Shown here piece by piece: positions 1 through 64,000 of a stretch of 64,000 bases of DNA (position 1 is the first letter of the stretch; every line of letters starts with the position of its first letter). The notes beneath the pieces were generated by a model, which had not been told where the DNA came from, made no database searches, and saw nothing but the letters and a program-made list of their open reading frames with translations. The translations under genes and the position numbers were made by a program. The DNA is from Mytilus californianus (Eukaryota): the NCBI RefSeq assembly GCF_021869535.1, contig NW_026262581.1:2852001-2916000 (forward strand), given 5' to 3'.

Positions 1-865
1 ACAAATAATATATTTTTGAATTAAGGACAGTTCTTGTATCTTTCAACAACAAGGTCTACAGGCGTAATATACAAAAAGATTTGGTTTGCAAGTTTAGCTG
101 TACTTGTAGAAAACTCATTTCAAACGGAATAGTGCATCCTTTACGGGAATATTGTTTACCAAGCCCGGAAATTTAGATACGATCCGGGTAAACTTAATAA
201 TCCTTTAAATAAACGTATTCTTAAAGATTACCAATTCAACAGTTATACTGTAATTAGATCTTTGAATATTGTTTTTATTGATATACATATTAATTTTGTT
301 ATCAGTAAATTAAAACCATATCAAATATCATTGTTATACACATATGCACATTCACGGTACTATACTATCTGTACATACCTATATTTTGGCATTGCACAAG
401 GCCATGTTTTCTTTGACTCTTAATGACGTCTTTACACTAATCCATTGGATGTTGGATGTGTACTGATTGATATTTGAGTCTTAGATACACGATATGTTTA
501 TTAGTTGTAATTGTCTTTGAACTTGTTGTCAGTAACTGCGAGAACTATCAGATCTTTACTTAGTTTTTTTTGTTGTTGTGGGATGTATAGATACGCTGCC
601 ACGTCATGTCTGTGTTTTCGTTTAATGTTTTCTGCTTTGTGTCGATCTGATGAGTTTAACCCTTTTCAACTGATTTTTATAGTTTTTTCTTATAATGTAC
701 TGTTACACCACTGTCCCAGGTTGGGAATGGGGGTTGCACCAGTAAACTAGCTTAAACCCACCACATTCTATATGAGCCTATCCCAAGTCTGTGGTTGTCG
801 TTAATTCATGTTTTTCATATTTGTTTTTCGTAAATTGTTTGTTATCAATTAGGCCGTTAGTTTTC

Positions 866-1400
866 TCAATTGAATTTTTCATATTTTTCATGTCGGGGCC
901 TTTTATAGCCGACTATACGGTATGGGGTTTTCTCACTGTTGAAGACCGTACGGTTGCCTACAATTGCTTACATCCACTTCATTTGAACTTTGGTGTATAG
1001 TTGTCTCATTGGCAATCTTACCACATATAGATATAAGAAGATGTGGTATGAGTGCCAATGAGACAACTCTCCATCCAAGTCACAATTTGTAAAAGTAAAC
1101 CATTATAGGTCAAAGTACGGCCTTCAACACGGAGCCTTGGCTCACACCGAACAGCAAGCTATAAAGGGCCCCCCATAATGACTAGTGCAAAACCATTCAA
1201 ACAGGACAACAAACGGTCTAATCTATATAAAAAAAACGAGAAACGAGAAACACCCATGAACTACATCAACAAACGACAACCACTGAACACCAGGCACCGG
1301 ACCCAGGACAGGCGCAAACAAATGGAGCAAACGCCCCAATAAACGCCAACCTTCACCCCACCTGAAACAATAGTGTAACATCCCAACATAGAAAGACACA
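866..1400. repeat. Two oppositely oriented copies of a high-copy interspersed repeat (terminal motif GATGTGGTATGA.TGCCAATGAGACAACTCTCCA)
   Basis: 866-1025 is the reverse complement of the family that starts again at ~1035 on +. Further copies at ~6585-6920(+), 24912-25400(+, interrupted), 36725-36935(-), 41130-41270(-), 43655-43835(-) and 53280-53490(+). The motif is recalled as a Mytilus high-copy repeat. Confidence 0.8.
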
Positions 1401-3246
1401 CTATAAAATATCAATAGAAATAGCTTAACTCAATCAAAAGACATATTAACAAAAACAAGTAAACATACATCTCCTTATTTTTATATGTTCTCAATAATTC
1501 AGTCTAGATGGTTGCTTCTTCCTTCTGATAATCTGACGAATCTAAATACCTACTGGCTACTCATTATAACTGTGGATTCCAATGATTAAATTTTATTTTG
1601 AGACTTCACGAAACCTGTTAGGAGTATTGTTTCTCGTTTTTTTCTTGGGCGACAGTATCCAGCCAACATCTGTAGCTACCTTAGTTAGTTTCCAGTGGTA
1701 ACGAACACATTTTAACCCTGCTATGAAATTCACAGCCAAATATTGGCAAAAGTGAATCTGGTCCTTTATCTTTTGATGAAGAAAAGATTTGTTTTAATTA
1801 AAATAGACCAAAAGATGAAATGAATATAGTTAATGCCAAAGTAAACAGGAGATAAAAAGACCTGAATTTTCATCAAATTTATATGTATATATATATATTC
1901 AAACGTTATTTCATTTCCAATCGATCGCCTTCAAATTTTGAATTCAGTCAAAGAGAAGGTTTCATGAATATTTTATCAATACAAATATCTTAAACCAAAA
2001 CTAGGACTTGATTGGAAGATAAAAAGACATGAATGCTGTTAAATAGACCCGAAGATCTAGGAGCAGGTCTATTATTTTGATTGATTCAATTACTTTCTTA
2101 TTTTTCAATGCATTTTGCTTTCACTTCAATTCTTTTAAAGACAAAGTTTAATATTTTAAGAATCTAAATACATAGTTGATGCTTGTTATCATTTTTTTAT
2201 ATACAAATCACGAAATTTTAAACAAATGAATTAAGTTGTAACTGCAGGTATGATTTATTTACCTCGGTGAGCTAATACAAGGTGTGAAATAAGGTTAGCA
2301 CACACACCCACACACACAATAATCCCATCCGCATACTCTCTCTCTCTCTCTCTGTAATTTTTGTTTGAAATTAATGATAAGTCATGCTACCCATAATGTA
2401 ATGAGGTATCAAATAATGAATAGATAATATCTAAAAATATTTATTAGTTTTTAAAAATAGCTATTTTTTTATATTAAAAATTCTATTTTCTTATATTAAA
2501 AAATAAATTTTATCATTTAAAAGTTTATTTTCAAATATTAAAAAAATGATTTTTAACATTAATGAATGTTTTTTTTTATATTTTCATAGAAGTGTAATCA
2601 TTTATCTGCAAATGGTTAAGATGTTGGCAATTAAACCAGAAAAAGACAAGATAGTTGCCATGCATACAAAAGCAGTGATAAGGTATCAATTTGATGACAG
2701 AAAAACAGACGCAATTAAGATTTCATTCCAAACCCATAACTATAAAACATTTTTTTCTGTTTGACTAAAACTAATTGCTCTTTTTAGAACAAGAGAAAAG
2801 ATAAAATATTTATGTATTACTTCTATGTTAATCAGATGAAATTCTAATACTTAAAAAGGGAATAAATTCCCCAAATGGTTTGCCATATAGAAAGATTTTA
2901 TCTAGTTCGATCTTGCTACATAAGAGAATTAATATGCACGCTGTCTGTGATCAAATTGTTTTGAATCATTATCAATAAACTGTTTTGATTGAAAAGCTAA
3001 TCAAAATAAAGCTAACTATCTATTTCTATGCACCATGCGGTGTATTGCATGCAATTTTAACACATTTGATTTTTTATTTCAGGAAAAAGGTGTTATAATA
3101 TTACTTCACTGCATGCTGTACTTCCTTGTCTATAGTTAAATTCAAGGAACTTGTTTTTGGTGAAATAATATTACTACATTTGTCTGTTCCAGAGATATAA
3201 CGGATATATCGGTCTATGTAAAATTTCGTAACACGAAAAAATCATG

Positions 3247-3299
3247 TATAAATACCAAACAGAGCTATTCCACATACACTTCCAATTCAAATCTCTAAG
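3247..3299 (+). promoter_or_regulatory. TATA box and short non-coding first exon of the secreted-peptide gene
   Basis: TATAAATA at 3247-3254, then ~45 nt downstream a strong donor AAG|gtaaga at 3299/3300. The matching acceptor cttctccag| is at 4139, 26 nt before the ATG at 4166. Confidence 0.65.
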
Positions 3300-4165
3300 G
3301 TAAGATTTACTTCTTGTATTGCAATTAAAATGGGGGAAATTTTAAATTTCACTTGTTTTGGTTTTTTTATTCGTGTATATACTACATATGGATTAAAGCC
3401 ATTCTACTTTTTACTTTAATTTGTATATAGTTTTGAATCAAATTAACAATGTTTCCTAAATTTGTAATTCATTGAGATAATTTTTCTGTTTTCATTTTAA
3501 GTCATAGTTTTCAAGAATTCTCAAAAATAACACATTTTTTTATTGTCATAAAGATTATTGGTATAAAGTAACATAGGGACGTTAAACTTAAGCTTGTAGT
3601 CAAATAATAAATAATGGAAAATAAAATGTCAAATATAACAATAACCATATTTAGGACATTTTTGTCGCTCAAAACTAAAAAGATAATTGTTCAAAGTATT
3701 TGTTTTTGAAAAATAATAGATATTATATAGAATTTCTACGGGCAAACATTTAAAAAAACAATTACTTTTGTCAACACGATGTAGAATTTGAAAAATATAT
3801 GTTTATTTGTAAAGCTTTATAGTGAAACCCTTCAGAACTTTATATAACTATAAAGAAGAAATATACATTTTCCTGATTATCGCAATCATTGAATACGACA
3901 CTTGTTGTAAATGATCAAGTTTCTTAAAAAAATGAAATGCCAATTGGCGCAAAAGCAAAGCGCCGCTTTTAAAGGGTATGACAATTAATACTTTTGTATA
4001 TTTAAAATTTGAGACTACATGTATACACCTTAAGATTTGATAATGAGGTGTTCTTAATCCAGGTAACTGTTAATATTGTTTCAATTATGATTTATTATCC
4101 AATACACATAATATAAATTAATTAATTTATCTTCTCCAGATTGTGAAAGTCATTAAAAATTCAAA

Positions 4166-5519
4166 ATGAACAAAATTGTCCTCTGTATCATCCTTCCCTG
4201 TATCCTGGCTATGGTAGTCTCAGCCTATTACGTCCCCAACTACGGGGCCCAGTACGGATATGGCCAAAGAAACGTTGCACCATACGCCAGTTACGCTGCC
4301 AACAGCAACAATGCCCTTAGACAGGCCAGACTTTTCAACTACTGTAAGTTTAGCATTGTATTTCTGACATGTATTACCAAAGAAGAATACTTTTGAATGT
4401 CATCATTAAAGATTCTTTCAAATTCATTATTTCCTTATTATTGATATCGGCGCTTAGAAAGAAAAACATAATTGTTGGGAAAATAATATTTTATGAAATT
4501 AATAAATAATAAGAATATTGCTTCCTCACGAATAATTCTTCTTAATATTACAAGAAGATCTGTAAAACGTCTACAACTTTATAAGCACAATTACATGTTC
4601 TTAGTTATAACTATCGATGCATTGTGACGAACAAGGGCCGCAAAGAGAAGATTTGGAAAAAGCTAACTATATATTGTTACTGTCTCCTTGGTGCATACCC
4701 AGCATCTAGTTTTATATTTAGAAGTAAGAAGCTTAAAAAGGGATATACATATCCCGCACGTAATAGTTCAAAGTTGCGAACTAACTTTTTAACTGTGCAG
4801 GTAATTCTTGTTCGCTATATCATATCTCATTTCACCAAGGTAAATGTCGTCTTATCGTGCAGAAAAGCATACAAAAATGAACACAAAATGAGTGTTATTA
4901 ATAGTATTTCTATAATTATATTGCAGTGTTGGGAGGATTGTACTTTTTGAACTTATTCAACTTTACCGGAAACACTATTGCTGGTTAAAATACATTTGCT
5001 GTGCAAAGAGTTAATTTTGGTGAGTCTATTTACTTTAATAACTGAATAACGACTATTGTCTGTTTGTGACCTCCTTATTTTTTTTCCATATTCTTAACGT
5101 TTGTGTAATGGCAAGAAAAAAACTGAGCGTAAAATTGATACATTTACAAAGTTTTTATTTTTTATTGTGTGTTGCTCCTTGAATTATCACATTTTAAAAT
5201 GTTCAGAACTATTTCTGCTATTAAAGGTTTACGTACTAGTTAGTCCAAAAACAAGCAATGTATCTCACTTTGTGTTACAATTATATTCCCTTTATTTACC
5301 AATACAGGTTTGATGAATCGTTGCAGCGACTCTTCTACTGTATGCTCTTTTACATTGTGAAAGGCTGATATCTTAAATCTGTCATTTTGATTTTTTTTAG
5401 ATCAAATCCGAAGATTTCTGATATTGAATGGTGCTGCTACACCTCAACGAGATGAACAACTAATTATTCTTAAAGTTGTACCAAATTTTCATTTGTTTTT
5501 CAATAAAACAGTGTTTTGA
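4166..5519 (+). CDS. Small secreted Tyr/Ala/Gly/Asn-rich peptide, ~98 aa; join(4166..4343,5401..5519)
   Basis: Signal peptide MNKIVLCIILPCILAMVVSA, then low-complexity YYVPNYGAQYGYGQRNVAPYASYAANSNNA. Phase-1 donor T|gtaagt at 4343/4344. Acceptor ttttttttag| at 5400 continues YQIRRFLILNGAATPQR... AATAAA at 5502. The last exon is less certain (alternative acceptor at 5307). Confidence 0.7.
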
Positions 5520-8166
5520 GTATATATTTCTTGTCTTTTAGATATTTATCTCAGAATTGCTTATTTTTAATGAATGATATGTTCCACAAACTCAACATAC
5601 TGTATTCATCACGCATTGAGTAAAATGCTCAATAACCAGAGTGTGTGTGTATGGTAATTTATCGTTGGGATTATAAAAATGACCAAAATTGTTATTTAAG
5701 AAAAACAGACCCATAACAAATAAAAATATCAAATAATCATCGATCAACAATGAAGAAGTACATTTACAAATATTATATCATACTGCTTGTGGGTAAATGT
5801 CAAACAAGGACAAGAGTGTTTTTTTTTTCACTTAGACCCGGAAGGTGGACATGTTTATTTTTCCAACCAAAATTTGAAAACCGTGCTGATACGAATATTA
5901 TTAAGGAGACGTGGAGTATATTTCCGTGAGACAGTAACCTTACGACACGAAAGAGCCTGATATGTTCAAATTATAAACTTTCTTTACATTTCCCGACCAA
6001 AAACTTAAGTTAGTCTTAAATAAAAAATCCACAAACCCCATATTGCTATAGTTGCTATATACAGTAACATTTCCTCCGATTTTTTTTTACTATACACGTT
6101 TATATAAAAACAAATCATAAAAATCTAATTATTTGCTATAAAAGTATAGATTTTATCAAACGTTGCATCAATCGGGACACACCCTTTGAGGCACAGTTCA
6201 TATTTCTTCGTAGTCAGCATCCTTTTATTCTAGAAGACTGAAAGTCTCGCAGTAACATTAGTTACCACACATATTTCTGCTGGCTTTAAGTAGTGTAAAC
6301 TGATGATTTCATAAGAGAGATCTATCAGGAGTAGTAATGTCATCATAAATGTAGAACAATATATAATCTTTATATCAAGAGAATAACCTCCTGAGCCAAA
6401 GGTAATTTTCCTGCGGCTACTTAAAACATTCCAAATATACATCCGATATTCATCATAAGACAATAGTAAACTATTTACAAAAAATAAATACTTATTCATG
6501 TTATTATTTACAACAGATAGTGCTTCAACAAAGTAGTCAGAGATTATTCATTTTAAGATATTATATCATTTGTCTTTATAAAAGTAAGGAGATGTGGTAT
6601 GGATGCCAGTGAGACAACTCTCCACCAAAGTTCAAAAGACGAAGAAATAAGCAAATATAAGTCCCCGTGTGGCCTTCAACAGTAAGAAAAACCCATACCG
6701 TATAGTCAGTTCAAAAGGCTCCGACATGACAAACGTGAAATAATTCAAACGAGAAAACTAACGGCCTAATACATAACAATACAATATCCGAAAAACAACT
6801 ATGACAGACATGAACAAACGACAAACATTGATTAACAGGCTCCTGGCTTGGGACGGGCACCTATAGACCCCCCCCCCCCCTTACCTGGAACAGTGGTGTA
6901 AAAACACAACATAAGAAAAACTCAGTTGTAAATGCCTTAAGCTGTTTGAAATATTTGCATTTTTTTTTTCTTTTGATGGAAAATTATTCCATTATTTTGC
7001 ATCAGAGTCCATTAAAGTTTTCTTTACAAAAATGGTCTTTGACTATGCCAGGTGTAAAGTTTTATTCTTAATGGAACGTAATTGATAATATAGAACATTT
7101 ACATGCAAAAATATCCTTCCAAATAAGGAGGTGCCTAGCCATTTATAGATTTGAATACCCGTGAATAGCTTTCTGCTTTTTGACGTTCCACTCAATATCT
7201 GTCCATTTTATACTAGTATGAACAGTAAATAAATGATGATTATGGCATTAAAGTATTTTCTAACATAGCTTGAATAATTCACGTACCACAGTATAACGTT
7301 TCGTAAAAAGAGTTAAATCTATTTCTGATAGCAAAAATATTAAAATATCCCATATCTGAGAGGTGTTACTTTTCTTTGTCACCCACATTGAATTTCTATG
7401 ATTTGAGCAATAATTCCAACCAACATTTAGTTTTTCTGAATTATAATTTTTGGACGGACGTCTCTTCGGTCTCTTCGTCTTCTTGTATTGTCGGCCTTTC
7501 TCCTACTTATGGTGGTTGATTGACCAATGGTATGGTCAGTCTTCACCTACTTATGGTGGCCGATTGCCCCAATTTGATTGTCCCATGGTATTCTATTTTG
7601 TGACGGATTAAGACACTAGTATTGTAATCGCATTTGCGATACGTTCATTTCGATGGGACATTATATCAAATTCAACACAAAAGATGTAAACTGTTTTAAT
7701 AAACGACATTTTAAGTTTTTTGTTCTTCAAAAAGTGAATAAAAGAGCCTCATTTTGTCAAGATTGGATTGGTGACCTCTCAAGAATGATCTCAGAAACAA
7801 AAAAAATGGAATTTCAAATGTGGCTACTGAAATAAAGCAGTCCGGCAAAATTGGGATTAAAACCTACCTGTTCGTTATTATAAATTGCATGAAAAGAAGG
7901 GAGATTGACTGGTACCCTATTCTGCCTCTTAGTGAATCTAAATTATATATTGACCCCCATGTTTTCTCAATAACTTTCGTAAAAAAAGGATTGTTAAACA
8001 CTGATATAAATACTTGCTGTAGAAAACTAAACGCTCCTATAAATATTGATCAATGTATACCTGTATATATAATTAATGAGTATTTATAGGTTAGCTTTCT
8101 CATTGATTACCTGTAAAAGTCTTAGTGACGGAAGAGTGCATGTGACCAACCTACAGAAAATTAGCG

Positions 8167-11100
8167 ATGCAACCATTATACAATATTCTGTTGATTCCTC
8201 TAGTATGCTTAGTTCCAGGTAAGCTCAAGCGTACCTGTTTTTGTACAATTCTACAAATTCATGTTCATAGTCTTAAAATGTATCGGCACAGTAACAGAGA
8301 TGACAGAACAGCACATTGAAGACTTTACGCATGTGGACAACAAGTGTAAATGTTAGCAGTGCAAATTTAATTTGAAAAAGTCAACACAAAAATAACCACA
8401 ACTATGAATAAAAAAAACTTTAGCATTGACATCCATGCCAAACCATGCAGATTATACATTTCAAAATCAATTCAATTCGATCACGAATTACAAAAATAGA
8501 ACAACATTCAAACGACTTTTGTAATTCAAATACATGACTGTATAATAATTATACTGTATAGATTTAAATGGAATTAGGTCCGTGCAATACTGAAATCTAT
8601 ACCATGCATGACTTGCTGTAAATGTCCTATTGACAATTTCTGTGTAAAACGACCCTGAGGTCGGGATATAGAATTAATAATTAAAGAGACGGTTAAAGAA
8701 TATAAGGTTAAATCAGGTTATACATATATCTTTTTGGAGTAAGTTTTAGCAAGACTTGTAAGCAATGAGGATATTTCTGTTGGTTTTACTAGTTTTCAGC
8801 ATAACTGTTTATGGTAAGGTGACTATGAATAAATTTGTTTATTTATCTTCAATTTGTAAATAAACGACAACAAAAAAAAAACTTTCACACGTAAAATTTT
8901 AAATACAGATAACGTTTTGCTACTTTTACATTATAAAATTCGTTTCTGCCTGATCAAAAGATACTCGTTGATTCAGTTATAATTTGGTTCGAAAGTACAC
9001 AACCATGACATCCTTACCGTAATCATACGTTACCGTCCGACTTCAAAAAAAAAAAGTAGGACCAGCTATACAGAATATATTGAACTGCTGAATTGTTAAA
9101 TAAGAAGTACAATTTTCAAATTGTTTAAACAGTTATATCATGAAATACATTTAAAATTAGAGAACAACTTCATGTCCGATAATAAAATATGTATTACATG
9201 ATTTCTGGTGTATCCTGCATTTTTAATACAAATGTTGGTAATAATAACGTTTAGCATTACCATTGACTCTACATATTACTACAAGTGTGTCCAATCCTAT
9301 TGCTTGATTAATGCAATAAAATATTATTAAATTAAAAACTCTACAATAACTTTATACAATATAAGCAATAGAAACTCTTTTCCCGTAATTATAGGATTTT
9401 TCCAAGAACATTATAATTTGATTTGTTTTACAACATTCGTGATACATGTTCATTTTACCTAGTACATAACAGTCTTTCGATGCATACAGAACAAACATGG
9501 AAATCATATTTTTTTTATGTGTGTACCACCGTATATTTTCAGTAAAAAAAATCTGAAAAAGCAGGAGCCATTATGCTTTGTGGCTCATGTAACTCGTGTT
9601 TTGTGTTTCTTGTGACCCAGTTATTGGTTTTTTCTTATGGAGATAACTTTGTCGTAATGTCTGTGTTGTTGTCTTTCATTAATTTAGTTTTGCATTTTAT
9701 AATATTTTTTTTAATTTTCTTTCATTTGTTTTATACGATAATTTGAGCCTGTTCATTTTGGTTAGTTTATATAGTTTCGTTTCTATCATTATTTTTGTTT
9801 TTGTTTCTATTGTTTGTTGGGTTTTTTTTATATTTTTTTTCATTAAAATTTTGTCCAATTTCTAGTTGAAACTCCCTTCCATGAAAGGGGGAAAAGATTT
9901 GACGCTAGTATAGACTTATGTCTTCAAAACTTTGAATTATTACCAATAGAATACATGGTAAAATGATTATTTATATTTCAGCTGATAGCTCAGTAGAATG
10001 TGATACAGCTAAAGAACTCGACAGACAGAAGAGTGGAAACACTCATAACACATTAATATTAGGATGGTATAAGATGGAAGACCATAAGTTACTCAATGAA
10101 GCTGATATTCCCGCATCATGTGCATGGATAAAGTCTCCGATATGGGCGAAAGGTACGATTTTTTTCTAGAAAAATCAACAATACTGTACAATATTTATTA
10201 TTGGTATTTGTGTTTGATTTGTTGTTGTGGTTGTTTTATATATTTGACTACCCACACTTTTGGTCTCGATCGTATCTGACGAAATTCATTCAAGAAACAA
10301 GTGCCGTGCCTTCTAAAATCGTATCATATTTTTATATGAAACAATTATACAAGTTCAATTTCTAAACAAGCCATCTTTAATACCATAAAACTTCTGCAGG
10401 TTTTTATTGGTATGCATATGTTTCAATACAGTCAATAAAAGAAACTTCTGAGACATAGTATAATGAAATTTAAGAATAGAAAATAAAATAACTTTCGTTT
10501 TTTTTCTATACTAAAATAACATGGAACATATTATTCCAAAACCATATTGATAATGGACTGCAATTTGTTTAATAAATCCTTTGAATACTTTGCCTTAAAG
10601 GGTCCTTCCCAGTTAATGAAGGTGATGAAGCAACCCTAGAAGGATGTGTCTATACTAAAGGAAATAATTGCATCTCAAAGTATAGCATTAGAGTTCACAA
10701 CTGCGGAGAACATAATGTCTACTATCTCAATGCAACTGCTACACAGGACGAAGCTTATTGTTTCAGTAAGTTGTGATATAATTTTATTCAGTACGCGTAC
10801 AAATATATTTTTGCCAGTTTGCTACACTAGATGATAACCTGAAGTTTTCCTTAACAAAGTGAATCAGCTTTTATTCGCAGTGTTATCAGGTTTAAACACA
10901 ATGTTAATACGTTTGTATATAACTGATGTCTTTGGTTAATTTATTTTTTCTTTCTTTCATTTTTATATATTTATACTTCTTTCATTTCCATTTGTTTTGT
11001 TTATCTTATAAAAATGAATATTAGAAAGTTTGCTATGCTAGACTATTATTCTTCTCTATTTTTCCAAAGTCAATTTTTGTATATTACAGACAAAATTAAC

Positions 11101-13763
11101 CCATTTATTAATACACAGTGATAGATTTTTTTTTTAGTTTGACCGCTTCGGTGATATTGTGTTCACCTCGAGTATGGGAGGTCTTAGGTTCGATCCCAGG
11201 TCAGACCAAACCAAAAACTTTAAACTGTTATTTACTACTTCTCCGCAAAGCGCGCGATATCAAGGAATAAGAGCAAAGACCGATCGGCTCAGAATAGTGT
11301 GTCCGGCTAGGATGATATGTCTTCCTGCGGACCGTTTCCTTGTGAACTAGCACGTTAAAAATCCGGCTTTCGCAGTGTCGGTCTAGTACAAAGTAGGGTG
11401 TGTAGTCATATCGCAATAACATGTTCTCGTTCTGAAAATGCTTTTAGTTTGTTACTGGACGATATTTGTCACTGGACGATAAACAGCCATCCATCATGAT
11501 CAACATTTCTTTATTTTGACATGGTATGATGTTCTATGGTAGATTTAATTTCTCGACAAATTGATTTCATCTCGATGTAGGTCTAAAAAGAGGGTCCATA
11601 TAACTAAGTTTTAAATGTTTATTGGGTAATCCGTCTGGTTTTTTTTTTTGTTTTGCATCCGCCAAATTTTGAAAGCATATACAGAGTTCAGCTAACAAGG
11701 AAGAAAAGCAACACTCACAATTAAAAACACATCTATAAACTAAATATATATGTCGTACAGTTTTTAATATCAAATTCATTATTGTCCAATAATTTTATTT
11801 AGCAAAATTACAAATTAGTATAGAAAGTTTTTCTTTTGAAGCTAATACTGACTTAAAACAATCTTGCATGGAAATGTAACCAAATTACAATGTCCTCTTA
11901 AAAACCTAGATCTCTTGATTTTCTAAAATATGTTTATTCTTTGATTCTTTTACATCAAACAATAACAAAAATATACCAATAAGTGGGAAAGCACAGCTTT
12001 GGCCTTATAAAAATTGATCTGGCAATTTTGATTGAGTGTAGAATTATTCAATTGTCTGGAACTCGAACAAAACCAGTTGCTTGCTATTCTGCAGCTCCAC
12101 ATTTGAAATATAAGAATCCAATATAATTCTTAAAACAGGATGAATGTGATAACCGAAAGCTTATACACTTAAGATCGTGGAACATATCTTTATAGCAGGA
12201 GGATAGGAAATGGAAATACGAATAAAAATTATGTTCTGTTATGATCATTTAAAGTTTTTATATTTATATTTTATAGCTCGCGAAAAGGACTACGATGACG
12301 ATGATGATTGTGAAGAACAAACTAAAGATTACGGGAAGAAGTTTCATCGATGTCATCGAAACAATCGACATGTTGTTTTGGTCATCGGATCTATTATAAT
12401 TGTTGGTGTAATAATCGCCATGGTTGCTATATAGTAGGTATTTTATCGTCTCGTACGATATCCAGCGTTTGCTGTATTGATAACGTATACAAATGATAAC
12501 AGATGATCTCAAAAGGCCCATTCGCACGATTCAAATTCTCCATTTAATCCTTATCAAAGTTTTTGGTGATTATCCTTGACATATGGAACTTTGTCAAAGT
12601 ATCCTATTTCAAAGTTTTTGTTGGTTATTCCACAAATTTAACGGGAGATGCAAATTTAAAAACAAAGATATCGCCAACTTTTATGTATATGAATTTGGCA
12701 TTTTTTCCTTCCAAATTTTAAATTGGTTGGTATGGTTATTCTTTTTAGGTCTTCATAATTGTTTAGGGGGATATACAGTTTTTATGATTTAATTATGCTA
12801 AGAAAATAAGCCGTCTAAGTGACGTGTTTGTGGACTTACATCATGATGTTATATGATATATGTAACCGGACAGCATGATTAGTATTAGATTATCAAATTG
12901 TCTCCTCCGGGACCTCTGTGTCACACGTCAGCGCTCTGCCCGACTGAGGTAAAGAAGCACTGCTTACGGCTGGCTATTTACTAGTGAAGGGAAGCAAATC
13001 CGTCACATATCACAAAATTCGATTAATCTCCATTTACACTTTTGTAAACTGCAAAATGAGTTTATCTTATCAAAAGAAAGTTGTTGTTTTTTTTAATTCA
13101 AACGATTGCAGACTAAATAATTGTGATTTTTTTACCTGTGATTTTTTTTTTGTCCTGACAGTTTTGTGACTTACTGTCCGTTTACTTTTTTTAATAATAC
13201 GCGTGAATAGTTATTTTGATCGATGAAAAACAGCTGATTGTTACATGCAATTAGATAGTCAACCTTGTTCATACCTCATCAATTTTGGTAACGAACTGCA
13301 TTTATATGTTGTTAGCCGTTGATGATAGTTTTGTGATAAAAACGGTTGCTATATTCTGATTTCAATAATATTTGCTTAACTTTTTCATGATTTTCTCCAA
13401 AATGATAGATAGTCCGGTAGGAGGAGAAATCCTATTGATGACTAAATAAATCTTTGATTAATATATGAATATATTTCCTTAGAAGGTACAGCAGAGATAC
13501 GTTTTGTTCACGTCCTAACACCGTTTTCATTTTTCTAAATCAATTAAACGGCATGACATTCCCTGTTTCATTTCCGTGAATACTTTTTACAATTCATATG
13601 TAATTTTTTTTTTTAAATAATTCAAATAATATTTTACAGCCTTTGGAGAAGAAAGCGCCTGGCAGCTTTGCTTAGAAAAGAAATGTACAAAGAAACTCCA
13701 CAACACAGAGATGGTCCAGTTGTCGTTACTACCAATGATAATCTCCCTCCTAAGAAATATTAA
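8167..13763 (+). CDS. Type I membrane protein with uromodulin/GP2/OIT3-like Cys-rich (D8C/UMOD) domain, 222 aa; join(8167..8218,9982..10152,10601..10765,12277..12433,13640..13763)
   Basis: All introns are GT-AG with compatible phases (1,1,1,2) and the join totals 669 nt. Signal peptide MQPLYNILLIPLVCLVPA. Domain motifs GWYK..., C...SPIWAKG, GCV...NC....IRVHNC..HNVYYL....EAYCF. Acidic stalk DYDDDDDCEE, TM helix VVLVIGSIIIVGVIIAMVAIYLW, basic stop-transfer RRKR, short tail. Confidence 0.85.
11141..11420 (+). mobile_element. tRNA-derived SINE (probably bivalve Meta-type), in intron 3 of the D8C gene
   Basis: B box GGTTCGATCC at 11187-11196, followed by a body (CTTCTCCGC...AAGAGCAAAGAC...GTGTCCG...CGGAC...CTAGCAC...GGTCTAGTACAAAG) recalled as a mollusc SINE core. 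Subfamily name is uncertain. Confidence 0.7.
12861..13007 (-). mobile_element. Degenerate solo LTR of the tRNA-LTR TRIM family
   Basis: TGTAACCGGA.AGCATGA...TTGTCTCC.CCGGGAC CTCTGTGT...GCTTACGGCTG...AAGGGAAGCAA..CCGTCACA aligns end to end with the LTRs at 50303-50483 and 50586-50766. Flanks are TATA / TATC. Confidence 0.8.
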
Positions 13764-14452
13764 ATCATATCGGATGTTTACAGCAAGTTACTATCACAAC
13801 AAACCACTATAATCACGTGGTTATCAAGACAGTTGTCAAAAAGAAGTAAATCTCATTTTGTAGAATATTTTTAGTCAATTTCTTAGATTTACAATGTACA
13901 TGGATTCCTAGATTCCGCACGCAGGCGTGATTTTTATTATTGATTTCTTATATTTTGATGATGTTGAATTGTTGTTATGTTTTATTCTGTTCATGATATT
14001 TTATTTGTAAATATGTTTCATTTGAAGTAAAGTATTGTCTTGAAAAATAACAAAATAACAAATAATTTCTTGAGAAATGCAATGCACTTCAGTGACTCTC
14101 CTCTTATATTGTTTTTTACAGTGTGCTGCAATGTTCTACTGTTGCACTTAGGGGTGGGGTGAGCACTCGCACACGCAGTTTGGTACTGCAACAGAAGTTC
14201 TTTATGTGTCTGTCCCCAGCTAGAAGCCTTTAGTCCAGTGGTTGTCTGTGGTTGCTGTTAACCACAATCTAATTAAAATATAGATCTCTGATTTCGTTAT
14301 CCTCATATGACGCAAGTTACGATAGATCTGAATTTCAATTAGATTGTGTTAAACATAATTATGTTTTAATAGTATTAGCTTATATAAGGCCTTTGGTTTT
14401 GTAATCATTTGTCTTTTGTACGGCTTGTTATACGGCATTGGTTTTGCTCATT

Positions 14453-14610
14453 TTTTTTAGCTCTCCTCGCCAAAAGGGCTAAGTGAGCTTTTCTCATCAC
14501 TTGGCGTCCGTCGTCCGTCATCCGTTGTCGTTAACTTTTAAAAAAATCTTCTCTGAAACTACAGGGCCAAATTTAACAAAACTTGGCCAAAATCATCATG
14601 AAATGAAGTT
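14453..14610 (+). mobile_element. Truncated Helentron/HINE-like (pearl-type) element 5' end
   Basis: T-rich start TTTTTAGCTC...GAGC subterminal inverted repeat followed by a (CGTC)n-type microsatellite. The same architecture occurs at 22175-22600 and 33079-33405. Confidence 0.5.
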
Positions 14611-15481
14611 GTACTGATTCATTTAATTCGTCTCTAAGTTTAAAATAAGAAATAGTCGTGAAGAGAGGAGACATGTATTTTTTTTTCAGAGTTTGTATTT
14701 GACGAGGAGAGGACTTACATTGCTCTGTAACACAAGCCTGGTTTTGATTATTGACACAATGGCTGTTAATAAATTAAAAATAAGCATCGTGGAGAATTTG
14801 ACAGAACCAACAATATAATGTTGTTTGTAAGAATACCCCCGGTATATTCATTAATCTTTGGTTGAGATTCAAATGATTACAAAAATAGACCTATGAATTT
14901 ATAAGATTTCCCCTTAAATAAGTGTCATTGGAGTATATGTTGAGTTTTCAAGTTAATTGTGTATTCTATTTACCTTAACTAGCAGTTTATATGATTTCAT
15001 TTACAAACAAAACTATATTTTCCAAAGAAAAGCGACAATTTGCCATGAGTACTATTTGTATGTTTACGCAAAACAAATCTATGACTGATATATGGAATAA
15101 CAAATTGACAGAACACGTGGTGTTTTCTAAGAATACCAATGTCTGAGCAATTTTGGACTAAGTCAATATATAGTGGCTAGATGTTTTTAAAAGACTCTAA
15201 TTAAAGCCGTTCCGTCATGTATACCAAATTGACTTACACGTATCTGTAATCTACACTAAAATATCTTTATTCAAACTATATGAAAGACTTTTTTCTGTAA
15301 TGTTCAGTATCATCAAATGAAATTCAGCGATCTCGTGTTTGTTATCAAATTCTAAAACAAATAAGAAAATGTTCTTCTGAGGACTCATTTACCTAAGCTG
15401 TTCCAGTCATTTGATACTACTAGATGCCAAGTGATGAACTTAAAAAAGGACTTTAACTGCAGACAATATAAGATATAAGAG

Positions 15482-16961
15482 TCATTTTCTCTGAACGAAA
15501 GTTCGTTTTGGCGACAATGACGGCAGAGGAGGGTGGGATGGCTTTCGGGTTGGATTTCGGCTTGGTGGAAACGATGACAAAGTTGATTCAGTTTGTCTCT
15601 TTGTAAGACGGCTAGAATCTGGTTGAGCTTGCGCAAGTAACAACAAATTTCTGATTTCCTTTACATCTTGTCGCACAGTTTGGTTCTGCTCTCGGAGATA
15701 TTTCATCTCGCTCCACTGGTTTTGCATAATATCACGCATGCGCTCTATCTCAAATCGCACAGACATTGTTATTCGTTGTAAATCTTCCTTGAACTTAACC
15801 TGTATATTAAGTTTGTCTGTTTCAAGAATTTTCATACTGTTTCCCTGGGAAACAACAACTTCTCGCGCTCGATTTAGTTCTTTCGACATTACTTTTATGT
15901 TTTGTTGAAAAGTGTAAATTTCGTTTTTTAAAGTGGCAATGTCTCTTTTTGCTTTCTCAAACGCCTCACCAGACACCAACTGCCTGTTTTCTGATTCCAG
16001 GTTAACTATTTCTTTCTGAATTTCCGTAATCCACGTGGTTGCAGAGTCAACATTCTGCTTCATTTCGCTGATCTGAGTCTGAATTTCAGCCAATTTGTTC
16101 CGTTTATCGTCATTGTCTTCTTCTAACTGTGACAAAGAACTTTCCTTATTATTCAGCTCTGTTTTCAGAGCATCAATTTTGATTGTCTTTGCTTTAATTT
16201 CGGATTCCATAGAAAGTTTTTCAGATTCATTTGCAGCATGGTGATGCTTTCTTCCAAAGTCAAGTCTCAAGCGCAATGTTTCTATTTGTTTTTCAAGTCC
16301 CAAGTTCATGTTGACTATTTGCTCGATCAAAGAATGCTGAATTGTATCTGATTCATCCTCAGATCCAACAAAAGATCCAAACCTGTCCTCAAATGTATTT
16401 TCTTCGGGTTGTGGTACAGAATGCCCTTGGATTGATAACTTTTTTGGCTCCTGTAAATTAAAGTTTTACATGCGATATTCACTAAAGATTACTAATCTTT
16501 TTGTGTATCTATTTGAAAGAAAAAATATGAAATGGAATTTGTTTAATAACTAATGTTGCTTTTAAGCAGACGTCATATAGATATCTTACTAAACATAAGA
16601 TAAATCCAGTGATATTACAATTAAAAATTTCTAAATTTCCAAGATATTTACCATTATACACTTACCAAAAATATAGACATTTTAGGAGCATCAATCGGTC
16701 GTTAATTAATAGTGTCCAGGTTCTATTCTTTCAAATCAAAACACGTTTTAATAATTTCATAACAGACAAACAAAGATATTGTATCAACAACAACAACAAC
16801 AAAAGAAATACGGAAAGCGACTAAAGCTGCTGCTTTTTCTGACTAAGGTTTGGAAAGGCACTTCCGAAATTTTTTTTTGGTAAAAATCATAACATAAAAC
16901 GGTATAAGATAGAATGTGCAGTTGCCTATGATCTTACCTCTCCCCTGGTTGTTGACGCCAT
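15482..16961 (-). CDS. Uncharacterised coiled-coil protein, paralog A, 330 aa; complement(join(15482..16450,16938..16961))
   Basis: The 282-aa ORF stays open back to an acceptor (tttacag|GAG) at 16450. The upstream mini-exon gives MASTTRGE with a phase-0 donor GAG|gtaaga at 16938, and a non-coding exon donor (aag|gtgagt) lies at 17317. Heptad-rich E/K/Q/L sequence, Pro/Ser/Arg tail, AATAAA on - at 15266-15271. Confidence 0.85.
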
Positions 16962-19900
16962 ACTTCGCTCGCCTATTCAGTTACCTGGAAATATTGATAA
17001 CGTACAACAATTTGCAAAAATAGTCGAGGCGTTGTTTTTGTCCAGCCTTTTTTGTATATCATATAAATGATCATTTTCACACTCAAAACTAAGCTATTTA
17101 CAAAGTACAAAATTAACAAGTGTATTTAAAAATTACCCCATCTTTTACATTTATCTCAGTGAAGCGACGATGTTGTCCGTTTGTTATAAAAATTGATTTG
17201 GTTATTCCATAATTCAACATAAAAAAACCCTCTCAAACTCAAACTGAATGATCGTCATGCATTGGCAAAATATAAGTATACACAAAATTCATATTTATAA
17301 ATATACAACAACTCACCTTTTTAGTTGTAATGTGTCTTTTGTCAAGATAAGTTTGTCATTCTTTGTTAACGGAGTCAATTAACAAAAAATGCAATGAGGT
17401 ATCGATTTCTCACAAACAAATATTTTGTAAATGATAAGTATACATCTAGGTCTATGTAGATGTAACGTTTATTTTACATTAATATTTGTATCGTTTAGTT
17501 AAATTTGGATATGTTCCAATACATGTAATCTTTAAAAAAAAATGAACCATTGAAAAGAAAATAAGGTGGAGGTTTTTATCTTTATTTAAAGTGAATTTTG
17601 TTTCGATTCAATACAGTAAACGCATATTACAAGAATGAATGTAAAAAAACGAAAACAGAACAATGTATGTTTTGTCTTCACCATGTATCTTCCTAAACTT
17701 AATAAACATATATTGTCTTGTGGATACTTTTAAAGACATACTAGTAATTCATTGTTTTAAAAAGTCACACATGTACCGTCCGCACTCGAAAATGTATTTA
17801 TCAGCTGTTATATGGAACTTACTAGAAGCAAGTGTCCTTATTTGTTAAAAACTCTTACACCATTTCAGAAAGAATTTGCTGGAATGTAGGACTCAAAGAA
17901 ATAGCAATTTAAAAAAAAAACTACTGATTATATGTTGGACAGATTTACATAAACATCAATTAAAATCTATAGATACACAACTTGGTTTTTGACTATTTCA
18001 GTTCGATGTCCTTTCACGCATTATATAATTTGAAAGAAAATCAGTCCTGTGTGTCGAAATAATAAAAAAAATGGATAGAATTTATATTATATGCACAAAT
18101 ATCAGATAAAGATTGATTGATTGATTGATTATTTGACGTAGCGTCAGCGCAAAATAGCTAGATATAAAAAAGAACTGTTGGTGTTTTATGTCTACGAGAA
18201 CTGCTTAGAGCCTTTTTTGCACTAGAAGATCCAACTGAATGACTGACATAGCGATAGAAATGATACCTGCCAGTAACAATCACTTTAAACATATATTCTA
18301 AATAAGACTTAGGTCGAGAGGAATGACCATTTAGTTACTTCTTTCTTCTTTAGTTTCACACTATGTTAACTATATAGATAGATATATTTTATGTCATAAT
18401 GTAATATTAATTGACTAGATCTTAAATATATTGGTGACAAACTATGAATATTTAATGAAATCCTGACCCAATTTTATTTTATTGGAAACAGATTTTCTTT
18501 GTTTATGAGAAAATTGATATAACAAAGTGTCAACAAAATATGTTGACTTTGACTCTTAAACTAAGGAATGATCCGGCAGACTGTATGGTTAAGTAATTTT
18601 GATTAGGATATTTATATATTAAAGTGGTATAAATATTATAGAGTAAGTTGTGTTTCAGTTTCCTTCAAAATTTACAAGCATTCTAAACTTTATCTCAAGG
18701 AAAAGACGGCTATATATAGTTTTAAGTTCAACAATGAAAGAATTGTCTAAGATGTCTATCAACAGAAACGATTACAGAAATGTGTATACTGACAAGGTAA
18801 GAGCAAAGACGTCTACTGTAGAAAATCATGTAAACTCTTTATAAAATTCGTGTCTAAAGTGCTTTTCTGGATTTACCTTCACTAGGAACGCTATGATCTT
18901 TCAATTGGAAGCCAGAAATGTATAAATACACAGACCGTTTGCTATATGACCAAAAGGGACCTAACAAGAATAGCCAAATTGAATTATTCGTTTAAGGTCA
19001 ACTTTGCCTGAAGGAGTTGGAACCTTAGTGTCTCAATAATTTCTTAATCCGTGAATCAAAACCTAGTTTTCTACAGAACTTGATTTTGTTCAGGACTTCT
19101 TAATAAGGGAAAAAATCTCAAGAAATTTCAAATAAACTTGAATGGTCGTTATTATAATGTGTCGTAGTTACACAGGACATTTTTTATTAGAAAGTTACGT
19201 ATTAGCGTTCTTATACGGACGTCAAAATTATAAATGTATTCCACCAAATTCAACAAAACAAACCAAATTTCCATACCAACTCCTTTGCACAACAGCCTTC
19301 TTTTGTATTTATTATATGAAGTCATTTATAGCATCTTAATATTAAGTCTTCAGTAATTTTTAGTATTTGCTGGGACGTTAAATTAGGTCTTAGGTGTATA
19401 TAAATATAATAATTAAATTCCTGCAGGGTTTGTAATTACTCATTTAAAAGAATATTGATGTAAACTCGTCCAATAGTTTATTATAGTATCGTCTTTAGCA
19501 ACTGTATACGTTATATGTTGGACTGCATGTTGCACACATTCCCCCTTTTCGTCCTGAAACATGCATACTTCTTATTTTATTCTATCATATATGACATGAA
19601 ACGAAAATTTCTTAATCTGAACATCGTAAATTACCAAAGAACGATAGAGCACTTTATGCCAGCCACACCAACACTGATCCTCCTGTGATGTTAGCACAAA
19701 AATGGTATCAGTACACCTGTCTGCTCATGTACTAAAAATCAATAATTTTTCAATTTATTTGTTAACGAATACATTTAACAAAGCGATTTGCGCATTCTAA
19801 ACATTGGATGCAAAGTTGTAAAAAAATCCCGATTTATTATTTTATGAATTCAATAGCTTTTAAATTCATACCTGATTAATCTTTTATTCTTTTTAAAGTT

Positions 19901-21054
19901 TTTGTCATTTACCCTTGCCTATTCAATCATATTGATAAATTTCTGCTTCTTTGTTCTCAAAATGTTTACACAATATTTATTTACATACATTTAAATTTCA
20001 TAAAGAATTGCTCGATAACTCGGGTATAGATTAATAATCTTAGTCACTTAACAAAGATGGTGTCCAAGACTACATCGACGTTAAAGGAATGATTCCGAAT
20101 CGATTACTGATCGGAATATCCCGAACTGAAATCGAGACTGGTTCATAATGGCGGACATTGATTGTAAACGTCCGAAAAGAGTACATATTTGGATAAAAAT
20201 GTAAATTTTGAAACAAGAGGTAGGAACTTTTAAAACTGTTCGTTACACCATTATTATGTCAGTCTGTACATGTACTTAACTATTAACCCTTGCTACTAAA
20301 ATAATTAAAGTGCAAACTACTTATACGCCTTAAAAAACTTTTATGTATAAACGTATATTGTTAAATTAAAAAAAAAGTAGTTTTCAGGCATCACAATATC
20401 ATTCTTTTTTATTCTTAATAGATTTTTCACATCTATATGGCGACAATTCAAAGTTTTACAGTTATTCGAAAGTTTGATTTTTATGTTGATATTTCCAAAT
20501 CCTTTTAAATATACAATTACATACAATTTAACGGATAAAGAGTGTCAGACGTGAGGTAACATGCTATGTCATATTGTACCCTTATCAAATCAAGGTTAAA
20601 GACACCCAATAAATGTAAGTGCCATTTTAAACTTATATTTAAATAGCAAGAAATATTAAAATGATATCAGATAAAGAGAAAATATCAAAAGGATTTTAGA
20701 AAGAGGGTCAATATTAAAAAGATGAAACGATCATGTTAATTCTCGAACATTTTATCAAGTGTTGTATTATATTCTTTAATTTTATGAGTTTTAGGAGAAT
20801 TATTACGTATTTGCAGTACAATGAAACCAAAGGACGTTTAAATGAACAAATAATAAATCAGATAAAAATAAGAGCTTGATTCGCCATAGGCATTTAAACA
20901 CTGTATTTGTTGTTGTTATTTTGAGCTAAAATGTATAAAGGAGATAGAGAAATATGTCAAGGAGACAACAAACCAACGATAACAAAAAGCACACATACAC
21001 AAAATACATCGTAGAGTAACAGATGGTAATCAACAATATACCGCTCTCTTGTCT

Positions 21055-21150
21055 TCGGTAGTTCTCTCCGGGCACTCCGGCTTCCTCCACCGATAACACT
21101 GACTTCCACGATACAGCCAATAGTACTAAAAGTGGTGGTAGACACCGACA
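21055..21150 (+). mobile_element. 3' fragment of a V-type SINE
   Basis: CTCCGGGCACTCCGGCTTCCTCCACC.ATAA.ACTGAC..CCACGATA matches the V-SINE central motif (CTCCGGGT.CTCCGGTTTCCTCC), recognised from memory. Confidence 0.6.
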
Positions 21151-22610
21151 ATCAGTTAATCAGTTAGACAGGCATATGTGCTCGTGGCGGGCATATAATT
21201 GGTAGCTGGTAAACTAGTTTTTTTACACGTAAGCATCATCGTTTTAACAAAAATCAGTACAGAGAAAGCACTTAAATCTAAAATACTGTTATAATAGACA
21301 ACAACAAGAATAAGTGTCCATATTATACAATTCCCCGCTAAACCGGTGTAAAGTTTTAAAAGTTCACATCACAATGAACATAACGACCACCACGTCATTG
21401 ACGGACGGACGGGCAGACTTGAAAAAATAAATCATAATAGTCGGGCATAAAACCAAAATACAAGCCAAACAATATTAAATAAATAATACCGTCTTAAAAT
21501 ACATGGTATTACTGAAAGCAGACATAAAGTATCTAATATACTGATATAGAAAGCACGCATGCTTAACAGAACAAGTTGAGGACGGTTTCGAGAGTATATA
21601 TATATATATATATATGTTCATGCAAATAAGATATGAAGATAAGAAGTCAATATTTACTCAAACTAAATGTTCTTTCAAAAAATAACCTTTTGTTATGTTT
21701 GGCAATTCAGTACATGAAAAAGTCCATAATTTGTACAGAACATTGCGCACAAAATACACATTACGTCGCGAAATGCGTCGTCTACCCTATTTTCTCACCA
21801 GATATCATTGATTTCGTTCTCATGAAAAGAGGTACACGGCCGACTTTACATGGACAAATGTATGCATTTATCTACTATCCAATCTGAGATCTTATCAATA
21901 CTAATTAAATACCAAGTACTTTAAAAATACGAATGATCCTTATTCATTGTACATATTTAATATAAATTTTTAAAGATTACACTGCTTTTTCTAAACGTTT
22001 CTTTATCAAACTATAATTTTCAATTTCAACATTGATTGGTATGTTTATTAAATGTAATTCCAACAACAATGAAATTGACACGATGAAAAGTTAACTACTT
22101 CCATATTATATTAGGTGATAAGTTCAACAAGAATTCATATGACTCGATTTATACTATTTATTTCCACCGATCCGTCATGTCCTTTTAATAACCCCGCTCA
22201 ACAGAGTCGGGGGTATATAGGAATCATCATGTCTCTTAGTCCATTCGTCCGTCCGTCCGTAACACTTTGGTTTCAAGATGATAAAAAAGGACATTCTTTT
22301 TAATTAATTGACATTTTGACATTTTAGTGAAATGTTTCTGACCAATTTATGACATGTTAAGCTCGATTTTCGTTGTTTAGACTTGTACCGATCGAGAGTT
22401 ATGGTGCTTGATTGTTGGGAAAAATTATAATAATTTGGTTTCCGAAATATAAATTCAGAAAATCGTTTTGAAATTAATTGAAATTTTAATAAAATGTTTT
22501 GGCCCACTAAAGACAGGTTAAGTTCCATTTTCGTCTTTTTCACTTGTACCATTCCAGAGTTATGGTACTTGATTATTTGACTGAAAAAATTGTGATTTCC
22601 TGATAATAAA

Positions 22611-23153
22611 CATTTTCGCTAGCCAAGGGTTACGATCCACTTCCCTCCTCTCCACCCTTGGCAGATTGAGATAGAATTTCGGAGACACAAAGTAATTATT
22701 TTTATTGGTTGCAGTGGAAACTCGCTGCATCCAATCAAAAAGCGCCTATAACATGGTCACGTGTAATTGTAGAAAGTGTATGTAAACAATTGCCACGTGC
22801 TTATTGTGCAACAAGTCTTTACATCCCTAAACATGCGACTATATTTAGTGACAATTTGAATGTTTTTAATCAACTAATATAAGTTCCTGTGTATGTTTCT
22901 TGCACAAATGCATGAATGTCAACGTATATTTTCGTTTCCTGCTTTACCAAGTGTGTAGAATCTAGACGCTACCGTGTTTTTACCTCCAAATTGAAGAGTT
23001 CAAGTGCTACCATTGGTCAAGAATAATGTATTCGGAATGGGCGTGACTTTAATCTACCGATAGATGGCGCAACATTATTATTACAAATGTTGGCTTAATC
23101 TGACAAGGGCGGAGAGGAGGGAAGTGGATCGTAACCCTTGGCTAGCGAAGATG
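22611..23153. mobile_element. MULE-type MITE, 543 bp, ~55-bp TIRs, 9-bp TSD
   Basis: CATTTTCGCTAGCCAAGGGTTACGATCCACTTCCCTCCTCTCC... at 22611 is inverted at 23097-23153. GATAATAAA is duplicated at 22602-22610 and 23154-23162. Confidence 0.9.
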
Positions 23154-23534
23154 GATAATAAATGGAGAACGGTGAACCCCTTTTTCACGATCTCTCAGCT
23201 GTACCCCTCTAGTTTAAGAGTGTTTTTACTATTTTAAGTTATGGCACTTCAACTTTGACATGAAGTGAATTGGATAGCTACGAATATTCATATAGTAACA
23301 CATTAAACTTTACAAATTATAACGTAACAGTATCCAAATTGCACCCATTTAGCAAATACAGCAGCAGAAATCTTACAAGTTTTCTTAGAGACTAAGGAAA
23401 ATGTCTTTTTATGATTTTACATTATGCACGTCTTTCAACATAGCTCAATATATTTAAATATACACAAAACGGGCACAGTATGTATCAACAGATGAAGTAT
23501 TCGGTGAAAAGTAAAATTTCCGAGAACGTTGCCA

Positions 23535-23935
23535 TGCGACGTCCACAAAAAGTCAACTTTTAAAAATCAATAATTAAAATATGTCACAGGCATCCATTTC
23601 TTAAACGAGGAGTAATAGGCATGAAATATTGTCAAATTGTTTTAAAAATTTAGAGAAATAAAACAAAACATTAGTTATTTGATTTTTACGTATGTGAATT
23701 TAAGCATGGATGCAATTTGGATTCTCCACATTACAGAATCATGGGTCGTTTGGATGTCGGTTCAAACCCATTTTTCTATGATTCAGTATGGATTCAAAAT
23801 TAAATTGGTGGAACTATATAGTAAATATTGATACATCTACAAAATAAACACAAAATGGAAACATTTTTCTCGATCATAAATAAACGTACGTGAACAAAAC
23901 TGTCAAAATAGGTGCAATTTGGGTACCCTCACGTT
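23535..23935. repeat. Interspersed repeat with an inverted, interrupted copy at ~56715-58100
   Basis: The reverse complement of this block matches 56715-57035 and resumes at 58028-58095, after the HINE-like insertion. Confidence 0.75.
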
Positions 23936-24500
23936 ACATGCAATAATATATTATAATAATAAATGAATTCAATGGAAACAAGATATGTTTGCGTGCTTGT
24001 TTTTTGAAATACAAGCGTTTTAAAAAAGCAAATGTTAGCGAAAAAAAACAATGTCTGAGAAATTTGTCTGAAGTATTCCAAGAAAAGTAAGGAGAGTATA
24101 AAACGAATTGTGAAATAATTCCTAAAGGTGTAATAAAATGGATCTTCTTAATTGTGGAATAATTCCTAAAGGAGTAATGAAATGGATCTTCTTAAATAGT
24201 ATAAAGACGTAAAGGGGTTGCTAAGCAACTTTTAAAAAACTTTCCTAACGTAAATTTATGAGGAGTTATGTAGTATTTTAAAGAAGTGACATATGAACAG
24301 ATAACGTCTTTAAACTTGTAACAGGTACATGTACTGTATTATGTTATTATAACTTTATACTATGCACGAAGGCCAGTGGAAAAGGGCATACTCTACCAAT
24401 TTGAAGTAAAATGTCACGAGAAGTTATATTTTGAAACTGTTCTATATAGTTGAGACATTTAAAAACCAATGAAATTATTTTTTAGGTTAATCAATCTGTG

Positions 24501-26879
24501 ATGGCGACCGGAGGTGGGACGATTGCACCACAAAGACCAAAGAAAGACACAAAAATGGTTTGTTCTATATAACTGCTTAGAAATAAATATATACCAGAAT
24601 TTTATACTGCAAATCCAACGGAGTACAAATTAAAACAGCTTCTAACATTTTGTCATGTAGAACTTTACAAACACTTAGCAATATTTTTAAAAATACTTAC
24701 ACGATACTTATGATTTATATTTGTCTTTTTTGAGTTGAATATTATGGTAATTTGTAAATTGACATTTTGCTGTATTTTACCATGCATGCATGCATTATTA
24801 TGTGTAGTGTAAATGTATTGAGTATAAAAATGTGTATACGTGTATATACGATGTCCTCTTGTACACCTATGTGTCTGAGGTTTAATAATAAAGTATTGTC
24901 TATTGTCTATATCTTAAAGTAAGGAGATGTGGTATGCCGGATTTCCAATGAGACAACTATCCACCAGAGACAAAATAAAGTGGAAGAAAGCAACTATATC
25001 CTCGTCTCATGGGTTTTCGTGCTATTAAGAATGCATTGTGACGTCACAATTTCCATTGAAAAAGCATGCATAGTACGAATTCATATGACGTACGAAAACA
25101 TATGATCTGATCATACACAGGCAAATTTCACCTCAAACGAGCTAATACGTGAGATTCATGTGAGATTCACGTGAGCAAAATTTGCCTGTGTAACTCACCG
25201 TAAGGCCTTCAACAAGTCAACAAACCGGCAAAACCCATACTTCATTGTAAGCTATATATCCCCGAAATAACACAATGTAAAATAATTCAAACGAGAAAAT
25301 CCACGGTCTGATTTATGATAAAACAACAAAAAACGAAAGACAAACATGACAGACAGCAACCAATGAATACCAATGAATTATAGGCGCATTACAAGGGACA
25401 TGCACATAAAGAGTATTGCATAGTTAACTTCTTGGATAAAATAATTTTATGAAAAAAGTTTTCATATAAAATATGGCAGCATCTACGTTTACGAAACCTT
25501 AATTTCATCTTATATTAGAACCAAAGGTTGTTGTTATTTGCTGTAAAGCTTAATAAGAGACTGCAGTGGGTAGTTTATACAGGATAGAACATTTTAAAGC
25601 AACACACTTAACACAGAACAAATTAGATACCAGCAAACTTTAATACTCCTGTCAAATAAAATAGATTTATAAGGAACAACAAGGGTGTTCTTTATCAAAT
25701 AGCAGACCAATAGTAAAAAATGATTGAATTGATATCTTTCAATTTCAGGACGATACAAACTCGTTTAAGATAACAGGAAAGGGATATAGTACAGACAGAC
25801 AGACAGATCAGGGTGCTAGTAATTTGTCATCACCTAAGTCTTCGTCAAGGCCGTTATCAGGGACCACAAGTAATTCCGAAGACATTGGAGAACTTGGCGA
25901 GCCAATAGGTAGTTTTCAGTTACCAACAGAAGCTATGGAACTGCTACAAAATGTGATGCAAGTCAACAAAGACCTCGAGGAGCAAGTAGTTGCTTTGAGA
26001 TTAAGAATAGACGTTGAACAAAAAAACCAAGAGACAGAAAAAAAGAAAGTTGTTCACGAAAAAGATCGAGCTCTTAAAGTGAAAGATCATGAAATAAATG
26101 AATTAACGGAATCAATTTCTGTTCGAGATTATAGGATTAAACATTTGAATAAAGAAAAAGAAGAGCAGAGTCAACAGTTATTAGAGAAAATTGACGAAAT
26201 CACTGAATTGAAATCGCTCGTAGAACAAACCGAAGACTACGCGAAAGATTTAAATAGAAAAGTCTCAAAACTTAGGGAAGAAAAAAGACATCTTGAATCA
26301 GACACGTTGTACAAATCTCAGAGTGAAGAAATAAAGAAGCTAAAACATGAACTTCATTCTGTAAAAGACAAACTAGCTTCCATGCAAAATGAATTGACTC
26401 GTGCTAGACATATCATAGAACAACAAAACATGAAAATTAAAAATCTTGAATATGAAAAGGGAGAAATGAACTCACGGTTTCGAGACGACTTAGAAAAGGC
26501 TTCACGTGCTATGCGTCAAGAAGTAGAACGAATGAGAGAGGTTATGAAACAACAATACGAAGAGATGAAAAACTTGAGAGCTCAGAATTACGAAATATCT
26601 AGCGATGTACGGGACATAAAAGACATCTTGCTTAACTCCAGGGATAGTACAACAAAACGAGAGTCGTTAGACATTAACCGGTTGCCCATGGCACCAAGAA
26701 GTCCGAAGCCCGCAGTTCGTTCTTCTATGCCTAATATGAAAATAAACAAAGGTGCTAGTAAAAACTTAAGTAATTTGCCTCCGTTAGAAAAAGAACAAAC
26801 TGCTGGTTCAAAATGGATTCCAGCAGGTGCGAGACGTTCTATGAATATGTCTGCTAAGCTCAAACGACCAGACAAGTGA
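24501..26879 (+). CDS. Uncharacterised coiled-coil protein, paralog B, ~395 aa; join(24501..24557,25749..26879)
   Basis: The 351-aa ORF is open back to acceptor aatttcag| at 25748. The upstream exon (acceptor 24485) gives MATGGGTIAPQRPKKDTKM with a phase-0 donor at 24557/24558. Shares N..LE.Q...LRLR.D, EL.RAR, R.E.ERMR..M..Q..EMK.LR.QN...DV..I..LL with paralog A. Confidence 0.85.
25114..25192. mobile_element. Miniature inverted-repeat element, 79 bp including flanking TA
   Basis: TACACAGGCAAATTT ... AAATTTGCCTGTGTA, a 15-bp perfect inverted repeat, inside the insertion that interrupts the 24912-25400 repeat. Confidence 0.65.
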
Positions 26880-29289
26880 TGTTTCTTAGTTATTTTATTG
26901 TGCCAATTCTTGTGTTCATACATGAGGAACCTATCTTAATTTATGTTCCTAACATAGTTATACATTGTTGTATTTGTTCCGTTTGCATTGTTTATCAAAG
27001 GTGCAATTGCCATTACAAACTTCATTTTTTACAAAACTTTTTATCAGTAGTTCTGCGCTGCCTTTACTTAAAACTCGTTTTCAGTTCTCAAGGCAAAAAT
27101 AGACTGCTTTTCGCGTATCGGATACGAGTGGACTGAATTTGCCACGATTACGAAAAAATATTTTAATTTACATAGTCGTATTTCATTTAAATTTACATTA
27201 AAAATTACGTTGTTAGAAGATTGTGGGAAGATTTTCCTAGCTTCTCGTTAAGTGTAATTTCGAAAGGTTTCGTGAAAATAAAATAAAAGCATTTGACCAT
27301 ACAAATTGGTTTGACAAGTACTTGGTAAAGGAGAAAACAGAAATGATATATTCTTTTAGATTAGACTGAATTAAGATGAATGTTTCAGTCGACAAAAGTT
27401 TTATAAATGTTTATCCACTTGTAGAGTTAATAATTCAATGTCTGTGATAGAAAGAGTGTGATATTGATAATGCTGTGATAATGCTATTGCTTCATTTCAG
27501 AATCTTAATATAAATTTATAAACATTTTACCTAAATTTTGTTTTATTTATAATGAGAATCTCCGGTGTTGTTTTATTTAAATTGACGATGTTGTTATTAT
27601 ATAGGTCAGGCGGATAGAACTATGTATATTTTTTTGTACTATTTAGCTTTTGTATTTGAAGTATTTTAGTCATTTACATTTTCATCAATTGAATGTACTC
27701 TTCCAATTCTTGAGAATATTATACAAAATGTTAAACTGGATATTTTTCCCTCTCTCAAAACAACTGGCATCTAAAAATGATAAGTATGAAAGAACAAGGA
27801 AATAAACAGAATACTTACCAAGTATTTTGAAACAAAGCAATAGAAGTATCGAACCATGGTTTTAACAATCATATGTTAACAACAAATCTTCAAAGTTGAA
27901 GCAAATCGTCACCTTGCAATTCAGAATCCACATGACGTGCGCTACTAGTGGGACAGAAACTGATATACCTCCCGGAGCAACTGAATTAATTCCCGTTTTA
28001 ATGGGTTTGTGTTGCTGAATCTTTAGTTTTATTTGTCGTGTATTAGGCAGGATTTCTTTTGTTTTCGTTTTATTATTTTTTTGTCATGTTGTTGTCCGAC
28101 TTTCTTCGGCTTATGGCCTTTGATGTCGCATTGGTATCAGCAGGTGGGGGAGGGGTCTGTCATCATATATGTTAGTGATGTTATTATGTACTTAAAGATG
28201 TATAGCACATTATCTTGTAAAGCCGGTTGCTTGTTATAATGTCGCATGGAAAAGACCAAGCAGAAAATGTAACATTGTAGGATTGGGATAGTTGCAACCA
28301 GACCATACAAAAGACAAATTGTTCAGACTAAGTGTCAATTTTTAAAATGTCAGCCTCGTGATCAGTTTGTTTTCTTTGTTGCAATATACTAGTTGTAAAT
28401 CCATATATACCGAACTCATATCTGATTAATTTGTAAATACAAATGTTGTTAGATATGCATAATGGCGTACAACACTCGTCTAGTTGCATTGATAATTTAA
28501 GATATACTTATCAATGAAATTTACAATTTATAAATTTTTCAAAAGCTCCTATCACGAGAAAAGTAAATTTGTACAAATACAGTTCGATGGGTGAAATATC
28601 TAATTAAAATAAACACTCCAAACTTGAAACGGTCACTGATTGGGAGAAATACAAAATTGAATAACTGAAACACAAAAAGGACTCCATTAATAGTAAGAAC
28701 ATTGCAACGAATACAATAGAAATAAAACATAATTAATTGTAGCAGTAATAAGTATATAAATGTGAGCATATATACATAGGTTCATATACCGATATTTGAG
28801 CATTAAAATAATTAAATGCAATCAAATCAATACAATTACACTGGAAACACATTAACGTAGACTATATGTATGGACAGAGTACAAAGAATTTCAAGGGTAG
28901 AAGGAATCTGTCTTTTAAATAATGATTACACGGAGTTCTCATCAGAATAGTTTTAATTGATATGGTACTGTCATTTTATACTAACGTGCACTTGTTACAT
29001 TTGAATAACTTCCGCCTGTTACATAAGATTTTGTTGTAAGAAGGCCGTATACCCATGTCATTTAAAATATCTTATGTCTATATTAACAAAGAAAAATATG
29101 AGAAATGCAATGAAAAGCCGAAATCACATGAACTTCAACGGTAATGAGACCAGGTTCGTCGTCAAGGTAACTCTATATGTCGCCTGTTTTACATCACCAT
29201 CTATCTTGTATTTCAATGTCATAAGAAACAGTCAAGTGTGGTAGTACAAATGTGTCTATATTTGAAATAAATATATAAATATTCAATAT

Positions 29290-30420
29290 TCAAATGTTAA
29301 GAAAGGTCATATTTGGGTTCAAAATTTAGAATAATTTAGTGAGAGAACATCATCTATATAGCGGAAAGTAAAGTTAAAGGATACTGCTAACTTCTTTTCT
29401 TTCTTCCTAAGAAGATCCTGTATGAAGTCAGCCTCGTATGAATGAAGGAACAAGTCGGCAAGAAGAGAAGCACAGTTGGTTCCAATGGGAATGCCGATTG
29501 TTTGTTGAAAAACACGTCCTCCAAAAGTAACAAATATGTTGTCAATGAAGAAATCAAGCATCTTGATAATGTCAGTTTCAGTGAATTTTTTGTTTGAACC
29601 AGAGGAAATTTTACAAAGTACGATCTATCTCCCCAAGACAAGAAACTTGTATCTATGTTGGTCATTCTTTTTTATCAAACTAAGCAGGACTAACTCTTAA
29701 TTTATCTTTTAGTTAAGATTGGGGAATACTTGTGTAAAGTGTAGAAAAGTCAAATGTTTGAATACTATTGCAAGATGAAAGAGTCATAGATTGTATGTAC
29801 TCTAAAAGATCTTTGGAATTTTTTAGTATCCACATCTGATTCACGCCTCCCTTAGAATAGGTAGTTTCACAATAACTTTGAAGCCCGGATTTGATTGCTG
29901 ATAAAATTGATGTTAATAATTTAGAAAGAGGTTTCGTGGAGCACTTGCAAGACCCAGTAATATAACGTTATTTGTAAGGACACTTGTGTAGTTTAGGTAT
30001 CCTATACAGTGATGGAAGATCCAGCTCTTCATCTTTGGTTAAAATTCAAAAGGAACATAGAACAGACCTATGATTATCCGGGATTTCATCCTTGGTAAGT
30101 GTCGTGGGGGTATATGTTAGGTTTCCAAGTGAATTGTCAATACCTTATTCATTTATCAAGCAGTTTATGTAATGTGATTTACACACAAAAACGATGTTGT
30201 CTGGGACTTTATCTGCGGGGACAACAACATATTTTTCAGGGAGGTAGGACAAGTGTTTTGCAACATTTGGGTCTTTAAACTTAGAACCATAGAACCATAG
30301 AACTAACCATGAGAGCTTTGAAATTTGCAAATCAGTGTTCTCCTTTGGGGATAATCAATTAAAACATTTTCTGGGGTGTCACAACTCAGATCTATATTGC
30401 ATTTTGTACAAATCCTTACC
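29290..30420 (-). pseudogene. Penelope-like element reverse transcriptase relic
   Basis: Fragments KYVVVPADKVPDNIVFVCK (30145-30330) and IDNIFVTFGGRVFQQTIGIPIGTNCASLLADLFL...FRYIDDVLSL (29319-29561) are PLE-type RT motifs (QxxGxPMG, YxDD). Multiple stops and frameshifts. Confidence 0.85.
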
Positions 30421-31588
30421 AACGGCCAGATTTACGCTAAAATAATACATGACAGACAGCAACCAACAAAATTCAGCGACTCGCTCGACCCTCCCCTTAA
30501 CCTGGGACAGTGATATAACGACACGACTTTAAAACAACCCATAAAAAATCAGTTGGAAAAACTTCAATCAGCACTAAGCGCACAAAAAAACCTCTACAAA
30601 AAGAAATAAGAAACGAAAGGTACCGATCTAAGAGTATTCGGAAATTCTAAAAGCTAGTTCAAAGTATATTTCAACTAATAAATAAAACCCTGTTTTCTGA
30701 AACTAAAATATCAATCAGTACTACACACTAAATGGATTTAATGTAAAGACGTCATATACAGTCTGAGAAAAGCACAACCTTGTGCAATGCCAAAATATAA
30801 GTATCGAAAGGATGTAGGACCACAAGTGATCATAACTGTATGTGTAGCATACATTTGTACTAGTATGTTCAAGTCTACGTTTTATCATAGTGTGTTTCTA
30901 AAATCTTTTCGTTGAGAGGAAGAGTAGAATCATTTTTATTGCTAATCTGTAAAAAGTGTTCAACTAATCAATAGTCAAAAAGTTTATGTGTATGATAAGA
31001 TGAAATACAGAACATTGCGATCCAAAAGGGGTTTGTCAATGGGTATTGTTGGGGGGTGGATTGGGATGGGGTGATGATCTCAAACCTATAAACCATTTTA
31101 ACCTTCCGACGTTTTGGTCTCCAATGTATCCTTCAGAAAAACTTTTGACATTAAAACGAATTTTTGTTTACTACTGTAGACAGAATTATACTTATTAACG
31201 ACTCTTAGATTTTAATTTCAATGAATATAAAACGATGCATTAGCGATATGACAATAAAGAACATATGAATTTTGATTTGATCGATAATGTAATGATTCAC
31301 AAACCACTAACATGTTTCAATGTTAATATATTGCAAAACATATCCAATTTTTACATCGGAAGTGACTTTGAGAGGTCATACCGGTGTTATGTTGCCGCAG
31401 AAATTTCTGCACGCGTCCCTTGCGCTTTTGACTGATAACCGAACGTATTTCGTATAAATACGCGGATATTATCGAGTGCAAAATAAACATGATTCCTTAT
31501 CGCTTGTTATAAATTCATTTCTTCAATGAATACTCATGAAAATATTTTTTATGTTTTTAATGTTTTGTCGAGAGAAATATATATGTTG

Positions 31589-32438
31589 ATTGTTTTCTGT
31601 TTGGTAATAATTTAATAATAAGATCTATTTTGTTACATCTTGTGATCCGTTTATTTGGCAATCGCCAATGGCAGTCAGCAGGGTTTAAGAACATCAGTTG
31701 TTCGACCTGCTAGTCAAATGCGTTTTGTTAAAATATACTTTTTCACTCATTTGGTCTTTTGGAAAATGTTGTTTGTGCTGTATTTAGACCCCTCTACCAG
31801 GAAATTTGTTTTGCATGCACACGTATAAAAATTGCGGTTTTTATCCAACGCAATCATAGGTTTGGTCGTTGTTTTCAATTTAGACTTGTTTATATTTTTT
31901 TCGTTTGGGCTTGTATTATATTTGCCTTCGCGGGTTTATATGATCCGTTCATCCTATTTTGACTCTTTCAAAATTCAAGAGCCTATCCTAAATTGAGGTA
32001 AATTATATGGTCTTCCAAATACCGTTTCGATTCCTAACATCACTGAAGAGACATTAATTGTCGAAATCCGGATATAGTGTACAAATTTTTGCACCTCATG
32101 TTTGCGGTATACCATCTTTTCCGCAAGTTTATTGTTTTCTGTTTGGTAATAATTTAATAATAAGATCTATTTTGTTACATCTTGTGATCCGTTTATTTGG
32201 CAATCGCCAATGGCAGTCAGCAGGGTTTAAGAACATCAGTTGTTCGACCTGCTAGTCAAATGCGTTTTGTTAAAATATACTTTTTCACTCATTTGGTCTT
32301 TTGGAAAATGTTGTTTGTGCTGTATTTAGACCCCTCTACCAGGAAATTTGTTTTGCATGCACACGTATAAAAATAGCGGTTTTTATCCAACGCAATCATA
32401 GGTTTGAACGTTGTTTTCAATTAAGACTTGTATATATA
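31589..32438 (+). mobile_element. Hammerhead-bearing retrozyme/PLE-terminal-repeat element, copy A (~1.55 units of 542 bp)
   Basis: Direct repeat with period 542 (31589 vs 32131). Ends in AGACTTG + TA-rich tract. Homologous to 51713-52073(-) and 58181-58852(+). Confidence 0.85.
32038..32079 (+). ncRNA. Minimal type I hammerhead ribozyme motif (copy A)
   Basis: CATCA-CTGAAGA-GACA TTAAT TGTC-GAAA-T CCGG A-TA/TAGTG. Has the CUGANGA and GAAA core, a 4-bp stem II, a palindromic stem III and an AUA cleavage triplet. One mismatch in stem I. Confidence 0.7.
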
Positions 32439-33078
32439 AATATAAGTAAAAGAATCGTTACTGTCTATGCACACGTACCGAAAAATTGTGTTTGCGGATG
32501 AATATCTCTTATCGCTTGTTATATATTAATTTCATCAATAAATATTCATGAAAATATTTTTTTAAGAACATAGATAAATGATATGAAAATGTTTTGTCGT
32601 GAGAAATATATTTATCAGAAACAAATCATGAATACCGAAAATTTGTGTTACGCCAGCTGAAGAATATCTCGAGGACGTTTTGCAACGACAGCGGGAGAAA
32701 TATGAATGCCTACTCAAATCAAACCTATTAGATAAACGAATTATTACAAAAGAGTGTCCACCATGCACTTGCACTGCACTAATCATTAGAATATAGTAGA
32801 ATAGAATGATGGTATAAATTGATGAAAATTTGCCGGTAGAGTTACTAAGATGATCTGCTATATATATAACTGTTATACAAATATTAATATAATATATAAC
32901 AACAAACCTGATTATACTGATAACAAATGATTGTCCCATGATTATATCACTACAGTATAATAATTATTACGGTGAGGTTGAATTCCCTGTCATTTATTCA
33001 TCATCCACACAGGAACTTGTCTCAGAAAAAAAAATATATCTATGTACCTCAACCAAACTTTCAGGTATAGAGATATGA

Positions 33079-33405
33079 TTTTTTGTCCCATCTAGGGGCA
33101 TTATGTTTTTCAGTCTGTGCGTCCGTTCGTTCGTTCGTTCGTTCGTTCGTTCGTTCGTTCGTTCGTCCGTCCGTCCGTCTGTCCCGCTTCAGGTTAAAGT
33201 TTATGGTTAAAGTTTTTGGTCAAGGTAGTTTTTGATGAAGTTGAAGTTCAATCAATTTGAAACTTAGTACACATGTTCCCTATGATATGATCTTTCTAAT
33301 TTTAATGCCAAATTAGAGTTTTGACCCCAATTCCACGGTCCACTGAATATAGAAAATGATAGTGCGAGTGGGGCAACGCATCCATGTACTATGGACACAT
33401 TTCTG
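33079..33405 (+). mobile_element. Helentron/HINE-like non-autonomous element with (GTTC)n/(GTCC)n microsatellite
   Basis: TTTTTGTCCCA start, (CGTT)n(CGTC)n at 33120-33180, 3' hairpin GTGTCCATAGTACATGGA-like, T-rich insertion site. Confidence 0.65.
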
Positions 33406-34157
33406 TTTTTTTCTGAGACAAGTGCCTATGACTATCCACCAGAACTTGCGGTCATCCGATGTTCAGTACTTCAGTACTTTGATTGATAATGCGATTCACA
33501 TCGTATTAATTGAGAACAAAGATAGAATAATAAGCCTAATTAAAATATAGATCTCTGATTTAGTTTTGCTCAAAATTCGATATTTTTTTGTCATTTTATT
33601 ATTTTAACTCTTCTCAAAAGACAACGACGAGTACGAGGTCCGATCTGGCTAGAATAATAGTCCCAGGTCCGATAGATCTGAATTTTAATCACATTGGTTT
33701 ATACTAACAACAAAAACTTGCTTCTTATTTTTATTATAAAACACAGTGAACGTTGCCGTAAGAGAATAGTGTGAACATGTGTTTTTTCTCGATATCGTAT
33801 CAAACCAGGAAAGCCTGGACTACCCGTTTGTTTCAATAATATATTGACTCGTCCGGAAAAGTATATCCATTACCTTGATTTGCTTCAGGTATGTCTTAAC
33901 TAGATTTGCCTCACGTATGTCTCAACTGTACCGAACAATATTAGTATTTCAACACTGCGCTTTCACAGAAGGTTTTCTTTACTAAATATTTCTAGTTTTT
34001 AACACACTTGTGCTGTATACTTATATTGTCAGAACACTTTATGAACTTTTTTAACACACTAGTGCTTTATAGTCATATTGTCAGAACACTTTATAAACTT
34101 TTGCATTTAAACGATTTGAGCTCATGTCATTTAATCCACAAACAATATTTTACAGTT

Positions 34158-34428
34158 ATGGCATATTCCTTTCATCCACTGTGTGGATACCACTGGTGGT
34201 GGACTGTTTATCCCCGCCGGTCTCATCAGCCCAGTACTCTGAGTGCTTCGCAACTGACAAAGATTTTCGTTGAAACTGAAACTCAAACAAAAAATCCGGA
34301 AATTAAAAAAAAAAAAAAACTTCTGAAAAAAATAACAAAATTTTTTTCAGGAAAAACCAAAAAAACGAAAGCTGACGTAAAGTTCGGATACCGCGAAGCA
34401 CTCTATACATTTAAGGACGGTAAAACTT
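34158..34428 (+). CDS. Candidate coding exon of a small Lys-rich protein (MAYSFHPLCG...KFGYREALYTFKDGKT)
   Basis: Acceptor tttacag| at 34155, ATG at 34158, donor T|gtaagt at 34428/34429, possible upstream donor at 33888. The downstream exon was not identified and the N-terminal part looks repeat-derived. Confidence 0.3.
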
Positions 34429-34472
34429 GTAAGTTTTGAGGATTTTACCTTATATCTCGAAGACAATTTCGT

Positions 34473-34577
34473 CCATAAGAAACTTCGGCTTTGAGTCGTT
34501 CAGTCCATAGGAAACTTCGGCCTTGAGTCGTTCAGGCCATAGGAAACTTCGGCCTTGAGTCGTTCAGGCCATAGGCC
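34473..34577 (+). repeat. 32-bp tandem repeat x3.3 (CCATAGGAAACTTCGGCCTTGAGTCGTTCAGG)
   Basis: Units start at 34473, 34505 and 34537, with a partial unit at 34569. No spacers. Confidence 0.9.
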
Positions 34578-35859
34578 TCTTCGGTTGTAGTCGGTTTGCT
34601 TGTTTCGATTCAAAGCCATAAAATGTTTTAAACTTCATTGTTTGTGCTAGTGTTTATGTTTACAGAAATTCAAGATAATATACCTGTCTTTTGTATATAT
34701 GTATGATTAGCTGTTTGGAATTGGATGGATAAATATGATGCACAATGTTTGTAGAGTGTCACAACAGGGTGAGTGTTTTACATGGCTTTGAGTAACTTCG
34801 AGCATGCTTTGAAACGGCATGGTTTATTACTGTGCATATGTTATGTTTATGTCATCTATTATGTCAATTTGATTGAGTGTTTTCTCCTGTAATTATTTGT
34901 ATTATATGTTCTGTAAGGGTCCCGTTTTGTTTTTTGAGACTTAAAGAGAGATTCAGAATGAAAAAAAAAAACAAACAACAACAACAACAGACATGTTCAT
35001 GTGGCTCTCAAAAGTCAGGTTTTCTTTTGTTGTATCTTAATTATTTTTAGGAATTTGTTGTTGATAGTAGATCGTTGACTGCTTCTGTAACTTATTTGAT
35101 TTTTTTAGGCAAGGGAAGAGTTAGATATTGGCATATTATTTACAGGACTAGGCGGAACATCAAAAGATTTACTTTAAGTAAATTGGGTTCTGTGTAGTCC
35201 ATTTTCAGTGTTTTGCAGTTAAAATCAGCCATCTACTAAGCATTATGAAATATACTTGGCAGAGCTTTATTGAACCACACCGTGACACAAAATCTAAACA
35301 GCATTGACTCGGTTTTAAATTCAGAATATGATTTTAGCATATTCCAAAATTAAAATTGTTCATACAGTTTGTTATTCTTTCAAACGTAATTCAAGTGATG
35401 CAAACAGACAGTGTTGTATATTCAGGCAAGAAATAAATATATGACTAAACGCACTGTAGAATTTCAATGCAAGGAGTCCAAAGGTATTGAACTGTGTAGA
35501 TTATTAAAAAAGGAACTGATTTTTATACGCGTCCGGCGTATTAAATTCAAATTTGGGTAAAAAATAAATCGAAAACAAAATCTTCGTGTAAAGTGAATGC
35601 GGAAGGTATGTACATATGTGGAGATCAAAAGAAAATATCGTTAGAAATTTTAGATTTACGGAATGGTTCGAATTTAAGTAATTTGTCGATCGATGAACCT
35701 GACTGATTTCCGGCACCGAAGTTGGAATCAAACATGCAATTGACAGCCTTCGAATGAGTAAAAGTGCTGGATTTTAAAAAGTACTACAAGAAATTTACAT
35801 GTCCGATTCGAAGCTTTTTTGTACCTATCCTTCTAAAACTTTTTAACTTTTTGTTCGAT

Positions 35860-36210
35860 AATGGATTTCATCCTGAAAATTGGAGTGATGGTATCGTTAT
35901 ATCCGTGCAGAAAAAGGGTGACTTGTAAAACCCTAACAGTTATAGGCCAACCATACTTGTTAGTATATTTTGCAAAATGTTCGTTTCTATTTTGAACAAA
36001 TGCGTATATCATGGGACACATGTGCTAAATACCAGATAAAGTTATTAGCAAATCAATTTGGATTTCGACCGCATAAATCCACTATTGTTGCCTTTTTATT
36101 TCCCATACTTTACAAGGAAAACAAAAACATAAGTTTTCTGTACATATGTTGACTTTTGTAAAGTATGTGATAATGTAGCTAGAATAATATTGTGGTACAA
36201 GCTTTACAAT
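35860..36210 (+). pseudogene. Non-LTR retrotransposon (LINE) RT relic
   Basis: PENWSDGIVISVQKKGD*..NPNSYRP..LVSIFCK, QFGFRPHKST and VDFCKV.DNV.R..LWYKL correspond to LINE RT domains 0-3. Contains stops and frameshifts. Confidence 0.75.
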
Positions 36211-36506
36211 TCTGTAAATAACCTGCAAAGCGATAAATATGAGAAAAATGATTTATTATATACTTAGTAGTAAATACAGATAAATTGTAATACAATCATT
36301 GGCAAGCATGCTGTATCAGCCACCCGTGATGATATCGATATCAGCACGGTTGCAAAGGCTTTATCACACCTTTAATCTGTATGACGTCATTGATTGCAGT
36401 CACTGTTGCAAAGGCTCAAATCCCTAATATGTAAGACGTCATGTTAAACCTATAATCTGTATGACGTCATTCCAAACCTCCTTATCTGTATGACGTCATG
36501 TCACAT

Positions 36507-36718
36507 AAAAAACATTTACGTGAGGTATATGTATATAATAAAGTGAATATGATATGGCTTTTTCAATATCACACACCGTATCAACCCTCAACCAATATAA
36601 TCCCTCGAGCAGAGCTCTTGGGATTATATTGGTGTCTCGGGTTGATACGGATGTGATATTGAAAAAGCCATATCATATTCACTTTATTATATACATATAC
36701 CTCACGTAAATGTTTTTT
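36507..36718. mobile_element. ~212-bp foldback palindrome (MITE-like)
   Basis: AAAAAACATTTACGTGAGG...ATATAATCCC is mirrored by GGGATTATAT...CCTCACGTAAATGTTTTTT. Arms are ~100 bp and near-identical in the outer ~65 bp. Confidence 0.9.
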
Positions 36719-36969
36719 TTTTGTTCCTTGTTTTTTACATAAATCAGGCCGTTGGTTTTCTCGTTTGAATTGTTTTACATTTGTCATTTCGGGGCCTTTT
36801 ATAGCTGACTATGCGGTATGGATTTTGCTCATTGCTGAAGGCGGTACGGTGACCTCCAGTTGTTAATTTCTATGTCATTTGGTCTCTGGCGGAGAGTTGT
36901 CTCAATGGCAATTATACCACACCTTCTTATTTCTATATTAAGGTGAACAAAGATAATACGGGAATAATT

Positions 36970-37179
36970 GTATTCTGTAATGGATGGAGACCCGTTAAAT
37001 ATAGTTGGCATTACGATCTCTATGAGCTTAATGTTGTAAACTCTTGTGTTTATCTTTGAAATCTGTTCGGCAAAGTATTCTGTAATGGATGGAGACCCGT
37101 TAAATATAGTTGGCATTACAATCTCTATGAGCTTAATGTTGTAAACTCTTGTGTTGATCTTTGAAATCTGTTCGGCAAA
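36970..37179. repeat. 105-bp tandem duplication
   Basis: GTATTCTGTAATGGATGGAGACCC...TTCGGCAAA starts at 36970 and again at 37075, with few mismatches. Confidence 0.9.
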
Positions 37180-37509
37180 CCCAAAGCGATTATCTGTTCA
37201 ATGTAATAAAGCACTAATTTAACATCACTCCTTAATTCGTTTAAGATATTTTATATATCATCACACCAGAAATGTTAAATGTTCGATAGTCTCGTTGGAT
37301 AGATCTTGAGTAAACTCATCTTCTACTAATGTATGTTCTTAGAAAATAAGGAATACTAAAATATTGCTGTAAAAAATAAAAACAATACTTTTCAAATGTA
37401 TGCGTCTGAAGCGCTTGTCGTGAGCTTTTGTTTCGTGTTGATTTTATTTGATTTTATATTTTCAATGGTACTCGGCTTCGTAATTGCTTTGGCCTTCCAA
37501 ATGTTCGAG

Positions 37510-37551
37510 ATCCACTGATGAATCTTATGTAGATGAAACACGCGTCCGGTG
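37510..37551 (+). ncRNA. Degenerate type I hammerhead ribozyme of a second repeat family
   Basis: CTGATGA-A TCT TATGT AGA T-GAAA-C ACGC G-TC/CGGTG. Core is present, but the stem III palindrome and stem I are damaged. Confidence 0.5.
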
Positions 37552-40500
37552 TATTAAATTATAAGCCGCGCCCTGGTATCTTTGTTGAAGTTTTTTTTAT
37601 GTCTCACTGTGATTTTGAATGAAGAGTTAACAGCAATAAAGACATACGGAAGACTATGTTACTTTGTCATTTATTCGCCACGTGCGTGTAGGCATTTTTG
37701 TCATGAAATAAAACATCACACCAATTCCCTTTTTTTAACCTCTTTAAAAGTAAAATGAAGAGGTTCGGAACATAACAACAATATTTTTATTCTTCTTCTT
37801 ACTATCCACAATCAACGTGTTGTATATTCTTGCTTATAGCGCATGATTGCAAACTGAGGAAAAGTATTTGGTGAGGGTTTGTCATGGCTGGAATCTCGTC
37901 AGTAGTTGTTGTGTGTCATTTCCTGTTTTTTGAAAATTGGGTGTTGATGGCTAAATTTTTAATGTTTCTGTTAAATTTATTCACAATTAATGTTTCTGTT
38001 AAATTTATTCACAACCGATTTATTACACTTTTCTAATGTTGAAAACTGCATGTCGACATCTTCATGTCTTTTGGTTGTTTTTGTCTTTTGGTTATTGTTT
38101 CATTGATGTATACTCCACATATCCTTGTATAACTCTTCTTACAACCTTTAGTGGCTGGTTAGTTTAAACATATTTATTTATAATGGATAGAGAAACAAGT
38201 TATTGAAACTTATATTATTCCCTTTCCACTTTGCGGGTGCGAGTGCTGCCTTGTAGCGGCATTAGCCTGCTCTTTTTCGAAATATAGTGAACCAAAAATT
38301 AAAATTTCCTGGCACTGATATATTTATGAGGGCCTGAACTCAATTTGCAAGTTTAGTGTTAATATATAGCAATTATGTTTCACTGTTTTTACAAATTACT
38401 AATTTGTTTCCTGCACTATTTACAACATTATTATCAATATTGTATATGGTATCTTCGAAGAAGTATCTTATTAAGTGGTTTATTCCTTTTGTTATTTATT
38501 TGTGAAGACTGTACTACAGCTTAGTCATTTTGATAGGTGTCTTATTTGTGTGTATTATTTTTCCTGATACAATGAACATTCGGATTTTATAGATTTCACC
38601 ATTCATGTACTACATGTAGTTTTAATGTTCATGTACTAGTTTTAATGTAATGCATAGTTCTATTACCATAGTATCCAAAATCAATAAAACACATCTAGAA
38701 TATTAATAATATTTATTTATTATATTTATCATAATTATATTCAACAGTTTATGCATACATGTAATAAATATAATAAATAATAAATAATGATAAATAAGCT
38801 TTATTTAGAGTCGGCAAAGTATACTTTTAACCGACATACAAGACATTTATAACAATACAACACATAATACACATGCAGTAAATTACACAGCACAAAATGA
38901 AGCACTAGAAGCATGGTTGTAATAAGCATGATAAGCTAGGTATTAAAGCTAAAAGCATATAAATATGAACAAAAAGTTTAAATACTGTAATTATAACATA
39001 ACATATAACATATATACAGACAGCAAGCACTATCAGTTCTAACAATTAATGTCACTTTGGTGGTGGTCCAAAAATACAAATTTTTTAAATCATCGTCAAT
39101 CAAACATACATGTTATGTATTGTAAATAGTACTTTATTTCATATCGTTAATATTAAAACAATAAAATATAGTTTTCAGGTATTGTGTTGTCTAAACAGAT
39201 GTAAGGATCAAACGAGAACACAAGCTGCAAACACAAGCTATACACTTTTGATCTCTATTGAGGAATTATCAGATTTATACATAAAATACTGATTAATGCA
39301 TAACTACAATTAATTATGATTTAATTAAATGATGTTTATTCAAACAACAACATATCTAACAATCAATTATGATTTAATTAAATGATGTTTATTCATACAT
39401 ACATAATCATTTAGGGTTTAATTAAATGATGATTATTTTTTTTGTAATGCAAATTTTACCTACGAATTATAATATTACTGCAACAATTCTTTATTTTTTC
39501 CTAATATATATTTTTAAAAACGAGGTGCCGAATTGTCTTGGTCCCGAAATGTTCGGATCCCGAAATGTCCAGAATGGATACCGAAATGTCTTCGGACTTG
39601 GGTGCCGATTTGTCCGGGTGCCGAAATGTCTTGTTACCTGCACACACTTGTTTCTATATAGTAACAAGTAATAGCTTTTCTAAAAAGCTTGCCGTATTTT
39701 AGCTGCTTATACATGTATTGAGATCGGTGGTTTGTGGGTATAGGTTTTTTTATTGGAATCTTGCACTCCAAGCATTAGAATATATAGTGTCTTTTTTCTC
39801 CTGGTTTTTTTATTTTAGTTGTAGTGTTAGTGAATCAGGGTTATCATTGAAGGAGGCTTGATAGTCACATATGATAATATATATATATGGTTTGTAATTG
39901 CTAGAGGAACGATACAAACACTTTTTTGTTTGTTTTGTGGAGTATGATTGTTTACTCTTTATGAAAATGCAAGTAGTTTTAACATGCATACTGTGTCTTG
40001 ACAGTTATGTAATAGTTAGCAAGGTTATAATCAAGTTAATAAGAAAAACGTATTATTTACTTTTGAGGATTACTGCTAGACAAAATGGACTACCAGTGGC
40101 AGATCTAGAAATTTTCATAAGAGGGGGCCCGCTCCAGTCATGCTTCAGTGATTCACTACATGTATATGATCAACCAAAGTTTTCCCAAGAAAGGGGGGGG
40201 TCCCTGAAAAACTCTCTAAATCCGCCTCTGACTACTATAGTTGGCCATTCGAATATGAGAATATTGCATCTTATATGTATAGAAGACAGTGGTCTCTTTA
40301 GCCCAAATTAGAAGGGCGCTGCACCCTGGGTGCCCTTAGCCACGCCCTGGGTGCCTTCAATTGCGCCCCTCCCTGACGCCTTTTTCCAAGGGGGGGGGGA
40401 TAGTAAGTTTATTTCGCTTCTTTTGGTTAATAGTGATCTGATGTATGAATGTGTATTGCCATGTTTTATGAACTTGTAGTATGAATGACTTTTCTAATGC

Positions 40501-41296
40501 AAATTTTATAGAATAAATAATCAAAACAACAACTTATGCATCTTTATTAACAACATATACAGTAAAAAAAAAAAAAGTGAAGTCGTGATACACACAGAAA
40601 TGTAGACAAAAGAAATGAGAAGTGCCTTTTCCTATCATAAAAAAGTGCCCTGCCCTTCACTGGCACCATGCACCTTTCTATTTCTAGCTGGAGCACTTCA
40701 AGTGATGAATATCTCATCTGGCTTTTGTCTTAGAAGAAGCAATTAGTTTTGAAGGTACAGGTTAAGTGTTGTTATTACTAATTTCCAGATGTAGTATAGC
40801 TGTAAGAAGATGTTTTGTGGTAATGGATTTGGAATGAAATATCAATTGCAAATAATTTTCTAGAACATATTGTCAGCTGGCTTCTTATATTTTTTATTAT
40901 TTTGTTGTGGTTTGTAATCTTGACATTTTTTTTGTAAGTTCTATAGATGAGAGCTTCATATTGGTATTATCATTTAGTGCTTTATATTTGGTTGCATGTG
41001 TAAGCATATGCTTTTGTTAGTTGGAATATTTATATTTTCATTTCTGATTGCAACAAGTTCATGTAATACATATAGTCAGGATTATTAGTAAGCGATAGTT
41101 GTTTAGTTTGTTTATGTTTATTGTCATGATTGATATGGACTATATAACTTGCTGTTTGGTGTGAACCAAGGCTTCATGTTGAAGACTGTACTTCAACCTA
41201 TAATGGTTTACTTTTACAAATTATGACTTGGATGGAGAGATGTCTTTGGTACTGATATGACATTCTGTTATATCTATCGACAAGATTGAGAACACA

Positions 41297-42505
41297 TTTT
41301 TGTCGAGCCTGCGACTTTTGTCGCAGAAAGCTCGACATAGGGATAGTGATCCGGCGGCGGCAGCGGTGTTAGCTAACTTCTTAAAAGCTTTATATTTTAG
41401 AAGCTAGAAGACCTGGATGCTTCATACTTTGTATATAGATGCCTTATGTTACGAAGTTTCCATCTGTCATATGTCTATTGTCCTTGACCTCATTTCATGG
41501 TTCAGTGACTACTTGAAAAAAGTCAACATTTTTTGTAATGTTAATTTCTTTCTTATTATGAGTAATAGGATAACTATATTTGATATGTGCGTACCTTGCA
41601 AGGTCCTCATGCCCGTCAGACAATTTTCATTTGACCTCGACCTCATTTCATGGATCAGTGAACAAGGTTGAGTTTTCGTGGTCAAGTCCATATATCAGAT
41701 ACTATAAGCAGTAGGTCTACTATATTTGGTATATGGAATGATTGTAAGGTGTACATGTCCAACTGGTAGGTGTCATCTGATCTTGACCTCATTTTCATGG
41801 TTCAGTGGTCAAAGTTAAGTTTTTGAGTTTTGGTCTTTTTTTCTAATACTATATGCAATAGGTCAACTATAAATGGTGTATGGAAATATTTTATGATGTA
41901 CATGTCAGTCTCACAGGTTTTATTTGACCTTGACCTCATTTTCACGGTTCATTTCTCAGTGTTAAGTTTTTGTGTTTTGGTCTGTTTTTCTTCAACTATA
42001 AGCAATAGATCAACTATATTTGATGTATGGAAGGATTGTAAGGTGTATATGTCTGTCTGGCAGGTATCATCTGACCTTGACCTCATTTTCATGGTTCATT
42101 GGTCAATGTGAAGTTTTCATGGTTAAGTTTGTTTCTTAGATACTATAAGCAATACAAAGTAGGTCAACTATATTTAATGCCTAAATTGATTGTAAGGTGT
42201 ACATGTCTGTCTGGCATGGTTCATCTGACCTTGACCTCATTTTCATGGTTCATTGGTCAATGTTAAGTTTTCTTGTTTAAGACTGTTTCTAAGAAACAAT
42301 AAGCAATAGGTCAACTATGTTTGGTTTATTGAATGATTGTAAGGTGTACATGTATTTCTGGTTTGGTTTATCTGACCTTGACCTCATTTTCTTGGATCAT
42401 GTTAAGTTTATGTGTTACTTGTAGTAAAGCTTTGTATTTAGGACTATCAACATAAAATCAATGGTTAGTAAAGAAGGCGAGACATTTCAGCGTGTGCACT
42501 CTTGT
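41297..42505 (+). mobile_element. Helentron/HINE-like element with ~148-bp internal tandem array (~7 units)
   Basis: 5' TGTCGAGC...GCTCGACA inverted repeat with a CTGCGAC/GTCGCAG hairpin, then a (GGC)n tract. TGACCTTGACCTCATTTTCATGG recurs every ~145-156 bp. 3' end is GGCGAGACA + hairpin + T tract. Confidence 0.8.
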
Positions 42506-44752
42506 TTTGTAATAAAACTATGATATCATATTTAACAATTTATCGGTAATTTGTGCATTTTCCTTTGATGTGTACTCTCTGATAATGTCAGTATCAGTTG
42601 ACTGGTCGTGATATATAAATTATTGGGTCAGTTCGCAATTGACATGCTCAGGTGCACTGTGTCAGGATCTTCTTTCCCCTTTCATTGACAAAATCATGCA
42701 TGATTTTTTTTTTGCAGAATCGCAAGAGTGTTTTGGTGAATGAAACACTTCTCATATTGTTTGAAAGTTTCAGTAAAGTTAGTTTTGCCTTTTTGACAGA
42801 TTGTGTGAAAATTCGAACAAAATATGAATAAAAAACCCAATAAACTTTTAAAAAATGCACTATTATAGCTTTCCTTGCTTATTCACAATGATGTACAAAA
42901 TGTATAAATATATCATCCATGCTATTCCGATCTGAGTTTTTATTCATACATAGTCTGGTGCTGTTCCAAGTAGTCTTCTTTTTCTGTTTCTTGAGAAGTA
43001 TTTGTTTTACCTGTTCAGTCACTTTAAAGTGTTACAATTAATATTTAGACGCAACACAGAATAGTGACCAAAAAGGTACTGCTATCATATGAGAGGAGCT
43101 AGAAAAAAAATGAAATGTACACATTTTCAACATTTTTGTGGGACCATAAAGATGTGGTTTCATTGTCAATATATAGACAGATATTCATAGACCAAATAAC
43201 AAATAAGCAACAAATTCAAAAGTAGATGTAGGATGAATATAGAAAGAAGGGGTACCCTGGGGCCCCAAACTTGACAAGGTTTGGTTTGGAACAAGTAATA
43301 TGTCTGCATTAACATTAAATGTAGGTTTTAAAAGGGGGACCCAGATCGCCTTTCCCTAAATCCTTTTCTGAAATTAAAGCTAGGTAACCGCATATTTTTT
43401 GGCGCGGTTGAAAATAAATGAACATGACTTTGAAAGAGCAAGAATATTAAGCTACAAGAAATAGACCAAATTTGGATGACATCTATTAAAATGTTTGAAA
43501 TAATTATGAAGTTGACAAGAAATGAACTTGTTCAGATAATATACAGTCAGCCTACAGACTTGTTGCTTCCTGAAATGTCTGCTTACACAGTGCTTTCCTA
43601 AAATGATTTGTAATGTGATCCTTTTCATGATGAATGCTGAGCAAACATAGATTATGCCGTTTTCTCGTTTGAATTGTTTTACATTGTTATTTCGGGGCCT
43701 TTTATAGCTGACTATGCAGTATGGGCTTTGCTCATTGTTGAAGACCATAAGGTGACCTATAGTTGTTTATTTCTGTGTCATTTTGGTTTTTTTTGGAGAG
43801 TTGTCTCATTGGCAATCATACCACATCTTCTTTTTTTATATTATTATGACAAGATAAATGTTATGTTATCCGCCCAACTAAGTAAAATATATAACTTCTC
43901 ATTGAACTTCTAAAACAACGATAAATCTGCTGATTCATATCGTATCATTCAATGCTGTCAGATGCTATGTGAAAAATAAAGAAATTTACCTTAATGTATG
44001 CTTCCATTATATTCGGCATTGTTATTCAGTTATGTCCAAAGCAGAGCTTATGAAAGGCACGCAATAATTTATTTTCAATAGATGCATTTGAAAAATTTAT
44101 TCTCGGCACTAGTAAAGCGACGTCTATGTTCATGATGTCATGTGATCATCTATACATATAAGAATATTTCATTAGAGTTGATTTATTAAAGATTGCTTTG
44201 AATCCAACTTATTGCTATTTGTCTGCAATTACTGGCCATCACAAAGGTTCACGTAAAATTTTGACGTCATAATACAAAATATCTGACTCCACAATGGAAG
44301 AGTGATTGTTGTATGATGTCAATGGTTGAAGCGGGACAGATTCTCAGATCAGCTGGGACAGAATTCCATAAAGCGATTAGGTGTATGGTTATTATATATG
44401 GGTACTATGTTCAGGAGGATTAATTCTAATATATATATACGTAAAATACCTGTTCTGTTTTGGATTAACATCCTGGATCTGGTTTTCCTTATCAACCACC
44501 ATCATTGTTAACGCATCCAAGTCATAAACTAGAGCCTTTACATAGTCAGTTCGATCTGCCAATATCACATATTACAAATACTTATACAAATACAGCCAAT
44601 AGATTAAACTCAGCACCATTGTATATTGATGATTATACATATAGTATCAGCTCATTCAGATTTGAAAATGTTAGCAAAATAGCAGCACCATCTGAAAATG
44701 GGTAACCTTTATTATCTCGAGCATATGAATCAAAGCAAATAGTAATTATCAT

Positions 44753-47700
44753 GGGTCCCGGTAAAGTGAGAAACGGAACATAAAACGAAACAGAGCGAAA
44801 CGAAACGAAACGAAACATGGCGAAACAAAACGAAACATGTAATTTGAGAAACGAAACACAATGAAACGGAACAAATTCTGTATTTTAAGGAACGACCCAT
44901 AGAAAATCTTCCTAAGATCAATGCGGGTTTAGAAGGCCCTTTTGATCGAAAACATCTCACTGTTTGCTTAAAGATCGTCAATATGGACAATGAAGCTCCT
45001 TTTCTTAAAGCCTGGATCTGTCTCTTGATTTGTTTTTTACAGAAGATCTGATTTAATCTCGAAGACACATTACATAATGGGCTTAATTTCACTAATTGCT
45101 GAACTACGAAAAGAACGCATTACTTACGCTTTATATTTGTCTTTTTTTATAGTCCCACACATTGTTATCGTTAATAATATTATGAACTATTAGTACGTAT
45201 AACTTTTCAATCGATCACATCTGTTAATATCTTATGCATGTCTTATCTGCTTTGCAACAAAATAAAAGAAGGAGAATGTCATGGCATAAACTGCCATAAT
45301 AAAAAAATCTCTTCAACTTAAAAAAAGTATAAACCAAAAAAAAAACAAGTATATGTATCCGTAGGACAGTATGACTCGCTTAAAATATCAAATTTTCATG
45401 CTCATTGAATTCCTAATTTGGCAAATATTTCAAAAAGACCATTTTATAATGAACATGTGTATAGTTTCAAGTTGACGTGAACACAACTCCATTGTAATTG
45501 AATCTACGATAACAAACAACATAAACCTAGTATTGGACGGACGGACTGACGGCAGCACATATCAGAAAATATTATGCCCCACTACCGTAGTGGCATCATA
45601 ATCCTAATCTCTAAGGAACAAATGGCCAATTTTGTTTCAGGCGTTTATTCAGACGATCCACAGTAACGGCCATTCTAATTACAATGTTTCCTGATTGTTG
45701 CACGTGACAAGAAGCCTTAATTTTAGAACAGACTCTAGCAGAGCTGACGCACCTAAGTCTCGCATTAAACAAAAAAGTGTATTAATTGCAACTAATGCAC
45801 GATGATACCCATGTAAATGGTGGGTTATTTTTTCTAAGTTGAATGGAATATTCGGTGTTGGTAACGAAGAAGACCAAGATCCGGCTTTGCAATTGTAGTA
45901 GCCTAAAAAAATACCAAAGGACGCACTGAATCTGACCAGAAAACAGATGGAGTTATAATAACTGATGGATGAATAGTATTCCATGTTTGATTTAAACAGC
46001 CATTAACAATAAGAAAACGACGAATGACATAAATGTTAATATTCTTAATGCTGAATATCAATATGTATCATTTTTCTTCTTAATGTTATATGCTGCTGTT
46101 TCGTCATTAAAGAAACGGTTGATATGGTGCTTTTTGTCCGCAATTTGCTTTTTTTATATAGAATGTCATGTTGCTATTCGACTCAGGATGGGTTTGTCTG
46201 AGAGCTTGACATAATGAATAAACGCTTGTCTATTGTTGACTATAAACTCTAGATGCCTTTCGAGGGTTTGTGTTGATGTGTTGCTGTCTCATTGACTTTC
46301 ACCTAACATTAAAAAATATAAAGATTGAGTGTGTATATTTTGGTCTGTTTATTTTAATTTTAGAGAAGGCAATATTCAAACTTGACCGTTTACTGTTGCA
46401 GTGTTTTTGTCCAATCAGAAGAATATATTAACATCTATCGGCAGTTCATACATTACTCTTATTCCGTTATATTTTTGAGATGATAGTAATGTTCAATAAA
46501 GGAAGTTGAATGGGTATAAAATGATACTACTAAATTGATGAAATAACTATATATTGTAACAATCTTGTGTACTTTCAAATGACTTGGACTCCCTTCGTCA
46601 GGCCAAACTGTTGTGTGCCAAGGCTTTTCCTCTTACACTCACAATCGTCTTCAGTGATAATGTTTACATGTTTGATTCGTCAAACAAGGAAAACAATGTA
46701 CATTTACACATCTTTTTACTACATGAAGTTTATAATGAATTTACATCAAATTAATTATCATGGAACCAAACAAAATATTGCAACAAAATAAAAAAAAATC
46801 ACACAAACAACTCTTTTGTTCATATTAATAGTCACATAAAAATGGGAAACAGTTTAAAGCTTTACCCCATGTGATGTCAGTTTAACTAATAAAGTGTCCG
46901 GTATGATATCTTTGCATTCATTAGCGATGACAATATCTGTAAGCGTGAAGTCTGGAAACTTGTTTGTTACGCATGGTTTCTTGAGGTGAAAATATGCGAA
47001 CTGCCATTTTTTCTTCATTTCACCTGATACTTTGTATTCGCGCTGACAATACACCCTTATGATCATTCTGTTGTTATCTTCGTCTCGTTCAAACTTTCGT
47101 GAACAGCCAGTATTTCAAACTTTGTTTTTTCAACTTCCTCAAATTTTTCCAAATCATCAACAACTGCTGCTAATGATTTGGTATCTACAACCAAAGGAGT
47201 TCGTTGAACAGATGGTTCCTCTCTGACTGATGTTGCTGGTACTGGGGCTCTTCCGCCGCGTCTTGGCTTAGAAATCTTCTTCTTTCCACCTCTAGTCTCT
47301 CCAAAAATTATATCAGATAATGCATTGGCCACTATGTCCTTGCTTCGCCATGCAATATACTTAGCTAAAACGCCCAAAAAGTCGGCTCCAGCCACGGCAT
47401 ATGAACAGATTTTCACGTTGTTGTATACAGGACAGTAATTACAAACGACTCGACCCTTACTAGTAGTAGTAACTAAATGAGGCTTACCAAATGAGTCGAG
47501 TGAATGTCTTTGATCTATTATTGTCGGCGGAGATAAAGCCAAAAAACATCGGATCTCACGCTTCAATATTCTTTGATGGGTTGTAATTAATTTTGGAGAG
47601 AAGTAACCTTTTGGAACATCAAAAACATTACATGCAATTATTTAATTTACAAAATATATAAATATTACTCAAATTCATAGACGAAAATGAAAAAAAAAAA

Positions 47701-47884
47701 TTCCGTTCCTTAAAATACAGAATTTGTTCCGTTTCGTTGTGTTTCGTTTCTGAAATTACATGTTTCGTTTCGTTTCGCTTCGTTTCGCCATGTTTCGTTT
47801 CATTTTGCTCTGTTTCGTTTCGTTTTGCTCTGTTTCGTTTCGTTCTGTTTCGTTTCTGTTACGTTTCTCACTTTACCAGGACCC
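44753..47884 (-). mobile_element. Mutator/Foldback-like DNA transposon, 3132 bp, internally repetitive TIRs, 9-bp TSD
   Basis: Left TIR 44753-44894 and right TIR 47704-47884 are inverted copies built of (CGAAA)n units, with GGGTCC termini. AATTATCAT is duplicated at 44744-44752 and 47885-47893. Confidence 0.92.
46854..47641 (-). pseudogene. C-terminal MULE transposase relic with SWIM zinc finger
   Basis: HLVTTTSKGRVVCNYCPVYNNVKICSYAVA is a SWIM CxxC-x-CxH pattern with H changed to Y. A frameshift near 47100 leads into GCSRKF...IIRVYCQREY...AYFHLKKPCV..KFPDF. No DDE core, so the element is internally deleted. Confidence 0.7.
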
Positions 47885-50302
47885 AATTATCATCACGACG
47901 AAATATACTTATTAACTTATTGTAAGACCTGACACATTGTAATGTGAACAAATTAGAATTGGATGTATCTATATCAAATGCAGTTATCAGTGCTGTTCAG
48001 TGTTGATATATCAATTAACAATGACTGCTGAGCGCCACTGTGTACAGATTTCATAAAGGGGGGCCTATATAATCAACCAAGGGGAGGGGCGGCCCCCAGC
48101 CCCCCTTTTGGATCCGCCTGGGGTGTACAACGACTCCAAAGAATAAATCATCATGTACGAGTACATTAAACTGTCTACCCCACATTCGAACATCATTTGG
48201 GACCTCGCTGTGTTGCAAGTATCTTGGGTTTTCAGGCATATTAATTCAAATTGCTCATTGCTGCCTTTTTTAATTTCATCTATCTATAGTCGTAGACGTC
48301 CAGCTAGAGGGGTCAAACAAACTATAGTGCACTGAAACCCTTGCCCATAACTAAACCGTGATGCTTGGTGTTTGCTTCCTTGCACACACGCAACCATGTT
48401 ACTCACCTTGTTTGTTTTCTATTCTTCTAATCAGCTGTTTATCGGCAATTGTCTGTTTTGTTTACATCAGAAATCAATGAAGCGGTGAATGCGCGGGGAA
48501 ACGAAAGGACATCTTCGTATCAATACGGTAAATTCCGTGATTTGAATATTTTCTAATCAATATGTTAAGGCAAAGAAAAATAGTAGGATAACATTTTTAA
48601 TCATAGAGCACACGTTTTGTGTATTTACTTTTTAAAATTATAGTTTATGAAGAAATATAGCAAAATATGTTTCAATACGCACTATAAAGTGAAGATTAGA
48701 TGTATTATTGTTTCGTTTTTGAAAGAACATTATTATCCATAAATACACACCTTTGTACCAAAATTGCAACACAATTTCAAGATAACATAAATTTCATCAT
48801 CACAGAATGATATTATTTGCTCAAATTGACAGGGCTTCGTGAACTAAATTTGGCTTAAATTATGATAGCAATTGAACACTTCATTATAGTTCCTACCGAT
48901 GACCTACTATCATGATTTTTATCCGACCCCAGTTACGGACGCGTTGACATATAATGCATACAACTCAATAATAGCCAATCAGACGTTAAGATATCCTTCA
49001 CTTCCCCCAGAAGCAGCCCGGAAGCAGCTGAGATGCAGCCATTTTATGTTATTTATAACCAATGAGATACCGTTAACAGATTTACCACATTCCAGACGTC
49101 CAGCCTCTGACTAATCAGACCGTATCACCATGGTGATACGGTAATTAAGAGTTTAATGAACTCGGTTAAACAAAACAAAATTGTTTGTGTGTTACGACTT
49201 CTTTTTTTACAGATTATAATAATTGTGGAGCTTAAAAGATATAATGAATATCTTTAATTAAAAACAAATAGCCACAAACATTTTTTTTTGTAAATGCAAA
49301 TAGTACTCAGTTTGGATACTGAAGATAAATATCGATGGACTCCTTTGAAAAATATTCCTCATAAAGCTGTTAAAAGAATTGATTTTCATTACCATCCCCG
49401 GGAACAATATTTTGAATAAAATAAAATGAAAATGTGTATTGAAACAACCATATTGTGATTTGGTAGCAATATGGGGCGAGTATCAGTGAGGCGAGTTGTC
49501 CTACTTACAGAGTGTTCTCTAGGAGGTCCGCGTTATTGTTGTCAAAGTTATTGGAGTGTTTTTAGCAGTGCAAATTCAAGCGCTGAAATGTAACCGATCT
49601 GGTTTGTTTTCCTAATCGACCGACACAACTTGGACCAATCTGAGACTACTATAACACAGTCTCAGGACCAATATAATGTATTAGTCACAGGACACAAGTA
49701 TGAAAATTGTACTGAGATCGCTAAACAATCGAAACAGTTGATAATCTGACTTAGCTTACAGAGGTATGTATATGACATGTCATAACAACGAATAGAGTAA
49801 TTTTCATCCACATGCCATATCATAAAGATTATCATTACTGTTTCTTTACTTATATGTCTATATGTAACATGCCCTTTATGGGCCGATGATTAGTTTATTG
49901 AATTATTCATGTATTCGTAAAAAGGCCATACTGACATGACTGAGGTGCCAGTATAGATAATTATGAAATCCTGAAAGGCTTATTATTCACGTAGGAAGGC
50001 GTCACAGCAAAAAAGTATAATAGCCTTTCATACATGTAGCCTTTCAAGACTTTATGCACAAGTTTTCTTAAGATCATGTATTTGTAATTTGAACATTCAT
50101 GAACATGATGTATGGCATATAAATAAGATTTACTTACTTACTAGGCTGCCTCCATTTGCTATTGTCAGTGCCACAGGTTATCATAAAATATGCACCAAAA
50201 ATCAGTTGAATTACATCACAGAAACCTATATTGGTGTACAATATATTGCTTTATATTCAGGTGTTACATGCTAAAGTTTGTGGTTGTAAATTATCATTTA
50301 TA

Positions 50303-50766
50303 TGTAACTGGAGAGCATGAATTTCATTACAAAATTGCTTGTCTCCACCGGGACTCGAACCCGGGACCTCTGTGTTGTAAGGAGGCGTGTATACTGACTG
50401 AGCTAAAGAAGTACTTCCTTAGCTCAACTGCTTACGGCTGACTAGTATCTACCACATTTACTAAGGGAAGAAATCCCGTTACACTTCCCCCACCTCAAGA
50501 GTCATCATACCATTATGACTCTCACACACATACCCTAGCTAGAATTCCTCTCTAACCACCATGGGTTTTTTAGTTGGGTGCCAAATGTAACCGGAGAGCA
50601 TGAACTTCATTACAAAATTGCTTGTCTCCACCGGGACTGGAACCCTGGACCTCTGTGTTACAAGGCAGCTCGTATACCAACTGAGCTAAAACAGTACTTC
50701 CTTAGCTCAACCGCTTACGGCTGACTAGTATCTACCACATTTACTAAGGGAAGCAATCCCGTCACA
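50303..50766 (-). mobile_element. TRIM (miniature LTR retrotransposon) with tRNA-derived Pol III boxes in both LTRs
   Basis: Two 181-bp direct repeats (50303-50483, 50586-50766) with TGT..ACA ends. On -, PBS TGGCACCCAAC lies 2 nt after the 5' LTR and PPT GAGGTGGGGGAAG abuts the 3' LTR. Internal region 102 bp. TATA TSD at 50299-50302 and 50767-50770. Confidence 0.88.
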
Positions 50767-51677
50767 TATACATAACTACAGATTTTTGTAACCCACTACA
50801 AATCTTTACCTAAGGATTAAATATAAATAAGAGGCTCATAGGAGCCTTATTTGCTCAAGAGTAAATTTCAGAAACTTTTGACAAATTTTAAAGCTATAGA
50901 TAACTTTGTTTTCAGCAATCTCCTTAAGTTTCAAAACATTTGGCCATGTAGTTTTAGACAAGATATTTGCCAAGTCAGAATCAAAAATTCTCTTTGTGAC
51001 TATGCTTTTCATTCCTTCATATAATAGGACCTATACATCATTCCTACAACCTTTGGGTAATTTGACTAGTAATGTCAAGAAAAGGATGACATTGTCATTT
51101 AACATAAACATGGTAAGGTTTCAATGGGAACCAACATTTATTGAGTATCAAAGAGAGTCTGTCAATTTTCAAACCTCTTACCATAAGTTTTAAACATGTT
51201 AAAACGTTTTGCAATGTAGTTTCAGAGATATAGATTACAAGTAAAAATTCAATTATACACTGTAACCTTTACAGTTATCCTTTGGTGGCAAAAGAAGAAT
51301 AATTATGTTTTAGAATTATTTGTCTCTGGTGACATACAAATTCTGGATTGTCATGCTTTCTCAGCACTAGTTGATTTATCACTGTCATTGATTACTGACC
51401 TAATACAGTTGTGACAAGGATTAGTTAAAAAAATGGAAAAAGTAATGTTTAATGTAAATGATAATGTATAAGTACATATCAGCAAGTTAAGCTTGGCAAT
51501 TAAAATTTATCTTTCAAGTTGGCATTCATTTACTTTGAAAGAAATACACACTGTTACTTTTTTAAACATAGCTTCTATGTTCAAGAAGGTTGTGATAACA
51601 TAAGAATTTCCATAAATTTGTTCTTATGTGCTTTCCCATGCTACAGTTTTATTCTTTGAAACTACATTTGTAATGTG

Positions 51678-51712
<35 letters not shown>

Positions 51713-51716
<4 letters not shown>

Positions 51717-52073
51717 AAGTCTAAATTGAAAACAACGTTCAAACCTATGATTGCGTTGGATAAAAACCGCAATTTTTATACATGTGCATGCAAAAACAAA
51801 TTTCTTGTTAGAGGGGTCTAAATACAGCACAAACAACATTTTCCAAAAGACCAAAAAAGTGAAAAAGTATATTTTAACAAAACGCATTTGACTAACAGGT
51901 CGAACAACAAATGTTCTTAAACCCTGCTGACTGCCATTGGCGATTGCCAAATAAACGGATCACAAGGTGTAATAAATGGATCTTAATTAAAAATTTAATA
52001 CCAAACAGAAAACAATAAACTTGCGGCAAAGATGGTATACCGCAAACAAAGGTGCAAAGATTTTTGTACACAA
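51713..52073 (-). mobile_element. Hammerhead-family element copy B (post-cleavage portion only), embedded in (TA)n
   Basis: Reverse complement of the 3' ~360 bp of the 540-bp unit. (TA)n on both sides (51682-51712, 52075-52090). Confidence 0.85.
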
Positions 52074-52316
52074 ATATATATATATATATATGAGATGAAT
52101 ATTAAGAGTTACCTCCCATACACCATGGATTTGACTATTTCATAACAAAAAATTAATTTCTGATGTTTCCCTTTAAGAACCATTTTTGTCATGCTCCAAA
52201 TTTTTTGTAAGCTATTTTTGGATCAGATAACAGTAAAACAACAGAAAACCAAGTAAATTCCATCCATATCACTGGGAGGAGTAGAGCCAGTAACCCCAAT
52301 GAACGGCCAATGCACA

Positions 52317-53185
52317 CAAATGATACCAAAATGAATGTTCCTTATGAGGTGATGACCAAGTGTTGTTACTTTGTAGCCGATCCATCATTCAAGATGGACG
52401 CCAGCAGGGGACTTCGTTTAACATAGGACCCTATGGACAATACATACAAATGTCTTCTTTTAGAGAACCACTGAATGGAATGACACCAAACATGGCATGA
52501 CTATTCCTTATGAGGTGCTTACCAAGTGTTGTTTCTTTGAAGCCGATCCATCATTCAAGATGGCCACCAGCGGGGGACTTCGTTTAACAAAGGACCCTAT
52601 GGAAATACATACAAATGTCTTCTTTTAGAGAACCATTGAATGGAATGAAACCAAACATAGTATGAGTGTTCCTTATGTAGTTGCAGACCAAGTGTTGTTA
52701 CTTTGAACCCAATCCATCATCCAAGATGGCCGCCAGAGGGGGACTTAGTTTAACAAAGGACCCTATGGACAATACATACAAATGTCTTCTTTTAGAGAAC
52801 CACTGATTGGAATGAAACCAAAAATGACATGAATGTTCCTTATGAGGTGCTGAATAAGTGTTGTTACTTTGTAGCTAATCCATCATCCAAGATGGCCACC
52901 AGAGAGGGACTTAGTTTAACATAGGACCCTATGGGAAATACATACAAATGTTTTCTTTTAGAGAACCACTGAATGGAATGAAACCAAACATGGAATGAAT
53001 GTTTCTTTTGAGGTGCTGACCAAGTGTTGTTACTTTGTAGCCGAACCATCATCCAAGATGGCCACCAGCAGGGGACTTAGTTTAACATAAGACCCTATGG
53101 TAAATACATACAAATGCTTCTTCTAGAGGAGCACTGAATGGAATGAAACCAAACATGGCATAAATGTTCTTTATGATGCTGATGA
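52317..53185. repeat. ~166-bp tandem array (~5 units), HINE/pearl-type central repeat
   Basis: TACATACAAATG recurs at 52441, 52606, 52773, 52939 and 53105. Confidence 0.9.
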
Positions 53186-53976
53186 AGACCTTAATACATG
53201 TATCTTTATAGATTGAGATCTACTGTAAACTGCAAAATATCAAGAAAAGAAGATCTACACATAAGTGAACATGAGCAAAACTCTCCACAAGAGACCAAAT
53301 GACATAGGAATTAACAACTAGAGGTCATGGTACGGCCTTCAAAAATGAGCAAAACCCATACTGCATAGTCAGCTATAAAAGGCCCCAAAATGACATATGT
53401 AAAACAATTCAAACAAGAAAACTAACAGCCTGATTTATGTACAAAATAATGGAGGAAAACAAATATGATATACAGCAACAAACAACAACCAGTCTAAATT
53501 GTTTTTAAAATTTTTACTCTCCATTTGCAAATACCATATATACTCTATTATCTGATTACCAATTTGTGCTCATTGTTGGAAGTTTTCATCAATTTTCACT
53601 CTTGGCATGAATTTTAAGGGACAAAAGATACATATTCAAATTCAACCTGAAAAAGAGTGACTAATTTTCTTTGAGCAATAGTGATCTTAATTCTGATATT
53701 GAACTTTCAATGACATTTTTAAATGGGAGTAAATTTGAAAATGTTAGATTTTAACTATCAATCCACCACAATATCTCAAGATTGCAACTATACTCTTGAG
53801 GACAGCAGAGACATGACAGATGCTTTGAAATAAATGATATATTTACATCAATAATTCCCTGAATATGAAATAGGAGGCCAGCCTTATGGTAACAAGCATC
53901 ACTCTTTTCTACAGTATCTGATTTCCACTAAGTTCATAAGGTATAAGTATATAGTACAAGATTAAATCAAATAAAG

Positions 53977-54078
53977 CTGTAGAAAGCGTGTGAAATCACC
54001 TGTAAGTAATTACGGGTAGAATTGCACCTGTAGAAAGTGTGTGAAATCACCTGTAAGTAATTACAGATAGAATTGCAT
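53977..54078. repeat. 51-bp tandem duplication
   Basis: CTGTAGAAAG.GTGTGAAATCACCTGTAAGTAATTAC... at 53977 and 54028. Confidence 0.85.
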
Positions 54079-54147
54079 ATTGCTAACCATTCACTGATTT
54101 AATTTGGTATTGATTTGACAATTTGTGCTCATCTTCATTTAATTTAT

Positions 54148-54340
54148 TGTTTGGTGATTTGTATAAAAGGTGTTTGTTTGGTGATTTGTATAACAGGTGT
54201 TTGTTTGGTGATTTGTATAACAGGTGTTTGTTTGGTGATTTGTATAACAGGTGTTTGTTTGGTGATTTGTATAACAGGTGTTTGTTTGGTGATTTGTATA
54301 ACAGGTGTATGTTTGGTGATTTGTATAACAGGTGTTTGTT
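54148..54340. repeat. 27-bp minisatellite (~7 units, GTGTTTGTTTGGTGATTTGTATAACAG)
   Basis: Near-identical head-to-tail units, which produce the repetitive ORFs at 54115 and 54123. Confidence 0.95.
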
Positions 54341-55101
54341 TTGTATAAATAATAAATGATATAAAGCGATTGATTTTAATAACTTATACTACTTGTATCA
54401 AATTTTCAAGCATACTTTTTGAGAGTCAGGAATATATTCATTATTGGTGTCTTTTAATGATATTTAACACTAAAAGATTGAATCTGCAGTTTTTTTTCTC
54501 AAAATATTACTATTAATGTGTGCACTGCATTTACAAAAAAATGCATGCCTTGGAAAAATGCAAAAAGACTTTTACCGTTGTTTTTTTTCGGTGTGTAATT
54601 CAAACAAATATACAATGATACAATCACTTAGATATACTCAGTCTTCCAAGTTATTATTTATTGTATATCAAAACATAAAATTCACCAAAGTAAACATTGA
54701 CATAATACATTCAAGAAATACTAGTAAATAATCAGACTTTAACTTTAAAGAAGGATCAATATACATACATTTTCATCACGTTGTATCTGAAAGTAAAATC
54801 AATTTTACCAATGATAATTATAAAGGTAATACTTTTGTTTCCTTTTCTTTTAATGATGCTTGGTATTACAATCAATTCTAAAGATAAAAAAAATTCTTTC
54901 AGATATACTGGCAATGGGACCAAAAATCAATACAAGCTTTGTATTTTAATGCATATGATTATCACCTAGTGTAGGGGACACAATGCTATTAATACTACAA
55001 GATTGTGTTATAATTTCAGGTACAGAACTTGGAGCAATGCGTACATTTGTACTTACCGGTATATAAAAAAGATAAATGAAGCGTTGTAGAAGAACAATGT
55101 C

Positions 55102-58100
55102 ATGAAGTTCCATTCTACTCATGGCACATCTGTGACACTGTCGGGGAACAAAACACTAGCAAATCGAGCTGAGGGAATATTTTGCAATGGGATGACCTTT
55201 GGTGATCAGCAGGTCAAAGTCAACCAGAAAGTATGTGTAGAATTATCAACCTCAACATCATGGAGTGGTGCTCTAGGTATTGGACTAACCACAAATAATC
55301 CATCAAAAATAAACCAATCAGAATTGCCTAGGTTTGCTTTTCGTAATTTAGTTGAGAAAGATGGTTACTGGATAAGAGCAGTTGCAGAAAAATGGATCAA
55401 GGAAAAGTCCAAGTTGATTGTATATCTAAGTTCTTCAGGAGCCCTTCAGTTATTTATAGATGGGGATTACAAAGGAGCATGGGTTACCAACATACCTACA
55501 GATAAACAGCTGTGGGTTGTTGTGGATATCTATGGGAATACAACCGGAGCCAAGCTAGTCAAACCAGGTCTGTCTAATATTCAGGTGGTCATATATAATA
55601 CTGTAAAGTTAGAAATTATTACAAATAATGCGACTGATTGTGTATCTCAATAATAAGAACTTGCATTCTGGAATCTGACACATACATTGTATATTTGTGT
55701 GCAGCTAGCCTGTAATTGCAATAATTATTTTCACATTATGGTCTGTTATGTTGAAATCGCAATAATAAACGCAGGAAATAATTTCTGAATGTATACATTG
55801 TAATACATCTTTCTAAATGAGTTAAATATGATAAAATTTTTGAATCATCTGACATGACCGAATTTTTTTTATAAAATATATTTGGTATTAAGATAATAGT
55901 TTTTTTATGTGTTAAATTTTATACTGCATCATGTGCATTATATTTACTACATAACATTTAGGATACCAATTTTATGTTCTCAGATTAAGGTTCTTGTTTT
56001 GGAAAATAAAAATCTTCAAAGAGAACCAGCTTTTTAGTGATACTAGAAGTACTTTAACAATATATGTTTTTCTTTTTAATGCTTAGTAATTTCCTTCCAT
56101 TGAATTTAAAATAGAACTTTACTTTTTCAATTAAAACTACTTGTTACCAAACATTTATAAGAATTGAATAGTAAAAATATGATTTTTTTTGTAGATGAAG
56201 CACCAAAAGAAATTCTTGCCAGAGGACCAGATGCTGTTATGGCCTATGAAGAGGCTTGTACCTCAGGGACCAAAGTTATCTACCGCAGTAGGCTAATGTT
56301 GGTTGGCCAAGACAGAGTTGGCAAAACAAGCCTTAAAAAATCCTTAATTGGACTAGAGTAAGTCTTTTATAAAAATGAGTGTGAAGAGAGGTTGAATCAT
56401 TTAAAAAATCAATAGATATAGATAGAAAGCATCACAATCACAATTATCCTTCAGCAGTTACTTTTAATACAAATGTATTATGGCCAAAAGGACCAGTGTG
56501 AGCAGTATAGCTACACTTGGTGTCCTGTGTATGTTGTCTGTTATGTTTTCTCATTTACTGATACTTACTAATATACTACAATGTCATGAAGTACTTTAAA
56601 CATGATTTGCAGGATAACGTTTTAGAAAAACCTTCATCCAAATTCATCCCTTATTCTGATTGGAAAAAAAATTTGGTCACCACTGGAATTCTTGATTCTG
56701 AAGAGTCAATTTAAGGTGAGGGTACCCAAAATGCACCTATTTTGACAGTTTTTTTCACCTACGTTTATTTATGATCCAGACGAAAGTTGCCATTCTGTGT
56801 TTATTTTGTAGATTTATCATTATTTACTATATAATTCCACCAATTTAATTTTGAATCCATATTGAATCATAGAAAAATGGGTTTGAACTGACCTCCAAAC
56901 GACCCATGATTCCAACATGAGGCCTACCCAAATTGTATCCATGCTTAAATTCACATCCGTCAAAATCTTATAACTCATGTTTTGTTTTATTTCTCTAAAT
57001 AATTAGAACAATTTGACAATAGTCAATGCTTACTATTCATTTTTTTCTCGCCTTGACAGAATCAAAAAGCGAGACATAGGTATGCTGTTTAAGGCGGCTG
57101 CAGCGTCAAAAATGTATTAGTTTGTGATTAGGTCTAGTTTATGGTGAACCACTAGTGGTAGGTCAATAATATTTGGTATACAGTTGTATTAGCATTGGCA
57201 CATCTCATTTCCATGGAGATTATATGGCCCTGCCCCCTCATTCATGGTCTATTGACTTTGAAACTTTTGCTTAGTTTACATGTATTAGTTTGTGATTAGG
57301 TCAGTTTATGGGGAACCACTAGTGGTAGGTCAATGATATTTGGTATGCAGTTGTATAAGCATTGGAATATCTCATTTCCATGGAGATTATTTGGCTCTGC
57401 CTCCTCAGTCATGGTCTATTGACTTTGAACTTTTGCTTAGTTTACATGTATTAGTTTGAGATTAGTTCAGTTCAAGGGTAACCATTAGTGGTAGGCCAAT
57501 GTTAATTGGTATGCAGTTGTATAAGCATTAGCACATCTCATTTCCATGGAGAATATTTGGCCCCGCCTCCCTCAGTCATGGTCCATTGACTTTGACACTT
57601 TTGCTTAGTTTAAATGTATTAGTTTGTGATTAGATCAGTTTAAATGAACTGCTTATGTTAAGTCAATGATATTTGGTTTGCAAATTTATTGGCATTTGCA
57701 AGTCTTGTATCAATGGAGATCATATAGCCCCAACCCTGCATCATAGTTCATTAACTTTGAAACTTTTACATTGTTTACAAGTTAATGTTTGTGTTTAGGT
57801 TGTATTGAAGGGAACAACTTATGATAAGTCAATGGTATTTGGTATGCAGTTGTATTAGCATTGGCACATCTCATTTCCATGGAGATTGTTTACCCATGTA
57901 CCTTCAGTCATGGTTCATTGACTTTGAATATTTGCACAACTTACATGTTAAAGTATTGCTATTTTAATTTCAACATTTGCATTATAGAATAACAAAAAGG
58001 TGAGAAATTTCTCTATGTTAACAGTTTATTTAAGAAATGGATGCCTGGAACATATTTTAATTGCTTATTTTTAAAAGTTGACTTTTTGTGGACGTTACAT

Positions 58101-61100
58101 AGCTTTTAACAATTTATGTGGACTGATAATTAAAAGACCTTTTAAACATCCTCGTTTGTACTAATATGTTGGCCTACACATGCTGTATTTAGACCCCTCT
58201 ACCAAGAAATTTGTTTTGCATGCACACGTTTAAAAATTGCGGTTTTTATCCAATGCAATCATAGGTTTGAACGTTGTTTTCAATTTAGACTTGTTTATAT
58301 TTTTTCGTTTGGGCTTGTATTATATTTGCCTTCGGGTTTATATGATCCGTTCATCCTATTCTACTCTTCAAAATTCAAGAGTCTATCCTAATTGAGGTAA
58401 ATTATATGGCCTTCCAAATACCGTTTCGATTCCTAACATCACTGAAGAGACATTAATCGTCGAAATCCGGATATGGTGTACTAATTTTTGCACCTTTTGT
58501 TTGTGGTATATCATCTTTTCCGCAAGTTTATTGTTTTCTGTTTGGTATTAAATTAATAGTTAGATCCATTTTGTTACATCTGGTGATCCGTTTATTTGGC
58601 AATCGCCAATGGCAGTCAGCAGGGTTTAAGAACATCCTTTGTTCGACCTGCTAGTCAAATGCGTTTTGTTAAAATATACTTTTTCACTTTTTTGGTCTTT
58701 TGAAAAATGTTGTTTGTGCTGTATTTAGACCCCTCTACCAAGAAATTTGTTTTGCATGCACACGTATAAAAATTTTGGTTTTTATCCAACGCAATCATAG
58801 GTTTGAACATTGTTTTCAATTTAGACTTGTTTATATATATATATATATATATGCATGAACTAATTTGTTTACCACCAATTTAGTTATGTGCATAATTTGA
58901 TGCTGTATGTCCATTTACACCATGGTTAATCTAATTTTCATCATCTTCTATGAAACTACATTTACAACTAGACCTAACTTGCCAGAAATAGTACATTTGT
59001 ATAACTGTGTATAGAAAATTTAGCCACTAGAAGAAAAAAATTGTTGGTTGCTTTTCAAATTTCTTTTCCTTAGAAACTGCAAAGTTGTTTGACCCACCTG
59101 GCCCAAAGGACCTTGAAAAGATTTTGCCATCACTTGATATCTGTCAGTTGTGGACTGTCATATACTGTAAATTCAGAAATTATTGCGAGGTTTTAATTAA
59201 TGCGACTACTTGAGTATCGCAATAATATGAACTCACATTCTATTATCAAATACATATATCTGTATGTAGCTTTTCCTGAAATTGCAATAATTAAAATCGC
59301 ATTTTGTTTATTTGTAAAAAATCACAATAATAAATGCACACAAAAATTTCTGAATTTACAGCAGTCATTTTTAAATCTTCCTCTCTGAAACTGCTGAACC
59401 CATTCAAACCAAACTTCACATGATTGATCCTTAGGGTGTCTTGATTATAGTTTGTGAATAATATTACTTCCTACATGCTAGAAATTTCAATGGAAGGCAA
59501 TATCAGCTCTCGAATGCAAATTCAAACTATGTTTTGATAAGTTATTAAAAATAGTATATCAAATATTACTTTGTTAAAAGTAGGAGAACACCCAACATGG
59601 TCATAGGAATAATCTGAACATTAAACAATGAAAAAATTTTAAAAAAATTAACACAAACACAGATTGAATAATATTCAATTGTATTATTCTATTTTTCCTT
59701 TCGAACTCATTAAATATGTGATACATTGATCTATATATATCATTTTCCATATCTGCCCTGGAACCATCCCCAGACCCATGCTATACATAAGGATAAAGCC
59801 CTTAGGCTTAAATGGTAGTGTCTTGCTCATATCATGAGCAATATGGAAAATACAAATTGAAAATCTATTATTTCAAATCTGCACAGAGAATAACATCTAA
59901 AAGTTAATGAAATTGTGTATGTATTGTTATCGTACTTTTGGAAATTCAATTAGTTATGAAACAGTTAAGAAACAGTGAAAATTATATGCAATTATCAGAT
60001 TTCTTTTAATTCATGTAAATTATTCATTATGCCATATTTGCGCAATTGGAAAAAAGTTTACATTAGTTTTATTATGTCAAATTATAGATTCCATGTAATT
60101 ACAATATTTATATTAAAGTTATTTTTTTCACAAAAATATGATACATGACGTAGTTTTGACATGTCGAAAGGAGTATAATAAAGTCTCTATATTATTTATA
60201 CCACCACCATCTTGTGACAATGCTTAAGATAAACCTCAACTTGGTTCTTATACAGTCATTTTAGTTATCATCTTACATGGGGGATGAAAGACCTTGGAGA
60301 AATGAAAAAAATAGCAACCAAAATGTGTACCAAACTTATTTTTTATTAAATTTAGCTTTTTTTATTACTTTTCTATGAGGTAACTTGAAAATGGTTTACT
60401 CAACTTTGATATCATAGATGAACTTTTTTACCAACCAAAATGTCTTTGGCAGCCATTAGCCTTAAGCACAAAAATTGCCCATGTTTTTTTTATTGTCAAC
60501 ACTGCCTCAGCTGGCTGTTGTACATCTGTAGTTAGGCAAGTTACATTATCATTATCTCCTCTGAAATCATTTCTCCAATTTACACCAAACTTGTCAGGAA
60601 TAATAAGATACAGATCTGATTGAGAAATGATATTTTGCTTATTATTTTAGACACAATGTCAATGAAGAGGCTACAGATGGTATAGATCTGTCATTTTCTT
60701 GCTCATTTAATCTGTCCCAAAAGTCGGAATGGCAATCTGCAATCTCTGGTAACAAGAACCACCAAGAACAGTGTAACAGGGACCAGTCAGAAAGTATAGG
60801 TAATCTCTTTAATGTTTTTAGAGAATGTTTGTCTATAATAAAACTGCTTATATGTAAAGAAGAAGATGTGATTTTCTAAAGACAACTATTTACAATTAAC
60901 AGCAGAATGAGGTGGTTACTCTCTAAACCTAAACTGATGACTGTATGACATTTTTGAAAGGGGAAAAGAACATTTTTGAGATGTGATTTTTAGCAAAATT
61001 TGATGGGACATGAAAATGTTATATATATCTTTAAGCTTATTCAGATAAGAAAAAATCTTTTCTGTTGAATCAAAGGATACTCAGATTAACCTCCTCATTT

Positions 61101-63925
61101 TAAAAAATGCTCTAGAAAAGTTGATTGGTTTTTACAGTGCAAAAAAATGATATCTGAAAATTTTTTAAAATAAAATAACTAAAGAAGTAATTTTTATAAT
61201 TCTTGTTAAATGGATGGCAGAATGGGGAAAAATCATTAAAATAAACAATTTTTTTTAGGAAATTGTTCACAGGTAATAGAAAAAATGCCAAGATTATCCT
61301 GAAAAATTTTGCATTGAAAGGCAAAGAAATAATCAGTACTTATCATGACAATATATTGTATCATTGCTTCAAATGGGAAGTCATCCATGAAGATTTTGTT
61401 CTGTATAATTTATACATTGAGTAATTTACAATCAATAATTCCACAAGAGGATGTCTGATTTATATAGATTAACATTGAATGCTGTATATATTTTGTTTTT
61501 TACAGGAGAATATGATTCTATAGAAGAAGAATATAATTATGGATTAGCTGAAAATATCATTAAGGAAATGACCAAACAGAAAACACACGTCAGAGCTAAA
61601 GTATCTAGTAGAGACAGTTTAAGAATTTTGTCTCTTGGTAGAAAAGTAAGAAAAGTTACTACTTACTATTAAAAATTATAAGACTTTCTTTATTTGTTAA
61701 TCTATAGATATTGTTTTTCCCACAGTGTCAAGTATGAAATAAACTAATCTAATGATACAATCAATCTTACATCTATTGAAAGCTATCTGCCTTTAAGTAT
61801 GAAATAAACTAATCTAATGATACAATCAATCTTACATCTATTGAAAGCTATCTGCCTTTAATTCTTCAGGGGGGCAGTCCACTATTTAGCTAGACAAATT
61901 TTTACAGTGGTTGAAAGTAAAGCTAAAATAATCCATAGACGCTTGAAATTTACATGAGACCAATTCATTAACCATCTTATTGTCCATACATCTCTAAATT
62001 TGCAAAGAAGGATAAAAAATGAAGTAGAGACTGCTTAAGAACCTAGATATCTTGTGAAAAATTGGGGACTCATCAAATTAGTATGCAGGAAATTTTGAAG
62101 TTGCACTATAGTTATAGTGTGGTCATGTTTTGGCGGCAATATTAATATTTGAAGCTGAATTATTTTTCTTATTTTAGTAATGAATCAATAGAAAACTTTT
62201 TATTGTAAATTACTTAATGTTCATACAATGATTATCAAGGCAATACTGTGAAAAATCGTTTTTATTTTTGAGAGTTTTTCTAAATTCCCATATTTAATAT
62301 TAAACTAAATGGGTGACTTATTTAGGGGTGTGCCTCCTGAATATTTATTTAGAAGATAATTTTTCTTAAGTTTTGTAACTTTAGTGTTGGAAATAAGGAA
62401 ATTATTCCGATCATGCCCTTATTGAGTAGTTTAAATTACAAACATGTAATTAATTGATTATTTCATTACTGCATATCTAAATTCCATTTCAGAATGATAA
62501 AGAAAAACAAAATATTAAAAACATACCCTCATCAAATACTGATCATCCTATCTTAAACGAGACAATAAAGGATGTTCCTGAAAGAGTGATAGAACTTCTT
62601 CAAGATATGTTAGAACAACAAGAAGCATGTTTACCTTCAGGAAAAATTCCTAAAAATAGCAAAGATTCTAAAGTTGGGACACCTGAGGAACCTGTAACTA
62701 AAAAGGAAGCAGTACAAAAAGTGACATTGAATATTTGGGACTTTGCAGGTCAAAGTGCCTATTACACAGCACATCAGGTATATTTCTATAAAAACGAACT
62801 GTTATTTTGTGGTCTTTGTGAGGTTGGTATGTTGTCAATGTCCATATACAAACACCGATATTAATTCATGATATCGACTCCTAATATGCATGAAGCATTT
62901 TCCACTGGACATTAAGCAAGCATAAGGCCTGATGTCCATCTTAGCATGAAAAGAATTTAGTATTAAGGAAGCAACAATCCATCAGTGGTAACGGTGATTG
63001 ATTTAAAAGAGGCTGGCTAATTGGAAGTCAAAAAATGTTCAACACTTTATTTTTGTAATTCTTTTATTTTTACTGATATATGATGAATTTTTAACAAAAA
63101 TACTGGTACATGTATAAAGCAAAGTAGATAAAGATAGGCATAAGATTTCTAGAAGTTACAATAGAACTTACATGGAAACCTGTCTTAATTGGTTCTTCAT
63201 TTAATACAGTATAAAGTGAAATAACAAAAATACTGAACTCCGAGGAAAAATCAAAACGGAAAGTCCCTAATCAAATGTCAAAATCAAAAGCTCAAACACA
63301 TCAAACGAATGGATAACAACTGTCATATTCCTGACTTGGTACAGGCATTTTCTTATGTAGAAAATGGTGGATTAAACCTGGTTTTATAGCTAGCTAAACC
63401 TCTCACTTGTATGACAGTCGCATAAAATTCTATTATATTGACAACGATTTGTGAACAAAACAAACGGACATAATAGGTAAAAATGTCAAAAATAGGGGTA
63501 CAGCAGTCAACATTGTGTTAAAATCTTAATCACTATAAAAACAAACAAATGTGTCAACAAAGAAAAATCAAAAAGGCATATAGACAAAGCATATTAGCAA
63601 AAACGAAAGACAAGAATACAAAAATTTACAATAGCACAATAACACAATGACAGGATGTATAAGTATACCACTGCCTTTTACAGATAATAAATGTATTTTT
63701 TTAGTATTTAAAATGACATCTACATTTAAAGGCATCAGACAGCACTCACATTGTGATGAGTGCCTTTATATTGAGATTTCACTTTATTTTAAAAGAATGA
63801 CGATTTATTGAGTTTTATTATAAACAGGTACTTTATAATATTTGTTTATTTTTATTTTACAGGTTTTCTTAACCTTCAGAGCTGTTTACATAATTGTGTT
63901 CAATCTGTGCCTTGATTTAAATGAT
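55102..63925 (+). CDS. NHR (Neuralized) domain + Roc GTPase protein (Roco family), 5' partial; join(55102..55567,56195..56357,60651..60799,61506..61645,62493..62777,63863..63925), continues beyond the window
   Basis: Exon 1 is an NHR domain (FHSTHG..V.LS...A.R...FCNGMTF...WSGAL.IGLT...LWVVVDIYGNT). P-loop RLMLVGQDRVGKTSL, switch I EEATDGID, G3 IWDFAGQ, then YYTAHQ|VFLTFRAVYIIVFNL. All junctions are GT-AG and in phase (1,2,1,0,0); 422 codons in the window. An in-frame TAG at 55087 precedes the ATG. Confidence 0.9.
57041..58028 (+). mobile_element. Helentron/HINE-like element with ~167-bp internal array (~5 units), nested in another repeat in Roco intron 2
   Basis: 5' TTTTCTCGCC...GCGAGA inverted repeat and 3' GGTGAGAAAT. 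TGTATTAG recurs at 57113, 57281, 57447 and 57615. It splits the 56715-58100 repeat at a T tract. Confidence 0.8.
58181..58852 (+). mobile_element. Hammerhead-bearing element copy C (~1.2 units of 536 bp) ending in (TA)n
   Basis: TGCTGTATTTAGACCCC at 58181 and 58717. Ends AGACTTGTT(TA)n at 58832-58852. Confidence 0.85.
58437..58478 (+). ncRNA. Minimal type I hammerhead ribozyme motif (copy C)
   Basis: CATCA-CTGAAGA-GAC ATTAATC GTC-GAAA-T CCGG A-TA/TGGTG. Stem I CAUCA:UGGUG is fully paired, the core is intact, and predicted cleavage is after A58473. Confidence 0.78.
61730..61859. repeat. 65-bp tandem duplication in a Roco intron
   Basis: AAGTATGAAATAAACTAATC...CTGCCTTT at 61730 and 61795. Confidence 0.9.
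63229..63660 (+). repeat. High-copy interspersed repeat (Mytilus-type, probably retroelement 3' region)
   Basis: AAAATACTGAACTCCGAGGAAAA..CAAAACGGAAAGTCCCTAATCAAATG... recognised from memory only; no second copy in the window. Confidence 0.45.
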
Positions 63926-64000
63926 GTAAGTAGTTCATCACAAGTAAAGTATTATTTGTTACACCCCTGTATACTGTAGAAAGAGATCTCAAGTCATTGT

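What the first reader, a model, noticed from the sequence alone, without database searches (positions are those of the whole stretch)
50303..50766. Animal TRIM whose LTRs carry a tRNA-derived Pol III promoter (a tRNA analogue of plant Cassandra)
Seen: a complete miniature LTR retrotransposon on -. It has two 181-bp LTRs with TG..CA ends, a PBS (TGGCACCCAAC, 10/11 match to the 3' end of tRNA-Lys(CUU)), a PPT abutting the 3' LTR, 102 bp of non-coding internal DNA and a 4-bp TATA TSD. Each LTR contains, in element-sense orientation, a consensus A box (TAGCTCAGTCAG 50405-50394; TAGCTCAGTTGG 50688-50677) and a B box (GGTTCGAGTCC 50361-50351; one mismatch in the other LTR). There is an intact T-arm in one LTR, a D-stem in the other, and a CTTGTAA loop resembling tRNA-Thr(UGU). 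The A box is one arm of a 28-bp near-perfect palindrome, and a T4 tract follows the tRNA unit. The LTRs differ at 17/181 positions, about half clustered in the D/anticodon region. Established: TRIMs are known in bivalves, and plant Cassandra TRIMs carry 5S rRNA Pol III promoters in their LTRs. Inference: this may be a SINE-LTR hybrid that uses Pol III for transcription and an LTR/Gypsy partner for mobility. I do not know of a described animal example, but cannot check.
Basis: partly seen in the sequence, partly recalled or inferred. Interest (0 to 1): 0.85.

Follow-up and report, generated by a model that had tools for sequence, protein, structure and literature searches.

The report
Known mussel Helenus TRIM copy
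This is a real but old, decayed copy of a miniature LTR retrotransposon whose repeats carry a tRNA-like Pol III promoter module; the class (Helenus) and this very mussel family (Helenus-1_MyCo) were already published in 2024, so it is ordinary.

Summary
On the minus strand there are two 181-bp TG..CA LTRs, 91% identical. There is a tRNA-Lys(CUU) PBS, a PPT, a 102-bp non-coding core and a TATA target duplication. Each LTR holds a tRNA-like unit with A box, B box and a T4 tract.

It is not new. Kojima 2024 (PMC10886601) named tRNA-bearing TRIMs 'Helenus'. He listed 51 families in pteriomorph bivalves, with 4-bp TSDs, Lys PBSs and tRNA-Thr-like units. His Helenus-1_MyCo consensus (LTR 182, core 102) matches this element at about 91-97%, compared by eye.

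This 1.65-Gb genome holds hundreds of copies:
- at least 704 candidate places and 273 exact LTR ends;
- 20 of 24 simple copies have 4-bp TSDs of varied sequence;
- some copies have identical LTRs, and tandem arrays occur.

The tRNA-like unit is not a tRNA gene (ARAGORN found none; Rfam gave at most 21.5 bits against a threshold of 29). Pol III transcription remains inferred; one RNA-seq run gave no usable reads. No autonomous partner was identified, although Gypsy elements with a Lys PBS and 4-bp TSDs exist here.

One side observation may be undescribed: a conserved 16-22-bp hairpin that buries the A box. Two other first-stage notes of this scan (s1-312311, s1-287979) flag the same kind of element elsewhere in this genome.

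The parts
50767..50770 (-). Upstream copy of the 4-bp target-site duplication (TATA)
   Evidence: 4-bp TSDs of varied sequence occur in 20 of 24 other simple copies.
50586..50766 (-). 5' LTR, 181 bp, TGTGAC...GTTACA
   Evidence: By eye it differs at about 13 of 182 positions from the published Helenus-1_MyCo-LTR consensus.
50682..50709 (-). Palindrome/hairpin in the 5' LTR; its 3' arm holds the A box (weakened here by two substitutions)
   Evidence: -15.1 kcal/mol, z -2.4; family-wide.
50677..50688 (-). A box of the tRNA-like unit in the 5' LTR (TAGCTCAGTTGG)
   Evidence: alignment of 54 LTRs.
50634..50644 (-). B box in the 5' LTR with one mismatch (GGTTCCAGTCC)
50614..50617 (-). T4 tract after the tRNA-like unit in the 5' LTR (candidate Pol III terminator)
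   Evidence: ATTTTG is kept in nearly all copies and in the Helenus-2-like family.
50573..50583 (-). [quoted passage not shown]
   Evidence: tRNA-Lys(CTT) genes of this genome.
50484..50585 (-). Internal region, 102 bp, too short to hold gag or pol. RNA folding predicts two stem-loops in it.
   Evidence: By eye it differs at 3 of 102 positions, plus one extra T, from Helenus-1_MyCo-I.
50484..50496 (-). Polypurine tract GAGGTGGGGGAAG, abutting the 3' LTR
   Evidence: The exact 14-mer ending in this tract is kept in 23 of 32 listed units, and the others differ by one or two bases.
50303..50483 (-). 3' LTR, 181 bp, TGTAAC...GTTACA
50399..50426 (-). Palindrome/hairpin in the 3' LTR; its 3' arm holds the A box
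   Evidence: I1, 94% complementary; -19.4 kcal/mol, z -4.2.
50394..50405 (-). A box in the 3' LTR (TAGCTCAGTCAG)
50351..50361 (-). B box in the 3' LTR (GGTTCGAGTCC) within an intact T arm
   Evidence: One search gives a sub-threshold Rfam tRNA match at 50340-50398, 18.9 bits against a gathering score of 29.
50331..50334 (-). T4 tract in the 3' LTR (candidate terminator, the inferred end of R)
50299..50302 (-). Downstream copy of the target-site duplication (TATA)

Best explanation
The element is an old, inactive copy of the published non-autonomous LTR retrotransposon family Helenus-1 (Helenus-1_MyCo/MyGa lineage, Mytilidae; Kojima 2024). Shown here: it has the complete LTR-retroelement replication kit without any genes. 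[quoted passage not shown] It belongs to a family of hundreds of copies, some of them very recent. Inferred: copies are reverse-transcribed and integrated in trans by the RT and integrase of a Ty3/Gypsy element that also uses tRNA-Lys and makes 4-bp TSDs. Also inferred: the tRNA-like unit in the LTR is not a tRNA gene but an internal Pol III promoter (A and B boxes) followed by a T4 terminator. On that model R would run from a start about 11-20 nt upstream of the A box to the T4 tract (about 85-95 nt). U3 would be the first 55-70 nt of the LTR and U5 the last 28-32 nt. A replicating RNA would have to read through the T4 of the 5' LTR and stop at the T4 of the 3' LTR. The window copy has lost its CpGs, including the one in the PBS, and has damaged boxes, so it is a dead copy.
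For: The Helenus class is defined in Kojima 2024 as animal TRIMs with a tRNA-like LTR, 4-bp TSDs, Lys PBSs in bivalves and tRNA-Thr-like units in seven bivalve families. Table S1 lists Helenus-1_MyCo with LTR 182, internal 102, full length 466 and TSD 4. Its consensus agrees with the window element at about 91-93% in the LTRs and about 97% in the internal part, compared by eye. Family size: at least 704 candidates and 42 near-full-length matches; 273 exact LTR 3' 17-mers, 41 of them with an intact PBS junction. 4-bp TSDs occur in 20 of 24 simple copies. Tandem arrays are also flanked by TSDs. Two copies have identical LTRs. A contig in run X15 joins the flanks of L017 without the element. The primer exists: 43 tRNA-Lys(CTT) genes have the matching 3' end. 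Aberrant loci carry an LTR end followed by 17-18 nt copied from that tRNA. Between the two Helenus families of this genome, the hairpin/A-box block (70-81%), the B-box block (76%) and GATTTT are kept. The 5' U3 (40%), the anticodon part (52%) and the tail (26%) have diverged. Ty3/Gypsy elements with a Lys PBS, 4-bp TSDs and TGT...GTTACA ends are present.
Against: There is no direct evidence of Pol III transcription. The only true RNA-seq run (X21) gave 4 partial reads in 10.3 million records. Such libraries lose short non-polyadenylated RNA, so this neither supports nor refutes the model. Within the family the A and B boxes are not significantly better kept than other columns (non-CpG diversity 0.031 against 0.059, permutation p = 0.15). 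That is what neutral decay of dead copies predicts, but it gives no positive support. The T4 in the 5' LTR should stop Pol III before the PBS, so read-through has to be assumed. No autonomous partner shares LTR or internal sequence with the family. The identity to the published consensus was read by eye, not computed.
Confidence: 0.93

Rival explanations
1. It is the same Helenus TRIM, but the tRNA-like unit is not the element's promoter. Genomic RNA would be made by Pol II from U3 or by read-through. The conserved block would then be kept for another reason, such as an RNA or DNA structure used in strand transfer, dimerisation or packaging, or TFIIIC binding without transcription.
For: The A box lies inside a conserved 16-22-bp hairpin that keeps pairing through G-U and compensatory changes, so some constraint acts on structure and not only on box sequence. 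A T4 tract between the promoter and the PBS is awkward for Pol III. There is no Pol III evidence so far (Kojima's own caveat).
Against: A box, B box and a downstream T-run are kept together in many unrelated Helenus families and in the independent 5S-based Cassandra and Ajax elements. That is the signature of a Pol III unit. The small size of these elements fits Pol III. No Pol II signals were identified here.
Confidence: 0.2
2. It is a tandem duplication of a tRNA-derived SINE, or a short satellite unit, and not an LTR retroelement.
For: Tandem LTR-internal-LTR-internal-LTR arrays exist.
Against: TG..CA ends, a PBS matching a real tRNA-Lys, a PPT, and 4-bp TSDs of varied sequence in 20 of 24 dispersed copies. 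The arrays themselves carry outer TSDs (TATC, CTAC). There is no poly(A) or LINE-type tail.
Confidence: 0.01
3. The LTR units are working tRNA-Thr genes that the element spreads around the genome.
For: CTTGTAA anticodon-like loop. Kojima reports that seven bivalve Helenus families can be scored as tRNA-Thr.
Against: ARAGORN finds no tRNA in the window or in 28 loci with copies. The Rfam tRNA model reaches at most 21.5 bits against a gathering score of 29. There is no acceptor stem. The 5' acceptor strand pairs with an upstream arm instead.
Confidence: 0.02

Closest known systems
Helenus-1_MyCo (Mytilus coruscus), with Helenus-1_MyGa and Helenus-1B_MyGa (M. galloprovincialis); Kojima 2024, Biology 13:119, PMC10886601
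   Same: LTR 181-182 bp and internal 102 bp. Same TGTGACGGG...CTCCGGTTACA ends. Same PBS (TTGGCGCCCAAC), PPT (GAGGTGGGGGAAG), tRNA-Thr-like unit, T4 and 4-bp TSD. By eye about 91-93% (LTRs) and about 97% (internal) identity to the consensus.
   Different: Only decay: CpG losses (including the PBS), one 1-bp deletion per LTR, one extra T before the PBS. This genome also holds a 177-bp-LTR subfamily whose core begins like Helenus-1_MyGa, and LTR-end spacings of about 301 bp that suggest a longer-core form.
Cassandra (plant TRIM with 5S rRNA in its LTRs) and Ajax (nemertean TRIM with a 5S promoter); together 'TRIMp3'
   Same: A TRIM whose LTR carries a small-RNA-gene-derived Pol III promoter and terminator.
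   Different: The module here is tRNA-derived (type 2, A+B boxes), not 5S (type 1, A/IE/C). The TSD is 4 bp rather than 5 bp. The host is an animal. Pol III transcription is validated only for Cassandra.
biv-TRIM (Satovic et al. 2019, PMC6934838)
   Same: A TRIM of bivalves, with solo and tandem forms.
   Different: biv-TRIM has 202-218-bp terminal repeats, a 77-80-bp core, the PPT GGGGAGA, no recognisable PBS and no reported tRNA-like unit. It is a different family.
tRNA-derived SINEs (SINE2)
   Same: A degenerate tRNA head with A and B boxes acting as an internal Pol III promoter. This is the probable source of the LTR module.
   Different: SINEs have no LTRs, PBS or PPT, are moved by LINEs and end in a LINE-type tail or A-rich tract.

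Membership tests
Helenus (TRIM with tRNA-derived sequence in the LTR; Kojima 2024) | TRIM architecture: two short LTRs around a short non-coding core, total length well under 1.3 kb | tested here: met
   181 + 102 + 181 = 464 bp.
Helenus (TRIM with tRNA-derived sequence in the LTR; Kojima 2024) | tRNA-like sequence with box A (TRGCY..YGG) and box B (GGTTC) in each LTR | tested here: met
   sub-threshold Rfam tRNA match over the unit.
Helenus (TRIM with tRNA-derived sequence in the LTR; Kojima 2024) | PBS just after the 5' LTR and PPT just before the 3' LTR | tested here: met
   matching tRNA-Lys(CTT) genes in this genome.
Helenus (TRIM with tRNA-derived sequence in the LTR; Kojima 2024) | 4-bp TSD (animal Helenus) | tested here: met
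   TATA at the window copy; 20 of 24 simple copies have 4-bp TSDs of varied sequence.
Helenus-1_MyCo family (sequence family) | At least 80% identity over at least 80% of the published consensus | tested here: met
   Compared by eye with the consensus printed: about 13 and 16 differences in 182 (LTRs), and 3 in 102 plus one extra T (internal). This was not computed, because the consensus has no reference id and was not typed into a tool.
TRIMp3 (TRIM transcribed by Pol III) | Transcription starts from the internal Pol III promoter in the 5' LTR and ends in the 3' LTR | tested here: inconclusive
   One RNA-seq run gave 4 partial reads in 10.3 million records. No small-RNA, RACE or ChIP data were in reach.
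Cassandra | 5S rRNA-derived sequence in the LTR | tested here: not met
   The Rfam scan of the element gives only a weak tRNA match and no 5S match.
biv-TRIM | Terminal repeats of 202-218 bp, a 77-80-bp core, PPT GGGGAGA, no canonical PBS | tested here: not met
tRNA gene | Cloverleaf with acceptor stem, scoring above detection thresholds | tested here: not met
   ARAGORN finds none. Rfam RF00005 gives 18.9-21.5 bits against 29.
tRNA-derived SINE | No LTR, PBS or PPT; LINE-type 3' tail; variable TSD | tested here: not met

The most novel reading that the evidence does not exclude
The conserved palindromic hairpin has the A box and D-arm start of the tRNA-like unit as its 3' arm, and its apex is usually self-complementary. 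It may be a functional RNA element of bivalve Helenus TRIMs that has not been described. It could block the cloverleaf fold, so that RNase P and RNase Z do not cut the genomic RNA. Or it could act as a TAR/DIS-like stem-loop at the U3/R border for strand transfer, dimerisation or packaging by the Gypsy partner. Either role would mean the tRNA module was rebuilt for retroelement replication rather than merely borrowed as a promoter.
Probability: 0.35. Interest if true: 0.45.

Novelty: already known. Interest (0 to 1): 0.12.

Why it matters
As a discovery it does not matter much, because the class, the name and this family's consensus are in the literature (Kojima 2024). It is useful for annotation. 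Hundreds of tRNA-like units in this mussel genome are Helenus LTRs, not tRNA genes or SINEs. What remains open for the whole class could be tested in this genome, which has copies with identical LTRs. The open points are whether Pol III really makes the replicating RNA, how it passes the T4 of the 5' LTR, which Gypsy element supplies the proteins, and what the A-box hairpin does.

Tried and rejected
1. tRNA detection. ARAGORN on the window and 28 loci found nothing. Rfam at gathering threshold found nothing. Permissive scans gave at most 21.5 bits. The units are therefore not tRNA genes.

2. Within-family test of extra conservation of the A and B boxes on 54 LTRs: not significant (p = 0.15). 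I judge this test uninformative. The cross-family comparison is the relevant test.

3. Expression. The one real RNA-seq run (X21) gave 4 partial reads. Runs X1, X2 and X15 are contigs of uncertain kind and probably DNA. There is no verdict on transcription.

4. Autonomous partner. I searched for the pattern GTTACA + 1-3 nt + Lys PBS + S. It found three groups of long-LTR elements. The two representatives scanned with Pfam carry reverse transcriptase, RNase H and integrase domains, as Ty3/Gypsy elements do. The two complete ones have 1.3-1.5-kb LTRs. They share nothing with Helenus beyond TGT...GTTACA termini, the PBS type and TSD length. No partner can be named, and I built no consensus of these elements.

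5. A Helenus-3_MyGa-like family: no match even with 3 mismatches.

6. Solo LTRs. The ratio of 273 LTR ends to 41 intact PBS junctions can be explained by decay of the extra 11-13 bases. No excess of solo Helenus-1 LTRs can be claimed. Some Helenus-2-like LTRs stand without a core beside them and may be solo LTRs.

Identity figures to them, and the hairpin survey of about 14 published families, are by-eye readings.

Full report
**1. Observation**

- Two 181-bp direct repeats, 50766-50586 and 50483-50303, begin TG and end CA. They differ at 17 positions (91% identity), eight of them in the D/anticodon part.
- After the 5' repeat come TT and then TGGCACCCAAC (50583-50573).
- The purine run GAGGTGGGGGAAG (50496-50484) abuts the 3' repeat.
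- The core is 102 bp, and TATA flanks both ends.
- Each repeat holds TAGCTCAGT.. (A box), GGTTC.AGTCC (B box) and a T4 tract about 25 nt downstream of the B box.
- The A box is the 3' arm of a palindrome (repeat I1; -19.4 kcal/mol, z -4.2 in the 3' LTR).

**2. It is a repeat family with the marks of LTR-type integration**

The window's genome (1.65 Gb, 175 contigs) has at least 704 candidate places and 42 scored near-full-length matches at 85-100% identity. It also has 273 exact copies of the last 17 bases of the LTR, 41 of them followed by an intact PBS.

I examined the 30 fetched loci.
- 24 independent simple copies have the same LTR-core-LTR plan.
- 20 of them have perfect 4-bp duplications of varied sequence, such as ATAT, ACTT, CTTT, ACTG, GATT, GTAT, TCTG, GAGG, GTTG, CATG, CACT, GAAG, CATT and AATC.
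- Two LTR-core-LTR-core-LTR arrays are also bounded by 4-bp duplications (TATC, CTAC).
- Most copies carry TTGGCGCCCAAC, so the window's 10/11 PBS is a CpG-to-CpA decay.
- LTR-to-LTR identity ranges from 76% to 100%. L015 and L017 have identical LTRs, so the family moved recently. The window copy, at 91%, is an old one.
- A contig of run X15 joins the two flanks of L017 without the element. This fits a recent or polymorphic insertion, although the flanks differ by 2-7%.

**3. The primer**

The genome has a tandem array with 43 matches to this tRNA 3'-end sequence, spaced about 1.1 kb apart. ARAGORN calls tRNA-Lys(CTT) in the locus I sampled. The 3' end is ...GGTTCGAGCCCCACGTTGGGCG, to which CCA is added. 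Its complement is TGGCGCCCAACGTGGGGC.

Normal copies match 11 nt of this. A few aberrant loci (L031, L034 = L054) have a Helenus LTR end followed by 17-18 nt of it and then unrelated or inverted sequence. L037 shows the same thing for an unrelated LTR. Established knowledge of retroviral replication says that plus-strand strong-stop DNA copies the first 18 nt of the primer tRNA. I therefore read these loci as footprints of tRNA-Lys priming. That reading is an inference.

**4. The tRNA-like unit is not a tRNA gene**

ARAGORN finds none in the window or in 28 loci. The Rfam tRNA model gives 18.9-21.5 bits against a gathering score of 29, and nothing passes at gathering level. There is no acceptor stem. 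The unit is a SINE-like tRNA relic that keeps the boxes, the T arm and a CTTGTAA loop.

**5. Already described**

Kojima 2024 (Biology 13:119, PMC10886601) defined Helenus as TRIMs with a tRNA-derived sequence in the LTR.
- They occur in fungi, one plant and six animal phyla.
- He lists 51 families in pteriomorph bivalves, including Mytilus galloprovincialis, M. coruscus, Modiolus, Gigantidas and Limnoperna.
- Animal families make 4-bp TSDs.
- Bivalve families use tRNA-Lys, His, Ile, Pro, Glu or Ser as primer.
- Seven bivalve families score as tRNA-Thr.
- He proposes origin by SINE insertion into a TRIM LTR, mobilisation by Gypsy elements, and the collective name TRIMp3 together with Cassandra and Ajax.

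Table S1 lists Helenus-1_MyCo with LTR 182, core 102, total 466 and TSD 4. I compared its consensus with the window element by eye.
- The core differs at three positions (two are CpG decays, one is a 1-bp deletion), plus one extra T.
- The 5' LTR differs at about 13 of 182 positions and the 3' LTR at about 16 of 182.

I did not type the consensus into a tool, because it has no reference id. These figures are therefore by-eye counts.

Two other first-stage notes of this scan (s1-312311, s1-287979) flag the same kind of element elsewhere in this genome. I did not examine those copies.

**6. Is the promoter under selection?**

Within the family, the boxes are not significantly better kept than other columns. 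Non-CpG diversity is 0.031 against 0.059, with permutation p = 0.15 on 54 LTRs. The variable patches are LTR positions 21-30 and 141-160. This test mostly measures neutral decay of dead copies, so it says little either way.

Between families it is different. A second family, Helenus-2_MyGa-like, is present here with 25 exact B-box matches and a complete copy in L059. I aligned its LTR with a young Helenus-1 LTR.

| LTR segment | Identity |
|---|---|
| Hairpin 5' arm | 70% |
| Hairpin 3' arm with A box | 81% |
| B-box block | 76% |
| 5' part of U3 | 40% |
| Anticodon part | 52% |
| Tail | 26% |

GATTTT is also kept. This agrees with Kojima's Figure 2 and supports a Pol III unit made of promoter plus terminator.

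**7. Mechanism**

Shown:
- The element is a gene-less LTR retroelement.
- It has a tRNA-Lys PBS, a PPT and 4-bp TSDs.
- It is multicopy and recently mobile.

Inferred:
- Replication in trans by a Ty3/Gypsy element.
- Pol III initiation about 11-20 nt upstream of the A box.
- Termination at the T4 of the 3' LTR after read-through of the T4 in the 5' LTR. This gives an R of about 85-95 nt.

The only real RNA-seq run in reach (X21, raw reads) laid 4 partial reads out of 10.3 million records. Standard libraries lose such RNAs, so this is no verdict.

I then looked for a partner. I searched for LTR ends ...GTTACA followed by a Lys PBS that continues unlike the TRIM. This gave three groups of long-LTR elements.
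- The two complete representatives, L052 and L053, carry reverse transcriptase, RNase H and integrase domains, as Ty3/Gypsy elements do. L053 also has a protease domain.
- Their LTRs are 1.3-1.5 kb and their TSDs are 4 bp (CTTA, CGTG).
- Their termini are TGT...GTTACA.
- Neither the LTRs nor the regions next to PBS and PPT resemble Helenus-1.

The class of partner fits, but no partner is identified. I only described these copies and built no consensus.

**8. A side observation that may be new**

Its 3' arm is the 5' acceptor strand plus the A box and D-arm start (L017: -22.1 kcal/mol, z -4.0).

It is present in the Helenus-2-like family with a different sequence. An alignment of ten copies from the two families gives a 16-pair consensus stem. 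One pair is compensatory (G-C to A-U, involving the variable base of the A box). Five pairs are changed on one side to or from G-U. The wobbles are all G in the 5' arm against U in the 3' arm, which points to the sense strand.

I also read the published consensus sequences by eye. About 14 bivalve families from oysters, pen shells, pearl oysters, scallops and mussels have an equivalent stem. The apical sequence differs between them (GTAC, TCGA, GATC, TTAA, AATT, ACGT, CATG ...) but is usually self-complementary. Families with an intact acceptor stem lack the stem. Kojima's text does not mention a palindrome, hairpin or inverted repeat.

Possible roles are preventing the cloverleaf fold and hence RNase P/Z cutting, or acting as a TAR/DIS-like stem-loop at the U3/R border. 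This is hypothesis only.

The core also folds into two stem-loops, one just 5' of the PPT. One compensatory G-C to A-U change separates subfamilies. By eye, analogous stems occur before the PPT in many published families.

**9. Verdict**

The element is one decayed copy among hundreds. Interest is low. The hairpin deserves a small follow-up.

Noticed in passing
window 50399-50426 and 50682-50709 (-); L017:1545-1595; L059:1418-1475: A conserved 16-22-bp hairpin has the A box as its 3' arm. It is kept between the Helenus-1 and Helenus-2-like families through G-U and one compensatory change. By eye it is present, with different and mostly self-complementary apices, in about 14 published bivalve Helenus consensus sequences. 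The 2024 paper does not mention it.
   Followed up: partly
window 50484-50585 (-); L017:1678-1779: The 102-bp core folds into two stem-loops, one immediately 5' of the PPT (GAGAGTCAT...ATGACTCTT). One G-C to A-U compensatory change separates subfamilies. By eye, similar pre-PPT stems occur in many published Helenus cores. It may be a packaging signal.
   Followed up: partly
L031:1400-1740; L054:1850-2040 (= L034); L037: Aberrant structures: an LTR 3' end followed by 17-18 nt copied from tRNA-Lys (TGGCGCCCAACGTGGGG.) instead of the usual 11-nt PBS, and then either unrelated DNA or an inverted second LTR joined head-to-head at the PBS. They look like integrated strong-stop or aborted reverse-transcription products.
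   Followed up: partly
G000:C110:103753502-103812030 (L063-L065): [quoted passage not shown] In the sampled locus the Lys genes alternate with tRNA-Arg(TCG) genes.
   Followed up: partly
L052 (G000:C57:3190541-3200540) and L053 (G000:C165:46447232-46457231): Two complete LTR retrotransposons, about 7.3 kb and 9.1 kb, with 99-99.6% identical LTRs of 1.3-1.5 kb, a tRNA-Lys PBS, 4-bp TSDs and Ty3/Gypsy-type RT, RNase H and integrase domains. They look young, and L053 has the longer open frames. They fit the expected class of Helenus partner, but no specific link was found.
   Followed up: partly
L055-L062 (e.g. L059:1398-1541): A second Helenus family, Helenus-2_MyGa-like with a 144-bp LTR, is present, with a complete copy (L059). 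Several of its LTRs stand without a core beside them and may be solo LTRs.
   Followed up: partly
L054:1-552: A 46-bp tandem repeat array of at least 8 units lies about 1.3 kb upstream of a truncated Helenus-like LTR.
   Followed up: no
L017:3363-3424 (-): A near-threshold Rfam SECIS_1 match (34.7 bits against a gathering score of 35) lies in the flank of a Helenus copy. It is probably chance or the 3' UTR of a selenoprotein gene.
   Followed up: no
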